This document shows, in pieces, positions 1 to 64,000 of a DNA stretch of 64,000 nucleotides; the first letter of the stretch is position 1, and every line of letters begins with the position of its first letter. Position numbers and translations under genes: made by a program. The stretch is taken from contig CAXXYE010000010.1 in NCBI GenBank assembly GCA_963674865.2, forward strand, positions 41,076 to 105,075, in the 5' to 3' direction. This DNA is from Candidatus Hydrogenedentota bacterium (GTDB taxonomy: Bacteria > Hydrogenedentota > Hydrogenedentia > Hydrogenedentales > SLHB01). The notes under the pieces are model-generated. The model had not been told where the DNA came from. It searched no databases and saw only the letters and a list, made by a program, of their open reading frames with translations.

Positions 1-765
1 CAAGAGGCGAACCGGCAGGTTTTTGACCGGGCCTACGCCGAGCAAGCGCGGCAGGGCATCGAAAGGCGCTGGGCATCCTTTGCGGAGGGCGATTCGACGG
101 GGCGCGGCGACCCCGCGGTCTTGGTGATCGAGAGCGGCGTGGGACTTACAGAGATGTATTGGGCCGCCGGGATGGAGCTTTTCGTGTCCTTGATGATGGA
201 GTATCCGGACCTCGTCGAAGAATGGCTCGAAGCCCGCAATCAAGCCGAACTCCGGCGTGTGGCGGCTATCGCCGACCCGGCATGGATCCCCATCGCCCTG
301 CCGTACGACGATATCGCCTTCAAGGGCGGCCCCCTCTTTTCGCCCGCCTGGCTGAGGCAGTACGTTTTCCCCAGACTGAAGCGTCTGGTCGACGCATGGC
401 ACACGCGCGACGCCGCCTGCCTTTTTCACTCCGACGGCAACCTCTGGCTCGTGATGGATGACCTCGTCGAGGCGGGCATCGACGGCCTCAACCCTCTCGA
501 AGTCCTGGCGAACATGTCGGTGGGCAGCGTTCGTGAACGCTATCCAGACTTGTTCCTCACCGGCGGCATCGATGTGAGCCAGCTCCTCTCCACGGGCACG
601 CCGGACGAGGTGCGCGACGCCTGCCGCGTGGCCATCCAAGAGGCTTGTGGACGTGGATACTTCCTTGGTTCCACCACAGAGCTGCACTGGGACGTCAAGC
701 TCGAAAACGCCGTTGCCATGATAGAGACAGCCTGGGCAACGAGCGGGCACGGCGAGCCGAGGTAG
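1..765 (+). CDS. URO-D (uroporphyrinogen decarboxylase/MtaA-like) family protein, 5' end outside the window
   Basis: Frame 1 is open from base 1, and the listed ORF 121..765 is its in-frame tail. Segments LFHSDGN, GIDGLNPLE, LTGGID and GTPDEV match the family pattern as I remember it. Confidence 0.55.
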   Translation, partial: QEANRQVFDRAYAEQARQGIERRWASFAEGDSTGRGDPAVLVIESGVGLTEMYWAAGMELFVSLMMEYPDLVEEWLEARNQAELRRVAAIADPAWIPIALPYDDIAFKGGPLFSPAWLRQYVFPRLKRLVDAWHTRDAACLFHSDGNLWLVMDDLVEAGIDGLNPLEVLANMSVGSVRERYPDLFLTGGIDVSQLLSTGTPDEVRDACRVAIQEACGRGYFLGSTTELHWDVKLENAVAMIETAWATSGHGEPR

Positions 766-875
766 GTACGGATCGGGTGGGTGCACCGGGAGGCTCGGTG
801 ATTGAGGAGACAAGTGTTGCGGGCCGCGCCCGGTGGAAGTAGAATGGGGGCAATTGGCACAAAGGAGAGGCGACG

Positions 876-1109
876 ATGCGGCTTCAACACACGATCACGG
901 CGGTGATTCGCCCCGGGGAACAGTCGGATTACGTCGCTGAATGCGTTGAGATACCGGTTGTTACACAAGGGACCACGCTGGATGAAACCGTCGCGAACTT
1001 GCGCGAGGCCACCGAACTCCACCTTGAGGGGGCGGATTTGGCGGAAATTGGCCTGGCCGCAAGCCCAACGGTAGCCATCACCATGGAGCTGGAGCCTGTG
1101 GATGCCTAG
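876..1109 (+). CDS. hicB: HicB-family (UPF0150) antitoxin-like protein, 77 aa
   Basis: The length and sequence (YVAECVEIPVVTQGTTLDETVANLREATELHLE) are typical of the short HicB N-terminal fold. AAGGAGAGG lies 6 nt upstream of the ATG. No HicA partner is visible. Confidence 0.6.
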   Translation: MRLQHTITAVIRPGEQSDYVAECVEIPVVTQGTTLDETVANLREATELHLEGADLAEIGLAASPTVAITMELEPVDA

Positions 1110-1963
1110 CAGTCCGTGGCCGACGCCTCTTTGTGGCGAGGCATCTCAGGCGACGCCAAGTGAACGTTGCGGGGATTATCGGAGCCCCTGTTGCCTTCCG
1201 GAGGCGGATATGCGCCCAGACGGCGCCTCCGAAGGTGCTTAGGCGTTCTGCCAGCGCGATCTGACTGTTTCCTGTTCCCCTTGAGAGCTGTTCATGTAAG
1301 CCCTTGGGCGTTCCGAATCCGTCCATCCGCCGGAAGATGAGACTAAGGTTGAAGGCGCCCACGTGAATGAGCAGGCGTTTGAGGATGTTGTCGTGATGGC
1401 GCAGATGGGTGCGCCGCATCGCGCCCGTCTCGTAGCAGTGGGCGAAGCTGCGTTCGATGAGTTCGCCGCGTTTGCGCAGCAGTTTCTTGCCGTACGCGCC
1501 GCAGATGCGTCTGCGGTTGGCATAGACCGCGTCGCGTTCCTCGGTTTTGCCTTCCCACTTGCGCCGGCCCCGCTTGGATTCGCTCATGCACGTCCTCAAG
1601 CCCGCCTCTTGCAGGTCGCGCGTGGTGTCATTGCTGTGGTACCCCTTATCCAGAACCACTTCCCGGGCGGCTCGAGATGGCGGCGCGCCTCGGATTCCGC
1701 GGCGGCCGTCTGGAGGTTTTCCCGCGCCTTATCCAGCGTCGGCTTCACCGTCTCCGTATCGCCGAGGTCAACGTGCTGAACTTCTTGAGCGCCCACGCCG
1801 GCCGCTCCGAGCTCATCGATTTTGGGAAGCGCTTCAAAGACCGCGCCGAGAAGGTCCCCCTCGTCCACGGTGAAAACGGCGCCCTCGCAGCCCTCCAATC
1901 CGGCCTCCAAGCCGAAGGCTGCACCAACACCCACATCCAGGAAGAAGGCGTTCCTGTTGAGTT
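1078..1963 (-). pseudogene. IS5/IS1182-like DDE transposase remnant, frameshifted and 5'-truncated
   Basis: ORF 1078..1659 carries VLDKGYHSN ... RGELIERSFAH ... LLIHVGAFNLSLIF, which is the C-terminal DDE_Tnp_1 pattern. The upstream part sits in another frame (ORF 1596..2012) and runs into the neighbouring methyltransferase gene. No N-terminal region or terminal repeats were found. Boundaries are approximate. Confidence 0.6.
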
Positions 1964-2704
1964 CTAGGCGGCCCGGTCCGTGTCGCCCTTTCGCGGTGGT
2001 TTGCGAAAACAACCGATAAGATTGACTCGAATCCCCGACAAGGCTGAGAAGCGGCTTACCAGGCGCTCATAGAGCATGCCGCAATAGAACACGGCAACGT
2101 TCATCACGAGGTAGTTGGGCGAGCACTCTCGCGATACCAGTTCTATCTCCTCAAAACCAGCCTGAGTGAATTGTCGCCGGACATCCTTGAAGCTGTTGAG
2201 CTTGTAGGCGGTAGGGAAAGTGTCCTCTTCCAGCCGCCCGCGCCTTCTGTTGTACCATTCGTGAAACGTATGGGGCGTAAGGCTCGCCATGGCCGCGACA
2301 TAGTGCCACTTGTTGGGGGTGAGGAAGAGAAACCTGCCACCGGGTCTAAGGACACGCCTCACCTCCTTGAGAAATAGCGGCGGATTGGCAACGTGTTCGA
2401 GGACGTAACGAGAGAAGACAACGTCGAACGAGTTGTCTTCGAACGGCATGTGGATTAGATCGGTGTGCACGCCTCGATCAAGCAGGGGATTGTTCTCGAC
2501 GCGCTCGTCTAGGTCGGCGCCCACCATCTCGGCTACCCGGCCCCGGAAATCGTATTGAAAGAGGTCTCCCGCGCCTGCCCCAGCGTCAAGAACGTGACTC
2601 TCGGGCGCTATGTGTCTTTCGATTGCTCTGAGAAAGAACGGGTCATTGCTGCGCCGGTCCGGAGGGTAGCAGCGGACCATTGCCCTTTCGACGCGTTCAC
2701 TCAT
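1964..2704 (-). CDS. class I SAM-dependent methyltransferase
   Basis: Motif I is VLDAGAGAGD and the post-I pattern is RVLRPGGRFLF. The ATG at 2704 overlaps the upstream stop as ATGA. An alternative ATG lies at 2713. Confidence 0.8.
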   Translation of the reverse strand: MSERVERAMVRCYPPDRRSNDPFFLRAIERHIAPESHVLDAGAGAGDLFQYDFRGRVAEMVGADLDERVENNPLLDRGVHTDLIHMPFEDNSFDVVFSRYVLEHVANPPLFLKEVRRVLRPGGRFLFLTPNKWHYVAAMASLTPHTFHEWYNRRRGRLEEDTFPTAYKLNSFKDVRRQFTQAGFEEIELVSRECSPNYLVMNVAVFYCGMLYERLVSRFSALSGIRVNLIGCFRKPPRKGDTDRAA

Positions 2705-4101
2705 TGAGCGCATACGTTTGTATCCCCAGGGACAGTTGAGATGTTATGCCCGTAAAGCTCACAGGAATTGACAGGCCCGACAATACGTCTTCCCGCGCAA
2801 AAGATGAGAAACATCGCGAAGACAAAAGCATCATTCCGGAACATAAAAATCGTACTGGAGCGCAGGAGAATGATGTACCACAGGGAGGCGAACAACAACG
2901 CGGCCAGGCCGTCGGATCTTGAAAGGGCCTTGATAATGAACCGCGAGGCAAGAAATCCGACGAAGAACGGCAGAATGAAAAGGCCGGGCACACCAAAATC
3001 AGAATAGATGTATCGTAGCCACGTGAAGACGTTGCCGGCGCGGCGCCAATGGTAGTCCGGTTGATATCGGACATACTGATGCTCCCATGAAACAAGCTGC
3101 TCCGGAACGGGGATTGACTCTGGGACTATCCGAAGCAGTCTAAGCCACTGCTCGATGCCGAAGAACGACATTCGTCCCCAGGTACGCTCGCTGGTGTCAT
3201 CAATAGTGCTGTCAAAGCCTATAAGGGTGCCGATATTGTAGTCTATGACCTGAACGACGCTCAGGGGCAAGGATAGGTTTCCAACCGCTCTGGTCTTGGT
3301 CTCTCTTGTCTTCTCTCCGATAGTATTCATGACGAAGATGCCGCCCGCGAGAACGAGGACAAGCAGGATCTTCCCGGGCTTGGCCGCCTTCTTCGCCAAT
3401 TGTCTCGCCCCATGTTTCCATTGGAGCGCAGCCTGCGGCAGGGGAAGGAAGACACTAAGCAAAAAGAACAGAAGCAGCATATCGAAGATGTGCGAACGGC
3501 TGCCCCAGCCGCAGTCATATAAGACGGTTCCTGCCAGGGGCAACAGGACGCCGTACCAGGCTTTCCTGTTGACAACGATTAGTTGTAACGTGCCCAGGAT
3601 AACGGCGGGATATGAAGCGCCAAGAAGAAGTGAACAGTACTTCGCAGGAAGCCCGAGAGGCGTGCCGCCGTACATAGCCAGTCCTTGCGAAGTCCGGGCG
3701 GTCTTGAGTTCCCTGGCATGGCTGAACACGTTGCCGAACGTAAGCCAACTGGCGGCGAAAACGATTAGCCCGGCCAGCAGCGCGATTAGACCGCACGCCA
3801 GTGTCCAACGCCGAAGCGCATCGCGACGGAATTCCCAAGATTGCGCAACCACGGTGCCGGATGCTGCAAGAACGAGGCACTCACTCACATAGATAGCGAT
3901 GAGCGGGATCGCGGAATAAATCAAGGCCCGCTCGGTGAGCGGGCGGTAATACATGAAGTCGGCCCAGTGGATGAACCATATCGCGCCCCAGATAAGGGCG
4001 TACAAACCTGTTGGCGATATCCCGCTACCGACGGTTCTCCGCCACATGACACGTGATAGGCAGAAGAGAAGGCCGCTCAACACTATGAGAGAAAACAACA
4101 C
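2701..4101 (-). CDS. polytopic membrane protein, O-antigen/oligosaccharide repeat-unit polymerase (Wzy)-like
   Basis: The 466-aa product has more than 10 hydrophobic segments and sits between a GT2 and methyltransferases in a polysaccharide cluster. No sequence motif was checked; the call rests on context and topology. The start is GTG. Confidence 0.5.
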   Translation of the reverse strand: MLFSLIVLSGLLFCLSRVMWRRTVGSGISPTGLYALIWGAIWFIHWADFMYYRPLTERALIYSAIPLIAIYVSECLVLAASGTVVAQSWEFRRDALRRWTLACGLIALLAGLIVFAASWLTFGNVFSHARELKTARTSQGLAMYGGTPLGLPAKYCSLLLGASYPAVILGTLQLIVVNRKAWYGVLLPLAGTVLYDCGWGSRSHIFDMLLLFFLLSVFLPLPQAALQWKHGARQLAKKAAKPGKILLVLVLAGGIFVMNTIGEKTRETKTRAVGNLSLPLSVVQVIDYNIGTLIGFDSTIDDTSERTWGRMSFFGIEQWLRLLRIVPESIPVPEQLVSWEHQYVRYQPDYHWRRAGNVFTWLRYIYSDFGVPGLFILPFFVGFLASRFIIKALSRSDGLAALLFASLWYIILLRSSTIFMFRNDAFVFAMFLIFCAGRRIVGPVNSCELYGHNISTVPGDTNVCAQ

Positions 4102-4155
4102 CGTGACTACGCCACCATTTAGGGATACGACGCGATCAGCACCGCTTTTCCAGAA

Positions 4156-5121
4156 TCATACCAGATATGTTTGCGCCGTCGTATGCGCTCGCAGCCTCCG
4201 CGAGCATACAAGCCTCCCGCACTGCAAGACGCTATGGAAGTGCTGAAAGGCCGCGGCATGATGCCGGAACCACGCCGGTGATTCCCTCCTCTTGGCGTAA
4301 GCCAGGACTTGATGACAGAGGCCCCTGGCCGCGCACAGGGCGGCAAATCTGGCAACCGCCACAAGATGTTGGCAGTCGTAACGATAGAAGCGATATACCA
4401 CTTCGATACCGGCGTTTTCGGCCCGCTGCTTGGTGTATTTCTCCGTCATGCGGCTCGCAGGAACGCAATGCTCGAGAACGGCTCCGGGGGCGTACCAGAC
4501 CACGAGGCCCGCTTCGTGCAGCTTTCGCGCCAGGCCGGACTCGCCGTCTCCACGGTACCGAATCAGGCTGCGGTTCCCGAAACCGTCGGGATTGAAGCCT
4601 CCAACGTCTAAGAGGGCCTTCTTCCTGACGGCCATATTGCATCCCACGGCGCTGCCGAAAGGTGGAATGGCATGTGCCTTGTCGCCAAGGTCAAGCGCGC
4701 TGAGAGACGACGAGAAGAGACCAACCCATTCAGGTGGCGACGATTCGTATCGCAAGACAACCTTCCCGGCCACCATCGCAACGTTGGCGTCGTCAAAAGG
4801 TGCGATCATGGCTGAAAGCCAATCCGGCGGGCAGATGACATCGTCGTCGATAAAGATCAACAAATCGCCCCGCGCCGCCCGCGCACCCGCGTGGCGCGCG
4901 TTGTGAAGGCCTGTCCTTCGCTCATGAACGTACCGAAGTGTGCATTGAGAAGTCTCTTCACACAACGCCTGGAGGCCTTGCGTCGGTGTCTCGGCGTTAT
5001 CGACTATGATGACCTCGAAGGACCCGCGGGGCGCATCCTGGTTCCCGATGCTCTGAAGCGCCTTCGCAAGCGGGTCGGACCGCTTGTACGTCGGGATGAT
5101 CACACTCGCCTTCATAGTCAC
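4156..5121 (-). CDS. family 2 glycosyltransferase
   Basis: The N-terminus reads SVIIPTYKR ... EVIIVDN and is followed by the DDD motif (FIDDDV), as in the GT-A fold GT2 family. Confidence 0.85.
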   Translation of the reverse strand: MTMKASVIIPTYKRSDPLAKALQSIGNQDAPRGSFEVIIVDNAETPTQGLQALCEETSQCTLRYVHERRTGLHNARHAGARAARGDLLIFIDDDVICPPDWLSAMIAPFDDANVAMVAGKVVLRYESSPPEWVGLFSSSLSALDLGDKAHAIPPFGSAVGCNMAVRKKALLDVGGFNPDGFGNRSLIRYRGDGESGLARKLHEAGLVVWYAPGAVLEHCVPASRMTEKYTKQRAENAGIEVVYRFYRYDCQHLVAVARFAALCAARGLCHQVLAYAKRRESPAWFRHHAAAFQHFHSVLQCGRLVCSRRLRAHTTAQTYLV

Positions 5122-5148
5122 CCAAACCGTTGTGTCGCTCAGGACGTC

Positions 5149-5901
5149 CTAGTGCCGGCTCGCATCAGAGGGGTGGCCCTCCGAAAGGGCGTTCTTGCAG
5201 ATGAAGATATCTATCAAGGACAGCGACGGTACCGCGGCCACTTGGAATAAATCGTGCAGCCACCGGAACCACGCCGGCCGCCGACAGATCACCTTGCGAT
5301 AGACGAAGGGCACGGTGAGCGTAACGCCTTTAACCTTCTCAATCCGAAAGCCCGCTTCCGTGAGTAGCCGCCGATTCTCCCAGTAGGGCCGTTCTCCGAT
5401 GTGATTCGTCTCGATGTCGGTGCGGTCTAGGCGTCCAAGGGCAGCCATGCGAAAACGCGAGTTCCAGTGGGCGAGATTGGGGATGGAGATGATAAAGAGC
5501 CCGTCCTCTTTAAGGACGCGCGAGATCTCCACGAGGGCTTTGGGCTGATCCGCATAGGCGAGGTGCTCGAATACGTCCAACAGCAAGACGACATCGAACC
5601 GATTGTCCGAAAAGGGCATACCAAGAACCGAGCCGCGCTGGACATGCTCGCTTTCGTAGTTGAGATCGATGCCCTTGACGTCATATCCCTCGGATGCAAA
5701 CTGCTCGACAAGAACGCCCTCCCCGCAGCCGGCGTCGAGGATTCGCATCTCCTTTGGCAGCGCCCGAATGAGGGCCTTGATATAGGCCATCTTGCGGAGA
5801 TACGTTGGCGTGAAAGACCAATTCGGATCGAGATTCCGGTGAAAGTCGCCCTGCTCAGCATATATCCAGCCTCGGAAGGCCTTTTGATCGTTCTCTTTCA
5901 T
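5149..5901 (-). CDS. class I SAM-dependent methyltransferase
   Basis: ILDAGCGEGV (motif I), FDVVLLLDVFEHL and LKEDGLFIISIPN are present. Confidence 0.8.
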   Translation of the reverse strand: MKENDQKAFRGWIYAEQGDFHRNLDPNWSFTPTYLRKMAYIKALIRALPKEMRILDAGCGEGVLVEQFASEGYDVKGIDLNYESEHVQRGSVLGMPFSDNRFDVVLLLDVFEHLAYADQPKALVEISRVLKEDGLFIISIPNLAHWNSRFRMAALGRLDRTDIETNHIGERPYWENRRLLTEAGFRIEKVKGVTLTVPFVYRKVICRRPAWFRWLHDLFQVAAVPSLSLIDIFICKNALSEGHPSDASRH

Positions 5902-5942
5902 TTGGCGACAAGTCCCACGATTTTAGACATGTGTTTGGCCGA

Positions 5943-7421
5943 CTACCGAGTGCTGGCTCTTCCCAGCGCCTTCAGCAACATGTTCTTAGTGCTGAGGACG
6001 AAGTCGCGATCCAAGATCCAGAGCATCCCCATATACACTATCGCTCCCACGAGAACAAGTGCCGCCAAAATGACGGGTTGTGGCACGGCGCCCATGGTGC
6101 TGCCCGCCAGCACCTTGAGGGCACTCACAGAGAGGGCCATAGCAGCGCATGCATAGAAGACACTCTTGCCTTGTTGCCAGAGATAGAATGGCGATGCTCC
6201 CAGTACTTTCACATATAGGAAGATGTGGATCGGTATCGCCAGTAGCCCCGCGGCTACCCTGCCCGCGACAAAGACCTTCATACCATATTGGATTGCAACG
6301 ACGTAGGTCGGCAAGAAATAGAACAGTTGTGCCCACATCAGCTTTGTGTTGAGGTCGGGCCTCCCTATTGAGCGATACAGCTCCGCGTTTGCACCCACCA
6401 GCCAACTTCCTCCCCCTAGCAGCGCCAGCGCCCCTAAGACGAAGCCAAGTCCTTCCCATTTCTCGCCGAATAGGACGTGGGCGATCTCAGGTGCTGTCAG
6501 CAATAGTCCAAGGCCTACAGGACAGGCCATCGCAATAATGATGCGGTTTGCCTTGTCGAATGTGGATCTGAGTTTGTCCTTGTCTTCCTGGAGACGGGAC
6601 AATGTGGAATAGAGCACGGGGAGAAATGGATTAAGGAGGAGCCCGAAAAGAAGAGCCGATATGCTCCAGGCAAGCCTGTAGACTCCCAGCTCACCGACGC
6701 TGAGGTATTTTCCCACGAGCAGTTGATCGCCCCAAGCGATGAGCCACACTCCGAAGGCTTCCAGGATAACCCAGAAGCCGAAGCGGAATAGCCGAGCTGC
6801 TATGGCGAAATCGAAAGAGAGAGAAGGGCGCCACGGACTTGCCAGCCAGAGAATGGCCATGTTAAGGCCCGAACCGACCAGCGTGCCCGTAACCAGTGCC
6901 CACACGCCACACCCAAGAAAGGCCAGGGGAATGGAGAAGAACGCCGGCGTCAGGGCCACGGCGAGTTTCGCCCAGAAGAGCTGGCGGAAGTTGAGGTCGC
7001 GCATGAAAAGGAATTGCTGAACGGACGTGAAAGAGAGAACTAAGATCTGAATCCCCAATACCCGCAAGACTGGTGCCGACTGAGGAGAGTTGAAGAACTC
7101 TGCCAGGAACGGCGCGCCAAGGAATATGACAATGTAGACCAGCGCGCCAAGCGTGATGTTTGTCCAGAAGACCACGTTCGCGCTTTTCTCGATAGGGGCG
7201 TTCGTTTGAACAAGTGCCTTCCCGAGGCCGGCATCAAGGAACATTCTCGAGAAACTTATGGCGATCATCGCTGTGCCGACGATACCGAAGTCCTCCCGAG
7301 CCAGTAGGTTTGCCAGAACGATGAGCACAAGCGGCTGCGCTGCCCGCGCGACTCCCTCCATCATCGCCGACCACTTGAGGGAGGCCGTGGCTCTATGGAT
7401 TACGTTTTCCTTCGTGCTCAT
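5943..7421 (-). CDS. wzx: Wzx-type polysaccharide flippase (MOP/PST family)
   Basis: This is a multi-TM protein of about 490 aa with the usual PST-family N-terminus (LKWSAMMEGVARAAQPLVLIVLANLL). The start was moved to the ATG at 7421, preceded by GGAAGGGG. The 53-codon upstream extension in the track overlaps the next gene. Confidence 0.8.
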   Translation of the reverse strand: MSTKENVIHRATASLKWSAMMEGVARAAQPLVLIVLANLLAREDFGIVGTAMIAISFSRMFLDAGLGKALVQTNAPIEKSANVVFWTNITLGALVYIVIFLGAPFLAEFFNSPQSAPVLRVLGIQILVLSFTSVQQFLFMRDLNFRQLFWAKLAVALTPAFFSIPLAFLGCGVWALVTGTLVGSGLNMAILWLASPWRPSLSFDFAIAARLFRFGFWVILEAFGVWLIAWGDQLLVGKYLSVGELGVYRLAWSISALLFGLLLNPFLPVLYSTLSRLQEDKDKLRSTFDKANRIIIAMACPVGLGLLLTAPEIAHVLFGEKWEGLGFVLGALALLGGGSWLVGANAELYRSIGRPDLNTKLMWAQLFYFLPTYVVAIQYGMKVFVAGRVAAGLLAIPIHIFLYVKVLGASPFYLWQQGKSVFYACAAMALSVSALKVLAGSTMGAVPQPVILAALVLVGAIVYMGMLWILDRDFVLSTKNMLLKALGRASTR

Positions 7422-8623
7422 GCTCTCGGCCCCTTCCTGCGAGATGGATGGAAGAACTGCATTCCGGGACAGTCCACAAATCGCCAGGGGAAGGAAGGAT
7501 GAGCGGGATTGGCGGCCACCTGAAACAGGAAAGCCAGACTCAGACTGCGAAACCACGTGGGAAACATGGAACTCTGCCACATACCGACACTCGTCAGAGG
7601 ATGACCATACTCCAGACTCTGATGCTTGCGGAAAACCCAGCCACCGTCTTCATTCTGGTTTACCAATACCCACGGAAGTGCCTTCTCGAAAGCACGGCGG
7701 ATGTCAGGCCTTCTGTAATCAAGTTGGTGATAGAGCCGGGCCAGGGGGTCGAGGGTGTCGATGTCCTCACATGCGCTTGAGTTCATCGCCACGCCGAATC
7801 CGCCAAGTCGATTCTGAGTTGCCAGGCAACTGTCGACAATTCGTTCCCGATATCGGATGAAACGTCCGTCGTAGAAATAGAGTAGCCATATATGATAGCC
7901 GGTTTGGACACCTTGGGAGAGGTGATAGGGTGAGTCGAACCGAGTGCCCCACAAGCCCGTGCTCGGATCCTGTCGCTTGTCCAGCCATCCATACATCTCC
8001 TCCAGCGCATCCTGCGCCCAAGGCTCATTCTGGAAATCTCGTGCGTACTGCAGCATCGTTCCGTAGTTTTGGACTTCATTGCTGACATTGGCCGCCGACA
8101 CACCCCACGCTCGAGATTCAAGCCACCTTGTCATCTCACCAGGCCTCTTGAACATCTCGACCACGCGGAAGGGCTTTTGCGCTACGGCATTCAGGCACGC
8201 CAACGCCATGATTGCGTGAAGTGTCATATGCCGCGATCCCCACCAGTCCGCCTCTTCCGCTAGGGGACAGTCAATGCGGGGATCACGGAATAGCCCGTCG
8301 TCATGTTGATGTCTCTGGATGTACCTCGCCCACTGCGCTCTTTCGGCGCGTGACAAGTCATCAAGATCGTCGAAGAGGTGCCTGACCAACGTCGCGTAAC
8401 ACGAGGCGTAGAGAAGACAAGGTCCCGCAGCGCTGAAGGCATAGGCCCCGATCTCTTGACCTGCGCAATGATTGCGCTTCACGTAGCTCAGCGTTGAGGC
8501 CCGAACTCTAGTCAGGACATCGGCGTCTTCCTCAGTCCGGGCCACTTGGCGACGGACTTGAAGCGGTAGGTACATATCTGTAAGCAGGCGTCTCAGAAGA
8601 CGCTGCGCGACGTGTTTTTTCAC
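7418..8623 (-). CDS. hypothetical protein with alpha/alpha-toroid (prenyltransferase/terpene-cyclase-like) repeats
   Basis: Repeated DGLF/GLWG/GGFG/DGGW-type motifs are present. The start is probably GTG 8623 (GGAAAGG 5 nt upstream) or ATG 8575, because the longer track ORF overlaps gene 8641..9651. The function is a guess. Confidence 0.4.
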   Translation of the reverse strand: MKKHVAQRLLRRLLTDMYLPLQVRRQVARTEEDADVLTRVRASTLSYVKRNHCAGQEIGAYAFSAAGPCLLYASCYATLVRHLFDDLDDLSRAERAQWARYIQRHQHDDGLFRDPRIDCPLAEEADWWGSRHMTLHAIMALACLNAVAQKPFRVVEMFKRPGEMTRWLESRAWGVSAANVSNEVQNYGTMLQYARDFQNEPWAQDALEEMYGWLDKRQDPSTGLWGTRFDSPYHLSQGVQTGYHIWLLYFYDGRFIRYRERIVDSCLATQNRLGGFGVAMNSSACEDIDTLDPLARLYHQLDYRRPDIRRAFEKALPWVLVNQNEDGGWVFRKHQSLEYGHPLTSVGMWQSSMFPTWFRSLSLAFLFQVAANPAHPSFPWRFVDCPGMQFFHPSRRKGPRA

Positions 8624-8640
8624 GCGAGCCTTTCCATGGG

Positions 8641-9651
8641 CTATGGGCGCCGTTCGCGACTTGACCTGTGTGAACGCTCCTTCGTCATCTCGAGGACGAA
8701 GTGGCAATACACGCCCTGGCCCAGTTCTTGTTTGTTTCTCAAGACATGTATGGTGCAGTGCATCCCCCGTTCCTCCGCCCTGGAAACGACGCGCTCGTTT
8801 AGTCTCTCGACATCGTACTTCCTCGAAAAGGGAATACCCCAGGACGAGGGTCGCAAGTACGCGGTTGCGCCCGAGTCGGCCCATCCCTTTCCGTAGTACT
8901 CGGGCGAGGAATAGCCGCAGTAATGCGTATGCATATACAGGGGGACGACAATCCCCTTTCCGCCAGGTTTCAATAGCCTGGCGACTTCATCGACAAGAAG
9001 ACTGTCGTCATTCCCAAGAAACACTTCGTAAGCGCACTGCAGGGACATGCAATCAACAGACTCAGATCCAAACGTGGTCTTCGTTGCGTCCATCTTACGG
9101 TAAGTCTTCAAGCGCCGATGGATCGGAGGGATCTTCAGGTCAATCGCGATGGCGTTGATCCCCTTCGCGTTAAGAACTCGAACCCATGGACTTCCGCAAC
9201 CGGCCACATCGATATACAAGAAGTCCTTGGTTCGGGCTTGCGCATGATCCGGGAGAGCATTCCGCAATCCGCACATCTGGGATGCGATGAAATGCTCCAA
9301 TAGCTTCTCGTTTCGCAATGCGGAATTGCTGGTGAAGTAAGTGGCTGGAAAAGGGAAGCTTTTCTTGAAACGCTCAAAATCCTGCGGCGAAATAACCAGC
9401 GGCCTCACAGAATTGCCAGTGGCGCGGAGGCTTTCCTCAATCTCTGCTACCTCGCTGTCGGCGGGCTCGCAATATGGCTCCGCGAGCCTGTGTTTGTGCA
9501 GATAGTACGGGGCTGTCAGGAAACGTCTAGCCCGTCGATGCGCTAAGCCAGCGCTCGCCACAAGTCCGTAACGGGCAATCTTCCTCAAGACGTCATAGGA
9601 CAATTCGCCTCTCCCCGGTTCATTGGCATCCACGGCGTTAACATCCGGCAA
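8641..9651 (-). CDS. putative SAM-dependent methyltransferase
   Basis: YIDVAGCGSPW (motif I-like) and ARLLKPGGKGIV are present. The start codon is uncertain: TTG at 9651 with no in-frame ATG nearby. Confidence 0.5.
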   Translation of the reverse strand: MPDVNAVDANEPGRGELSYDVLRKIARYGLVASAGLAHRRARRFLTAPYYLHKHRLAEPYCEPADSEVAEIEESLRATGNSVRPLVISPQDFERFKKSFPFPATYFTSNSALRNEKLLEHFIASQMCGLRNALPDHAQARTKDFLYIDVAGCGSPWVRVLNAKGINAIAIDLKIPPIHRRLKTYRKMDATKTTFGSESVDCMSLQCAYEVFLGNDDSLLVDEVARLLKPGGKGIVVPLYMHTHYCGYSSPEYYGKGWADSGATAYLRPSSWGIPFSRKYDVERLNERVVSRAEERGMHCTIHVLRNKQELGQGVYCHFVLEMTKERSHRSSRERRP

Positions 9652-9817
9652 CTACACACAGACCTACAATACCGGATTGGTGATCTGTTGTCGCGGACTC
9701 TCCCTCTCAAGAATCCGGTAGTCCTCTTCTGGGAGAGATATTCCCTCGAGTCTCTCTTTCGGAAGACCGGCCCTCTGCGCAATTTGGGTGATTCCCGAGA
9801 CACACTAACTCTGGGAT

Positions 9818-10237
9818 CTAGTGCCGTGTCTTCGCGGCGGGGAAGCGCTCTTTTTCCTGTTCGCCGACATAAGGGCCCTGCTTGATTTCGAGGAAAGACG
9901 TGTCTTCGATCATTCGGAAGCCGTGGCCGCCGCTCACGAGAACCAGAACGTCGCCCGTCTTCAGTTCCCGGCTGCAGAACGGTGACTTGTCGCCGAGGTA
10001 GAAGTCCACCCAGCAGTGTCCGTGCCTAACCAGGAGCACTTCGCTTGTTCCGTGAAGGCAGCGCTCCATCTCGTGGTGAATGTGGGGGACGATGGCACCG
10101 TCCTTCGGATAGACAATGAAACCGACCTGTTGTTTGTAGGAATCAGGCGTGATGAATTCCGAGGCCGACGGGTCGTAGTCTGAAGGAATGATTAGGCCCA
10201 GGACGTCTTCCCCATGCTTGATCCATTCGATTCCCAT
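9818..10237 (-). CDS. cupin-fold protein (WxcM/sugar ketoisomerase-like size and context)
   Basis: The His-rich cupin motif is GFIVYPKDGAIVPHIHHE ... LLVRHG. ATG 10237 has GGAGAG 9 nt upstream, and the track extension to 10303 overlaps the upstream gene. Confidence 0.55.
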   Translation of the reverse strand: MGIEWIKHGEDVLGLIIPSDYDPSASEFITPDSYKQQVGFIVYPKDGAIVPHIHHEMERCLHGTSEVLLVRHGHCWVDFYLGDKSPFCSRELKTGDVLVLVSGGHGFRMIEDTSFLEIKQGPYVGEQEKERFPAAKTRH

Positions 10238-10265
10238 GATCTCATTCTCTCCGTACGTTGAACGC

Positions 10266-11033
10266 CTACACACCGGACTCCTGCGGCCTTGCCCGCGCGA
10301 CAAACGTGACGTTCCAGGTATCGATGCTCAGAGGTTCATCAGGCGCCATGAACGGGCAGGCACAGGCCAGTTCCAGTCCAGCAGTCTGCATGGCCAGTGC
10401 CATTTCCTGGACGAACATGTAGCGCATGCAATGCGCTTCCTTGGTTTGTTTCGCTATCTCGCCGTCGCGCGTCACGGTGACTTCGTAGTTGACTACGACG
10501 TTCTGGCCAACGGGGTCGAGTTCCGGAGTGACGGCCCGGACGATGACGTCATCACCGTCTTTGTACTCGTGGCGCCTTGTTTCCGGCTTCTGAGCCAGGA
10601 CGGCGGGGCCGAACCAGTTGTCAAAAATGAAGACGCCGCCTTCATTCAGGTGCTTGCGCGCCGTACGCAGCCCGGCGAGCAGGTCTTCGTTCTTCACCAG
10701 ATAGCCCACCACGGCGAACATCGAGACCACTAGGTCGTATTGCTTCCCGTTCTCAAACGTGGTCAGGTTGCCTGAGGCTAGGTCCACAGCCTGCCCATCA
10801 AGACGCTTCCTGGCTTGGGCCAGCATCTCCTCGGACAGGTCGAAACCGTCGCATTTAAGGCCCCGCTTGGCGAACTCGGCCAAATGTCGCCCGGTGCCGC
10901 AGCCCATGTCCAAGAGGCTTTTCGGCGAGCAGCCAAAGCGGTTCGCAAGATCAAGGACGAAGTCCGCTTCGGCGCCGTAGTCCTTGTCGGCGTAATACAC
11001 ATCGTAGAAATGGGCATATTCGGAAAAAACCAC
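10266..11033 (-). CDS. TylM1/DesVI-like sugar (N-)methyltransferase
   Basis: The N-terminus YDVYYADKDYGAEADFVLDL ... SLLDMGCGTGRHL and the overall length closely follow the remembered TylM1-type NDP-aminosugar N,N-dimethyltransferase pattern. Confidence 0.6.
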   Translation of the reverse strand: MVFSEYAHFYDVYYADKDYGAEADFVLDLANRFGCSPKSLLDMGCGTGRHLAEFAKRGLKCDGFDLSEEMLAQARKRLDGQAVDLASGNLTTFENGKQYDLVVSMFAVVGYLVKNEDLLAGLRTARKHLNEGGVFIFDNWFGPAVLAQKPETRRHEYKDGDDVIVRAVTPELDPVGQNVVVNYEVTVTRDGEIAKQTKEAHCMRYMFVQEMALAMQTAGLELACACPFMAPDEPLSIDTWNVTFVARARPQESGV

Positions 11034-11099
11034 GCCTTCAGGTTCCTTTCTTCTAGTTCTGTCGTGGGAACTTGGCTGGCCAGGGAGCGTATTGCGCGT

Positions 11100-12125
11100 T
11101 CATTGGCGCTCGAATTTCAGTGCATGCGCCTCGCGCTCGGCTAGCTCGAGATCATGTTCAACCATGAGCTTTACCAGTTCTTGGAAGTCGATTCTCGGTT
11201 GCCAGCTGAGTTTCTTCTTGATCTTGGATGAATCGCCGAGGAGATAGTTGACTTCGGCGGGGCGGCAGTAGTAAGGATCTGTCTCCACGAAGTCGTGCCA
11301 GTCGAGTTCCAGTCGTTCAAATGTCGCTGTTAGGAACTCTTTTACGCTGTAGGCATTGCCGGTCGCGACGACGTAGTCGTCCGGTTCGTCCTGCTGGAGC
11401 ATCATCCACATGGCTTCGACGTAGTCTTTTGCGTAGCCCCAATCGCGCTTGGCATCCAGGTTGCCGAGATAGAGCTTATCTTGAAGGCCCAGCTTAATGC
11501 GTGTCGCGGCCCGCGTTATTTTGCGCGTTACAAAATTCTCGCCCCGGCGTTCGCTCTCGTGGTTGAACAAGATACCGTTGCTGCAATGGAAGCCGTAGGA
11601 TTCCCGGTAGTTCACGGTGTGCCAGAAGCCCGCCACCTTGGCCACGGCATATGGGCTGCGGGGATGGAAAGGGGTCTCCTCGCTCTGCGGCGGGGGCGTT
11701 GAGCCGAACATTTCCGATGACGATGCTTGGTAGTAGCGGACTTGCTTGCCTGTCCGCTCGATGTGATCGCGCATCGCTTCGAGTAGTCTGAGGACTCCCA
11801 TTCCCGTCACATCGGCCGTGTACTCGGGCTGATCGAAAGAAATGCGAACATGGGATTGCGCCGCGAGATTGTAGACTTCGTCCGGATTAATCCGCGAGAG
11901 AAGATGCCGCAAGGAAGAACCGTCGGATAGATCACCATACTCGAGCAGCAAGTGGGTGTTCGAGCCATGGGGGTCATTGTAGACGTGTTCGAGGCGTTCC
12001 TTTCGGGTCGAACTTGACCGGCGCACGACGCCATAAACCTCGTATCCCTTCGCAAGAAGCAACTCCACCAGAAAGGAGCCGTCCTGGCCCGTCACTCCCG
12101 TTACCAGCGCCCTCTTAGCGGTCAT
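11100..12125 (-). CDS. gmd: GDP-mannose 4,6-dehydratase
   Basis: [33 protein letters not shown] and the rest are highly typical of Gmd. ATG 12125 overlaps the upstream stop as ATGA, and the track extension is spurious. Confidence 0.9.
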
Positions 12126-13237
12126 GTCATAACCTTTCTCACGGCAGCGATTACCGCGTCGATCTGTTCGTCCGTTATGGCCTGGCCGCTCGGCAGGTAG
12201 AGCCCTCGGCGGGCAATCTTCTCGGTGACGGGACAAGAGGTATCGGCGAAGAGCCCCATAGCGCGGTACACCGGTTGCTCATGCATGCCGAGGAAGAATG
12301 GACGCGTCTGGACACCCTCGTCCGCCAGACGTTTGGCGAGGGTCTTTGCATCGTAAGGAACCGAGTCCTCCAAGACGAAGGCATACATCCAAACGGAAGT
12401 CCGTGCCCATGGCGCCACGTGCGGTGTCTGAAGGGGCAGGCCGGCGAGGCCATCGTTGTATCGATCCATCATCGCAATCTTGCGAGCGACAAGGTCGCCG
12501 ATTCGCTCGAGCTGGGCGCAGCCCAAAGCGGCTTGCATATTCGTCATGCGGAAATTCCAGCCACGATCCTCGTGGCGGAACCTCTCCGCACGGCCGAAAC
12601 AAAGGTTTCGTCGTGCCCGGAGGCGCTCTGCGATGCCGTCATCGTTCGTGAGAACCATTCCCCCTTCGCCGCACGTGATGTTCTTGTTAGCGTAAAACGA
12701 GAATGCCGAGACCTCGCCGAACGAACCGCACCGCTGCCAGTTCCCCTGTACCAGACACTCGGCTCCGTGCACCTCTGCGGCGTCCTCCACTATCCGGAGA
12801 TCGTGTTTTGCGGCAAGGTCCAGAAGCGCCTCCATGTTGACGGGATGCCCGTAGATGTGTACGGGCATGACGGCCACGGTGTTCTCGTTAAGCTTCTTCC
12901 GAACATCATCCACGTCCATGCAGTAGGTTCGGGGGTCGCAATCCACCAGGACGGGCTTCAGGCTGTTTCGTAGAACCGCTTCGAGGCAACTTACGATGGT
13001 GAACGAAGGCAGAATGACCTCGCCGCCTTGCGGAAGGTTGAGTGCCGACACGGCCAGTTCGAGGGCGACGGTGCCGTTGCTCACGGCGACGCCGTGTTTC
13101 CGCTCGCAATAGGCCGCCCACTCGGACTCGAAACGGTCTATGTACTTGCCCGCCGCCGAGATCCAAGCCGTCTCCACGCAGTCTCGCACGTACTCCACCT
13201 CGCGTCCGGCAAGCAGTGGTTCGTTCACAGGAATCAT
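12122..13237 (-). CDS. DegT/DnrJ/EryC1 PLP aminotransferase, GDP-perosamine synthase-like
   Basis: [16 protein letters not shown] (PLP-lysine region) is present, the product is 371 aa, and the gene is translationally coupled to gmd. Confidence 0.8.
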
Positions 13238-13253
13238 GGACAGTCCTCCGGCT

Positions 13254-14000
13254 TCAGTCTCCCAGGTCGGCTACCCAACCGAGACGGACCGACTCACCGT
13301 ATGGGTGACTCTTCCCGTCTGCGTCCTTGTAGAACAGATTGAAAGTGACATTATACGGAATATCCTTCGCGCTTATCTCGCGGGACTTGGCAAGTACATG
13401 CTCACCCGCTGTCCATTTTGAGGTCGGCGGACAGCCCTTTAACCCGAGGGTCCAGTTCACCAGGCCCCGCTCTCGGAATTCTTCGTCAAGCAGTCTCCTG
13501 TGACTCAGATCGACGCGAGCGTAAGCGTACACACTGCAATTGTGCTCAATAGGCCCCTTAACCTCAAAGAGCCACTGGAATTGGTACTTCTCGGTGCCGA
13601 TGTACTTCCACCGATACGCCACGAGATCCAGTGCATTGGATATCTTGTGCGTTCTTACCCCCGACCGCAAGGCTGCGCGTTTTCTGCCTATAACGGCCGT
13701 AATCTCTGGGGAAAGGTCAGCGGGATTCCCCAGTTCGGCAACCGTCTCCTGTAGTCCGATCAGGTCGCGACAACTCTCAATAGCGTCCGCGAGGACCGTG
13801 TCGGTGGCCGACAAGCTTCGGCCTGAAGACTGTTCTGCCCCAACGCCCTGTGAGGCCGCTACGGCCGTCGACTCTTCCTTGGCTGCTTTGCCGCCGTCCT
13901 TGATCGAGCTATCGCAGCCCGTAACCAGGAAACCAATGCCGACTATCAGACACAGCGCAGCCGCATACTTAAGTCTACTCCTATGTCTTGTCTCATCCAT
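13254..14000 (-). CDS. hypothetical lipoprotein
   Basis: The signal peptide ends in the lipobox LVTGC. I recognise no family. Confidence 0.5.
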   Translation of the reverse strand: MDETRHRSRLKYAAALCLIVGIGFLVTGCDSSIKDGGKAAKEESTAVAASQGVGAEQSSGRSLSATDTVLADAIESCRDLIGLQETVAELGNPADLSPEITAVIGRKRAALRSGVRTHKISNALDLVAYRWKYIGTEKYQFQWLFEVKGPIEHNCSVYAYARVDLSHRRLLDEEFRERGLVNWTLGLKGCPPTSKWTAGEHVLAKSREISAKDIPYNVTFNLFYKDADGKSHPYGESVRLGWVADLGD

Positions 14001-14308
14001 GATGACGGTTAAGAACGTGACTCACCAGTTCCTAGCGCAACGTGCTTCAGCCCTTGTTTGAGAGGCGCTTCGTGAATTTGGCCATTCCCCGCCGCCTCGC
14101 CGGCACTTGCCTCTATCCTGAGTCGGCCGGGCAACGATGTAGCCGAGCAGGTCTGCCAGAAGCACTACCGATAGAAGACTGCCGCAGCCCGCACGAGAAC
14201 ATTTTTCCAGAGAGACACCTTCCCCTCAGCAAATACTTCTTCCTGACGACATGACAACGGTAGCGTTGAACACAAGTCAATGCATCGTGCCGTCAGACAC
14301 ACGGATCT

Positions 14309-15667
14309 CTATGAGTTTTCCTCACGTGTTTCAGATGACGGGCCGGACGGCTGATCCGTGTGCCCACTCGGCCTGCCGCCAGGAAACACCGCCGCGTCAC
14401 TTATTTCTTTCAGGAACAGAAGGCCGGCTGTGACTATCATTCCCACGACGCCTGCCAAATAGACTGTTTTCACATGGCCCGGACCGCTCGGCGCATTGGG
14501 GACTTCCGCCGTGCCCAGCACCGTGATGTTGCTCGCCAGCGTCCGTTCGGCCACGCGGCCCTTCTCGTACGAGGTCCGTACTACTGCGTAGCTTGCCTTC
14601 AGGCTTTCGGACTCCCGCGTGAGCCTATCTCGTTCGACAGTCTGTTCGGCGAATGTGGTCGTGAGTGAGGAGATTTCTCCCATGAGTTCCTGCAACTTGA
14701 TAAGGACGGCCTCTCTCGCTGCCTCATGCCCGCCGAGTTCTTCTTTTGCCTCCGCGAGCATTCCCCTGATCTCGACATAGCTCTCGTTAGGTTCCTCAGA
14801 CCGAAGTCCTTGGTCTGGCTGGACTTGTGGTTTGCCGCCGCTCTCTGCGGCCGTGATCCAGTAGGCGTCGTCGGACGGCGCCCGAAAATAGATGTACTTC
14901 TGGGGTTCCTCGGCCAATTCTCCCTCAAGGACCTCCACCTGCATCCTGCTCGACGCCAGATCGACTTCTGTCTGCTTGAGCAATCTCTCAAACTCGGTGT
15001 ACTGCTTTTGCTTCGCCTGCAACTGTGCCTTGATGAGATCCAGGTTCCAGGCCTTGCGATGCTCCGCCAGTGCGCGGTCAGCCTGCTCGAGTTCGCTCCG
15101 TGTATCCGTATGGAGGGCTTCCAAGAGAGAGAAGGTCTCGCCTACGCCTTGGACGGCGACCTCGTCCACCTGCGCTTTGAACTGCTCCGCCCAAGTCTGC
15201 GCCATCCTCGCGGCCAGTTCCGGCGTGCCGGCCTTCGCATGAAACGTCAAGGGCTGGCTGTAGGGCGTGCTCTGCGAAGCACGACTACTAGGCTGTTCAA
15301 GTCTGAGGCGCCACCGAAGTCCCTGCACTGAGGTGTTCTCCAGAGGAATCTCCTCAATGACTCGAGAAAGGAGCGCAGGTGAAAAAGCTATCGTTTCATA
15401 CATTTCCACCGGCAACTGCCTTGGCGTCATCGCCGCGACGCTCTCAAATTCCGTGGATGGATCACGCGTCACGATCGTTGTGGTGCCGTCCTGGAAACCC
15501 GGGGGGAATACCAGCAGCGTTGCGGTAGATTCGTAGACTCTGGCCTTCATCAGAGCAAGAGGGATTGCGATGAGGGCAAGAACCACGCCTCCAAGGATGA
15601 TCTTAAGCCAGTTGGCCCGAAGCCACGCCACGAGCACCGGCAATGAAAGCATGTCCACGTTCGGCAT
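14309..15667 (-). CDS. polysaccharide chain-length determinant (Wzz/GumC, PCP family) without a kinase domain
   Basis: The N-terminal TM region (WLKIILGGVVLALIAIPLAL), a long coiled-coil periplasmic region and a C-terminal TM segment fit the family. The start was moved to ATG 15667. Confidence 0.65.
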   Translation of the reverse strand: MPNVDMLSLPVLVAWLRANWLKIILGGVVLALIAIPLALMKARVYESTATLLVFPPGFQDGTTTIVTRDPSTEFESVAAMTPRQLPVEMYETIAFSPALLSRVIEEIPLENTSVQGLRWRLRLEQPSSRASQSTPYSQPLTFHAKAGTPELAARMAQTWAEQFKAQVDEVAVQGVGETFSLLEALHTDTRSELEQADRALAEHRKAWNLDLIKAQLQAKQKQYTEFERLLKQTEVDLASSRMQVEVLEGELAEEPQKYIYFRAPSDDAYWITAAESGGKPQVQPDQGLRSEEPNESYVEIRGMLAEAKEELGGHEAAREAVLIKLQELMGEISSLTTTFAEQTVERDRLTRESESLKASYAVVRTSYEKGRVAERTLASNITVLGTAEVPNAPSGPGHVKTVYLAGVVGMIVTAGLLFLKEISDAAVFPGGRPSGHTDQPSGPSSETREENS

Positions 15668-15790
15668 TGACACCCTAAACCCACTCCCTGCGTTGGTTGT
15701 ACGCACTGTACCTGCACATAGAGTAGAGCTTCCAACTCTAGCACATGGCGCGCGGGTCTGGCAACGGCAAAACACGGCAAAACACAGTGG

Positions 15791-17003
15791 CTGGATTCAA
15801 TGAGCAAGTGCAACGGCGTGTAGCTTGAAGACTTCGTTAGGAGTTCGGTATCCCAGTTTTTTGCGTGGCCTGTTGTTAAGTTGACGGACGTAGCTTTGGA
15901 GCTGGCTTTCGGCAATTTCCCTGAAGTTGGTGTTCTTGGGGAGATACTGGCGTAGGAGGCCGTTGGTGTTTTCGTTGGTGCCGCGCTCGTAGGCGGCATA
16001 GGGATTGGCGAAGTAGGTGTCGAGGCCCAAGACCTCGGCGATGTGTCTGTGGTGAGCGAATTCGCTGCCGTTATCGAAGGTGATGGTCTTTGTCCAGTGG
16101 GCGGGCAGGTGCCTGAGTTGGTCGATGGCAGCCTGGGCGACGCCGTCGGCATGACGGGAGCCGAGCAGTGCGGCCCGTAGCAGCAAGGACTTACGTTCCA
16201 CCAGGGTAAGCACGGCGCCCTGTTGGTTGGCCCCGACGAGTAGATCTCCTTCCCAATCCCCGTAGCGCTTTCGGGTGGCGACCTCGGGCGGCCGGGCCTC
16301 GATGCCGACGCGATTGGGAATGAAGGGCCTCGTGGGGCGGCGCTCCCCGCGTTTGCGGCGGCGCGGCCGCCGGCGTCGAAGACAACCGATCAAGGGATTG
16401 CCTAGCTTTTCATCGGTGTACAACGAGCGGTAGATGGTCTCGGGACTGACGCGCATGCGCGGTTGGCCGGGGAAATCCAGCCAGAGGCGGCCCGCAATCT
16501 GCTCCGGTGACCATCCTTCCGTCATCTTGTCGAAGAGATAGCGCCGTAACGCCGGCTCACTGAGCGAGGTGGTTCTTCGGCAAGTCTTGCGGACCTGCTC
16601 GTATCGTTTCTGGGCGCGCGCCGCGGAATATGCCTTGGACGGGGCCCGATTCCGAGCCAGTTCCCGGCACACCGTCGAGGCGCTACGGCCCAACTGGACG
16701 GCAATGGCCCGTTGACTCAGCCCTTGGCTAAGCCATGCTTGTATCTGTCCGCGTTCCATTGGTGTAAGATGGCGATAGGGCATCGAGACTCCTTTCGGTT
16801 CTTGGTTCGTGCAAAAAACCAGTGTACCGAACGGATTCCTCGATGCCTTCCTTGTTCTGTCTGCCTTGTGCTCAGAACTCACCTACAGGAAAGGGGGGCC
16901 CTTCCCGCTGTCGCCGTCCGCCGCCGCTCAGGGGTGAGCGACGAACGGCTCCGACGGGAAAGGGCACTCACCCAACCATGTTGCACTTACAATAAGAACT
17001 CAG
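15791..17003 (-). mobile_element. IS30-family insertion sequence (about 1213 bp)
   Basis: Imperfect 24-bp terminal inverted repeats lie at 15791..15814 (CTGGATTCAATGAGCAAGTGCAAC) and at the reverse complement of 16980..17003 (CTGAGTTCTTATTGTAAGTGCAAC); 16 of 24 positions are identical. GG flanks both ends, matching the 2-bp duplication of IS30. The element encloses an intact transposase gene. Confidence 0.7.
15797..16783 (-). CDS. IS30-family transposase
   Basis: MPYRHLTPMERGQIQAWLSQGLSQRAIA ... STVCRELARN (HTH) is followed by the DDE core (GDWEGDLL ... TFDNGSEF ... YERGTNENTNGLLRQY). The start is at ATG 16783. Confidence 0.9.
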   Translation of the reverse strand: MPYRHLTPMERGQIQAWLSQGLSQRAIAVQLGRSASTVCRELARNRAPSKAYSAARAQKRYEQVRKTCRRTTSLSEPALRRYLFDKMTEGWSPEQIAGRLWLDFPGQPRMRVSPETIYRSLYTDEKLGNPLIGCLRRRRPRRRKRGERRPTRPFIPNRVGIEARPPEVATRKRYGDWEGDLLVGANQQGAVLTLVERKSLLLRAALLGSRHADGVAQAAIDQLRHLPAHWTKTITFDNGSEFAHHRHIAEVLGLDTYFANPYAAYERGTNENTNGLLRQYLPKNTNFREIAESQLQSYVRQLNNRPRKKLGYRTPNEVFKLHAVALAH

Positions 17004-17015
17004 GGTGCCGCTCTC

Positions 17016-17044
17016 TTGACCCATTGAGGACTGTGTGTTACGAT
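17016..17044 (+). promoter_or_regulatory. sigma70-like promoter, TTGACC-17-TACGAT
   Basis: It lies 49 nt upstream of the lipoprotein ATG, just outside the IS30 right end. Confidence 0.45.
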
Positions 17045-17092
17045 GTCTTTTAGTCTCATACCCTTAGCGGGGGTCCGCAACGAGGAGAAAGT

Positions 17093-17893
17093 ATGAATAG
17101 GGTCTGGTTTGCGCTTGTTGCGAGTGCCGTGCTTCTAACCGCGTGCGAGAAGCAACCAGGGGATATCGACATACCCGGGGCGCAGGGCGGGGGAGGGAAG
17201 GCCCAGGAAGTCGAGCCGCCTACTGCGGAAGAACTCCTCACCGAAATGCGAAAGCCGCTTCAGGCGGCTGTGCAACTGATGCAGCAGAATCAGATCATCC
17301 CTGCGAACAAGCAGCAGGAGCTGGTCGGCCAGTTCCGGTCCGCCTGTGGGCGCTACAGCACTACGCCGAATCACCCCGAGGCCATAGAGAGGATCACCCA
17401 GGAGCTGACCTCTGCTGTGGAGCGGGGCGCCAAGCAGGAGCAATGGCACGGCGTCTTGCTATTGATCAATATGTACGAGACACGAAAGCCCGACAGTGTC
17501 AAGTTCCGGCGAGTCAAGCAGCAGGCCATCGACTATATCAATCGTCCGAAGGTTAAGATCACTGGTTTCTACGATGATATCGCCATGGGAAAGACCTTGG
17601 TCTTTCTGGATGTCTTCATCCCTGCCCTCGGTGCCTCCGTGAAGGTGGATCCTGTTGTCGAAGGGGATGAGTTTCTCCAACCGCCCTACACCATGCGCCT
17701 CGTCCAGATTATCGGAACGCAAGACGGCATAACCGTCGAGTACAAGAAGACTGGGGAAGTCTGGGATGTGATGGATGTCATCGGCGACACCAAGAAGCGA
17801 AGCATCCTGCCCGCCCAGGCCGGTAAGGGCAAGAGAGGCGGCAGGAACCGGCGTCAGGTGCAAGAGGAAGAAGAGGAAGAAGAGGACTTCTAA
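17093..17893 (+). CDS. hypothetical lipoprotein with an acidic poly-Glu tail
   Basis: The lipobox is LLTAC, GGAG lies 7 nt upstream, and the C-terminus reads QEEEEEEEDF. Confidence 0.6.
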   Translation: MNRVWFALVASAVLLTACEKQPGDIDIPGAQGGGGKAQEVEPPTAEELLTEMRKPLQAAVQLMQQNQIIPANKQQELVGQFRSACGRYSTTPNHPEAIERITQELTSAVERGAKQEQWHGVLLLINMYETRKPDSVKFRRVKQQAIDYINRPKVKITGFYDDIAMGKTLVFLDVFIPALGASVKVDPVVEGDEFLQPPYTMRLVQIIGTQDGITVEYKKTGEVWDVMDVIGDTKKRSILPAQAGKGKRGGRNRRQVQEEEEEEEDF

Positions 17894-17969
17894 GTATCGG
17901 CGTTGCTCAGAACAGCGTCGAAAAGCGCTTCTGCACGTTGTCTTGGCGTGCCTCGAATCCTAGGATCAC

Positions 17970-19661
17970 ATGCCACCAAGAGTTGTAGCGCCCTTTTCCG
18001 AGCGTGGGTTTAGCTTTCTTGCCGCAGGCCTAATCATTCTGACGGGCGTGCTCGCCTATTCGAACACCTTCGCGAATGGATTCGTGTGGGATGACGCCTC
18101 TTCAGTACTTCTCCACGAGCACGTGCGGCAGCCCAGCAAGTTCTTCCAGCTATTCCGTGAAGATCAGCACGCCTTTGGCCGTGGCCAAGGCAACTTCTAC
18201 CGCCCCCTGCTCTCGGCCAGCTTCATGCTCGACTATGCTCTTTCACGTCCCGACGATCCGTCCTCGGAGCCTAGCCCATTTCTTTTCCACTGCTCGAGTC
18301 TTGCTTGGCATATCCTGGCTACGCTCTTTTTGTTTGCCCTTTTGACCAGACTCGGCGCTCCTCGCTTCGTCCGCCTCATCGCGCCGCTACTCTACGTTGT
18401 CCATCCCCTACATACGGAGGCTGTCACCTACATCAGTGGCCGCGCCGATTCAATGGCTGCAGCCTTCATGTTCGCCGGGCTCTGGACGTCGATGTGGGAC
18501 GAATCTCGCCGTCGGCTCATCGTAGGCCATATTCTCACCCCCCTGTGTTTCATAGCCGCGCTTCTCAGCAAGGAATCCGCCGCCATTTTCCCGGCCCTGT
18601 TGCTCTTGTTTGCCCTTATCCGGCCCCGCACCCCCGCCGAATCTCAGACACACAGGCCCCTTCTGTGGCGTGCGCTCTTGGTAGGGACCTGCGTGGCACT
18701 CCTCGCCGTCTATGTCACGCTCCGCATGACCGTCTTGCACTTCGCTCCCGCCGCCAATGGGGCGGGCCACCCATTGACGCACCGCCTGACTGAGGCAAGT
18801 CAGGCCTTGGCGGCCTATTCCCGGCTCTTTTTTGTGCCCACAGGCCTGCATATGGAGCGCACCCTGGCCGGCATGCCTGCATGGGGCGCTGCCTTTGGGG
18901 CGATCCTCATTGCCATCCTGGTCGTGGTCGCCGTTTTCGCCTTTCTCCGAGGAAAACGCCGGCTCGTGCTGGCGCTTGGCTTGTTCGGCGTGGCCTGGCT
19001 CCCGGTGTCCGGAATTATCCCTCTCAACGCGCCCATGGCCGAACACTGGATGTACGTTCCTCTAGCCGGCATCCTATGGGCGCTGGCGGAGCTTCTTGAG
19101 CCCTTGAACCGCCGCCCGCGGACGGCCCCCATCGTCGCCGTGGGCGTCCTGGCCTTGGCCGTTGCCTACGTTGCCCTTACCGTGGATAGGAATCAGGACT
19201 GGCGCGACAACGCGAGTATCTACCGAGCCACGCTCGATGAGAACCCCTGGTCGGCCCGCGTCAATTTTAACCTGGCCGTCACGTACGACAGCATGGTCGG
19301 CAACAGTCCGGGCGCGCGACGCCACTACGAGTGGTTTCTGCGTCTCTACGAGATGCACTGGGCGCCGAATCAGACGGGCCCTGCCACCGAAGAGGAACTT
19401 GAAGCTCACCTTGCCCTCGGCCGCATCTACCTTGCCCATCACCGCTACGACGAGGCGGCTGAACACTTCGGCACGATCCTTGGCGTACCGACTAACGGAC
19501 AGTTCCCGCCTATTGTCCATGAGGCCGCCCTGGGGCTGGGCAAGTGTCTTCTGGCGCAGGGCCAGATTGATGGCGCCCGGGAGGTGTTCGCGGAAGTCCC
19601 TCCCGAGCGTACGGACCTGGCCGTAGAGATCGACGGCCTCTTGCGAAGAGCCGGCGGATAG
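17970..19661 (+). CDS. PMT/TMTC-like GT-C fold membrane protein with C-terminal TPR repeats
   Basis: The N-terminal FVWDDASSVLLHEHV ... NFYRPLL motif (DUF1736-like) is followed by about 9 TM segments and TPR-like repeats (LGRIYLAHHRYDEAAEHF). Confidence 0.6.
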   Translation: MPPRVVAPFSERGFSFLAAGLIILTGVLAYSNTFANGFVWDDASSVLLHEHVRQPSKFFQLFREDQHAFGRGQGNFYRPLLSASFMLDYALSRPDDPSSEPSPFLFHCSSLAWHILATLFLFALLTRLGAPRFVRLIAPLLYVVHPLHTEAVTYISGRADSMAAAFMFAGLWTSMWDESRRRLIVGHILTPLCFIAALLSKESAAIFPALLLLFALIRPRTPAESQTHRPLLWRALLVGTCVALLAVYVTLRMTVLHFAPAANGAGHPLTHRLTEASQALAAYSRLFFVPTGLHMERTLAGMPAWGAAFGAILIAILVVVAVFAFLRGKRRLVLALGLFGVAWLPVSGIIPLNAPMAEHWMYVPLAGILWALAELLEPLNRRPRTAPIVAVGVLALAVAYVALTVDRNQDWRDNASIYRATLDENPWSARVNFNLAVTYDSMVGNSPGARRHYEWFLRLYEMHWAPNQTGPATEEELEAHLALGRIYLAHHRYDEAAEHFGTILGVPTNGQFPPIVHEAALGLGKCLLAQGQIDGAREVFAEVPPERTDLAVEIDGLLRRAGG

Positions 19662-19705
19662 AAGAGCCACTCCCGCCCGTCGTATCCGGGCCACCGACGC
19701 GCCAC

Positions 19706-19733
19706 TTGCAACGTGCCATATTCCTGCTATACT
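19706..19733 (+). promoter_or_regulatory. sigma70-like promoter, TTGCAA-16-TATACT
   Basis: It lies 75 nt upstream of the nuclease gene ATG. Confidence 0.45.
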
Positions 19734-19807
19734 TAATGTGGACATTTGATGCAGGAGAGTTCTAGCGGCAAGGGTGCTTCTGACACGACCAAAGGGGGTC
19801 AGAACCA

Positions 19808-20653
19808 ATGAGATCAGGCTACAAAGGCATTCTCCCGTGGGTCGCTATACTGGCAATGGGCGCGCCTTGGGTGGCCGCGGAGGAGTTCACGGCCACGGTG
19901 GTGCGGGTGATCGACGGCAACACGCTGGATGTGCAGCGGGAAGAGGACGAGACGGTTCAGATACGACTGTTTGGGGTGGATTGCCCCAATATCGACCAGT
20001 CTTTTGGCGCACGCGCCCAGCAATTCACATCCAGTCTGGTGTTCCAGAAAGAGGTTACTGTGGTCATCGTTGAGGCCGGGCCGGACGGTGCCCTGCAAGC
20101 CAAAGTGCTCCGCGCAAGCGGAAGCCAATTGGCGGAGTTGCTGCTTCGGGCAGGCCTCGCGTGGTGCACAACGGCCAGCAAAGACGACGATGCGCTCCTC
20201 GCTTTGCAGAAAGAGGCCCAGGCAAAGCGTCGAGGCCTTTGGTCCGACCCTCAAGCGGCCGTCGCGCTCAAACTTGCCCCGCCCGTGAGTATAGTGGACG
20301 ACTCGCCCGTTGTGCAGGACGAAGATGAGGATGGCGAAACCATCATCATCAAGGGCAGCAAGCCGCAATCCCATTACTACTACCCGACCTACGCGGCCCC
20401 GGGCGGCAAGTCCGGCGCCGACGACCAAAGCCGGCGGCGGACTCTCCCGCACGGAAAGGCCAAGGCGGTAGATGAGCGCGAGGGATATCGCAAGCCACCG
20501 CCTGGCGCGACCTCGCCGTACAAAAGGGAGACTCCCAAGTACTACAGGCCCCCCGGCTATCGCACGGATCCCCGCTACGACGTTCAACGTCGGAATCTGC
20601 CGTATCGCTACGGGCCTAGGTACAACTATCCGTACAGCTATTCCTATCCTTAG
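19808..20653 (+). CDS. secreted staphylococcal-nuclease (SNase/thermonuclease) domain protein with a Tyr/Pro/Arg-rich tail
   Basis: A signal peptide is followed by VIDGNTLDV ... IRLFGVDCPN ... KRRGLWSD. The C-terminal roughly 100 aa are low complexity (YYYPTY ... PRYNYPYSYSYP). Confidence 0.8.
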   Translation: MRSGYKGILPWVAILAMGAPWVAAEEFTATVVRVIDGNTLDVQREEDETVQIRLFGVDCPNIDQSFGARAQQFTSSLVFQKEVTVVIVEAGPDGALQAKVLRASGSQLAELLLRAGLAWCTTASKDDDALLALQKEAQAKRRGLWSDPQAAVALKLAPPVSIVDDSPVVQDEDEDGETIIIKGSKPQSHYYYPTYAAPGGKSGADDQSRRRTLPHGKAKAVDEREGYRKPPPGATSPYKRETPKYYRPPGYRTDPRYDVQRRNLPYRYGPRYNYPYSYSYP

Positions 20654-20741
20654 TCCGATGAACGGGCCGCTTCATGAACCGTGGAGGCCGGGCACAGTCC
20701 TCGTCTGCAGGAACCGGACACGCACCTGAAGGACTCGGAGG

Positions 20742-21473
20742 TTGAAGCAAGACGAATACCGGCTCATGCGGGAGGTGGAGGACGGCCACTGGTGGTACCG
20801 GGGATTGCGAGGTATCTTCAGCGATTCCCAACGCCGTTGGGGGGCGGCGGAGGGGGCGCGTGTCATCGATGTCGGGTGTGGCACGGGCGCTGTCCTGAGC
20901 AGCCTGTCCTTGCCGCAGGGATTCGGGCTAGACCTTTCCGTTGAGGCGGTTTCCCTATGCCGGGCGAGGGGGCTCTCGACGTGCGTGGCCGCATCGGCGC
21001 TGGCCCTGCCGTTTCCAGACGAGTCCTTCGATATGGGCGTGTCCTTCGATGTACTGCCTCATAAATCAATTCCCGAGAAGGAGTTGCCGCTGCGCGAGAT
21101 CCGCCGAGTGCTGAGGCCCGAGGGAGTGCTCTTCCTGAACGTGCCGGCGTATCAGTGGCTTTGGTCTTCTCACGATGCCGCGGTTCACCAAGATCGCCGC
21201 TTCACGAAGCGAGAGATCCTGGGCCGGCTCGACGCCTGCGGATTTCAGCCTCTGTGGGCAACATACTGGAATACGCTGCTTTTTCCTCCGATGGCGGCGG
21301 CGCGAGTCTGGCGAAGGATTCGTCCCCCGTCGGGATCGGACTTCACTGCCGCATCGGGGCGGCGCTTCTCCCGCGTGCTCAGTGCTTTACTCGGCCTTGA
21401 GCGGACGCTTCTCCGACGATTCCCGCTACCCTTTGGACTGTCTGTATTCGCCGTAGCGCGCAAGAGGGGATGA
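20742..21473 (+). CDS. class I SAM-dependent methyltransferase
   Basis: DGHWWYRG, VIDVGCGTG and RVLRPEGVLFLNVP are present. The start is uncertain (TTG 20742 or ATG 20766). Confidence 0.75.
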   Translation: MKQDEYRLMREVEDGHWWYRGLRGIFSDSQRRWGAAEGARVIDVGCGTGAVLSSLSLPQGFGLDLSVEAVSLCRARGLSTCVAASALALPFPDESFDMGVSFDVLPHKSIPEKELPLREIRRVLRPEGVLFLNVPAYQWLWSSHDAAVHQDRRFTKREILGRLDACGFQPLWATYWNTLLFPPMAAARVWRRIRPPSGSDFTAASGRRFSRVLSALLGLERTLLRRFPLPFGLSVFAVARKRG

Positions 21474-21646
21474 GCCTCACACTCGTCTCCGGATAGCTCG
21501 CTGGCGTCGCGCACAAGGCGTCGGCAAACGACTTCGCTCCCCGGTGGTTGTTGTCCGGCGGATGGCTTTCCTGATATGGCCAACGCGCTTTTCTATAAGA
21601 GTCTGGGCTGCGGCACTTCTGTCAATCCGGCTACCGGGTGTTCCCG

Positions 21647-23542
21647 TCAGCTTTGCGCGTGTTGGTCTTTGTATTGGAGCTGATAGAGCGTGTAATAGAG
21701 GCCGCGGCGTGCCAGAAGCTCCTGGTGCGAGCCCACTTCGCGGATTTCCCCGTGGTGGAGCACGATGATGCGGTCGGCGTTTTGCACAGTCGACAACCGA
21801 TGGGCGATCACGATGCTCGTGCGGCCCTCCATCAGACGGCCGACCGCCTCCTGAATGAGATACTCGGTTTCGGTATCCACGCTTGAGGTGGCTTCATCGA
21901 GCACGAGGATCTTCGGATCATGCGCCAGAACTCGCGCAAAAGCCAACAATTGCCGCTGCCCCATGGACAAATTGCAGCCACGCTCTCCCACATCGTAGTC
22001 GTATCCGCCGGGCAGTCGATGCACGAAGGCGGCTACATTGGCGTGCTCGGCGCAGGCGAGGATCCTGTCCTCCCCGAGTCCCTCATTTCCGAGGGATATG
22101 TTTTCGCGGATGGAACCGGAGAAGAGGAACACATCCTGGAGCACAATGCCTATCTGGGTCCTGAGCGAGACTTTCTCGTAGTCGCATACATCGATCCCAT
22201 CCACGAGAACGCATCCGCGCTGTGCGTCATAGAAGCGGCTCAATAAGCTGGCAAGAGTCGTCTTTCCCGCTCCCGTGTAGCCGACAATGGCGACGCGCTC
22301 GCCCGGTGCGATATCCAGGTCGAGTCCTTTCACGATCCATTGTCCCGGCTCGTAGGCGAACCAGACACCCTCAAAGGCCACCGCGCCCCGGATGTTCTTG
22401 CAGGCGATGGCGTCGTCCTTGTTGGAGATGTCCTCGGGTGTATCCAGTAGTTTGAAAATGCGCTCGGATGATGCCATGGCCTCGAGGAGTAGGTTGTAAC
22501 GGTCGGCCAAGGCGCGGATGGGGGAGAAGAGCCGCTCTGCCCACTGCACAAAGGCAAAGAGCACGCCGACGGACGCGTAGCCTCCAACAATCGACTGCTT
22601 CGCCAGTATCTCGAGCCCGCCGTAGTAGACAATCAGGGCGACAGAGAGCGCGCCAAGGAAGTCAATGACGGGGAAATAAAGCGCGTAGTTTCTGACTTGG
22701 CGGAACCATTCGTCCCGGTGCTCCACATTGCGTGCGCGGAAGGCTTCGTAGTTGCGGTCTTCTCGGCCAAATATCTGCACTTCCCGCATGCCGGTGACGT
22801 TCTCCTGCATGTAGGCGTTGAGGCGGGCTATCTTCTGGCGAATGGCCAGGTAAGAGCGCCGGGCGTGCTTGCGGAATACCAGGCTCGTGATGAGCACGAA
22901 GGGCAATGTGGCAAGTGTGACGAGAGATAAGCGCCAATCGGTCCAGAGCATGAACGCCAAGACAATGAAGAGCGTGCAGATGTCACTAATGGCGCGTACG
23001 ACACCTTCTACAATGGTTTGCTGCACCTTCTCCACATCGTTGGTGACGCGGGTCATGAGCCGCCCGAGTGGGTGGCGGTCGAGAAATTGCAGCGAGAGCT
23101 TCTGAAGGTGAGCGAAGACGGCCATACGCATGTCGAACATCGTTCGCTGCCCAACCACGGCCACGATGAGCATGTGCCCGTAGCGGATGAAACCTTCAGC
23201 GAGCAATAGTCCGGCCATGATAAGGACAAGCGTGAGTAGGCCCTGCTCGTCGCCTTTGGCGCGTTCGTCGAGTATCTGAACGGTCTCGGGCGAGCTGTCG
23301 GAGCCCGCTTCCGTCAAACGTTGCTGGAGCAGAATACGCTCCGAATCGGCAATGTAGGAGTCAATGGCTCGCATCGTGAGCAGAGGTACAAGATTGCTCA
23401 AGGCGGCTGCGGCGAGAAGCAAGAGCGTAGCCAGCCCCATGAGTCTGCGATAGGGGTGGACGAAGACGAGCAGACGCTTCATCAGACGGCTGTCGTATGC
23501 TTTTTGGTGGACCTCGTCGTCGATGTAGTAGTTGCCGGACAC
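21647..23542 (-). CDS. ABC exporter, fused permease/ATPase (type I, MsbA/MdlB-like half-transporter)
   Basis: Six TM segments are followed by Walker A GYTGAGKTT, signature LSMGQRQ and Walker B ILVLDEATS. The GTG start overlaps the upstream stop. Confidence 0.9.
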   Translation of the reverse strand: MSGNYYIDDEVHQKAYDSRLMKRLLVFVHPYRRLMGLATLLLLAAAALSNLVPLLTMRAIDSYIADSERILLQQRLTEAGSDSSPETVQILDERAKGDEQGLLTLVLIMAGLLLAEGFIRYGHMLIVAVVGQRTMFDMRMAVFAHLQKLSLQFLDRHPLGRLMTRVTNDVEKVQQTIVEGVVRAISDICTLFIVLAFMLWTDWRLSLVTLATLPFVLITSLVFRKHARRSYLAIRQKIARLNAYMQENVTGMREVQIFGREDRNYEAFRARNVEHRDEWFRQVRNYALYFPVIDFLGALSVALIVYYGGLEILAKQSIVGGYASVGVLFAFVQWAERLFSPIRALADRYNLLLEAMASSERIFKLLDTPEDISNKDDAIACKNIRGAVAFEGVWFAYEPGQWIVKGLDLDIAPGERVAIVGYTGAGKTTLASLLSRFYDAQRGCVLVDGIDVCDYEKVSLRTQIGIVLQDVFLFSGSIRENISLGNEGLGEDRILACAEHANVAAFVHRLPGGYDYDVGERGCNLSMGQRQLLAFARVLAHDPKILVLDEATSSVDTETEYLIQEAVGRLMEGRTSIVIAHRLSTVQNADRIIVLHHGEIREVGSHQELLARRGLYYTLYQLQYKDQHAQS

Positions 23543-25317
23543 TAGGCTTGTTCCAGGTCTTCTTCCAGGCGCTGGCGCTGGTAAATACGCGTGTAGAGGC
23601 CCCGGCGCTCGAGAAGTTCGTTATGGCAGCCCCGGTCGACAATCTTGCCGGCCTCGATGACAAGGATGAGATCGGCGTGCTGTACGGCGGCAATTCGGTG
23701 GGAAATGACGATACTCGTGCGGCTAGCCATGACTTCCTTAAGCCGACGTAGAATACGCTCCTCAGTATGCGCATCCACACTCGAAAGGGCGTCGTCCAAT
23801 ACGAGAATCCGCGGATCACAAAGCAGGGCTCTGGCGATAGCGAGCCGTTGCTTCTGGCCTCCAGAGAGGTTTACGCCGCGCTCGCCGAGGATAGTGTGAT
23901 AACCTTCCGGCATGGAGGCCACCGTCTCGGCGAATTGGGCGATTTCGCACGCGTGGGCCACTTCGTCCGGATGGGCGTCCGGACGCCCGAATGTCACGTT
24001 GCCCAATATTGTATCCGAGAAGAGAAAGGTTTCCTGTGGCACGTAGCCAATCGCACGGCGGAGAATGCGTATGGGGATCTCGCGGGCGTCTACGCCATCA
24101 ATCAGCACGCGCCCGGAGGTGGGATCGAACTCGCGCGTGATCAAGGAGACGATGGATGTCTTGCCCGCGCCGGCAGGTCCAACGACGGCCATGGTATGGC
24201 CCGCATCGAGCTCGAAATCCACGTCCTCAAGTACGGATGCGACGCCGTGGGCAAGAGAGACGTGCTCGAAGCGGATGCCGCCATTCAGGCAGGCGATGTC
24301 GTGTCGTGTGCCCTCATGATCCCGGATGGCTGGGACCTCAGCGAAAACCTCCAACATGCGGCCCATGGAAACCGAGGCCCGCTGATAGACGGAGAGAATC
24401 CATCCGAACTGCGCGAGCGGCCATGTCAGCATCATGAGCAGAACCAGGAAACAGGAAAAATCGCTCAGGAGTAGGGCGCCGCGGATAACCATGAGCCCGC
24501 CGCGCCACACGGCGATGAGCATCGTGAGCCCCATGAGCCCCATGATGATGGGCCATCCCAATGATAGTACTGTGGCCAGACGGATGCTTTCACGCATGTA
24601 CTTGGCGGAACGCTCGCGAAAATCTCGCAATTCTCGTTCAGCAATGCCATAGGCCTTGACGACGCGGGCGCCGGCCAGGTTCTCCTGTGCTCGGGATGTG
24701 ACGGCGGCGAACTCCTCCTGCACGATCTTGGATCTACGGTGCATCTGCATGACGAAGTAGTAGACGGCCAGGGACATGGCCGGCAAAGGAAGCAGCGCGA
24801 ACAGCGTGAGTTGCGGACTTAGGCTTAGCATCAGGCCCAGAGCGACAGGTAGGCGTATGGCGTCGACGCTTCCCATGATTCCGGGGCCGATGAGCATGCG
24901 CACGTAATTAAGGTCATTGGAGGCGCGGGCCATGATATCGCCGGTCTTGGTGCGGTGATAGAACTCGGGCGAAAGCCGCTGGATATGCTCGAAGTAATCG
25001 TTGCGAAGGTCGTACTCGAACTTCCTCGAGGCACGGATCATCCAGGTGCGCTGCCAGTACCGCGCCAGTCCGGTAACAGCTGCGATGCCCAACAACAGCA
25101 GGAAGTAGTGGAGCAGGAGCGCGTGGGTCATCGTCTGATTCTCGAACCGGGCAACGGCGGCGCGGATCACGAATGGGACCGCGAGCCCGATGCCCACGAA
25201 TCCTGCGGCGAGCAGTGCTCCGCCAAGATAGGAGCGCCAATAAGGGGTGTTGTAACGAAGCAGAGTCAGAAAAGGTTTGCCGGGAACGGCCTTCGGATGG
25301 TGAGTATGTACGTTCAC
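23542..25317 (-). CDS. ABC exporter, fused permease/ATPase (partner half-transporter)
   Basis: GPAGAGKTS, LSGGQKQR and ILVLDDALS are present. The GTG start overlaps the kinase stop as GTGA. Confidence 0.9.
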   Translation of the reverse strand: MNVHTHHPKAVPGKPFLTLLRYNTPYWRSYLGGALLAAGFVGIGLAVPFVIRAAVARFENQTMTHALLLHYFLLLLGIAAVTGLARYWQRTWMIRASRKFEYDLRNDYFEHIQRLSPEFYHRTKTGDIMARASNDLNYVRMLIGPGIMGSVDAIRLPVALGLMLSLSPQLTLFALLPLPAMSLAVYYFVMQMHRRSKIVQEEFAAVTSRAQENLAGARVVKAYGIAERELRDFRERSAKYMRESIRLATVLSLGWPIIMGLMGLTMLIAVWRGGLMVIRGALLLSDFSCFLVLLMMLTWPLAQFGWILSVYQRASVSMGRMLEVFAEVPAIRDHEGTRHDIACLNGGIRFEHVSLAHGVASVLEDVDFELDAGHTMAVVGPAGAGKTSIVSLITREFDPTSGRVLIDGVDAREIPIRILRRAIGYVPQETFLFSDTILGNVTFGRPDAHPDEVAHACEIAQFAETVASMPEGYHTILGERGVNLSGGQKQRLAIARALLCDPRILVLDDALSSVDAHTEERILRRLKEVMASRTSIVISHRIAAVQHADLILVIEAGKIVDRGCHNELLERRGLYTRIYQRQRLEEDLEQA

Positions 25318-28300
25318 ACTTCTTTTGTCGCGTGGAAGAGGCCAAGATTCTGGATGACGTCGGCCAAATCCTCAGCCCGAAAAGGCTTGAGCAGGTAGCC
25401 GTCGATGGCGGTGTCCTTGGCACGGGCCAACGCCTGGTCGACGGGCTTGGCCGTCACCATGTAGACCTTAATCCCGGCCAGCGTGGGATTGGTCTTGATC
25501 CTGCGGCATGTCTCCCATCCATCCATACCGGGCATGGCGATATCGAGAAGAACAAGCCCGTATTCAAGGGTGCGAACACGTTCGAGGCATGTCTCGCCTG
25601 AGACGCAGCAATCGGCCTCGTATCCCTCGGCCTCAAGACATCGCGTCATGAAGGCAAGCACTTCGGGATCATCGTCGACGCACAGAATCTTGCCGCCAAG
25701 CGCGCCGGGAACCTCCGCACCTTGATTAAGTGCCCGGCTAATCCCGCTCAGAAGACTGCTCTTGCGGAAATCGCGCTTCACCCGGGCCGCGACGCGCCGC
25801 TGGAGACGCTCATACAGGTCGTCATCGTTTGTGATCATGATCGCGGGAAGTGCGCCAGCCGCCGACGCCGCAAAGAGATCGTCCAGCACTTCCGGAACGT
25901 CGCCAGTTGCCTCCATATCGACAATGACGCAATCGGGACGGTATTTCTGCGCAAGGGCCACGGCATTGTCCGTGTTTGTCGCGTGAATGACATCCATTCC
26001 TTCCGACACCAATAGCTGGCGAACCTGGCCGCTCAACGCGCGGTCCTGTGTGAGCAACTCGACCAGCAGGTGAGTTTCTGTAGGAAGCGGCAACTCCACC
26101 ACTTCGCTGGATGGCTCGGCCACAACAGGTCGCGTCTGCAGCGAGAAGCGGAAGACACTTCCTTGGCCCACCTCGCTGCTCACAGTGATCCGGCTGCCGT
26201 GAAGACGCGCAATATCCTGAGCAATGGAAAGGCCGATGCCAGTGCCGCCATACTTCCGTGTGGACGAGCTGTCATATTGATAGAAACGTGTGAAGATCTT
26301 GTCCAAGGCTTCGGGCGGAATGCCTATCCCGGTATCGGTGACGCCCACATCGACGGCGTTCTCATTGCGCTTGATCTCGACTGTGACTGTGCCCTCATTG
26401 TGATTGAACTTGACGGCATTGGAAAGGAGATTGATGAAGATCTGGCCCATCTTCCCACGGTCGCCGTCGACCAGCACCGGCTCGGGCGGGGCGATGAGAC
26501 GGAGATCGATTTGGCGGCTGTCGGCCACAGGCTGGACGATCTGCATGCCGCTCTTGGCGCAGTCGACCAGGTCGAAGGTGTCGAACACCAGTTTCTCGGC
26601 GCCCCGGTGCAGTCTGGAGAAATCGAGAAGGTTCTCGATGAGCGTAACGAGTTTCTCAGTGTTTCTCAGGCTGATACCGAGGTACTCTTTCTGAACATCG
26701 CTGATGGGGCCGGCCTTTTCGTTCAGAATCATGTCGGTATAGCCCATCACGGAGACGAGCGGCGTGCGCAGCTCGTGGGATACGTTCGACAGGAGATTCG
26801 TCTTCATCTCGTCGAGCGTCTTCAATTCCTCGTTGGCCTTGTGCAGTTCCTCCCGTGCGCGCGTTACTTCCTCGAGTGACACCTGGAGGTTCTCAAGAAG
26901 CTGCGCGTTCCGAATGGCGACAGCCACATGAGGAGCCACCTGCTCAAGGACCTCGACGTCATGTTTTGAGAGGGCCCTGGGGAGATTTGCCCCGAGGTTC
27001 AGCGTGCCGATGATGCGTCCCGTGGCATACAGTGGGACACAGATGCAACTTCTGGTCTGCTCGGGAAACTGATCGGCGTAGGGCGAGTCGTTCTTTCGGA
27101 GGTCGTCGACTACGAGGCATTTATTTTCTTGGGCGACCCACGCGGCGCAGGAGGCGCTGGAATCGAGGTGATACGTGTAGCCCGGATAGACTTCGTGCTC
27201 GGGCCACAACTGACGGGCACCGAAACCTCCCGTAGACTCGTCCAGCAGGGCGAGAGCGGCATAGTCGAAGGCTACCAGCGTCTTGATCTCGGCAACGAGA
27301 CTTTCGTAGAGGCGGCCGGCCTCGAGGCTGGAGTTGATAACATTGGCGATTTGATTAATGGCGCTAATGCGCTCTGAACGCTCCCTGGCTTCCTGCTCAA
27401 GATGGACGCTCTTCGTCACATCACGGAAGATGGCCTCAGTGCCGACGAACCGGCCATCGTCGTCATAGACCTGGTTCCCGGAAAGCTCCACGCAGATGGT
27501 GCGTCCGTCCTGGCGTTTCATCCAGACGCGCGAACGCTCGATAAACCCGTTGGCCTTCAGCTCACTGGTAATCCGAGCGAAATCGATTTCTTCGAGGAAG
27601 AACTCCTTGAGCGTTTTGCCGATGACCTCGGAGGTCTTGGCGAATCCGAAGCAGTCCAAGCCGGCCTGGTTCAGGAAGGTTACGACACCCTCGGCGTCGG
27701 TTTGGCAGATGCCGTCACGCATCGAAGTCACCAGGCTGCGGTATTTCTCCTCCGACTCCTCAAGCTGCTTGATGTTGCGGCTCAGCGCGAGGGCCATCTT
27801 GTTGAAAGACGAGGCAAGCTCCTCGATTTCGTCGCCTGTATCAATGATGAGTTTCAGGTCGAGATCACCTTGGCGGATGATCTGGGCGCCTTCATTCACC
27901 AGGAGGATGTGTCGGACGATGTTGTTGTGAACGTTGCGATAGGCGTTCACGCAAAGGCAGGCGATCAGAAACAGACAGAACGCCACCGCAAGCAGGGCGC
28001 CGCGGTTGATGCTCGTGAAGACGATAGAGGCCGGGCGGTAGACCACGAGATATACATCCTCCCCCGGGAAGAGGCGTTCATAGGCCAGAAACGCATCGAA
28101 AGAACGGCCGCGAGTCTCGTAGTTGAAGAATCGCAGTGTCCCGTTCGCAGCGGTGCGAGGGTCGCGAAAGGCTGTCACCAGGCCCGGAAAGGTGGATTCA
28201 GACACGAGGGCTGGGATATTCGCCGGAGCCCGCGTGTCAAGATACGTCGTCACCATGCCGCCGACGCCTGGGCCGGCAAACACCATCTGGTACACATCGC

Positions 28301-28946
28301 CCGGGGCGTGTTTTCGCATCTCGTCCGCCCCGAAACCGAGCGCATATCTCAACAGGGAATCCACGCGCGATATCTCGACGACGTGGCCTACAACAACGTC
28401 GGTACCGGGCGCACGCACCGGCGCGGCGACACGGACCTCATACCGTTCACCCTCAGCGCGGCAACTGAACTGGAAATAGCCTTTGTAGGTGAGGGCCTCA
28501 ACCCAAGCGGGGTCATTGAGTTGGGCATCAACGCGATCGGTGCCCAGAATGAGTCTGCCCTGAGCGTTATACAGGGCGAACGTACTCTGGCCGTCTTCAG
28601 CGCTTTTTGCCACGCCTTGCAGGCGGGCTTGAAGGGCCTCCAGTGTCCGGCCCACCGACGAGACAGCCGTCTCGTCCGCATTGTCTGCCGGAGCCAAAGC
28701 GGCGATGACGTCGGGATCCGCAGCGAGGCTTGCGATGGTGCGCAAGCGTGAGTTCGCAGCGAGGCGCAGCCCGGTGACGGTTTTTTGCGTTGCAGTGGCG
28801 AGCGTCTGCTCGACGGCCCTGCCTTGTCCGAACCTGACGCCCAGATAGCCGACGATGAGCGCAAACGCCACCGGGAGAATGCCTACCCAGAGAATCGATC
28901 TCAGGATCTTGCGTTCGATGCCGCCTCGGGGCGTCTTCACGGGCAT
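25314..28946 (-). CDS. hybrid sensor histidine kinase (periplasmic sensor-TM-HAMP-PAS-GAF-HisKA-HATPase-pseudoREC-REC)
   Basis: The H-box is SHELRTPL and the G2 box is GTGIGLSIAQ. A PAS segment (MRDGICQTDAEG) and a GAF segment are present. The C-terminal receiver reads KILCVDDDPE ... LLDIAMPGMDG ... TAKP. Confidence 0.9.
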   Translation of the reverse strand: MPVKTPRGGIERKILRSILWVGILPVAFALIVGYLGVRFGQGRAVEQTLATATQKTVTGLRLAANSRLRTIASLAADPDVIAALAPADNADETAVSSVGRTLEALQARLQGVAKSAEDGQSTFALYNAQGRLILGTDRVDAQLNDPAWVEALTYKGYFQFSCRAEGERYEVRVAAPVRAPGTDVVVGHVVEISRVDSLLRYALGFGADEMRKHAPGDVYQMVFAGPGVGGMVTTYLDTRAPANIPALVSESTFPGLVTAFRDPRTAANGTLRFFNYETRGRSFDAFLAYERLFPGEDVYLVVYRPASIVFTSINRGALLAVAFCLFLIACLCVNAYRNVHNNIVRHILLVNEGAQIIRQGDLDLKLIIDTGDEIEELASSFNKMALALSRNIKQLEESEEKYRSLVTSMRDGICQTDAEGVVTFLNQAGLDCFGFAKTSEVIGKTLKEFFLEEIDFARITSELKANGFIERSRVWMKRQDGRTICVELSGNQVYDDDGRFVGTEAIFRDVTKSVHLEQEARERSERISAINQIANVINSSLEAGRLYESLVAEIKTLVAFDYAALALLDESTGGFGARQLWPEHEVYPGYTYHLDSSASCAAWVAQENKCLVVDDLRKNDSPYADQFPEQTRSCICVPLYATGRIIGTLNLGANLPRALSKHDVEVLEQVAPHVAVAIRNAQLLENLQVSLEEVTRAREELHKANEELKTLDEMKTNLLSNVSHELRTPLVSVMGYTDMILNEKAGPISDVQKEYLGISLRNTEKLVTLIENLLDFSRLHRGAEKLVFDTFDLVDCAKSGMQIVQPVADSRQIDLRLIAPPEPVLVDGDRGKMGQIFINLLSNAVKFNHNEGTVTVEIKRNENAVDVGVTDTGIGIPPEALDKIFTRFYQYDSSSTRKYGGTGIGLSIAQDIARLHGSRITVSSEVGQGSVFRFSLQTRPVVAEPSSEVVELPLPTETHLLVELLTQDRALSGQVRQLLVSEGMDVIHATNTDNAVALAQKYRPDCVIVDMEATGDVPEVLDDLFAASAAGALPAIMITNDDDLYERLQRRVAARVKRDFRKSSLLSGISRALNQGAEVPGALGGKILCVDDDPEVLAFMTRCLEAEGYEADCCVSGETCLERVRTLEYGLVLLDIAMPGMDGWETCRRIKTNPTLAGIKVYMVTAKPVDQALARAKDTAIDGYLLKPFRAEDLADVIQNLGLFHATKEV

Positions 28947-28964
28947 AGCAACCAGGAGACGAGT

Positions 28965-29549
28965 CTACTCGACAACTCGCCCTTTCCCAATGAGTTCGCG
29001 GACTTTCTCAAGGAGTTGCTCGACTTTGAACGGCTTGGCCAGGTATTCGTCCGCCCCGCACTCGAAAATGCGCTGGATGTCCTGCTCTTTGGTAAGGCAG
29101 GTAACAGCCATGATGGGCGTACTGCGCGTAAGCTCGTTTTCCCGCAACGCCTTGCAGACCTCGAACCCGTTGATCTCCGGCATCAGAAAGTCCAGCAGGA
29201 TGAGATCGGGCGACAACTGCGCCGCCTTCAAACCGACCTCCGTGGCATTACTGACCTTGATAAGCTCCAGCCCTTCATCCGTAAGGATGTTTTCCATCAG
29301 GGCCAGGGCATCCGGGTCATCGTCCACGATCATCACGCGCTTCTTGGCCGAGCCCTTATCGCGCGGAAACATATCATACTCCTCGCGAAAATGGTCGAGA
29401 TCCTCTTCCAGAATGCGATAGTGCCCGCCGGGCGTCCTTGAAGCTTTGATGAGCCCCTGCTTAATCCAGTTCTTGATGCTGTGATGAGTAACGTGGCAGA
29501 TCTTTGCTGCCTCAAACGTCGTGTAAGCCTTCTGTTCTCGCTCGCTCAC
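28965..29549 (-). CDS. response regulator with reversed architecture: N-terminal excisionase/MerR-type HTH, C-terminal receiver
   Basis: TTFEAAKICHVTHHSIKNWIKQGLI ... GGHYRI (HTH_17-like) is followed by VMIVDDDPD ... LLDFLMPEINGFE ... YLAKPF. The start is GTG, with GGAGG 9 nt upstream. Confidence 0.8.
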   Translation of the reverse strand: MSEREQKAYTTFEAAKICHVTHHSIKNWIKQGLIKASRTPGGHYRILEEDLDHFREEYDMFPRDKGSAKKRVMIVDDDPDALALMENILTDEGLELIKVSNATEVGLKAAQLSPDLILLDFLMPEINGFEVCKALRENELTRSTPIMAVTCLTKEQDIQRIFECGADEYLAKPFKVEQLLEKVRELIGKGRVVE

Positions 29550-29660
29550 GGATCAGAGCCTCCTGAAGTAAAGAACCAAGCCGCCCGCGCCCAATAGTGT
29601 GGCCACCGCAAACCACCTAACGCACGGCTACAATTCGCAGAAATATCAGATTTTAGAAAA

Positions 29661-29690
29661 ATTATACCCGCCATAATGAAGTCTTGTCAA
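29661..29690 (-). promoter_or_regulatory. near-consensus sigma70-type promoter, TTGACA-18-TATAAT
   Basis: On the minus strand the -35 hexamer is at 29690..29685 and the -10 hexamer at 29666..29661, in an AT-rich island about 110 nt upstream of the HTH-REC start. Confidence 0.55.
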
Positions 29691-29813
29691 CTATTGCGCG
29701 ACGATAATCGCTCTTTTCTCCTTTCCGCGTTCTCCTGGCTACACTCCATGCTCGCTGCGGGGCTGTAGGTATCTGGGCGGCGTCGAACACTGCCGCTCTT
29801 CACGCCTTTTCTA

Positions 29814-30461
29814 TTAGGAAAGCAGACACAGTCCAATGGCAGCGCCAACCACCCCCGTGGACAAAATCCATGGCCAGAATCCTTCCGCCCAGGCGGCAAG
29901 ACTGAGGAAGAGGAAGAAGAGCCCCGCGAGACATGCCAGTGCTGCCCAGCCATCGCCCGGGGATGGAGGCGAAGGCGCGCCCGCACTCGCCTGAAACGGG
30001 GCAGGTTCGGCCTCTGGACTCAATGTCAGGGGCGTTTCGTTCTTACTTAGCGCGGGCTCGGACGACCCTTCATCCGAAAGAGGCTCGAACGCGGCCTGGA
30101 CATCGCGGAAGATGCCCACCAGCAAATTCTGACACGTGCGGCACCGGCTTAAGTGGGCCTCGACTTCTTCGCGCTCTTTCTCGGACAGGCCTTTGTCCAG
30201 ATAGAGTCCCAGGGTTTCAGCTGCCAGACAGGGCTCAACGGGATATTCTGCCTCGTCGTCCAAGAGGCGCCGGAAGCGTTTCACCTCCTCGCGAACGCTC
30301 TCGATATGGGCGGCGCATTTTGCGCAGTGCTTCAGATGCCGTTCAAAGTGGTCGCCGGTTTCGTCAGGTACTTGGCCCAGAACGTAGGCATCGAGGAGGT
30401 GATCCGGCAGGCAGTCCCCGGAACCCGATTTAATGTCCGGGTTCATCACGTCTCCCTTCAA
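29814..30461 (-). CDS. anti-sigma factor with two zf-HC2 (ZAS) motifs and a C-terminal TM anchor
   Basis: The motifs HLKHCAKC and HLSRCRTC are H-x3-C-x2-C, and the C-terminus is hydrophobic. Start candidates are TTG 30461, GTG 30449 and ATG 30446. Confidence 0.7.
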   Translation of the reverse strand: MKGDVMNPDIKSGSGDCLPDHLLDAYVLGQVPDETGDHFERHLKHCAKCAAHIESVREEVKRFRRLLDDEAEYPVEPCLAAETLGLYLDKGLSEKEREEVEAHLSRCRTCQNLLVGIFRDVQAAFEPLSDEGSSEPALSKNETPLTLSPEAEPAPFQASAGAPSPPSPGDGWAALACLAGLFFLFLSLAAWAEGFWPWILSTGVVGAAIGLCLLS

Positions 30462-31022
30462 GAAGTCTGCGCAGCTTCGCTTTCGACCGGCGGAGACGCG
30501 CCGAGATCGTGTTGATATTCATACCCATAATCTCAGCGGTCTCAGCATACTTGAGCCCTTGAACGAAGAACAACTCGAGCACGAGGCGGTCCTGAGGCGG
30601 GAGGTCTGACAGGCCTCCGTAGAGGGCGGGCGTCTTCGCGCTCTCGCGCGATTACCCTGTCCGCAGGAGAGGCGACATAGCCGTCGGATTCCCGATGGGC
30701 TGCTTCAACGATGCGGTTCCGCGTCGTCCATCGCCGTGCATAATCCACGGTGTAATTGTGAGCAACGGTCATCAGGCAGGCATTTAGGGATTTGGCCTTT
30801 CTCACCCGGCCAAGTGCGCGGCATCCATCCGCAAGCAGGCGCTCGATGATCTCGTTGCGGATGTCCTGCACGGCCGACCACAAGGGGCATTCGCTGACAT
30901 GCGCTGAAGTTTACTGGTTACGGCGCGCTGGATGAATTCGGCTAGAGGGCCACGAAATGCGCCTTGGCCTCATCATCGCCCCGGACACATCGTGCGATCA
31001 GTTGTGTCGTATTTTCCGGCAT
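30430..31022 (-). pseudogene. ECF sigma-70 family factor broken into four frame segments
   Basis: Segment 1 (31022..30945) reads MPENTTQLIARCVRGDDEAKAHFVAL and ends in TAG. Segment 2, in a second frame, reads AEFIQRAVTSKLQRMSANAP. Segment 3 is region 2 in ORF 30542..30883 (LWSAVQD ... TVAHNYTVDYARRW). Segment 4 is region 4 in another frame, 30651..30433 (LSDLPPQDRLVLELFFVQGLKYAETAEIMGMNINTISARLRRSKAKL). Confidence 0.65.
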
Positions 31023-31070
31023 CCTGGTCCGTCTTGATCGCTGTAAAGCCCCGACGTGGCGTTCGGCCAC

Positions 31071-32639
31071 TTAGTGCAACAGTGCAACCACCCTGTTGAC
31101 CACCTGGACCTCCTCCGCGCCCAGTCCTGTCGTGAGCAACCCCAATTGCCACGGATACAGCGTCAGGAGAACACGATGGATCACCGCCCAGAACGACACA
31201 GCGGACAGGAAACCACCAAGAATCACACCATAGTAGCGACGCCTGAGCACGCCGGCGGCCTTACGCCGCTCTTTGCGTGCAAGCCGCAGTACATCGTCCA
31301 TGCCATCGGACTTCGCCGCATTGCCCGCCGCCTCGGCGGGCCGTGTCAACGTTAAGAAAGGGTACAGCGCGCCAAAGATCAGGAGGCCGGCTACCGTGCC
31401 CCACCACAAGTAGAGCACGGTACGCATCCAACTATCCTGCGATGCCGAAACGCGCTGCAGCGCCATGGTCAGCAGGAGCAGGGCCAGAAATACGGCGCTC
31501 CCCCCAATCATCATCGCGCGCCCGGCCCCGGTGTGAGGCACGTTCCAGTGCCTGCGCTCGCCGCGAACGATTCTGCCCGCGGCGCAGCTCAAAATGTACA
31601 CGGCAACTAGGGCCGCCAAGGTCCATCCGCAGAGGCCAAGAGGGAACTTGTACTTGAGGCGGTCGGCCTCGATCTTCACGTCCCTGGACTCGAGAAACCG
31701 GGAGAGCCACCCGTTGGCAGTTTGCAGCTTGATGCGGCGTTCGATGAGTTTCTCGCTTGGTTGTCCCTTCTCGAGTTCGTAGATGCGCTCACGCAATTGA
31801 AGCGCGGCCAGTTGGATGTGTACGCCCGCGGTGGCCTGGACCGTGCCGGGTTCCGCACTCGTCACGAGGCGTTCTCCCATTGTTTGCAGAGTCTCGAGCC
31901 AAAGGTCCCAATACTGGACGCGGTTCTGGGCAATATCTCTCTCGGCAGCGGAGGTAATCCAGCGTGTGTATTCGTAGAGAGGGGCGCAGCACTCGTCGAT
32001 AGCCTGCCTGCGAAGCGCGGCATAGCACTCGCCTGCCTGCGGTAATCCCGAAAACCACAACGGCGGCGGGAAGATGACCTTCAACGCGCTATTATTCGTC
32101 TTGGCCACCTGCGCGAGTGACCCGCTCAGGTTCAGGGCATCGCCCGGGCCGCGTAGCCGCGCGGCGGCTTCGAGGTACATAGGCAGGGCATTCCTCGGTG
32201 GGTGCGCGCTGGCCTCACTGAAAAGAGCGCCGGCGTCCTGCCAGCGGCCGGCCCCGAAGAGGCGGCAGCCATAGCGGATCGCGAGGAAGGAATTCGCCGG
32301 GGACACGGCGTATGCCTTCTCATAAGTGGGAAGGACCAGATCATCCTCTTCGCGTTCCGCCAAGGCCTCGAGATACTTGGGCGTTGGCGAGTCACCTCGC
32401 TTGGATTCGATCTTGACGGCCTGTCTGAGGAGGACCCGTGCCGATTCGGGCGCCATCGTCAGCGAGCCCAGATACAATCGCTCGGTTTGCTCGTACCTGA
32501 GGAAGTTCTCTGAGAACCAAAGCATCCATGTGAAGGCAACGCACGAGAAGACGCACAGGCGAAACGCTCGCCGTGTGCGCCGGGCGCCGGCCGAATCGCC
32601 GCCTACCCCGTATTCCGCAAAGCCGTTTGGTGCGCTCAA
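31071..32639 (-). CDS. hypothetical membrane protein (N-terminal TM, TPR-like soluble region, C-terminal multi-TM)
   Basis: The 522-aa product has about 5 hydrophobic segments, and the gene overlaps pgi by 4 nt. Confidence 0.55.
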   Translation of the reverse strand: MSAPNGFAEYGVGGDSAGARRTRRAFRLCVFSCVAFTWMLWFSENFLRYEQTERLYLGSLTMAPESARVLLRQAVKIESKRGDSPTPKYLEALAEREEDDLVLPTYEKAYAVSPANSFLAIRYGCRLFGAGRWQDAGALFSEASAHPPRNALPMYLEAAARLRGPGDALNLSGSLAQVAKTNNSALKVIFPPPLWFSGLPQAGECYAALRRQAIDECCAPLYEYTRWITSAAERDIAQNRVQYWDLWLETLQTMGERLVTSAEPGTVQATAGVHIQLAALQLRERIYELEKGQPSEKLIERRIKLQTANGWLSRFLESRDVKIEADRLKYKFPLGLCGWTLAALVAVYILSCAAGRIVRGERRHWNVPHTGAGRAMMIGGSAVFLALLLLTMALQRVSASQDSWMRTVLYLWWGTVAGLLIFGALYPFLTLTRPAEAAGNAAKSDGMDDVLRLARKERRKAAGVLRRRYYGVILGGFLSAVSFWAVIHRVLLTLYPWQLGLLTTGLGAEEVQVVNRVVALLH

Positions 32640-34003
32640 CCGGCGTCTCCCATCAATCTGCGAGCAATCCGTTTGCCTTCTTCGACCCCAGGTTGGTCGA
32701 AGGTCTGAACGTGGTACAAGCGGCCGGCCATTGCCGTCTCGACTTCGAGCATGTAGAGCAATTGTCCGATGGTGTGCGCATTGACGCGTGGGAGAATGAT
32801 CCGGGAAACGGGCCGTTGGCTCAGGCGTAAGGCGTCCATCGTTCCGCGGAGTTCCGCGGCCAAGAGGCGGTTCATCGTCTTTCCACGCAGATAGGCGAGT
32901 TCGGGAATGCTGTCAAGGGCGCCGGGAATGCGGAGTGTCTTGTCGAAGCGACGGACCTCCAAGATGTTGATGAGCTTGTCGTTCGGCCCTTCGCGATAAA
33001 GCTGTATCTGGGAGTGTTGGTCGGTCGCTCCAAGGGCTTTCACAGGGGTCTGTCCAACAAAGACCTCATCGCCATCCAGATTCAACTTCTTACCAAGGCT
33101 TTCGGCCCAGAGTTGGCGGTACCAATCCGCCACGTCCCGCAAGGCGTCCGAGTAAGGCATCATGACGGAAATGGTCTTCCCCTTGCGCGTGTCCGCGAGG
33201 TACTGGACGGCCGCGCGAAGATAGGCAGGATTATCGGCCGATTCCGGCGTGGCGCAACGGGCATCCATCGCGGCGCAGCCGGCACAGAGTTCGTCGATGT
33301 CCATGCCGAGCATGGCGGCAGGGAACATGCCCACCGGCGAGAAGACAGAGAACCGCCCCCCAACGTTGAGCGGCACGGCAAACGACACCAGTCCGTAGGC
33401 ATCCGCCACGGTGTGCAGAAGGCTCGGGGGAGCGCCCCCACCGCGCGGATTGCTCGTAACGACGACATGCTCTTTCATGGCGTCGGCGCCCAGCTTCTTC
33501 TCGATGGCGTCCACGATGATCATGAGCTGGGACATAGTCTCCGCCGTGCCGCCCGACTTCGAGATCACGTTGTATACGGTCTCGCTGGGGCGGCACAGAC
33601 GCATCATCTGTCGGAAAGAGACAGGGTCGATGTTGTCCATGACAAAGACCCTGGGATAGCCACCCCGGCCGCGTGGCGTCAGGAGGTTGTAGTACGGGGA
33701 TTTGAGGGCCGTAACCAGCGCCGTGGTTCCCAAGGCGGAGCCGCCGATTCCCAGGATGACCAGGTTGCGGGGACGCTTGGCCTGGAACTCCGCCGCCTTC
33801 TCCTTGACGTCGCGAAGGGCCGATTCATCCTTGTAGAGATCGTAGAAGCCGTAGACGCTGTCGCGCCGCTCCCGGAGCAGGATCTCGTGCGCATCGGCCA
33901 CCCGGGCCTCGAGCTCCCGGAACTCCTTTGGTGTGAAGCCATTAGCGTCGCCGACGGCCGAAGCCTTTGCCCGCGATACATCAACGCGAATATCCAGGTT
34001 CAT
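32636..34003 (-). CDS. pgi: glucose-6-phosphate isomerase
   Basis: LVILGIGGSALGT, the SKSGGTAET-type segment (ISKSGGTAET) and a length of 455 aa fit the family. Confidence 0.85.
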   Translation of the reverse strand: MNLDIRVDVSRAKASAVGDANGFTPKEFRELEARVADAHEILLRERRDSVYGFYDLYKDESALRDVKEKAAEFQAKRPRNLVILGIGGSALGTTALVTALKSPYYNLLTPRGRGGYPRVFVMDNIDPVSFRQMMRLCRPSETVYNVISKSGGTAETMSQLMIIVDAIEKKLGADAMKEHVVVTSNPRGGGAPPSLLHTVADAYGLVSFAVPLNVGGRFSVFSPVGMFPAAMLGMDIDELCAGCAAMDARCATPESADNPAYLRAAVQYLADTRKGKTISVMMPYSDALRDVADWYRQLWAESLGKKLNLDGDEVFVGQTPVKALGATDQHSQIQLYREGPNDKLINILEVRRFDKTLRIPGALDSIPELAYLRGKTMNRLLAAELRGTMDALRLSQRPVSRIILPRVNAHTIGQLLYMLEVETAMAGRLYHVQTFDQPGVEEGKRIARRLMGDAG

Positions 34004-36570
34004 GGTCCTTTCCCCTCCCGCCGTTCAAAGAACTCCGCCAATGCCTGGTAGACGCCTTTCCTCGGCCCGTTCACGATGCGTAGGCCGGGCAGCGAATCAA
34101 GAAATAGCCGGCCGTAATGGCGTTTCACAACGCGCGAATCAAGCACGAGAATTGCCCCACGGTCGCTTCGATGCCGTATCAAACGGCCGAAGCCCTGCCG
34201 GAACTTGATGATTGCCTGGGGCACGGTATACGAAAGAAATGAGTTCCCTCCCGCCTCGTCAATGGCCTCGGCTCGGGCCTGAACCGTCGGCTCCGTGGGT
34301 ACACGAAATGGGAGTTTCGGGAGTATAACACACTGCAGCGATTCGCCGACAACGTCAACGCCTTCCCAGAAGCTGTCCGTGGCGAAGAGGACCCCCGAGG
34401 GCGCAGCGCGGAATTCGTCCAGCATTCGGGAACGGGCGGCCGAACCTTGTTTCAGGGGCAGGATTCCGGCGTGGCGCAGCTCGGATTCGAGTCGGGTGTA
34501 GGTATAGTCGAGCGCATAGAATGACGTAAACAGCACGAAGGCGTGTCCCTTCGTTATGCGGAGGGCATCACGGATGCAATCAACCGTCTGCTCGAGGAAG
34601 TCAGCGCTATCGGGTGGCTGAAGGTCTCGCGGGATACAGAGCACGGCCTGTCGAGTGAAGTCGAAAGGCGAATCGAGCACCGCTGTCTCGGGCTCACGGT
34701 CCTCAACGTAGTCCAGGCCGATCCTGGAGAACAGATAACCGAAACTCCGCTGAACGGCCAAGGTGGCCGAGGTCATGATCACGGTGCGCAGATTGGCATA
34801 CACCCATTCCGCCAGGGGGCGGCCGACCTCCAGAGGACAACTCGCGAGCCGCACGAACTTAGCGCGGTAGGCGTCGATCTCGATCCATCGCACCGTATTC
34901 GGCTGAAGCGTCTCGCTCGTTGTCTCGCCGAGAACGTTCGCTACGCGGCACAGCCGTTCGGCATATCCCCGCAATTGACTCACTTCGAGGAGAAACGGAG
35001 GCTCATCCGCCGCGCTCGCGGCAGTGATGTCCTTCAGGCTGCGCCAGAGTTCCGTGCAGTGCCTTGCGCACCGCAGCAACTCCTCGACAGCCGGGGCGAC
35101 ACAGCCCGCATGGACTTCTCTGAGCGCTTCGTCGCGAAGGGCCTCCTCGGTAAGCCGCCACTTGATGTCGCGCCCAAGCTGCCCGCACTTCTCGGAAGCG
35201 ACGCCGCGCAAAGCATCGAATGCCGCAACCACAGTCTCGCGCGCGACGGCCAGCGATGGCAAGAGCTCGTTATCGATTAGGTCCTGGATGCGGTCGATCG
35301 TCGCCATCGCGACGCTGCCGGCCGCCAAAACCAGCTTCCGCTTGATGTAAGGTATCAGCCCGCGCTCCCGGCCTCGTTCGGTTCTCACGAATCGCCCGAA
35401 TAGGGCGAGGCTGCCGAGGCGCGTTATGGAGGCGCCGAAGTACTGCGTGGCCGCGTCTTCGATGTTGTGCGCTTCGTCGAAGATAACGCGCCGGTATGCA
35501 GGCAACACCGCGAGAGCACTGAAACTGCCGACCTCCTTCTTGATGGCCAGGTCGGAGAAGAGCATGTGATGATTGGCGATGATCAAGTCGGCCTTGGCGA
35601 TATCGCGGCGCGCTTTCATCACGAAGCACGCCTTGGCAGAGGAGCACTGCGTGCCCGTGCAGGTGTCCGCTTCGGAACAGACTTCGCTCCAGACGCCTCG
35701 GGCCGGCACAAACGGCAGATCGGAAACACTTCCGTCGCTTGTCTTGCGGGACCACTCCTCCAGCGCCGTAAGCGTCTCGGCCGTTTCCTCGTCTTCGAAT
35801 AAAGTGGCCTCGGATAGGGCGCGCGCAAGTCTCCTGCGGCAGAGGTAGTTGCCACGGCCCTTCACAAGGACGGCATTGAACGATTCGTCAAGGCACTTGG
35901 TGAGGGCGGGAATATCCTTGTGGATAATCTGCTCTTGTAGGTTGATTGTCTTCGTCGATACGACCACGCGCTCACGGTTACGCACGGCCCAAAGCACGGC
36001 CGGCAACAGGTAGGCGAGTGTCTTGCCGACGCCGGTGGGCGCCTCGACTACGGCAATGCCGTCGCCGTTGAAGGCGCGTGCTACGGCATCCATCATCTCG
36101 GTTTGCTGTGGACGGACCTCGAAGCCGGGCAAGACGCGCGCCAGCCGCCCGTTGGGGCGGAAGGCGCGCTCCAGTTCATTCGGGCTGAGTCTGTGTATTT
36201 CTTCCGGAAGGAAAGGCTCGACGATGACGTAGACGCGGCTTAGGCCGTTGTCGACGATGTAGACGCCGTGCCCTTCGTGGCCGAACAGCGCCGAGAGGTC
36301 AAGGTCGGCATCCGAGGGATTGAGGTCGCCGGAGGGATGGTTGTGGAGGACGACTTCTCGCGGTTTGAGTGACTCGCAGAAAGCGGGAACGGCCTCGGCG
36401 TTTCCGCGCGCGCAGACGCGCACGTCGCATATCAGGCCGTCGCCGTCCAACGCGCCGGCGAAGAATACCTCGTTGCCTCCGGCCTCGCCGATGGCGCGTC
36501 CCATCTTCTCACGGGCATGCGCACGAATTCGGACGGCCGCGTCTTCGCCGATCTCAGGAGACGCACTCAA
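34000..36570 (-). CDS. DinG/XPD-family Fe-S helicase fused to an N-terminal JAB/MPN (RadC-like) domain
   Basis: Residues of about 1-125 carry a complete JAMM motif, HNHPSGDLNPSDAD. They are followed by Walker A EAPTGVGKTL, a Cys cluster (C-x..-CSEADTCTGTQCSSAKAC), the DEAH box (FDEAHNIED) and the helicase C-terminal domain. Confidence 0.8.
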   Translation of the reverse strand: MSASPEIGEDAAVRIRAHAREKMGRAIGEAGGNEVFFAGALDGDGLICDVRVCARGNAEAVPAFCESLKPREVVLHNHPSGDLNPSDADLDLSALFGHEGHGVYIVDNGLSRVYVIVEPFLPEEIHRLSPNELERAFRPNGRLARVLPGFEVRPQQTEMMDAVARAFNGDGIAVVEAPTGVGKTLAYLLPAVLWAVRNRERVVVSTKTINLQEQIIHKDIPALTKCLDESFNAVLVKGRGNYLCRRRLARALSEATLFEDEETAETLTALEEWSRKTSDGSVSDLPFVPARGVWSEVCSEADTCTGTQCSSAKACFVMKARRDIAKADLIIANHHMLFSDLAIKKEVGSFSALAVLPAYRRVIFDEAHNIEDAATQYFGASITRLGSLALFGRFVRTERGRERGLIPYIKRKLVLAAGSVAMATIDRIQDLIDNELLPSLAVARETVVAAFDALRGVASEKCGQLGRDIKWRLTEEALRDEALREVHAGCVAPAVEELLRCARHCTELWRSLKDITAASAADEPPFLLEVSQLRGYAERLCRVANVLGETTSETLQPNTVRWIEIDAYRAKFVRLASCPLEVGRPLAEWVYANLRTVIMTSATLAVQRSFGYLFSRIGLDYVEDREPETAVLDSPFDFTRQAVLCIPRDLQPPDSADFLEQTVDCIRDALRITKGHAFVLFTSFYALDYTYTRLESELRHAGILPLKQGSAARSRMLDEFRAAPSGVLFATDSFWEGVDVVGESLQCVILPKLPFRVPTEPTVQARAEAIDEAGGNSFLSYTVPQAIIKFRQGFGRLIRHRSDRGAILVLDSRVVKRHYGRLFLDSLPGLRIVNGPRKGVYQALAEFFERREGKGP

Positions 36571-36716
36571 CTTCAGCCTCTCCCAAGTTCACGCAAGCAT
36601 CGCGTTTTGGTTGGCGAGCCACTCGCCGGATAGCGCCCTTACGGGCCGCTCCGCTAAAGCCGTATGGACGGCGTTCGAGGAAGTCAACCAAGCGTGGGTG
36701 AAGTGCCCAGCCGCTC

Positions 36717-37283
36717 TCACTGCAAGGGCCTGGCGATGAGGTTCATGAATTCTGTTCGAGTGGCCATGCTGTTGTGGAAACTTCCGAGCACGGAGGAAGT
36801 CGTCATGACGGAGTTCTGCTTCTCAACGCCCCGCATCATCGTGCAGAGGTGTCGGCACTCGATGACGACCCCCACGCCCTCGGCCTGGGTCGCAGCCATC
36901 ACTTCGTGCGCGATCTGGGCGGTCAGGCGCTCCTGGATCTGCAAACGGCGGGCGTAGTTGTCAACGATCCTCGACAGCTTGCTCAGTCCGATCACCCTGT
37001 TCTCGGCGATGTAGCCGATGTGACACCGGCCGAAGAACGGCAGCATGTGATGCTCGCATAGACTGTAGACTTCGATGTCTCGCGAGATAATCATATTGTT
37101 CGACTCCGCCTGAAACACGGCGTCGTTGATAAGCGCGCTTGTATTGGTTCGGTAGCCCGACGTGAGGTACTCGTAAGCGCGAGCCACGCGCTCGGGGGTC
37201 TTCAACAGCCCTTCCCGCTCGGGATCTTCGCCAATCTCGATCAATAACTCGCGAATGAGTTTCTGTACGCGTTCAAGGTTCAT
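36717..37283 (-). CDS. folE: GTP cyclohydrolase I
   Basis: [20 protein letters not shown] and [17 protein letters not shown] are present. ATG 37283 overlaps the folK stop as ATGA; the track start at 37307 is less likely. Confidence 0.9.
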
Positions 37284-37840
37284 CCCATTACCCTCGCTCT
37301 CAACCATTGCGTGTAATCATACATGGGAATCATCCTGGTTTCATCCGGCATGCCGTCCACAACGGCGGATATGGCCTCCTCGGTGTCCGGCAGGATCAAA
37401 TCGGGCGCCAGTTCGAGCAGAGGCACGGCTAGGAATCGCCGTGTCCGGACATCCGGATCCGGTATCTGGAGTCCCGGCTCTCTCACGACAATGTCCCCGA
37501 GAAGGAGGATGTCCAGGTCGATGGCGCGGGGCGCGTACCTGTCCGCAGAGCGTGCGCGCCCCAAGGCGGCTTCGATAGGCCTCAAGACGTCGAGTTTCAG
37601 AGCAGCCGCCGAAAGCCCTGTCATGGCCAGGCAGACGCCGTTGATGAAGTCGGGCTGTTCAGGCCGGCCCAGGGCGGGCGTGCTATAGAAAGTGGAAAGC
37701 GCAGTCACATGGACGTGTTCGGCGAGTAGCGTCAGGGCTTTGAGAATGTTCGGCTCGGGATCAATATTTGAGCCAACGGCAATGAAGGAAGCTCGCAGTT
37801 CATCCGCCACGGGCATCTCTCCGGACAACCGCTCAGGCAT
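37280..37840 (-). CDS. folK: 2-amino-4-hydroxy-6-hydroxymethyldihydropteridine diphosphokinase
   Basis: IAVGSNI ... RPIEAALGR ... [12 protein letters not shown] ... [18 protein letters not shown] is present. The start is ATG 37840 or ATG 37816; the long track extension is spurious. Confidence 0.85.
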
Positions 37841-38210
37841 TGTCCGCGCGTTCGCGCGTGATCGCCACGGCGACGCTTCTAGCGAAGCGCAAGGCGCCGG
37901 GCTTGTCGATGACGACCTCGACACGCTCGACCTTTGGATCTTCGAGGGCAATCTCCGCGGCGCGCTCCGCGAGACGCTCGACGAGGTAGAAGGATGAAGA
38001 CTCGGCCATCGCAAGGATCGCCTGCTTAACGCGCTTGTAGTCCACGGTGTCTTCGATCTGATCGCTTTGCCCGGCCGGCCGCAGGTCCGCATACAAGGTT
38101 ATGTTGACGAGGATCTCCTGGCGTTTCTCCCGCTCCTCCGGATAGATGCCGATGATGCAGCGAACGAGCAGATCCCGGATGAGAATTCTATCCAATCGCC
38201 GTTCAGCCAT
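37833..38210 (-). CDS. folB: dihydroneopterin aldolase
   Basis: IRDLLVRCIIGIYPEEREKRQEILVNITL ... TVDYKRV is present. ATG 38210 overlaps the upstream gene end. Confidence 0.85.
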   Translation of the reverse strand: MAERRLDRILIRDLLVRCIIGIYPEEREKRQEILVNITLYADLRPAGQSDQIEDTVDYKRVKQAILAMAESSSFYLVERLAERAAEIALEDPKVERVEVVIDKPGALRFARSVAVAITRERADNA

Positions 38211-38952
38211 ACACCGCTCCCCGCAGGCTGCGCCCGCCATCCACGTAGATGATCTGCCCGGTGACAAAATTACTGCGGAGCAGGAACAGCGCCGCCTCAA
38301 CCACATCGTCCGTGTTGCCGTACGTGTTCAGCGGATTCGTCGGGGCCAGTTGTTTGAGGTAGTCCTCATCCTTGCCCTCGGGCGGTAAGATCAGTCCCGG
38401 CGCAATACCATTGACGCGAATCCTCGGGGCGAACTCGATCGCCATCATACGCGTCAAAGAGAGAAGCATCCGCTTGCTCAGGTGGTACGCCACGTGGTCC
38501 TTGTCGTAGTCGGCGACGCGCGTGTCGAGCATATTGATGATCGCGCCGGGCCGGTTCTGGGCGGCAAGACGGCGGGAAAGGAGAAGAGGCGCCGCGGCGT
38601 GGACGCTCACGTTGTTGAGAATCTGCTCGGGAGCGACGGACGCCAGCCGACTTTCTTGGAAGAACGATGCGTTGTTGATGAGAAAATCGATGGGCCCGGC
38701 CAAGTCCGTCGCACGCGGAAGCAAAGCATCCGCCTTCTCCGAGACGGCCAAGTCTGCCGGGAGGGCATATCCCTTTGGGCCGAGGGCGTTGATCTCGGCT
38801 ACGAGGTCGGCCGCCTCGTCGGCCGAAGAGCGGTAATGCACGATCACGTTGACGCCCGCACGTGCCAGCCCAAGCGCGATCGCCCGTCCGAGGCGGCGCG
38901 CCGCCCCCGTGACAAGAGCATTGTGTCCACTGAGTTCGCTCATCGCTTGCAT
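38203..38952 (-). CDS. SDR oxidoreductase with the pteridine-reductase/FolM signature
   Basis: VTGAARRLG fits TG-x3-R-x-G, and the catalytic Y-x3-K is YHLSK. It is the first gene of the folB-folK-folE string. Confidence 0.65.
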   Translation of the reverse strand: MQAMSELSGHNALVTGAARRLGRAIALGLARAGVNVIVHYRSSADEAADLVAEINALGPKGYALPADLAVSEKADALLPRATDLAGPIDFLINNASFFQESRLASVAPEQILNNVSVHAAAPLLLSRRLAAQNRPGAIINMLDTRVADYDKDHVAYHLSKRMLLSLTRMMAIEFAPRIRVNGIAPGLILPPEGKDEDYLKQLAPTNPLNTYGNTDDVVEAALFLLRSNFVTGQIIYVDGGRSLRGAVYG

Positions 38953-38985
38953 ACAGGCACTCCAGCGGCGAAAAAGTCGTTCATG

Positions 38986-40365
38986 TTATTCCGGCACCAC
39001 AAAGGGGTCTTTGGCCTCGCGCAGGAGGGAGCGAAGCCGCGCTGTCAGATCGCTGCGGAGCGCCGCCGTCCCCGGTTCATTGACTAAGTTGACGAGTTGG
39101 GCGGAATCACGCTCGTTGTCGAAAAGGCACCAAGGCCGATCAGGATATACGGCGTACGTGTAACGCATGGTTCGGAGGCCGCGGAAGATGGGCGCGGGGT
39201 GGCTCTGGCCGCCCGACGCGTGGTCCTTGGCAATATGCATGATGAGCTGTGCCTCCGGGTCCGGCCCGTGCGCGCCGCGGAGCCAGGGGGAGAAATCCTG
39301 TCCTACACACGAGGCCGGCGCGGCTACGCCCGCGGCGCCGCACAGCGTGGGCATCATGTCGGCGGCACCGAGAAGCGCGTCCACCTTCCGGCCGCGGGGG
39401 ATCTGTCCGGGCCAGCGGAAAATACACGGCACGCGGATGGACTCCTCGTAAGGCTGGCGCTTGCTTCCCACGCCGTGCGACCCCAGCATGGTGCCGTGGT
39501 CGGAGGTGTAAATGAGTATGGTATCTTCCGTCAGGGCCAATTCATCCAACGCCGCCATAAGTCGAGCCAATTCGTCATCGATGGCGCTGACGTGCGCGTG
39601 GTAACCTTGGTAATATGGCCAGCTGTTCTGGTTCCAGATCTGGTTGTCAGGGGCTTGCCCCTGCGCTGCCCGTAGGTCCACGTTCTTGCGCCACGACAGC
39701 GACCCTTCGGGATACAGCCGCTTCTTCTCTTCCGGCGGATCGAGGAAACTGGCGTGCGGCGGGTTCCACGACAGCATCAGAAAGAACGGCTGTGTGCGGC
39801 GTTCCCCGATGAATTCGAGGGCTTGGTCCGTCATGAGGGAGGCGTTGTAGCCCTTCGGCGTAACCAGAGCGCCTTCCCTGGGATGGTAGCTTGAACGATC
39901 CCAGTGCTTTCCCGTGGCCGTCCAGATAAGCGATCGATCGAAGCCGAAGGACTCGGCCCGTGTGCCTCCGAGATGCCACTTTCCGACGTAGGCTGTGTCG
40001 TATCCGGCGGCCTTGAAGGCTGTTCCGAGCATGCCGGCGTCGGCCGCCAGAGGTATGTTGTTGTCAATTACGCCCTGCTGATAAGGCCAACGGCCACTCA
40101 TCAAAATCGCTCGGTATGGCGAGCAGACCGGATAGTTGCTGATGCAGTGCGTGAACTCGACACCCTCGGAGGCAAGCTGCGCCATGGCGGGAGTATGGAC
40201 TTCCGGCATTTCGGAGCTGGCCATGGACTGCCAGCGGTGTTCGTCGCTGAAAGCAAAGACCACGTTGGGCGGCCGGGCCCGGGCACCGCGAAGAGTGGCG
40301 CACGAGGCGGCTACCGCCGCAACGGCGCCGCATCCGACTGCGCCCATAAACCGGCGGCGGGGCAA
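38986..40365 (-). CDS. formylglycine-dependent sulfatase with a probable Tat signal
   Basis: The CSPYR (C-x-P-x-R) motif is preceded by VVFAFSDEHR. The proposed TTG start at 40365 gives MPRRRFMGAVG ... The track ORF start at 40581 overlaps the upstream gene. Confidence 0.8.
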   Translation of the reverse strand: MPRRRFMGAVGCGAVAAVAASCATLRGARARPPNVVFAFSDEHRWQSMASSEMPEVHTPAMAQLASEGVEFTHCISNYPVCSPYRAILMSGRWPYQQGVIDNNIPLAADAGMLGTAFKAAGYDTAYVGKWHLGGTRAESFGFDRSLIWTATGKHWDRSSYHPREGALVTPKGYNASLMTDQALEFIGERRTQPFFLMLSWNPPHASFLDPPEEKKRLYPEGSLSWRKNVDLRAAQGQAPDNQIWNQNSWPYYQGYHAHVSAIDDELARLMAALDELALTEDTILIYTSDHGTMLGSHGVGSKRQPYEESIRVPCIFRWPGQIPRGRKVDALLGAADMMPTLCGAAGVAAPASCVGQDFSPWLRGAHGPDPEAQLIMHIAKDHASGGQSHPAPIFRGLRTMRYTYAVYPDRPWCLFDNERDSAQLVNLVNEPGTAALRSDLTARLRSLLREAKDPFVVPE

Positions 40366-40381
40366 CGTCTGTGACGGCGGT

Positions 40382-41290
40382 CTAGCCGCCGTTCTCTGGG
40401 CTTTCTTCCGCGTCTTCAGGTGCTTCCTCCTGCGGCTCCGCTTCCGTCTGACCTTCCGCTTGCTCCTGCACAGCCGGCGCTGCGGCCTCTTCCTGGCCAA
40501 AGGGCGGCGCCTGCGTGGCCGCCTCGAGGATGTCCTGCCCGGGAATGATGATGGCCATGGCACTGTCATCGAGCCCACCAAACATGCCGGATATTCCGCC
40601 GGCCTGGGCCTTAATCATCCGCAGGACGTTGACGCCAACGAACTGTCCGTCAAGCGTGAACACGGGCGTGCCTAAGGATGTGTCCATGAGGCCGCCGCCG
40701 GTGACGTAGAAGGTGCGAGGCTTATCGACAACGGCCTTGACGCGCACAAGTTCCGCGGCGTAGGCCCTGCGGGCGACTTTGCCCAAGCGATTCAACAGCA
40801 CCAAAGGCTCGAGAATTTCCGGCGCGGCATCCTGGCTCATATCGATATGTGGCATGGGCTCCGCCGGCTCTTCCGCCGGCCGCACGAAGGCCAAGTCCAG
40901 GTCCTTGTCGCGCAAGATGACCTTGGCCGGAATGTCCACCCCGTCCTCAGGCACGATCTTGACATCCGTCACCTCACTACTCATATCAAAGGAGTCGGCC
41001 ATGGCGCCCATCATGCTCCTAATCATGTTGGTGGGGTCGGTTTCCGTAAGCGATACCACCGTCAGGCCGGTAGCGTCCAGCACGGTGCCTGTAACCTCCT
41101 GGGGCGTCTCCTCATCCCCTCTTCCTCCGAAGCTCATCTTTGTCACCAGCTTGACGGTTACCACGGCGCTCCGATGCGCTTCAAGAATGCCCCGGCCCTG
41201 AACCGCGACCTCATCGGCCGAGGCCCCCCACGAGAACCAGCCCACCATAAGCGCAAGCAAGAGGATGTTAACCAGGCGTTTCGTTGACAT
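40382..41290 (-). CDS. secreted trypsin-fold (HtrA-like) pseudo-protease with an acidic tail
   Basis: A signal peptide is present. By manual alignment to HtrA, the His position is Thr (VVSLTET), Asp is retained (DLDLAFV) and the GNSGGP serine position is Leu (DTSLGTPV). The C-terminus is Glu/Ala/Pro-rich. Confidence 0.55.
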   Translation of the reverse strand: MSTKRLVNILLLALMVGWFSWGASADEVAVQGRGILEAHRSAVVTVKLVTKMSFGGRGDEETPQEVTGTVLDATGLTVVSLTETDPTNMIRSMMGAMADSFDMSSEVTDVKIVPEDGVDIPAKVILRDKDLDLAFVRPAEEPAEPMPHIDMSQDAAPEILEPLVLLNRLGKVARRAYAAELVRVKAVVDKPRTFYVTGGGLMDTSLGTPVFTLDGQFVGVNVLRMIKAQAGGISGMFGGLDDSAMAIIIPGQDILEAATQAPPFGQEEAAAPAVQEQAEGQTEAEPQEEAPEDAEESPENGG

Positions 41291-41293
41291 GAG

Positions 41294-43363
41294 CTATTCA
41301 CTCCCGTTTGACGGGGTTTCCCCCCATTTTGGCTCCAGTTCCAGAAACCTAGTGTGTATCCCGCGCAAGACTCTCAGGATGATCACTTCGGATTGCGCCT
41401 CCGCGATATCCTTCATCAAAGACTTCAAGGCCTTTACATCTTCAACGGGCGTTCCATTCACCTCAAGGATCAGGTCGCCCGGATTCAAGAATCCAAGAGC
41501 CGCCCACCCTCCGGGCTCAATCCGTTCGACGAGGACTCCACGCTGCTGTTCCGACCATTTCTCCTTGGCCTTGTCGAAGAAGGCGACATTGCGTGCCGTG
41601 AACTCACAGTTGTTGTCGCGGTACTTGGCCATCTCCCGACTCAGCTTCGGAGCACGGGCCAGTTCGACATTGATTTCAGACTCCTGATCTCCCCGCAGCA
41701 CCGTCAACGACACCATGCTGCCAACTCTGTATTGGCGGATGACCGCCTCCAGTTCCTCATAGTCCTCCGGAGCGGACGCCTCCAAGGGCTCGCCGTCAAC
41801 GGCGAGTATGTAATCCCCCACGCGCAGTCCCGCCGCCTCGGCGGCGCTTCCCGAAAAGACCTGAGTCACACGGAAGCCGGACAGCTCCGGACGCCCCAAT
41901 TGCTCCGCGATATCCCGCGTCAGAACCTGAGACTGGACAGGCAACCAGGCCTTCTTCACCTCAAGCCCGGGATCTTCGAGTTCCTTGATTCCCACTTTAA
42001 CCACGGTGACGTACTGCTCCGTCTTGCGCTCGAATCCAACAAGTACGGGGACAGGATCGGTTTGTCCTGTGACAACTTCGGCCGTCACGCGGCGCAACGC
42101 CTCGGCGTTCTTCACGGATTCACCGTTGACGCTGACAAGGACGTCGTCGTCGAGGATGCGAGGCTTTGCGTCGTCGGCCGGTCCTCCCGGGCGGATTGAG
42201 GTAATCAGCACGCCGTCCTCGTTGTCCCGCTTCATCTGCCTGGCGAGGACAAAGGAAAGGTTCCGTGCCGTGACGCCCCATTCCCTGAATTCGTGCTGCC
42301 TTGGCAGGACACGCTCCCGGGCCGTGGGCTTCACGGTGAGGGTGGTCTCTTGTTCATCCCGAAGAACGACCGCCTTGATTTCGGTGTTGAGGGGGAGTTT
42401 GGAGGTCATCTGGTTGAGGGCCGGAAGTTGCTCCAGAAACCGGACGTCTACTTCCGCTTCGTCCAGACGCACAAGAATATCGCCAGGCTTGAATCCGGCG
42501 TCCGCGGCCGGGGAGTCCTCCAGCGTACCGCTAACCAGCACGCCGCGGTCGGTCGCGCCATGCTTGAGGCGGGGCTGCACTTCGAGGCCAAGCCAACTTC
42601 GGCTTACTTCACCGGTGGCGATTAGCTCGTCGGCCACTGCCTTGGCTAGGTTTCCCGGGATGGCGCCGCCCAAACCGATGCTAATCTCATTGATTCCGAT
42701 GATCTCGCCGTCGAGATTCACAAGCGGCCCGCCGGAGTTTCCGGGATATATGGCGGCGTCATGGCCGATCCAGCGAACAAGCGCTCCCACCCGCTCGCCT
42801 TCCTGGGTGATGCCGCCCCACTGGCTCATCCATTGAGGAAGCACCAGCTCAGTATTGCTGACTATTCCGAGGGTGACGGATTGCGAAAGAGACATGGGGC
42901 TGCCCATGGCAAGAACCTGTTGACCAACTTCCACGCTGGACGAATCCCCAAAACCCGCCGTGGGGAAAGCACGACCCTCTTCCCCGTGCAACTTGATGAC
43001 CGCCACATCGGTGAGTGGATCTCGCCCGATGAGTTCCGCCTCCACCTCTTCCTTTGTAGACAGAGTGCAAAGCAAGCGTGTCGCACGACCCGCGACATGG
43101 TGATTTGTGATGACGTGCCCTTCGGGCGTCACGATCACGCCGCTCCCCGAACTCTCGCGCTTCAGTTCGCGCCCTTCACTGTAGCGCGTCGAGACCACCT
43201 CGATCCGTACCAGCGCCGGCTTCACCTTGTCGACGGCTCGGTCAACGGAGGTCCGAAGGGGCGCGGGAACTTCTTCAGAGGGGGCCGCGTGCGCATGCCA
43301 CATCGCGACGACTGTAAAGGCAACCATGCAAGCCAACAGTATACGAACACGACAGAATGCCAT
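41294..43363 (-). CDS. HtrA/DegP-family serine protease with four PDZ domains
   Basis: A signal peptide is followed by VITNHHVAG, DVAVIKL and GNSGGPLVN. Four PDZ-like repeats follow, each with a G-D/GD-I/V-L pattern. Confidence 0.85.
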   Translation of the reverse strand: MAFCRVRILLACMVAFTVVAMWHAHAAPSEEVPAPLRTSVDRAVDKVKPALVRIEVVSTRYSEGRELKRESSGSGVIVTPEGHVITNHHVAGRATRLLCTLSTKEEVEAELIGRDPLTDVAVIKLHGEEGRAFPTAGFGDSSSVEVGQQVLAMGSPMSLSQSVTLGIVSNTELVLPQWMSQWGGITQEGERVGALVRWIGHDAAIYPGNSGGPLVNLDGEIIGINEISIGLGGAIPGNLAKAVADELIATGEVSRSWLGLEVQPRLKHGATDRGVLVSGTLEDSPAADAGFKPGDILVRLDEAEVDVRFLEQLPALNQMTSKLPLNTEIKAVVLRDEQETTLTVKPTARERVLPRQHEFREWGVTARNLSFVLARQMKRDNEDGVLITSIRPGGPADDAKPRILDDDVLVSVNGESVKNAEALRRVTAEVVTGQTDPVPVLVGFERKTEQYVTVVKVGIKELEDPGLEVKKAWLPVQSQVLTRDIAEQLGRPELSGFRVTQVFSGSAAEAAGLRVGDYILAVDGEPLEASAPEDYEELEAVIRQYRVGSMVSLTVLRGDQESEINVELARAPKLSREMAKYRDNNCEFTARNVAFFDKAKEKWSEQQRGVLVERIEPGGWAALGFLNPGDLILEVNGTPVEDVKALKSLMKDIAEAQSEVIILRVLRGIHTRFLELEPKWGETPSNGSE

Positions 43364-43472
43364 ATTGTCCCCTTTCTTCGGCTGACTCGAGGCAGGAACG
43401 CTACAAGACCACGTGAGCTGTATCGGTCGCCGCTACGCCCCACACAACCGACCTTCGCCCTGCGCCGCGCCG

Positions 43473-43665
43473 CCTAGCCCGCCTTTCTCACAGCCGCACA
43501 ACGAGACTGCACGTATGTCATGCGGAACGGGCGTATCGCCTCATAAGCCTGCCACTGGCGAGTAGGCAGAGCGTCCTGCGGTTTCTTCGACCCTTGTCAT
43601 CACCAAGCCCGTTTCAATTGAACAATAGGTGAGAAAAGCAAGCCGAAGACAACAACGTGTGAGAC
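43473..43665 (-). ncRNA. conserved structured element, copy A (leader of the HtrA operon); family unknown
   Basis: It is roughly 65-70 percent identical by eye to 57061..57252 on the opposite strand. The two share helices: 43484-43491/43629-43636, 43494-43498/43521-43525 and 43526-43532/43607-43613. It lies directly downstream of the minus-strand promoter at 43687..43715. Strand was assigned from that promoter. Confidence 0.5.
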
Positions 43666-43686
43666 ATCCCGCCTTAGCGTTCTCCG

Positions 43687-43715
43687 ATTATGGCCACAGT
43701 CTAGGTTTGTGTCAA
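43687..43715 (-). promoter_or_regulatory. sigma70-like promoter, TTGACA-17-CATAAT
   Basis: On the minus strand the -35 hexamer is at 43715..43710 and the -10 hexamer at 43692..43687. The predicted start is about 15 nt before element copy A and about 320 nt before the HtrA ATG. Confidence 0.55.
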
Positions 43716-43801
43716 GCAGCGGGCTCCCTTATCGGCTTAACAGAGAACCGAAAGGACATATTCCGAATAGTGCGTATTATGGTCAAAACCGGCATAATGC
43801 C

Positions 43802-43830
43802 TTGACTAACTACGCCTCTTCTGCTACACT
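43802..43830 (+). promoter_or_regulatory. sigma70-like promoter, TTGACT-17-TACACT
   Basis: It is divergent from the HtrA promoter and drives the non-coding unit that ends at the terminator at 44078. Confidence 0.55.
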
Positions 43831-43836
43831 TTCGCG

Positions 43837-44078
43837 AGGACCATCAGCGACCATTTGAATAAGGTTTTCCCTGCTGTGTTCGACACGGGCGGAAACATTG
43901 TACCTTAGTGTTTGAACTGGGAGCCCAATATTCGCTGTGGCCAACGGCACGCCGCTCCGAGCGGACGTCGGAAGGCTACCATGAGGGCACCCCCTTGGTG
44001 TTAAGGTTCAAACAGTTTCCACCCAACGGCATGATGCGGGGAGCTTACATAGCGGGATGCCTTGTCCCGCTTTTTTTT
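43837..44078 (+). ncRNA. candidate small RNA with a 6S-RNA-like rod structure
   Basis: This is a promoter-to-terminator unit without a credible ORF. The nested helices are 43869-74/44036-41, 43887-96/44015-24, 43909-17/44006-14, 43919-26/43985-92, 43937-42/43974-79 and 43949-56/43960-68. Internal loops lie in between, and the core is about 173 nt. Confidence 0.45.
44051..44078 (+). terminator. rho-independent terminator
   Basis: The stem is GCGGGA/TCCCGC with a 7-nt loop, followed by T8. Confidence 0.7.
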
Positions 44079-44359
44079 GCCCTGACGTGCCCGTTTGTCG
44101 GCGAAATCCCGCAATAACGACAAACGGCAGACCCCTTGCAACATCGACGCTGAGTGGCCTTTTAGTCAAGTATATATTTGGACAAAACCCGCAGAATCGT
44201 CGTTGCGATGTTTCTGCGGGACTTCGTTTCATCAAGCGAATGACTTGCGTCACGGCGTACGGAAGTACCTGTCAGAGGGGGGCTGGACAGGTCTGGGGGG
44301 ATGGGGGAGACAGTACCCTCTCAAGAAACGAAACTGCGAGAAGGTGCGTAGATTAAGTG

Positions 44360-44388
44360 TTGACACTATGTTGTATTTTTGGTACTCT
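44360..44388 (+). promoter_or_regulatory. sigma70-like promoter, TTGACA-17-TACTCT, for pilMNOPQ
   Basis: It lies about 125 nt upstream of the pilM start. Confidence 0.55.
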
Positions 44389-44512
44389 TGGTGCAGCAGA
44401 ATCAGGCCGTAAACGGTTCAGCACAGCGGAAGGGCGAGGGCACAGACGCACAAAGTGGGGGCGCTGGGGAGTCGAGCAGCGCTGACCGATCAATGAAGGA
44501 GCTTAGAAATCC

Positions 44513-45733
44513 TTGCTGTTCGCGAAGCCTAGCAAATCAATCGGTGTCGACATCGGTGCGCATTCCGTTAAAGCTATCCAGATGTCAAAAGTCGGGGGGC
44601 GACTCCGCATTGACCAAGTAGGTTATGGCACCATCGACCGTAACCAGGTCAATATCGATCCCGTAATAGCCCACGCGGAGGCCCTTCGGGAAGCCTTGCG
44701 CGCGATGCCAGTGGCTCAAGGCTTGCTGGTCGGTTCGCTTCCCGGGCAGACGGCGGTTATTCGCTACCCTCGCCTACCGAACATCCCTTATGACCAGATC
44801 GAACAATCCATCGAGAGTGAAGCCGCGCAGAGCATTCCGTACGACTTGGCCGAGGTCTTTCTCGACTGGGCGCTTCTCGATACGGTTACCGAGGGCAACG
44901 AGTCGCAGTATAAGGTCTTGCTGGTTGCGGCACGGCACGAGGTAATCGAGTCGCGCGCGCAGATCGCTGCGGCCGGCGAGGTCCAATTCGCCATACTGGA
45001 TGTTGACACGCTCGCTCTTGCGGACGCCGCCGAGAGCTGCGATTTCCTTCGTGTCGGCGAGACGGTGGCGCTCGTAGACCTCGGACTATCGTCGACGAAC
45101 ATCCATTTCGTCAAGGACGGCGTGTCGAATTTCGTGCGCGACGTCAGTTGGGGCACCCGGGAAATGATTCAGGCCATTGCTAAAGGCCTGCGGTGCGATT
45201 ACGACGAGGCCGAGAAGACCCTGCGGGACGCCGCAATGGGCGTCAGTGGGGAACCGAGTGTTCCCGAGCCGGCAACGGCGGCGGCCCAGGAGGCAAGCGA
45301 AGAAACAGCCCCAGGCGGCGGTGCTTCCCTGCTCGATCCGTTGGAAGAAGAGCTGGCAGGCGGAGACCAGCCCCCGATAGGTGGAGGGCCTGCGGCCGGC
45401 CCGGCGGCCGGCGGTGAGAAGTCCATACCGGAGATGCTATCGCTGCCGCTTTCTCGTTTGGTGGCGGAAACGCGCCGCTCGTTCGACTACTACGAGCAAC
45501 AGCTTTACGAACGCCCCGTTGAGCGCATTATCCTCAGCGGTGGCATCGCGCCGCTGCCCCTCCTCCGTGAGGCGTTGGCGCAGGAACTCGGGATCGAGAA
45601 TGTGGAAGTCGCCGACCCAACCGACAGTGCATTGCTGCTCGGAAACGATAGAAGCCTCGACCTTCTGAGGGATTGCCCCGCCCAGTACATGGTCGCGGTT
45701 GGCTTGGCCGCACGGGGGACGCTAGAAATATGA
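44513..45733 (+). CDS. pilM: type IV pilus assembly ATPase-fold protein PilM
   Basis: The N-terminus is SIGVDIGAHSVKAIQM and the fold is actin-like. The start is TTG with AAGGAG 11 nt upstream. A Pro/Ala/Gly/Glu-rich insertion of about 60 aa is present. Confidence 0.85.
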   Translation: MLFAKPSKSIGVDIGAHSVKAIQMSKVGGRLRIDQVGYGTIDRNQVNIDPVIAHAEALREALRAMPVAQGLLVGSLPGQTAVIRYPRLPNIPYDQIEQSIESEAAQSIPYDLAEVFLDWALLDTVTEGNESQYKVLLVAARHEVIESRAQIAAAGEVQFAILDVDTLALADAAESCDFLRVGETVALVDLGLSSTNIHFVKDGVSNFVRDVSWGTREMIQAIAKGLRCDYDEAEKTLRDAAMGVSGEPSVPEPATAAAQEASEETAPGGGASLLDPLEEELAGGDQPPIGGGPAAGPAAGGEKSIPEMLSLPLSRLVAETRRSFDYYEQQLYERPVERIILSGGIAPLPLLREALAQELGIENVEVADPTDSALLLGNDRSLDLLRDCPAQYMVAVGLAARGTLEI

Positions 45734-46380
45734 TAAACGTAAATCTCCTGCCGCACCATCTTCGGCCCATCAAGCGTACGCCGTTGCCCTACATCGTGTG
45801 CTTCATCGCCGTTATCGTCGCCTTCGCCGTCATGGCCACCGTTTTTCTTGAGAAGCAAGGCGAAGTCCATGCGGCACAGAAGACATTGAATGAGCATAGG
45901 GACCTACTTGCGGCGCTTAAGCCAATTGTCGACGAACACAACCAACTCGTCCAGCAGAAGCAGGAGTTGGCCAAGAAGATCGAAACCATCAACGAAATCG
46001 TGAGCGACCGCATTATCTGGTCGCGCCAACTCTGGAACCTTACCCGCCTTCTCCCCGCCAATTTCTGGTACAGCGGCGTTAGTGTTGAGATGCGCCGCTT
46101 CCAAGAGACCATCACGCAGTACAATCCTGATACCAAACAGGACGAGACAAAACAGATCACGGTGATGCGGCCCGTACTTATCGTGGGGGGCCACATCATA
46201 CCGGGCGAAAGCGGTAGTGCCGATTTGAGTCCTTTCCTGCTGACCGCGGAAAGGGACGACGAGTTTTCCTCGCTGTTCGAACTCGAAACGTCCTCCTTCG
46301 AAGACGCGGAATTCGAGGAATATCCCGTGCGGACATTCGAGTTAGAGTACCTTGTCTCACCGAAAAGGAACAGCAAATGA
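45730..46380 (+). CDS. pilN: PilN-like pilus assembly protein
   Basis: INVNLLP is followed by one TM segment and a coiled coil. The start overlaps pilM as ATGA. Confidence 0.75.
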   Translation: MINVNLLPHHLRPIKRTPLPYIVCFIAVIVAFAVMATVFLEKQGEVHAAQKTLNEHRDLLAALKPIVDEHNQLVQQKQELAKKIETINEIVSDRIIWSRQLWNLTRLLPANFWYSGVSVEMRRFQETITQYNPDTKQDETKQITVMRPVLIVGGHIIPGESGSADLSPFLLTAERDDEFSSLFELETSSFEDAEFEEYPVRTFELEYLVSPKRNSK

Positions 46381-46949
46381 TCGATTTCCTTAAGGGGACC
46401 GTCACTCCAAAGGACTGGATGGCTGTGGCCGGCATCGCCGGTATCCTGCTCGTCATTTGCGCCCTCTTTGTGTTCGGCGTGCACAACAAGCAGGTCGAGG
46501 CGTTGAACGGATTTCTAGCCGAAGACAAAGTCGTCCAGAAGGATTTGAGCCAGGCCCAGGCGATTGAGGCCAATATTGAAGCCCTTCGCGCGGAGACGGC
46601 CAAGATCGAGAATCTTGTCTCCGACTTCGAGGAACGACTGCCCAACACCCGTGAGATTCCCACTCTGGTCAAGCAATTCGAAGCTTTGGCGGACGACATC
46701 GATGTGAAGGTGCAGCTTGCGACCCTCTCCCGCACGCGGGACGGCAATAAGGAGACCATTCCCTATAGCGTCGTAGCCGAAGGCGATTTCCACCAGATCG
46801 TGCGGTTCATCAACCGCCTGGAGCGGTTCGAACGGTATCTCAAGATATCCGATCTCGAAATTGGGGAAGAGAAGCAGGGGGTATGCAAAGCGGAATTCAC
46901 GCTGAGCACCTACCGCTTCCTCGAAACTAAGACGGGTAATACGCCGTGA
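46377..46949 (+). CDS. pilO: PilO-like pilus assembly protein
   Basis: It has a single TM segment, a coiled coil and a ferredoxin-like C-terminus (FHQIVRFINRLE). The start overlaps the upstream gene as ATGA. Confidence 0.75.
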   Translation: MIDFLKGTVTPKDWMAVAGIAGILLVICALFVFGVHNKQVEALNGFLAEDKVVQKDLSQAQAIEANIEALRAETAKIENLVSDFEERLPNTREIPTLVKQFEALADDIDVKVQLATLSRTRDGNKETIPYSVVAEGDFHQIVRFINRLERFERYLKISDLEIGEEKQGVCKAEFTLSTYRFLETKTGNTP

Positions 46950-47509
46950 CTCCTCAACAACAGAAAATCGCCCTCTTTGTCCTCCTCCTTCTGGCCCTTG
47001 GTGTGGCCTTATGGTGGGGGTTCTTCCGCGGCGGCGCCACAGGTGGCCAAGATGGAGCCCCCGCGCCCGCCACTGGAGAGGCCGCGGTGGCTACCGGCAC
47101 GGCGCTCGCGTCTGCCCAATCGCAGCTACTACAAAATATCGAGATCGACGCCCTCTTGGAGGATATCCAGGAGGTCACCTTTGACTACGAGGAATTTGCC
47201 AAGGATGCGCGGAATCCCATGACTCCGCTTGTGGGCGAGCGGCAATACCAGATGCGTAGCGCCAGCAGCGAAGGCCCCGCGTCGGGAGAGGCGCTGCCCC
47301 CCGAACTCCAGTACGCAGTCGAGCGGACGAATCTTACAGGCATTATCTGGGATAAGGACGCCCCTCTGGCCGTCGTCGATAACGAAGTGGTTGGCCTGGG
47401 CGATGAACTCCCCAATATGGAGGGCATCGTGGTCGATACCATCAACGTCGATCATATTGTCGTCAGGATTGGAGACGCCCTGTACCCGGTCGAACTGAAG
47501 GAGCATTAG
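46946..47509 (+). CDS. PilP-like/secretin-associated protein
   Basis: An N-terminal TM segment is followed by a beta-rich C-terminus (LTGIIWDKDAPLAVVDNEVVGLGD). The position between pilO and pilQ and the GTGA overlap support the call. Confidence 0.5.
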   Translation: MTPQQQKIALFVLLLLALGVALWWGFFRGGATGGQDGAPAPATGEAAVATGTALASAQSQLLQNIEIDALLEDIQEVTFDYEEFAKDARNPMTPLVGERQYQMRSASSEGPASGEALPPELQYAVERTNLTGIIWDKDAPLAVVDNEVVGLGDELPNMEGIVVDTINVDHIVVRIGDALYPVELKEH

Positions 47510-47512
47510 ACA

Positions 47513-49675
47513 ATGTCCCAATTCAGTCGGATTTACCTTGCATCGGCCCTAGTTGCTCTCGCAGCCTTGCTCGCAACGGCTGCGGAAATGCCTGCGGAGC
47601 AGCCAGGCGCCTCCCCCGACGTGGAGAAGACGCTCGCGCGTATCGACGCCGAACTTGTCCAGGCCCGCCCCGTCGCCGATCAGGCAACGCCGGCGGACTC
47701 GGCCACGGTGTCGCCTGAATGCCTCGAGAGTGTTCTCACCCGTCTGGACACGGCTATAGACAAGCTCAGTCCGGTGGCCCGCCAGGCGGACGCCGCTTCG
47801 GCCCTTACAGGACCGGCCGTCTCCCTGGAAAGCCGGATGGCAGCGCTTGCTAGCGAACTTGAGGCCGTCCAGGCCGTTGGCGCCGACATTTCCTTCGTCC
47901 CAGGCGCGCCTGTCGCTGCACTCACCATGGACATCCCGACGCCTCTGCCGGGCGCGGGATTCGCCACCATGACCGCCCCGGCGCGCATCCCGGCTCAACC
48001 CCGGTTCGCGCTCATTCCTTCCGTCACGCCGCTTACCGTCTTGACGCAGGCGTCGGACGCGACCCCCGCCGAGCCCCTTGAGGCCGCCGACGCGCCCGTT
48101 GAAGCCGCTCCGGCCGCGGAACAGGCTGCACCAGCCTCCGTGGAGGACCCGCTCGATCAGCTCGTCAACATCGATTTCCGCGAAATGCCGCTCAGCAATG
48201 TGGTGGCCCTTCTCGCGCAGAAGGCGCAGATCAACGTCGTCGCCGGCGCGGATGTCGTCGGCACCGTGACGGCCAAACTCACCAATGTGCCTCTTCGCGA
48301 GGCCATCGAGACCGTCCTTCGCATGAATGGCCTCGGTATGGTCGAGAAGAAGGGCATCTTCTACATCGTGCCATACGAGCAGGCCGTCGCAGAGCGCCGC
48401 GCTACCAGAATGATCCACCTCAGGAACGCCCAGGCAAAGGATGTGAAGCTCACCATTGACGGCATTCTCTTGGGCGACCCCGATGCGCAGCTCGTATCCG
48501 CTTCCTCAAACGACAGTACTAATACCATCATTATCTCCGGCCCCGAAGAGAAGGTGGACGAACTCGAGGCCATCGTTGAGCAGCTCGATGTGAGTGAGCC
48601 CATGCTTCCCACGGTTACGGAGGTTATCAAGCTCAACTACGCGGTTCCTGAGGAGATCGCCTCCACAGTCGAAGACCTGCTTACCGAGAGCGTAGGCAGC
48701 GTCTCGGCCGATGAGCGCGGCCGCAATCTGGTCGTGACCGACATCCCCGTCGTAATAGAGGAGATCCGTGCGCTCGTCGAGCAACTTGATCAGCCGGTCA
48801 AGCAAGTGAGCATCGAGACCATGATTGTCGATGCCGTCCTCGAAGACAGCTCCCAGACGGGCGTCGATTGGCTCCTGAACGCGGTTCGCCGCGTCAACCG
48901 CCGGGGTGAAACCGTCGGCAATCTCCAGAACCTTGGCCTGACAGCGAGCATGCCCGTCACTCAGACGGCGACTCCCGGCGGCTCGCTCGCGTTCGGTATC
49001 CTGTCGAGCGACATCGACCTCTCCGGTATCATCTCGGCCGAGGTGCAGGCCAGTAACGCCAACATTCTCGCCAATCCCGTTGTGGTGACGGTGGAGAACA
49101 AGGAAGCCACGATCAGCATCTCTGAGGAGATTCCCTACCAAGAGCTCACCCAAACCGGGGGCGGCGGGGAATTAGCTACGACCGAGTTCAAGGACGTGGG
49201 CACCATCCTCACGGTCACGCCGCGCGTGACGCATGACAATCACGTGATTGTGAACCTCAGGGCGAAACAGAGCGTAGCGACGGATGTGAGTGAGACGGGC
49301 GTTCCGGTAGAGGACAAGCGTGAGGCGGAAACCACGCTGCGCGCTTTCGACGGCCAGAGCGTTTTCATCGGTGGCCTCCGCAAGTTCCAGGACCGCAAGT
49401 CTGTCCGCAAGCTTCCCGTCCTGGGCGATCTGCCGGTGTTCGGCCTTATGTTCAAGAACGACCTGGTCGTGGAAGAAATCACGGAACTCATGATCTTCCT
49501 GACCTGCCACGTGGTCAAGGACGAAATGCCTGAACTTGCGCCGAGCCAGCAGGAAGCGTTTGACAGACTCGGGGCCAGTCCGGAGGTTCCGAACGCGCAG
49601 CGCAGCCTCTTCCGGGGAATGCTGAAGCCCCAGGAAATGCGCGACCCGATGTGGAAATGGCGCCGGGAGAAATAG
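47513..49675 (+). CDS. pilQ: secretin PilQ
   Basis: A signal peptide and an Ala/Pro-rich linker are followed by N-domains and the secretin core (ILANPVVVTVENKEA ... VGTILTVTPRV ... LPVLGDLPVFGLMFK). Confidence 0.85.
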   Translation: MSQFSRIYLASALVALAALLATAAEMPAEQPGASPDVEKTLARIDAELVQARPVADQATPADSATVSPECLESVLTRLDTAIDKLSPVARQADAASALTGPAVSLESRMAALASELEAVQAVGADISFVPGAPVAALTMDIPTPLPGAGFATMTAPARIPAQPRFALIPSVTPLTVLTQASDATPAEPLEAADAPVEAAPAAEQAAPASVEDPLDQLVNIDFREMPLSNVVALLAQKAQINVVAGADVVGTVTAKLTNVPLREAIETVLRMNGLGMVEKKGIFYIVPYEQAVAERRATRMIHLRNAQAKDVKLTIDGILLGDPDAQLVSASSNDSTNTIIISGPEEKVDELEAIVEQLDVSEPMLPTVTEVIKLNYAVPEEIASTVEDLLTESVGSVSADERGRNLVVTDIPVVIEEIRALVEQLDQPVKQVSIETMIVDAVLEDSSQTGVDWLLNAVRRVNRRGETVGNLQNLGLTASMPVTQTATPGGSLAFGILSSDIDLSGIISAEVQASNANILANPVVVTVENKEATISISEEIPYQELTQTGGGGELATTEFKDVGTILTVTPRVTHDNHVIVNLRAKQSVATDVSETGVPVEDKREAETTLRAFDGQSVFIGGLRKFQDRKSVRKLPVLGDLPVFGLMFKNDLVVEEITELMIFLTCHVVKDEMPELAPSQQEAFDRLGASPEVPNAQRSLFRGMLKPQEMRDPMWKWRREK

Positions 49676-49700
49676 CCGGCCCTTTTTGAGCCGATGTACT

Positions 49701-49739
49701 ACGGCCGCGGTTTTGATGCCGCGGCCGTTTCCTTTTTCC
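49701..49739 (+). terminator. rho-independent terminator after pilQ
   Basis: The 10-bp stem is ACGGCCGCGG/CCGCGGCCGT with an 8-nt loop, followed by TTCCTTTTTCC. Confidence 0.7.
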
Positions 49740-49774
49740 TGACGTATTGTTCAGGCGGTTCTGCAGAAAGTGTG

Positions 49775-52700
49775 TTAATCCGCTTGGATAACCGTATCTT
49801 CCCGTAGATTGGGGAGGAGCCAGTGCATAGGCGGTGTAATCTCCGAAAGACCGCGGGATTTCGGGCGGCGGCCCACTTGGTCGAGATGAGACACAATCAA
49901 AGAGCAGTAATGGTCCTCTAGCTGGACTTTCCCAACGACAAAGTAGGGACCTTGGGAATCCAACAGATGCCCATAACGCTGATACGCCTCCGGGAAGAGC
50001 ACGGCCTCAAAAACACCTTCGAGGTCTTCAAAGGTCAGGAATTTCATGCAGCCGCGGCCCTTGAGCCCTACGCGCCGTTCTGCAATGAGCCACCCGACCA
50101 TCATCACGATACGCTCGGGATAGCAGAGCATGTCGCTGCTGAGCACCAGGGCGTGGCCAACCATGGCCGGCAGGTAATACGCTATGGGGTGAGTCGTCGC
50201 TGTGAGGCCCAAGGCGGTCCATTCGAGATCGCTTCGCTTCTTCCGTGAATAATCCGGCCCGCCCGGAAGCAAGGCATCTACATTCCCCGCTGTAAATAGC
50301 GGGGCTCCCTCTTCGGTAGGCCCACCCTTTCCAAGCATTTCGAGTTCCCATAGAAGCGCTGGGCGCGGCCGGCCAAAACCGTCACAGGCCCCACTATGCA
50401 CGAGGGCCTGCGCGTCGGCATAGGCGACACCCGCCCGCCGACACAACTCGGTGACGTTTTCAAAGGGTGCGGTCTTGCGGGCCTGTTGAAGCGCCTCGAT
50501 GACACCGTGGGACATGCCGCGCACTTCGACAAAACCCACCCGAATCGCTTCGCCTTCCACCGTGTAGCCGAAACGGCTCCGGTTCACATCCGGCGGGCGC
50601 ATCTCGATGCCCAGCCGCCTGGCCTCCTCGATATAGACGGCGGGATGATAGAACCCTCCGCGGTTTGACAGGACGCTCGACAGAAACTCCGCGGGGAAAT
50701 GGGCCTTCAGGTAGGTGCATTGATAGGCGATTTCCCCATAGGTACTGGCGTGGGCCTTACAATAGGAATACTCGGCGAAGTTGGAGATCAATTCCCAAAT
50801 TGCCTCAGCCACGGGCGCTTCGACCCCATTGGCGACGGCTTTCTTGAGAAAGAGCCGCATGTGGTTGGCCAGGGTCGTGGGGGAGCGCTTCTTGCCCATG
50901 GCGCGGCGGAGGCTGTCCGCCTCTGCCAGATTCATCCCGGCAATGACGTTTGCCACCTTGAGAATATCTTCCTGATAGAGCATCACGCCATAGGTATCGC
51001 CAAGCACGCGTTGCAGCGCCGGATGTAAATACACGGTTTCTTCTCTGGCCGCATGGCGCGCGATAAACCGCTTCTTCATCCCGCTTCCGGAAGGCCCCGG
51101 CCGCACAAGGGATAACGTCTTGATCAGCATATCGGTCGTGTCCGCGCACGTGTTCTGGAGGAGGGCGCGCATGGCCGGCGACTCGATCTGAAAGCAGCCA
51201 ATCGTTCTGCCGGAGCGGATCAGTTCCCCCGTAAGCCCGTCCGGGTCGGGCAATCGCTCGATATCGATTGCAATGCCGCGGTTCTCGCGAATGTTCTGAA
51301 TCGTCTCATCAATCACCGTCAACGAGCGGTGGCCCAACAAATCCATTTTCACCAGGCCGAGGTCCTTGATGGGATACATGTCATACTGCGTGATGAGAAG
51401 GCCCTTAGTGGCGCGCTGAAGCGGCACAAACCGCGTCAGCGGCTCCGGTGCAATGACGACGCCGCCCGAATGGATCGATAAATGGCGCGGAAACCCATCG
51501 ATAAATTCGCTGATTTCGACAATAGACTTAAGCGGCTCCTCATTGAGGTTCAGGTGCCGGCATTCCGGAAGAAACTTCGCCACTGTCCGGAGGTCGTGGG
51601 CGCGGTAATGAGGCAGGCGACGCGCAATCGCCCGGATCTCCTGTTCCGTCAATCCAAACGCCTTGGCTACTTCCCGCACGGCCGACCGCGCCTTGAAGGT
51701 GTTGAACGTGGCGATCATCGCGACGCGTTCTTCCCCATACCGGCGATAGACGTAATCGATGACGTTATCCCGGCGGCGCCAGCAGATATCCAGGTCGATA
51801 TCCGGGCAGTCCGATCGGGAGAGGTTCAGGAAACGTTCGAAATACAAGTCATATTTGAACGGATCCACGCGGGTGATCCCAAGCACATGCGCCACCAGGC
51901 TGTTCGCCGCCGAGCCGCGTCCCACAATAGGGATGCCCCGTTTGCGGGCATAGCGCACGATATCCCATACGATGAGAAAATACGGCACGAAACCCAGCGT
52001 ATCGATCACGTCCAACTCATGCTGAAAACGCTGCATCACCGCCGGCGCAAGAGGACGGTAGCGCTTCTTAAGCCCCTCAAATGCCACCTTCCACAAATAA
52101 GAAAAGGCCGTTTCCCCCGCGGGTGGATTGAACGCCGGAAACCGCGGCGTGCCGAAAGACAAATCGAGTTCACACTGCTCCGCCACCCACTCCGCATTCG
52201 CCAGTGTCTCCGGCCAATCGGCGTAGAGGCGGGCCATCTCCTCCGGCGAGCGGAACCACGCCCCCGGCGGAGCCACATCGTCTCCGGCAAGAGTATCTAC
52301 CGTCGCATTGCATCGAATCGCCGAGAGCACCCGGTGGATCCGGGCGTGATCCGGTTCCAGGAAATACACCGGATTCACCGCCACCGGCCGCATGCCTCGC
52401 TCTTGCGCCCAATCACGCAACCGGCCCGCCACGGCCCGCGAACATCCATCCTCATAATGCGTAATCGCCACCAGCGGCCGCACTCCCCGTGCCGTCAGCT
52501 CTTCGATAAGCCGCCGCTCAGATGTCAGCACAAATACATCCTCGGAGCCAACGCTGTCTGCCAGCCGGAAATCCTCCTCCAACCGGCATGCGGTAACGAG
52601 CCGGCACAATTCGGCGTAGCCTTCCCGGTTCCGCGCCAATAGCACCGTCCCCTCCAATTCGACGCCGAGAATCGGCTTTAGCCCGGCCTCTTTCGCCGTC

Positions 52701-52849
52701 TGATAAAAGGGAATCGCCCCGTACATCCCCCCCGTGTCGGTCAGCGCAAGCGACTTCATGCCGTACTCGACGGCGCGCCCTACCAACTGCCGGAATGTCG
52801 CCGTCCCGTTCAACAAGGAATGATTACTATGAACATGCAAATGCGTCAT
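49775..52849 (-). CDS. dnaE2: DNA polymerase III alpha-type subunit, DnaE2 (ImuC)-like
   Basis: The PHP N-terminus is HLHVHSNHSLLNG. The short length (1024 aa) and the position directly downstream of a Y-family polymerase behind an SOS-box-like operator support the call. Confidence 0.75.
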   Translation of the reverse strand: MTHLHVHSNHSLLNGTATFRQLVGRAVEYGMKSLALTDTGGMYGAIPFYQTAKEAGLKPILGVELEGTVLLARNREGYAELCRLVTACRLEEDFRLADSVGSEDVFVLTSERRLIEELTARGVRPLVAITHYEDGCSRAVAGRLRDWAQERGMRPVAVNPVYFLEPDHARIHRVLSAIRCNATVDTLAGDDVAPPGAWFRSPEEMARLYADWPETLANAEWVAEQCELDLSFGTPRFPAFNPPAGETAFSYLWKVAFEGLKKRYRPLAPAVMQRFQHELDVIDTLGFVPYFLIVWDIVRYARKRGIPIVGRGSAANSLVAHVLGITRVDPFKYDLYFERFLNLSRSDCPDIDLDICWRRRDNVIDYVYRRYGEERVAMIATFNTFKARSAVREVAKAFGLTEQEIRAIARRLPHYRAHDLRTVAKFLPECRHLNLNEEPLKSIVEISEFIDGFPRHLSIHSGGVVIAPEPLTRFVPLQRATKGLLITQYDMYPIKDLGLVKMDLLGHRSLTVIDETIQNIRENRGIAIDIERLPDPDGLTGELIRSGRTIGCFQIESPAMRALLQNTCADTTDMLIKTLSLVRPGPSGSGMKKRFIARHAAREETVYLHPALQRVLGDTYGVMLYQEDILKVANVIAGMNLAEADSLRRAMGKKRSPTTLANHMRLFLKKAVANGVEAPVAEAIWELISNFAEYSYCKAHASTYGEIAYQCTYLKAHFPAEFLSSVLSNRGGFYHPAVYIEEARRLGIEMRPPDVNRSRFGYTVEGEAIRVGFVEVRGMSHGVIEALQQARKTAPFENVTELCRRAGVAYADAQALVHSGACDGFGRPRPALLWELEMLGKGGPTEEGAPLFTAGNVDALLPGGPDYSRKKRSDLEWTALGLTATTHPIAYYLPAMVGHALVLSSDMLCYPERIVMMVGWLIAERRVGLKGRGCMKFLTFEDLEGVFEAVLFPEAYQRYGHLLDSQGPYFVVGKVQLEDHYCSLIVSHLDQVGRRPKSRGLSEITPPMHWLLPNLREDTVIQAD

Positions 52850-52898
52850 AAATTGCTAAAAAACATGTGTTTCTCAGAGAGTTTTCTTAATAACGCCG

Positions 52899-54101
52899 TT
52901 ATCTTGACAAGGAGGGGGTGGCGAGTTGAACACGTCGGCCGAGGCTCATGGATTTTCCAAATCGGACGCATTCGAATCCATGGCGATCCCGGATGCGATC
53001 TACGCCTGCCATGGCCTGTTCCCATTTTTCCGACATCCGCCTGCCGAATAGGCGCAACTGATGCTGGTTGTAACTGAGCAAACTCAGCCCTATCCCCACT
53101 AGTCGTACGCGTGCCCGCCGGCGTTTGGCCTTGGGCAGTAGCTCGTGCAGCGCCGCGATAAGGTCTCCGTCCAGCCACGTGGGCTCCGGCAAACGCTTGG
53201 CAAAGGTGCAGGTTTTGAAATCGGAATAGCGCACTTTGAGCGTGACGCATCGCGTCTCCATACCCTTTTCTCGCAGCGCATACGCCGCCCGCTCGGTAAG
53301 GTACGTCAACACACGCTCCATATGGCTCCAATCCAGCAGGTCTTCCTCAAACGTCGTCTCCCGGCTGATCGACTTCGGGGGAGCATCCGGCGCCACGATG
53401 GACCTCGATATGCCCTGCGCCGCCTGCTGAAGGGCATAAGCCAACTGGCCGAAGGCACCCACGAGCGTATCCAAAGGCAAATCGGCCAGCCGCCCAATCG
53501 TCAGGACTCCCAACGATTCGAGCGTTTCACGAGTCCGCGGCCCGACGCCGGGGAGTTTGCGCACAGGCAGCGGCCGGAAGAAGGCCGCCTCTGCTCCCGG
53601 TTCGATACGCAAATAACCATCCGGTTTGGCCTCATCGACGGCTACTTTGGCCACCAATTTGTTCGAGGCGATGGCGATGGTGCATGGAAGTTGTATCTTT
53701 TGACGAATCCGGGATTTGATATGGTGTGCAATGGCGTCATCGCCCCCCAACAGTCGCTGGGAACCTGAGATATCGAGATATGCCTCATCAATCGACGCCA
53801 TCTCCACCAGCGGAGAAATCGTCTGAAGGATTTCGCGGATATTCTCCGAAGCGGCGCGATAATGCTCGAAATTCCCCCGCATGAATATCCCATGAGGGCA
53901 AAGCCGCCGCGCCTGCACCAACGGCATGGCCGAATGGATACCGTACTCACGCGCCTCATAGGAAGCCGTACATACCACCCCGCGCGAGTCCCGCGCGTCC
54001 CCTCCGATAATCAGAGGCTTTCCGCACAGCGAAGGATCGCGCACCTGCTCAACCGACGCAAAAAAAGCATCCATGTCGATATGTAAGATTCTACGTTCCA
54101 A
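52899..54101 (-). CDS. dinB: DNA polymerase IV (Y-family), catalytic residues intact
   Basis: ILHIDMDAFFASVE, SIDEAYLD and PGVGPRT are present. The start is TTG. Confidence 0.85.
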   Translation of the reverse strand: MERRILHIDMDAFFASVEQVRDPSLCGKPLIIGGDARDSRGVVCTASYEAREYGIHSAMPLVQARRLCPHGIFMRGNFEHYRAASENIREILQTISPLVEMASIDEAYLDISGSQRLLGGDDAIAHHIKSRIRQKIQLPCTIAIASNKLVAKVAVDEAKPDGYLRIEPGAEAAFFRPLPVRKLPGVGPRTRETLESLGVLTIGRLADLPLDTLVGAFGQLAYALQQAAQGISRSIVAPDAPPKSISRETTFEEDLLDWSHMERVLTYLTERAAYALREKGMETRCVTLKVRYSDFKTCTFAKRLPEPTWLDGDLIAALHELLPKAKRRRARVRLVGIGLSLLSYNQHQLRLFGRRMSEKWEQAMAGVDRIRDRHGFECVRFGKSMSLGRRVQLATPSLSR

Positions 54102-54133
54102 AGACCTACACCCGAAGATTTACGCGGAGAAAA

Positions 54134-54153
54134 TACTGAATATAAGTTCAGCT
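54134..54153. promoter_or_regulatory. LexA-box-like palindromic operator TACTGAATATAAGTTCAGCT
   Basis: It has the CTG-N10-CAG architecture with CTGAA/TTCAG arms. It lies immediately downstream of the -10 hexamer of the dinB promoter and covers the expected transcription start. Confidence 0.55.
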
Positions 54154-54155
54154 AA

Positions 54156-54184
54156 AATATACCTCACAAACGTTTCCGTGTCAA
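54156..54184 (-). promoter_or_regulatory. sigma70-like promoter, TTGACA-17-TATATT, for dinB-dnaE2
   Basis: On the minus strand the -35 hexamer is at 54184..54179 and the -10 hexamer at 54161..54156. Confidence 0.55.
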
Positions 54185-54344
54185 ACGTTTTGCCTCTCCG
54201 AAGTGGCCTGGACACCGATTGCGCCACGTCAAGCCGTTGATAAATAAGGGGATACCGACGATGTAGACCGGGTCTCAAGAGAGAGGGAGGGCTTCAGAGC
54301 GCGGGATTTCTACTGCCAACGGAAGCAGGGACAAGAAGAATACG

Positions 54345-54824
54345 TTAGGGCTGCGGCCAGAGGCCTTCTTCCGACAATGGCAAGCGGCGCTGTCCGTGGG
54401 GAAACTTCAGTTCCACCCAGGGTAGCGCCTCTCCCCGCGCCGCCTCCGGCAACTCGATGATGTAGGTAACGAGGTCGCCGTCTCTTCGGGCCGCCGTGCT
54501 CCGGCACGTACCGCCGAAGGGCTCACGCAACAGGACAGGAATCGCGACGTCCCGTTGCGCCCATGGCCCGGATAAACGAAACGTCGCCTGCACGGCCCCC
54601 CCAACCAATCGGATCTCACTGATCTGCCCTTCCCACTCCGCAACGGGAGCGGCGCCGACTTGCCCTTTGATATCTTCCGAATAGCTCTGCCAGGTAGGCG
54701 TGCTGTTCTGGATACGCCGCGCCAACTCTTCCGTAGAGACCCCCGAACACGAGACGAGAAAGGCCGCAGCTACCCCGCAATAACATGCGGCCGCGGCAAC
54801 AGAACGGAGCCTGTGAGCAGACAC
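54345..54824 (-). CDS. hypothetical lipoprotein
   Basis: The lipobox is FLVSC, and the gene starts 9 nt after the upstream regulator gene. Confidence 0.5.
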   Translation of the reverse strand: MSAHRLRSVAAAACYCGVAAAFLVSCSGVSTEELARRIQNSTPTWQSYSEDIKGQVGAAPVAEWEGQISEIRLVGGAVQATFRLSGPWAQRDVAIPVLLREPFGGTCRSTAARRDGDLVTYIIELPEAARGEALPWVELKFPHGQRRLPLSEEGLWPQP

Positions 54825-54833
54825 GTTCCCCCG

Positions 54834-55766
54834 CTATCGATCCGTGCGACGCCGGTCCACGAACACGACGCTTTTGCCTTCGGGCCGCGCCATCTGCCGC
54901 ACCTGCGCCAACACCTCGAACATCTTCTTCGCGCTCTTGAAATGCCGGTACTGGGTGTGTGCTACGCCGACCGACAGGGCCATCAAGGGATAGCGATGTT
55001 CCTGACCGCGTTTGTCCGCCGCCGTGACGTAACCTTGGGAGACCTCTTGCGCCGTATACAATTGCTGGACATTTTGATCGAACGTCTGCATGAGGGTATT
55101 GCAGAACCGCTCGTAGTCCTCGAGATTTACCATCACAACAAAGTGCTCGCCTCCCATGTGCGCGATGAACCCCTCGTAGATCCCCATACTGCGATTCAGT
55201 TGCGCGAGCAGCTTGGCCATAAACTCCAAGGCGCGCTTCTGCCCTTCTACGCCGCGGGAAGCGTAGTAGGCTTTGAAGCCAACCACATCGATGTAGCACA
55301 CGGCAATCGCGACGCCGCGGGCAAGGCGGTGATTTATCTCTCGTTTGATGGCGTCCGTGCCCGGAAGTCCCGTGACGGCATTCCGCTTGCCCACCGAATC
55401 GAGCAAGACCTCCAAAGCTCCGAGTTTCTCCATGAGTTTGTCGAGACGGAATGGTTTAACGAGGTAGTCGTCGGCGCCTTGCTCAAGGCCGTGCAGGACT
55501 TCCGGTTCTTCGCCCAGAGCGGTGAGAATAAGAATCCCCATACGATACAGTTCGGGGTCTTTCCGCAGGCGCCGGCAGATCTGATAGCCGGTTACGCCCG
55601 GCAACATAATGTCCAGGATGGCGATGCTCGGCTTGACCTGCTTCGCAAGTTCAAACGCCCCTTCGCCTGTATGTATGAGGTGAATCTGGTGACCTTCCGC
55701 CTCGAGCTTTGTCTTCACCAGTTCGGCTAGGTCTGTGTCGTCATCAACCACTATAATCTTGCTCAT
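54834..55766 (-). CDS. response regulator: receiver plus degenerate GGDEF domain
   Basis: The REC domain reads IIVVDDDTD ... ILDIMLPGVTG ... YLVKPF. The GGDEF-like domain has GGEHF in place of GG(D/E)EF, and the upstream ND-x2-GH-x2-GD region is altered. Confidence 0.8.
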   Translation of the reverse strand: MSKIIVVDDDTDLAELVKTKLEAEGHQIHLIHTGEGAFELAKQVKPSIAILDIMLPGVTGYQICRRLRKDPELYRMGILILTALGEEPEVLHGLEQGADDYLVKPFRLDKLMEKLGALEVLLDSVGKRNAVTGLPGTDAIKREINHRLARGVAIAVCYIDVVGFKAYYASRGVEGQKRALEFMAKLLAQLNRSMGIYEGFIAHMGGEHFVVMVNLEDYERFCNTLMQTFDQNVQQLYTAQEVSQGYVTAADKRGQEHRYPLMALSVGVAHTQYRHFKSAKKMFEVLAQVRQMARPEGKSVVFVDRRRTDR

Positions 55767-55986
55767 CTATTCACCTTCCGGCTCTGAACCCGCGGAAACA
55801 GGCCGTCATTATACAACCACAGCGGCCGGGTTGCCAATCGTTCGGTATGCCAAATCCCTTTCGGGCAAGAGGCTGTTGCGGGCCGCCGTGGACGTGCCAT
55901 CACGCAATGCATATTTGCAGTTTGTTTCCGAGCGTGTTCATTGCGGAAGTTTGGCCAGCGTTGCCAAACCTTGACGGATCTTGAAC

Positions 55987-56015
55987 TTGACTTTGGTCCG
56001 GGCCTTTGGTATTCT
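55987..56015 (+). promoter_or_regulatory. sigma70-like promoter, TTGACT-17-TATTCT, for rplM-rpsI
   Basis: It lies about 70 nt upstream of the rplM start. The leader contains a GGCAGG/CCTGTC hairpin. Confidence 0.5.
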
Positions 56016-56086
56016 CCGCACTCGCTTTCTATAGTGCCTGGCAGGTGCGTCATGCCTGTCGCGGGGCAATCCGGAGGAATGATGCA

Positions 56087-56521
56087 GTGAAGACGTATGT
56101 CCCCAAACAAGGGGAAGTGACAAAGAAGTGGCACCTTATTGACGCGGAAGGGCAGGTGTTGGGGCGAGTGGCGGTCGAGGCGGCAAAGCTGCTTCGGGGC
56201 AAGCACAAGCCACAGTATACGCCGTATCTGGACTGCGGCGACCTGGTCGTGATCATCAACGCGGAAAAGGCGCGCATCACGGGTCGTAAGGCCCAGCAGA
56301 AGACGTATTACCGGCATTCGGGCTATCCTGGCGGTCTTAAGGAAGCCTCGTACGCGGAGATGGTGGCAAAGCACCCGACGCGGGCAATGATGCTTGCGGT
56401 GAAGGGCATGCTTCCACACAACCGACTCGGCCGGCAACTGGCGCGCCACGTGCGCATATACGCCGGTGCGTCACATCCCCACGAGGCGCAGTGTCCTGAG
56501 CCCTACGTGATGTCCAAGTAG
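56087..56521 (+). CDS. rplM: 50S ribosomal protein L13
   Basis: [17 protein letters not shown] ... [10 protein letters not shown] is present. The GTG start has GGAGG 9 nt upstream, and the track extension is spurious. Confidence 0.9.
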
Positions 56522-56543
56522 CTGAGAAGAGAGGTACACAGAC

Positions 56544-56942
56544 GTGGCAGAGACGACTCAAGAAGTGGTTGCGATAGGGCGACGGAAGGCGGCGCGGGCT
56601 CGTGTGCGAATGAAGCCGGGCACTGGTCAGGTCACTGTAAACGGGCGGCCGCTGAATGAATACCTTGCCCGTGAGGTGTTGGTGATGATGGCGCTGCAGC
56701 CGTTCCAGATCACCGGCAATGAGGGCCGGTTCGATATACGGGCCCTGTGCGATGGCGGCGGTCTTGCCGGTCAGGCCGGCGCCCTTCGACTGGGCATTGC
56801 ACGCGCTTTGCTCAAGACCGACGCGAACTGCCGTGTGGCGTTGCGTCGCGCCGGTTTGCTTACGCGTGACGCGCGCGAAGTCGAACGCAAGAAGTACGGC
56901 CAGCCGGGCGCACGGAAACGGTTCCAGTTCTCGAAGCGCTAG
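56544..56942 (+). CDS. rpsI: 30S ribosomal protein S9
   Basis: GRRKAARARV ... GGGLAGQAGALRLGIARAL ... RKKYGQPGARKRFQFSKR is present. Confidence 0.9.
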   Translation: MAETTQEVVAIGRRKAARARVRMKPGTGQVTVNGRPLNEYLAREVLVMMALQPFQITGNEGRFDIRALCDGGGLAGQAGALRLGIARALLKTDANCRVALRRAGLLTRDAREVERKKYGQPGARKRFQFSKR

Positions 56943-56966
56943 TCCGAACAACACGTTCGTTTATCA

Positions 56967-57030
56967 AAGCCTCCCGTATTCTGCGGGAGGCTTGTCTTTT
57001 TGAGGCGCCCGGTATCACCGGGCGCTTCAT
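56967..57030 (+). terminator. tandem terminator hairpins after rpsI
   Basis: The first is AAGCCTCCCG/CGGGAGGCTT (10 bp) followed by GTCTTTTT. The second is GCGCCCGG/CCGGGCGC (8 bp) followed by a T-rich tail. Confidence 0.7.
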
Positions 57031-57060
57031 CTTTCTCGCCTCCCTCAATTGGTCCGAACG

Positions 57061-57252
57061 GCTCACGCGTGGTTGTCTGCGGCCCACTTCTCTCACCCGT
57101 CATTCAATGGGAACGGGCCTGGGCATGACAAGCAGGCGAGGAAGTTGTGAGACACCATGCAGGCTCTCACGGCTGGATGGGTGACACGGGATGCCCGTTC
57201 CGCATGACGTTGGTGCGGTCTCGCTTTGCGGCTGTGAGAGAAGCGGGTTAGG
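57061..57252 (+). ncRNA. conserved structured element, copy B (paralog of 43473..43665)
   Basis: It has the same conserved blocks and helices as copy A: 57087-57096/57234-57243 (10 bp), 57110-57118/57193-57201 and 57200-57204/57227-57231. I found no convincing promoter of its own. Confidence 0.45.
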
Positions 57253-57427
57253 TGCGCTTTGACGAATCCGCGCCAAACCTCAGTTTGGCGTAGTGACGGA
57301 TTTCCGTCACTACAGACGTTCTTCTGAGGTGACGGCGCTGCGCCTAAGTTGTTTATTAAGAATGACTTACATTATACGCGCAAGGCGGCATCCTTTATGC
57401 ATATCTGTTGACAAGAGGTGATGTAAG

Positions 57428-57640
57428 ATGAAACGAATTGACAACAGACATCCTGGCTTATTGGAAGCCTCCTCGGTGCCGAGGGACGGCTCAAAGGGGC
57501 CGCTTGCCGGAGCATATCCCGATGTGTCTCTGGCTCCGGAGCTTCGTCTCCTGATCCGGCAGCAGAACCTGCAGCTGTTTATGGAATGGGTACAGAAGTA
57601 CGGTTCGTGGCGCGATTTCCTGCGTGCACACACTGCGTAG
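57428..57640 (+). CDS. hypothetical 70-aa protein (weak call)
   Basis: AGGTGA lies 6 nt upstream of the ATG. I recognise no family, and the ORF sits in a gene-poor region downstream of element copy B. Confidence 0.3.
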   Translation: MKRIDNRHPGLLEASSVPRDGSKGPLAGAYPDVSLAPELRLLIRQQNLQLFMEWVQKYGSWRDFLRAHTA

Positions 57641-57805
57641 TGGTTCTGGAAGCGCGCGGCATGAAACCGGAAGCATAAGAGCGGTATCCTGCCGTCACGG
57701 ACCTCGCTGCCGGGCCATATTGGGAAGCGTAGCCTCCCATAGGACGAGGGCGCGACGCGAACTCAACCGGCTCCGAGCCGACTTCTCACTATCAGGCGCC
57801 GTGCC

Positions 57806-58102
57806 TCAGGCTATCTGCCGCCGCATAGCTTCAAGGGCCTTAAGAATGCGATCCTCGTCGAGAGGCCCGACCTCCATGGCCGTTATCGGTAGTTGGAGAT
57901 CTTCGACAAGGGTCTTGATCTCGGATGCCTCCTCACGCCATCGATCCAGATGGAGGTGTTCGCCGAGGGGATCGCCAAAGGCGCCTTTTCCTTGCAGAGC
58001 CGAGATCTCTACTGCATCGTATCCGGCCCATTTCAAGTATTGCATGGCCGTGGGGAGGTTCTCCCCGCCAAGTACCACCGTGTTTGCACCAATTCTAATC
58101 AT
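57806..58102 (-). pseudogene. truncated sugar-phosphate isomerase/epimerase (xylose-isomerase-like TIM barrel) fragment
   Basis: MIRIGANTVVLGG ... YLKWAGYDAVEISAL ... EIKTLVEDLQLPITAM matches only the first roughly 100 aa of a family that is usually about 270 aa. GAGGAG lies 5 nt upstream of the ATG. No continuation appears in any frame. Confidence 0.5.
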
Positions 58103-58782
58103 GACGTCTCCTCTACCGGCGTTCACAAGGCCGCTCAGGGCGCGGCGCTACAGCCACTCGGTTCACGCCCTCTCAATTGAGCCGCCGGATCATCTGCCAC
58201 GCGGCCGCGCTCGGAACCGGCCTCGTGTTTTCGGATCTGCGGCCCCGACAGATTAGTCTGTCGACAACGCGAATACACTAAGGGCCAATGGCTTGGGCGC
58301 GGCCCCATAGTGTGCCCGGCCCTGGGCGTGCGTTGCGGTTGATATCGGACACCCAGCTCAGGATAGTGACACTTCTTGAGTTGAGGGTTCAAACGTGGGA
58401 ATTGTATCGTGTATCTGCGCTCAATAATGCCGGGAGCGGATGCGGAAGCGTCGAAGTGCACCGGCTTCAGGTTGGACGCGTTATTGACGCCGGATGTCGC
58501 GTTCGAGAAGTACTCACCTCGCCGGGAGCACGGCACATGGCAGGGCGGTGACAGCATGAGTACCTGGGAGCGTTCATTCGTGCTTGGATCCTTTTAGGCG
58601 CTGTCCGGTTGTCCAACGTCTCTGGCCCCATGAAAAGGGTGTCCGCATGTCCTTTGAGAAATCCTCCTTGCGGCTTTTCGCGCGTACGTGTTTAGGCTGG
58701 CCACTTCCACGTGATACAGTAAGGATGTAGTGTGCATAATCCGGAGGTTGTTTGGAGCCTGTGCCAGAGGCATTCGGACAAC

Positions 58783-60066
58783 ATGGATACCTCAAACCAA
58801 ATGATCGAGCTAGAGCGTCCGCCCATCATTGAAACATCGGTCCTGGTGCGTCTGATCCTCCCGGGGGAAGCCCCCGGGGCGGTGGAAGAGTCTCTTGAGG
58901 AGATGCGCCAGTTGGCTTGGACAGCGGGCGCGAATGTGGCGCGCACCGTTACACAGCAGCGGCAGAAGCCATGTCCGGCGACGCTTGTGGGCGCCGGAAA
59001 GGCTGCGCAGATGGCGGCTATCTGCGAGGAGGTGAGTGCTGACCTCGTTCTCTTCGATTCCGACCTGACACCGACACAAGGCGTGAAGCTCGAACAGGCT
59101 CTCGGAGTCAAAGTTGTCGACCGAACTCAGCTAATCTTGGACATATTCGCTCAGCATGCCCACACGAATGAAGGCAAACACCAGGTTGAGTTGGCCCAGC
59201 TTCAGTATCTGTTGCCGCGCCTGGCCGGACGCGGGGCGGTGATGCGCCAGCAAGGCGGCATCGGCGTGCGCGGGCCCGGTGAGCAGAAGCTGGAGGTCGA
59301 TCGGCGGCTTATCCGCAGACGAATCCAGCGGCTGGAGCGGGAACTCGAAGCGATTCGCAGAAAGCGGCGTGTCCGCCGGGGCCGTCGGGCGGATGGCGCG
59401 CCGTGCACCGTGGCGCTGGTAGGCTATACGAACGCGGGGAAGTCGTCCTTACTCAACGCACTATGCGACGCCGATGTGCTGGTTGAGGACAAGCTCTTCG
59501 CCACCCTGGATCCGCGGGCACGGCGGCGGCGCCTGCCCAGCGGGCGCGAGGTCGTGCTCGCCGATACGGTTGGTTTTATCCAGAGGCTGCCCCACCAATT
59601 GGTGGCGGCTTTCCGGGCGACGCTCGAGGAGATCACCGAGGCCCAGGTTATTCTGCTGGTAGCGGATGCTGCCCACAGTGCGGTCGAAGAGCATATCGAG
59701 GCCGTCTACGGCGTGTTGAGGGAGATTGAGGCGACGGAGACGCCGATTATCCGCGTCCTGAATAAGATCGATATTGCCTTGTCCGGCCGACTTACTGCCT
59801 TGGCGGGATCTCAACACGGGCGATGCGTGGCGGTTTCGGCGCGGACGGGCGCGGGGCTGGACGGCCTTCTATCCGCGCTCGATGAGGAACTCGCGGCGGG
59901 ATTGCGCCGGGTGACTCTGCGTATTCCACAGAGCCGCGCGGGATTGCTGACACATGTTCGTGATGGGGGCCGCGTGTTGGCCCAGCGATATGAGGACAAC
60001 GCTATCCTCGTAGATGCTGAGCTAGACGCCGCCACGGCGGGCCGGATGGCGGAGTACTTCACATGA
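58783..60066 (+). CDS. hflX: GTPase HflX
   Basis: LILDIFAQHAHTNEGKHQVELAQLQYLLPRL, G1 GYTNAGKSSL and DTVGF are present. The start is ATG 58783 or ATG 58801. Confidence 0.9.
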   Translation: MDTSNQMIELERPPIIETSVLVRLILPGEAPGAVEESLEEMRQLAWTAGANVARTVTQQRQKPCPATLVGAGKAAQMAAICEEVSADLVLFDSDLTPTQGVKLEQALGVKVVDRTQLILDIFAQHAHTNEGKHQVELAQLQYLLPRLAGRGAVMRQQGGIGVRGPGEQKLEVDRRLIRRRIQRLERELEAIRRKRRVRRGRRADGAPCTVALVGYTNAGKSSLLNALCDADVLVEDKLFATLDPRARRRRLPSGREVVLADTVGFIQRLPHQLVAAFRATLEEITEAQVILLVADAAHSAVEEHIEAVYGVLREIEATETPIIRVLNKIDIALSGRLTALAGSQHGRCVAVSARTGAGLDGLLSALDEELAAGLRRVTLRIPQSRAGLLTHVRDGGRVLAQRYEDNAILVDAELDAATAGRMAEYFT

Positions 60067-60518
60067 GTGTTGAGAGTATTCGTGTGCGCGTTGCGGCGAT
60101 TATTGTGCGTGATGATTCGATTCTGCTGGTGCGGCACCAGCGCGACGACAAGACGTATTGGCTGCTGCCGGGGGGCGGGATCGAATACGGCGAATCAGCC
60201 GGGGATGCCCTCGTGCGCGAGTTGATGGAAGAGGCGAGCGTCACCATCCGGATTAAGGATCTTGTGTATGTGAACGATAGCGTTCCCCCGGATAGGCACC
60301 GGCATGTCCTCAATCTGTGTTTCACGGCGGAGATCATTGACGGTGAGGTCAGGCCACAGCCTGAGGGGCGGCTGGTCGACGTTGCCTTTGTTCCGATTGC
60401 GCAGCTTGGCGAACTGACGTTTTTCCCTGATATCCGGGATGCGCTTCTGCCGGCGCTTGCGTCCGGCTTCCCCGAGGGCCGGGCCACCTATCTGGGCAAT
60501 CGCTGGGAAGATATCTAG
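60063..60518 (+). CDS. NUDIX hydrolase
   Basis: The Nudix box is GGGIEYGESAGDALVRELMEEASV, and the start overlaps hflX as ATGA. Confidence 0.85.
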   Translation: MSVESIRVRVAAIIVRDDSILLVRHQRDDKTYWLLPGGGIEYGESAGDALVRELMEEASVTIRIKDLVYVNDSVPPDRHRHVLNLCFTAEIIDGEVRPQPEGRLVDVAFVPIAQLGELTFFPDIRDALLPALASGFPEGRATYLGNRWEDI

Positions 60519-60802
60519 CCTGCCGACAACTACTTGCGAGCTATTCGGACTGAGCGCCGGCACCGGACAGAATCTCTCTCCGCTCATTCACAAACGAGCG
60601 AATTGTGAAGCCCCGCGCGTTTTCTTGGGATTCCCCGTGTGCTACCATCTAGCTTGGAGCGGGTTGAGCACAGCGCGTGCGGCCCGCATTTCAGCGAAAG
60701 GCGGGGCCCAAGCGTCTTGGATATTGACACAGAAAGACTTACACGCGCTATGCGGCGACGGCCCGGCCGGGCCGCGCCTCCGGCCCGAGCAGGTGGTTTG
60801 TG

Positions 60803-62239
60803 ATGCGCGTAGCGTTCCTGAATCCGACCTTCGGCAAGGACTTCACAAAATCAGCTCGTTGGTTCGCGCGATCCAGAGGGCGGGTGCAACGTCATCCCGA
60901 TTACCTGTGTACCGCCGCAGCCGTGCTTGAGGGGGCGGGGCATGATGTGTTCCTTCTCGATGCGCAGGCCCGGAATCTCACGACGGATGCGGTCATTCCA
61001 CAACTCAGCGTTTTCCAGCCCGACCTCATTGTATATCAGTGCTCGACGCCCTCGATAACCTCCGACATCGCCGCGGCGGCGGCCTGCAAGGATGCGCTGG
61101 GAGAGGCTATTCACGTGGCCGTCGGCGCACACGTCAGCGCCGAGCCGGAAGACTCGCTGAAGCGCGGCGGGGGGGCGCTCGATGCCGTCGCCATGGGCGA
61201 ATACGATTACACGCTGCGTGACCTGGCGGATGGGACGTCTTTGCGTGACTGTCCTGGCTTGGCTTGGCTGGATGGTGAACGCTTCGTGTGCAATGCGCGG
61301 CGGCCATTCATTGAAGACCTTGACGTTCTCCCTTTTCCTGCCTGGCGACACATCGACATTCATGATTACCGGGACGCGGGCAAGTTATTCCCCTTCCTGA
61401 CGCTCATCTCGGGGCGAGGATGCTTCGGCAGATGCACGTTCTGCCTGCTTCCGCAAGTGATGAACGGTGGTCGCTACCGCAAACGCAGTGTGGAGAACGT
61501 GCTGGACGAGATTGAGTACGACCGCCGGCTTTTCCCGAATCTCAAGGAGATCATGTTTGAGGACGACACCTTGGCGATGGCGGCCACGCGGGGACGGCTA
61601 GTCGACCTCTGCGAGGAGTTACTGCGCCGCGGCCAGGGAATCTCCTGGGGCGCGAATGCACGGGTGGACTTGAACGACCTTGAGACGCTGCGGCTCATGA
61701 AGCGCTCGGGATGCCGGATGCTCTGCGTCGGATTCGAGTTCGGGGATCAGGATGTCCTGAACGCCGTCGGCAAAGGCACCACCATCGACCAAATGCATAC
61801 GTTCGCGGAGAACGCAAGCAAGGCGGGCATTCGCGTGCACGGATGCTTCATGATCGGCGGGCCGGGAGAAACTGTCGAAACGGCTCGCAAGACTATCGCA
61901 TTGGCGCGGAAGCTGAAAATCGATACGGCGCAGTTCAGCGGGGTGGTGGCGTATCCGGGGACGGCGTATTATGACTGGGCGAAGGCGGAGGGCCACCTCG
62001 TACCAACCAGCTGGCGCGATTGGGTTGACGCCGAATTCGAGCAGTGCACTACGGTGAGCTTTCCGCAATTGCCGGGCGAGGCCATCAACCGGCTCATTGA
62101 TGAAGGACTTCGAGGTTTCTATCTTCGTCCATCGCAGGCCTGGCGGATGTTATGCAATATCCGCAGCACGGCGGACATTCGCGCAAAGCTGCACGGCCTC
62201 CGAAGCTTCGTCGGATATTTTGGCGGAAGAAAGGGATAG
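60803..62239 (+). CDS. B12-binding-domain radical SAM protein (class B)
   Basis: An N-terminal Rossmann-like B12 domain (VAFLNP ... LLDAQARNL ... DLIVYQCSTPS) is followed by GRGCFGRCTFC (C-x3-C-x2-C). AGGTGG lies 6 nt upstream of ATG 60803. Confidence 0.85.
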   Translation: MRVAFLNPTFGKDFTKSARWFARSRGRVQRHPDYLCTAAAVLEGAGHDVFLLDAQARNLTTDAVIPQLSVFQPDLIVYQCSTPSITSDIAAAAACKDALGEAIHVAVGAHVSAEPEDSLKRGGGALDAVAMGEYDYTLRDLADGTSLRDCPGLAWLDGERFVCNARRPFIEDLDVLPFPAWRHIDIHDYRDAGKLFPFLTLISGRGCFGRCTFCLLPQVMNGGRYRKRSVENVLDEIEYDRRLFPNLKEIMFEDDTLAMAATRGRLVDLCEELLRRGQGISWGANARVDLNDLETLRLMKRSGCRMLCVGFEFGDQDVLNAVGKGTTIDQMHTFAENASKAGIRVHGCFMIGGPGETVETARKTIALARKLKIDTAQFSGVVAYPGTAYYDWAKAEGHLVPTSWRDWVDAEFEQCTTVSFPQLPGEAINRLIDEGLRGFYLRPSQAWRMLCNIRSTADIRAKLHGLRSFVGYFGGRKG

Positions 62240-62261
62240 GCGCTCTTGTGAAGGTGCAGTC

Positions 62262-63311
62262 ATGAGTGGGCAGAACGGCGCGTTTGGTTTTCTGGAGAAC
62301 CGGATTCTGACGCATTATCCGGCGGCCCGGATGATTCTGGAGGGCCGCATGCCCGCGCCACGCACGGCCATCGTGTATCCGACGTACGTCTGCAACCAGA
62401 ACTGCGTCTGGTGCGAGTACAGTGCGGACAACGCCAAGTACGGCATGATGATGGCCGAGGAGGACCTTCGGAAGCTCATTAGCGACCTACGGGAACTGGG
62501 AGTAAGAGGAGTCGAGTTCTGCGGGGGAGGCGAGCCGAGCCTCCATCCGGCGCTGCCGGCCTTGATCCGCGAGATGAAGGCAGCCGGCATGAGTGCCGGG
62601 CTTCTTACCAACGGCACGCGGCTCACGGGCGACCTCGCCACGGCGTTGGTGGATTGCGCGAGCTACGTACGGATTGGCTTCGACGGCGCGAACGCGGAAA
62701 CCATGCACCGTGTGAAGCGCCCGCGTTCACCGGAAGCGTCCTTCGATGCTGTCTGCGCCAATGTGCGGCATGTGCTTGCTCTGCGTCGCGAGCGCGGGGG
62801 CCATGTGCTGATCAGCATGAAGGTGCTTCTCAATGCGGATAACTACACGGAGGTGGAGGATTGCGTGAAGCTTGCGGCCGCGATGGGAGTTGACTCGGTG
62901 CAGTTCAAAGCGGCTCGGCTGTGTGAAAGTGAGTTGAGCAATGAGCAGGCGGCGGCCGCGCGCCAAGCAATTGAGACATGCCGCGGGAAGTACCTGCCGC
63001 TTCGGGTCGTTGGCGGCGTGGACAAGCTCAATATGACGCGCCAGTGCTGGTTGACGCCGCTCCAGATCATGGTGGACGCCCTGGGCGACGTCTTTCTTTG
63101 CTGCTACTACAGGCACAGGAAGGACACGCACCGGTTCGGCAACGTGCTCGAACAGCCGCTACAGGAGATCTGGTACAGTGAGCGCCATTGGGAGGCCATC
63201 AGGAGCATCAAACCGGAGGAATGCAACCTGTTGGACTGCCGCTTCGTTCATTACAACCGCGTTATGCGGGAGCTTCTGGTAGAAAATGACGCGCAATTCG
63301 AGTTCATTTGA
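62262..63311 (+). CDS. radical SAM protein with a Cys-rich SPASM/twitch-like C-terminus
   Basis: YPTYVCNQNCVWCEY and GGGEPSL are present. The C-terminal cysteines are CWLTP ... FLCCYY ... EECNLLDC. The start was moved to ATG 62262. Confidence 0.8.
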   Translation: MSGQNGAFGFLENRILTHYPAARMILEGRMPAPRTAIVYPTYVCNQNCVWCEYSADNAKYGMMMAEEDLRKLISDLRELGVRGVEFCGGGEPSLHPALPALIREMKAAGMSAGLLTNGTRLTGDLATALVDCASYVRIGFDGANAETMHRVKRPRSPEASFDAVCANVRHVLALRRERGGHVLISMKVLLNADNYTEVEDCVKLAAAMGVDSVQFKAARLCESELSNEQAAAARQAIETCRGKYLPLRVVGGVDKLNMTRQCWLTPLQIMVDALGDVFLCCYYRHRKDTHRFGNVLEQPLQEIWYSERHWEAIRSIKPEECNLLDCRFVHYNRVMRELLVENDAQFEFI

Positions 63312-63357
63312 GATCCGTCCGCAGCACTTGCGCTGTGTCTCTTGGGGAGTTTCTTAG

Positions 63358-64000
63358 GTGAAAGAGCCCGGCCCGGACGATTCCGCCCCATCCTCGCCTT
63401 CTCTGACGACAGGCAAGTTTCGCAAACGGTACCTGTGGGTCATGGGACTAGCGCTCTACGTGGGGGTGGTGTGGTACATCGGATGGCAGGGCATTCACGA
63501 AGCCATCGCCGGACTGGAACTCAGGTATTTGCTGCTTCTAATGGTGTTCGAGGCAGGCGCCATCGGACTTCGCATTCTCAAGTGGCGGATCGCGCTGGGG
63601 CGAGATCGCAATATTGCTTCCCTGTTTCTCTTGTCCAAGGCGGCGGGGGGATGGTCGCCCAGCCGATTGGGGGAACTGTCGCCATTGCTGATCCGCCAGT
63701 ACCGAACACCACGAATCGCGGCGTGGCTGGTGTTGGATCGGCTTCTCGAGATTGCGGCAACGCTTGGGCTGGGCGTCGTCGGGGTGGTCAGTCTTGTGGG
63801 ACTCCCCGTGCAGCGTCGATACGCTATGGCTGCTACCGCACTTGTGGCGATGGTAGTCCTGTTTGTGGGGCCGCTCTACCTGCTGACGCGTCGGCGCCTA
63901 TTCCTTGATCTGGCAAGGCGGTTTGCAGAGCCGTCGCTGGCCCACCGCGCCGGCGGAATGATGGCGGCCGTGGGCGAGGAAATCCTCGGATTCCGAAAAT
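63358..64000 (+). CDS. UPF0104 / lysyl-PG-synthase-TM-like (flippase-like) membrane protein, 3' end outside the window
   Basis: This frame is open to the window end and is absent from the ORF track. The GTG start follows an in-frame TAG, with GGGGAG 8 nt upstream. Translation gives KRYLWVMGLALYVGVVWYIGW ... LRILKWRIALG ... with several TM segments. Confidence 0.55.
   Translation, partial: MKEPGPDDSAPSSPSLTTGKFRKRYLWVMGLALYVGVVWYIGWQGIHEAIAGLELRYLLLLMVFEAGAIGLRILKWRIALGRDRNIASLFLLSKAAGGWSPSRLGELSPLLIRQYRTPRIAAWLVLDRLLEIAATLGLGVVGVVSLVGLPVQRRYAMAATALVAMVVLFVGPLYLLTRRRLFLDLARRFAEPSLAHRAGGMMAAVGEEILGFRK

Follow-up and report, generated by a model that had tools for sequence, protein, structure and literature searches.

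An intergenic region upstream of an HtrA-like gene in a Hydrogenedentota bacterium contains a non-coding element of about 270 nt, rich in inverted repeats, and a diverged copy of it lies 13.4 kb away in the opposite orientation. We tentatively interpret it, at somewhat less than an even chance, as a lineage-specific module that was copied to at least two intergenic sites and whose HtrA-proximal copy (copy A) acts at most passively. Both copies lie in the 64-kb stretch of DNA analysed here, referred to as the window, which protein matches assign to Candidatus Hydrogenedentota. The element is real and unclassified; as a regulatory RNA it is a candidate, known from two sequences.

Two diverged copies of one element

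The first-pass annotation of this DNA had described a diverged paralog on the opposite strand, and blastn within the window confirmed it: copy A (43473-43663, plus strand) and copy B (57252-57062, minus strand) are 71% identical over 193 nt (E 2.3e-19), and all of the conserved blocks listed earlier were found in their alignment. A repeat search identified this pair as the sole significant dispersed repeat of the 64 kb. No third copy was detected within the window by blastn of copy A, or in the approximately 9 kb past its end that are covered by a contig of a second assembly (L047); the copy count thus refers to about 73 kb of genome. A weak match of the covariance model at 60480-60549 (14.7 bits), confined to the 5' flank block and lying opposite the 3' end of a NUDIX gene, was judged to be due to chance.

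The core of the element has the extent originally proposed, but the homology reaches further. Beyond the core it runs on across some 35 nt of weakly conserved linker into a hairpin module, and the homologous units therefore extend at least from about 43400 to 43672 (copy A) and from about 57054 to 57335 (copy B). The copies and the neighbours of copy A are as follows.

43400-43672, minus strand: copy A, whole homologous unit (core 43473-43665; alignment, blastn E 2e-19, 241.5 bits with a covariance model built from copies A and B); the strand was assigned from the promoter and the G-U bias
57054-57335, plus strand: copy B, whole homologous unit (core 57061-57252; 237.5 bits with the same model)
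41294-43363, minus strand: HtrA-like gene, left of copy A, followed on the same strand by genes for a Trypsin_2 pseudo-protease and a sulfatase
43687-43715, minus strand: HtrA promoter, TTGACA-17-CATAAT, which agrees with the consensus at 11 of 12 positions and precedes copy A by about 10-15 nt
43865-44046, plus strand: 6S RNA gene, right of copy A (Rfam RF00013, 64.3 bits)

Divergence between the copies is uneven. The central arm is 52% identical, as against about 80% in the remainder of the element (scan statistic, P<0.001), and each copy has its own hairpin there by direct reading, as had been claimed. Inside the core, clustering of the matches into blocks is marginal relative to a uniform-decay model (P 0.05-0.12). 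Copy A also contains a 14-nt direct repeat (43621-43634 and 43651-43664), which includes the second GTGAGA partner for TCTCAC noticed earlier.

Both copies are intact in two independent assemblies. The second one, from the same species and reached through a cluster mate of the window's RpsI (L043, L044 and L047), is 99.4% identical, with copy A unchanged and two differences in copy B; being nearly identical, it adds no covariation information.

The two copies occupy dissimilar sites. Copy A lies in a 1.15-kb intergenic region. Copy B is located 3' of rplM-rpsI (rpsI ends at 56942) and of two terminator hairpins (56967-57029), within a 1.7-kb stretch that contains no intact gene and differs from the second assembly by a deletion of about 527 nt. 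Downstream of copy B there is a 70-aa open reading frame (57428-57640) with a good Shine-Dalgarno (SD) sequence, for which no homologue other than itself was found among 1.84 billion representative proteins. Both copies thus precede a reading frame with a good SD sequence in the same relative orientation. A promoter scan found none at copy B in the orientation equivalent to that of copy A, and independent expression of copy B is improbable. The neighbourhood of the copies encodes no transposase or recombinase. A decayed HtrA paralogue beside copy B was considered and ruled out, as tblastn found none.

The element is non-coding and belongs to no named RNA family

The first-pass annotation recognised no named RNA family in this element, and neither did Rfam 15. 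At the gathering threshold, the 6S RNA at 43865-44046 was the only match in the whole window, and a search of both copies at E<=10 returned only noise, namely HIV-1_SD (15.9 bits) inside the arm and terminator-like matches beside copy B. A hammerhead-like core was considered and rejected: GUGAUGA occurs in copy A only (GCAUGA in copy B), and there is no Rfam hammerhead match.

The absence of a conserved reading frame, also claimed earlier, was borne out by comparison of codons in six frames, which gave 2-4 synonymous and 11-16 non-synonymous differences. The copies share no start codon, and most frames contain stops. A concatenated six-frame translation of the two copies, used as a proxy for spurious reading frames called on related elements, had no match at E<=10 among 5.8 billion proteins. 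A small protein or leader peptide is excluded by the excess of non-synonymous differences, the stops and the lack of a common start, and the element is not a pseudogene fragment.

No contiguous terminal inverted repeat of at least 9 nt was found at the termini, which can form an interrupted helix of 11 pairs in both copies and have fuzzy homology boundaries. Direct reading showed no target-site duplication and no direct repeat specific to either insertion site; the two copies have the ACG(T/C)GTGAG-like repeats close to their ends in common, and these repeats therefore belong to the element.

A conserved HtrA promoter and a probable long leader

The minus-strand promoter recognised earlier is well supported by comparison with relatives. 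The same motif, cTTGACA-N17-CATAAT, stands upstream of the HtrA orthologue in four of six Hydrogenedentota loci (L034, L035, L036 and L042; the other two are L039 and L041), which identifies it as the ancestral HtrA promoter. The orthologues are about 62-64% identical to the HtrA of the window, and the downstream operon is kept wherever the contig reaches far enough. In the four loci the distance from promoter to ATG is 63, 118, 126 and 176 nt, whereas in the window the -10 hexamer and the HtrA ATG (43363) are separated by 323 nt. The extra length is close to that of the element, which, judged from these distances, appears to have lengthened the interval between the HtrA promoter and the gene by about 200-270 nt. 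Because the conserved promoter points at HtrA, the minus strand of copy A is very probably transcribed, as part of an HtrA 5' untranslated region (UTR) of about 316 nt. Such a position downstream of the HtrA promoter holds for copy A (43672-43400), not for copy B.

The proposal that the element is the leader of the HtrA operon stands only in part. Copy A is indeed located just 3' of the promoter, but neither nhmmer nor the covariance model detected the element in any of the six orthologous loci; therefore, it is not a conserved HtrA leader. Likewise, in the closest RpsI relative (82% identity, L045) no element was found downstream of rpsI, where an unrelated spacer of 420 nt is present. The element is thus absent from both contexts in the relatives, which are too distant for a base-by-base alignment of empty sites, and both insertion sites are synteny breakpoints there. 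Wider searches were equally negative. Block-pattern scans gave 30 chance matches without blastn similarity in GTDB genomes, three chance matches in JGI metagenomes and, in IMG/VR, ten chance matches for a 16-mer and none for a second pattern; blastn found no match in plasmid and phage collections.

Helices shared by the two copies

The pairings between blocks that had been described earlier (TTTCTCAC/GTGAGAAA, CCGCA/TGCGG and AACGGGC/GCCCGTT) are present in both copies. Read on the minus strand of copy A and the plus strand of copy B, they define a shared fold in the form of a three-way junction, composed of P1, of P2 enclosing the variable arm, and of P3, with a 15-nt junction that carries UUCAAU in both copies. 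Outside these, the 5' block and the hairpin region pair with each other in P0, an interrupted helix of 11 pairs in each copy. The parts of the fold are listed below.

43643-43666, minus strand: copy A, conserved 5' block CUCACACGUUGUUGUCUUCGG, able to pair with the 3' hairpin region to form P0 or alternatively, in copy A, with GCCGAAGA beside the HtrA SD sequence
43629-43644, minus strand: copy A, 5' strand of P1, GGCUUGCUUUUCUCAC, forming a 16-bp helix with 43476-43491 that includes four G-U pairs
43476-43491, minus strand: copy A, 3' strand of P1, GUGAGAAAGGCGGGCU; P1 holds a compensatory U-A to C-G pair
43604-43613, minus strand: copy A, 5' strand of P2, AACGGGCUUG, pairing with 43526-43532 and 43536-43538
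43526-43538, minus strand: copy A, 3' strand of P2, CGA..GCCCGUU, with a compensatory U-A to C-G change in the inner extension
43539-43603, minus strand: copy A, variable arm with its own hairpin, CUGCC..GGCAG, 52% identical to copy B
43494-43525, minus strand: copy A, P3 hairpin, CCGCA...UGCGG, the loop of which is conserved in sequence; pairing seen in the alignment
43420-43436, minus strand: copy A, gene-proximal hairpin, GUAGCGG/CCGAUAC, folding differently from copy B
57081-57096 with 57234-57249, plus strand: copy B, P1
57112-57121 with 57187-57199, plus strand: copy B, P2
57200-57231, plus strand: copy B, P3
57290-57335, plus strand: copy B, hairpin GUAGUGACGG/CCGUCACUAC and alternative CCGUCACUACAGA/UCUGAGGUGACGG (inverted-repeat search, suboptimal folds)

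The pairing is well preserved. In P1-P3, 61 of 62 helix cells are paired, and P0 adds 22 of 22; altogether 83 of 84 cells are kept despite 29% divergence, with three double-sided changes. Only nine of 62 helix nucleotides differ, as against about 30% of positions overall, and nearly all of these changes keep the pairing. The T-A to C-G change previously noticed in the closing helix is real (alignment pair 38-189). Covariation, which had been put forward as a check on the fold, amounted to two compensatory pairs, four one-sided G-U changes and one break, a level attained in 111 of 500 shuffles. As only two sequences are informative, the covariation is not significant.

Folding energies do not single out the element. 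Folded singly, neither copy was more stable than shuffled controls on either of its strands (z -0.07, -0.55, 0.00 and -1.33). The shared three-way junction lies 5.1 kcal/mol above the minimum free energy (MFE) in copy A and 12.7 kcal/mol above it in copy B. Pair probabilities are low; in copy B those of P1-P3 do not exceed 0.06, and the 3' strand of P1 has a competing partner in an internal UCUCAC. The pair probability of P3 is 0.74 in copy A and 0.0 in copy B. With column-shuffled alignments, alifold gave z of -2.4 for A-minus/B-plus and -1.9 for A-plus/B-minus, values that are marginal. Since they are alike on both strands, they fit an inverted repeat at the DNA level as well as an RNA. The shared inverted repeats are therefore a modest, strand-agnostic signal. 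As to orientation, 83 of 84 helix cells are paired on A-minus/B-plus and 73 of 84 on the other strand. G-U pairs outnumber A-C mismatches by 10 to 1 on A-minus/B-plus, or by about 10 to 4 when the helices are extended free of strand bias; this mildly favours that orientation, although it is confounded by the G-richness of the strand.

The gene-proximal hairpin had been described as conserved in shape but not in sequence, a description that needs correcting: its sequence is partly conserved (GTAG..CGG/CCG..CTAC and a flanking GCC), while its fold differs between the copies. In copy B this region can form two mutually exclusive hairpins, and copy A folds otherwise. No U tract that would suit a terminator or antiterminator follows the hairpin in either copy. 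When the whole leader of copy A is folded, GUCUUCGGC of the 5' block pairs with GCCGAAGA just upstream of the SD sequence with a probability of 0.86-0.99, against a chance expectation of about one 8-bp complement somewhere in the 347-nt leader. This pairing has no equivalent in copy B.

A possible copied module in the HtrA leader

In the interpretation that we tentatively favour, copy A would have landed downstream of the conserved sigma-70-type promoter of HtrA, ahead of the start codon of that gene. Placed there, it would be transcribed as the bulk of the unusually long 5' UTR of the HtrA/pseudo-protease/sulfatase operon mRNA, in which its inverted repeats could fold into the 16-bp P1 with two helices at its side. 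If mRNA stability or translation initiation is affected at all, this would most likely be a by-product of the folding, for instance through the predicted pairing of GUCUUCGGC with GCCGAAGA immediately upstream of the SD sequence, and no dedicated sensing of a ligand or of stress would be involved. Such an action is modelled by analogy on the co-transcribed intergenic repeats ERIC, BOX and Correia.

Absence from the orthologous sites, weak folding, similar z values on the two strands, a second copy that lacks a promoter, complementary termini and the SD-proximal pairing in copy A all agree with a copied module. On the other hand, only two copies were seen in about 73 kb, with neither target-site duplication nor clean terminal inverted repeats nor a nearby transposase or recombinase. 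The nearly complete preservation of pairing despite the divergence, and the location of both copies upstream of a reading frame in the same orientation, also speak against it. So does the faster divergence of the central arm relative to helices and junctions; a variable stem of this kind is a typical pattern in functional RNAs.

Alternative interpretations

The element could instead be a new cis-regulatory structured RNA, a reading that we consider possible but rather unlikely. In such a case the three-way junction, with its conserved TTCAAT.G, would sense temperature, a protein or a metabolite and control the HtrA operon through alternative CUCAC/GUGAGA pairing and through pairing of the 5' block with the SD region, while copy B would control the small reading frame at 57428. 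The location of copy A 10-15 nt after a conserved promoter would suit this role, as would the SD-proximal pairing predicted there and the occurrence of both copies before a reading frame with a good SD sequence. The paired cells of P1-P3 and P0, together with the two compensatory pairs and four one-sided G-U changes, point in the same direction, and so do the G-U to A-C ratio of 10 to 1, the alifold z of -2.4 and a variable arm that is less conserved but retains a hairpin in each copy. However, the element is missing from all six orthologous HtrA leaders and from the region downstream of rpsI in the closest relative, and no homologue emerged from the block-pattern scans of GTDB, JGI metagenomes and IMG/VR or from the protein proxy. 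Moreover, the covariation is matched by shuffled sequences, the fold z is about 0, the G-U to A-C ratio drops when helix extension is unbiased, and the fold is less stable than the MFE structure by 5 to 13 kcal/mol, with P1-P3 hardly populated in copy B; this copy lacks a promoter and is followed by an orphan reading frame. Thus, of the earlier proposal of a structured regulatory RNA, the non-coding nature, the helices and the promoter have held and the G-U bias mildly favours its orientation, whereas folding energy and the orthologous leaders tell against it and the covariation is not significant.

A combination of both ideas, namely an undescribed, lineage-restricted and mobile regulatory RNA module that is built on the three-way junction with its variable arm, spread by duplication and gates HtrA translation by release or sequestration of the 5' block that pairs beside the SD sequence, appears unlikely.

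Also unlikely is the reading of both copies as a neutral, functionless relic, left by an old segmental duplication or by templated repair, in which the helices would be inherited from the ancestral sequence and the blocks would survive by chance. The marginal clustering of blocks in the core, the lack of a thermodynamic signal and the absence of the element from relatives would be expected of a relic, and copy B does lie in a gene-less stretch of 1.7 kb in which the assemblies differ by the deletion of about 527 nt. Nevertheless, a relic would hardly account for the significant rate heterogeneity along the element (P<0.001) or for helices that changed so much less than the element as a whole with pairing nearly always preserved. 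Bacteria normally delete non-functional intergenic DNA quickly, yet each of the two independent assemblies retains both copies undamaged.

It is very improbable that the opposite strand (A-plus/B-minus) is the functional one, encoding a pair of trans-acting sRNAs with a 5' hairpin, with copy B ending at bidirectional terminators that it would share with rpsI and copy A situated 5' of the 6S RNA gene: B-minus does have two hairpins past the element (57029-56967), of which the second ends in a short run of U, and ahead of it a perfect TATAAT (57376-57371, direct reading), the alifold z is -1.9 on this strand and one P2 pair is G-U here but A-C on the other, but that TATAAT has no -35 sequence at a usable spacing, the promoter scan finds no promoter-like site upstream of either copy in this orientation, copy A begins only 47 nt from the HtrA start with no terminator after it, and fewer helix cells are paired (73 of 84 versus 83 of 84).

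Relation to known systems

The copied module that we favour would resemble ERIC/IRU of enterobacteria, BOX and RUP of Streptococcus pneumoniae and Correia elements of Neisseria, to none of which sequence similarity was found. Like them, it is an intergenic non-coding sequence, of a length within or near the range of 100-300 nt, with many inverted repeats that would fold upon transcription; it occupies some loci but is missing from the orthologous loci of relatives; and it is located between a promoter and a gene, so that it would be part of a UTR. Members of these families number tens to hundreds per genome, and their termini can be recognised (by terminal inverted repeats and, in Correia, by a TA duplication). 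In contrast, the present element was seen in two copies, 29% diverged, with no target-site duplication and with an interrupted terminal complementarity of 11 bp.

With riboswitch-type or protein-binding leaders built on three-way junctions, it shares a position close to the promoter within a long 5' UTR, a junction of several helices with conserved nucleotides, a variable arm and alternative pairing. Unlike those leaders, it has no Rfam match at E<=10, is not conserved upstream of orthologues and has neither a terminator nor an SD-sequestering platform common to both copies.

If the element is merely a co-transcribed repeat, it illustrates how the leader of a stress protease, here in an uncultured phylum, can grow threefold through a non-coding insertion, which is of local interest only. 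If the structured-RNA reading is true, it would represent a new class of leader RNA in Hydrogenedentota, and a regulatory RNA module may be copied between loci. To our knowledge, this phylum has no cultured representatives and no described riboregulators.

A separate observation concerns the 6S RNA gene that adjoins copy A, which was overlooked in the first-pass annotation. It bears no sequence or structural likeness to the element, which gave no match to the 6S model and no blastn similarity to 43865-44046. The gene has its own promoter (TTGACT-17-TACACT) and terminator, and this promoter and that of HtrA are divergent, about 90 nt apart, within the same intergenic region as copy A.

Promoter and neighbours of HtrA

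The following features lie beside copy A:
43687-43716, minus strand: HtrA promoter, cTTGACA-N17-CATAAT
43802-43830, plus strand: promoter of the 6S RNA gene
43865-44046, plus strand: 6S (SsrS) RNA gene
44051-44071, plus strand: terminator of the 6S RNA gene

The motif of the HtrA promoter was found also upstream of HtrA in four loci of related Hydrogenedentota (L034, L035, L036 and L042), and it is kept 5' of the triple-PDZ HtrA gene among distant members of the group, in which HtrA itself is merely ~62-63% identical. It is often followed by CC/CGG. In L042 and in another orthologue locus, L039, an ECF sigma gene is located immediately upstream of HtrA, and in L042 an anti-sigma (zf-HC2/FecR) gene is annotated too.

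The 6S RNA gene was identified by a full-length match to RF00013 (64.3 bits, E 2e-10). It is separated from copy A by 190 nt and transcribed divergently from the HtrA promoter. No nearby 6S gene was detected by the Rfam scan of three HtrA orthologue loci, L034-L036 (0/3).

In the long-read sister assembly (L044, 3466-6419) the HtrA gene is broken up into three parts (171, 344 and 137 aa), and for this reason HtrA of this close relative was absent from the protein search results. DnaE2 is likewise in two pieces there, and both splits are probably indel errors.

Region downstream of rpsI

Copy B is surrounded by the following features:
56967-56993 and 57001-57029: tandem GC-rich hairpins 3' of rpsI, both with U-rich tails on the plus strand
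57428-57640, plus strand: ORF of 70 aa with a strong Shine-Dalgarno sequence, GAGGTGAT
57806-58126, minus strand: remnant of an AP_endonuc_2 gene, a 106-aa ORF

Since the first hairpin is also followed on the minus strand by a short U tail, it may act as a bidirectional terminator. Weak, below-threshold Rfam matches of the hairpins (56967-57029) to rteR and ncS54 merely reflect the terminator shape. The 70-aa ORF is called as a gene also in the sister assembly; among 1.84 billion representative proteins searched it matched only itself, and it encodes a small orphan protein unless the ORF is spurious.

Relative to the second same-species assembly (L043), where the AP_endonuc_2 (xylose-isomerase-like TIM barrel) gene is whole and encodes 231 aa, the window lacks ~527 nt of it, at ~57827-57835 (L043 11292-11819). 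This difference, which may reflect either a genuine deletion or the assembly, leaves 57030-58730 without an intact recognisable gene.

Repeats and the stretch between the copies

Copy A contains a direct repeat:
43621-43634 and 43651-43664, copy A: 14-nt repeat, AACAATAGGTGAGA / AACAACGTGTGAGA, 30 nt apart

Both GTGAGA segments of copy A are parts of this repeat. In copy B an analogous pair, CTCACGCGTGGTTG / CTCACGGCTGGATG, occurs on the plus strand with a spacing of 104 nt.

Copies A (43400-43672) and B (57054-57335) are inverted relative to each other and bracket 13.4 kb, which contains the genes of 6S RNA, pilM/pilO, a secretin, a response regulator-GGDEF protein and rplM-rpsI, as well as a DNA_pol3_alpha / IMS-family polymerase gene pair. 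Synteny in relatives breaks at the outer flanks of both copies.
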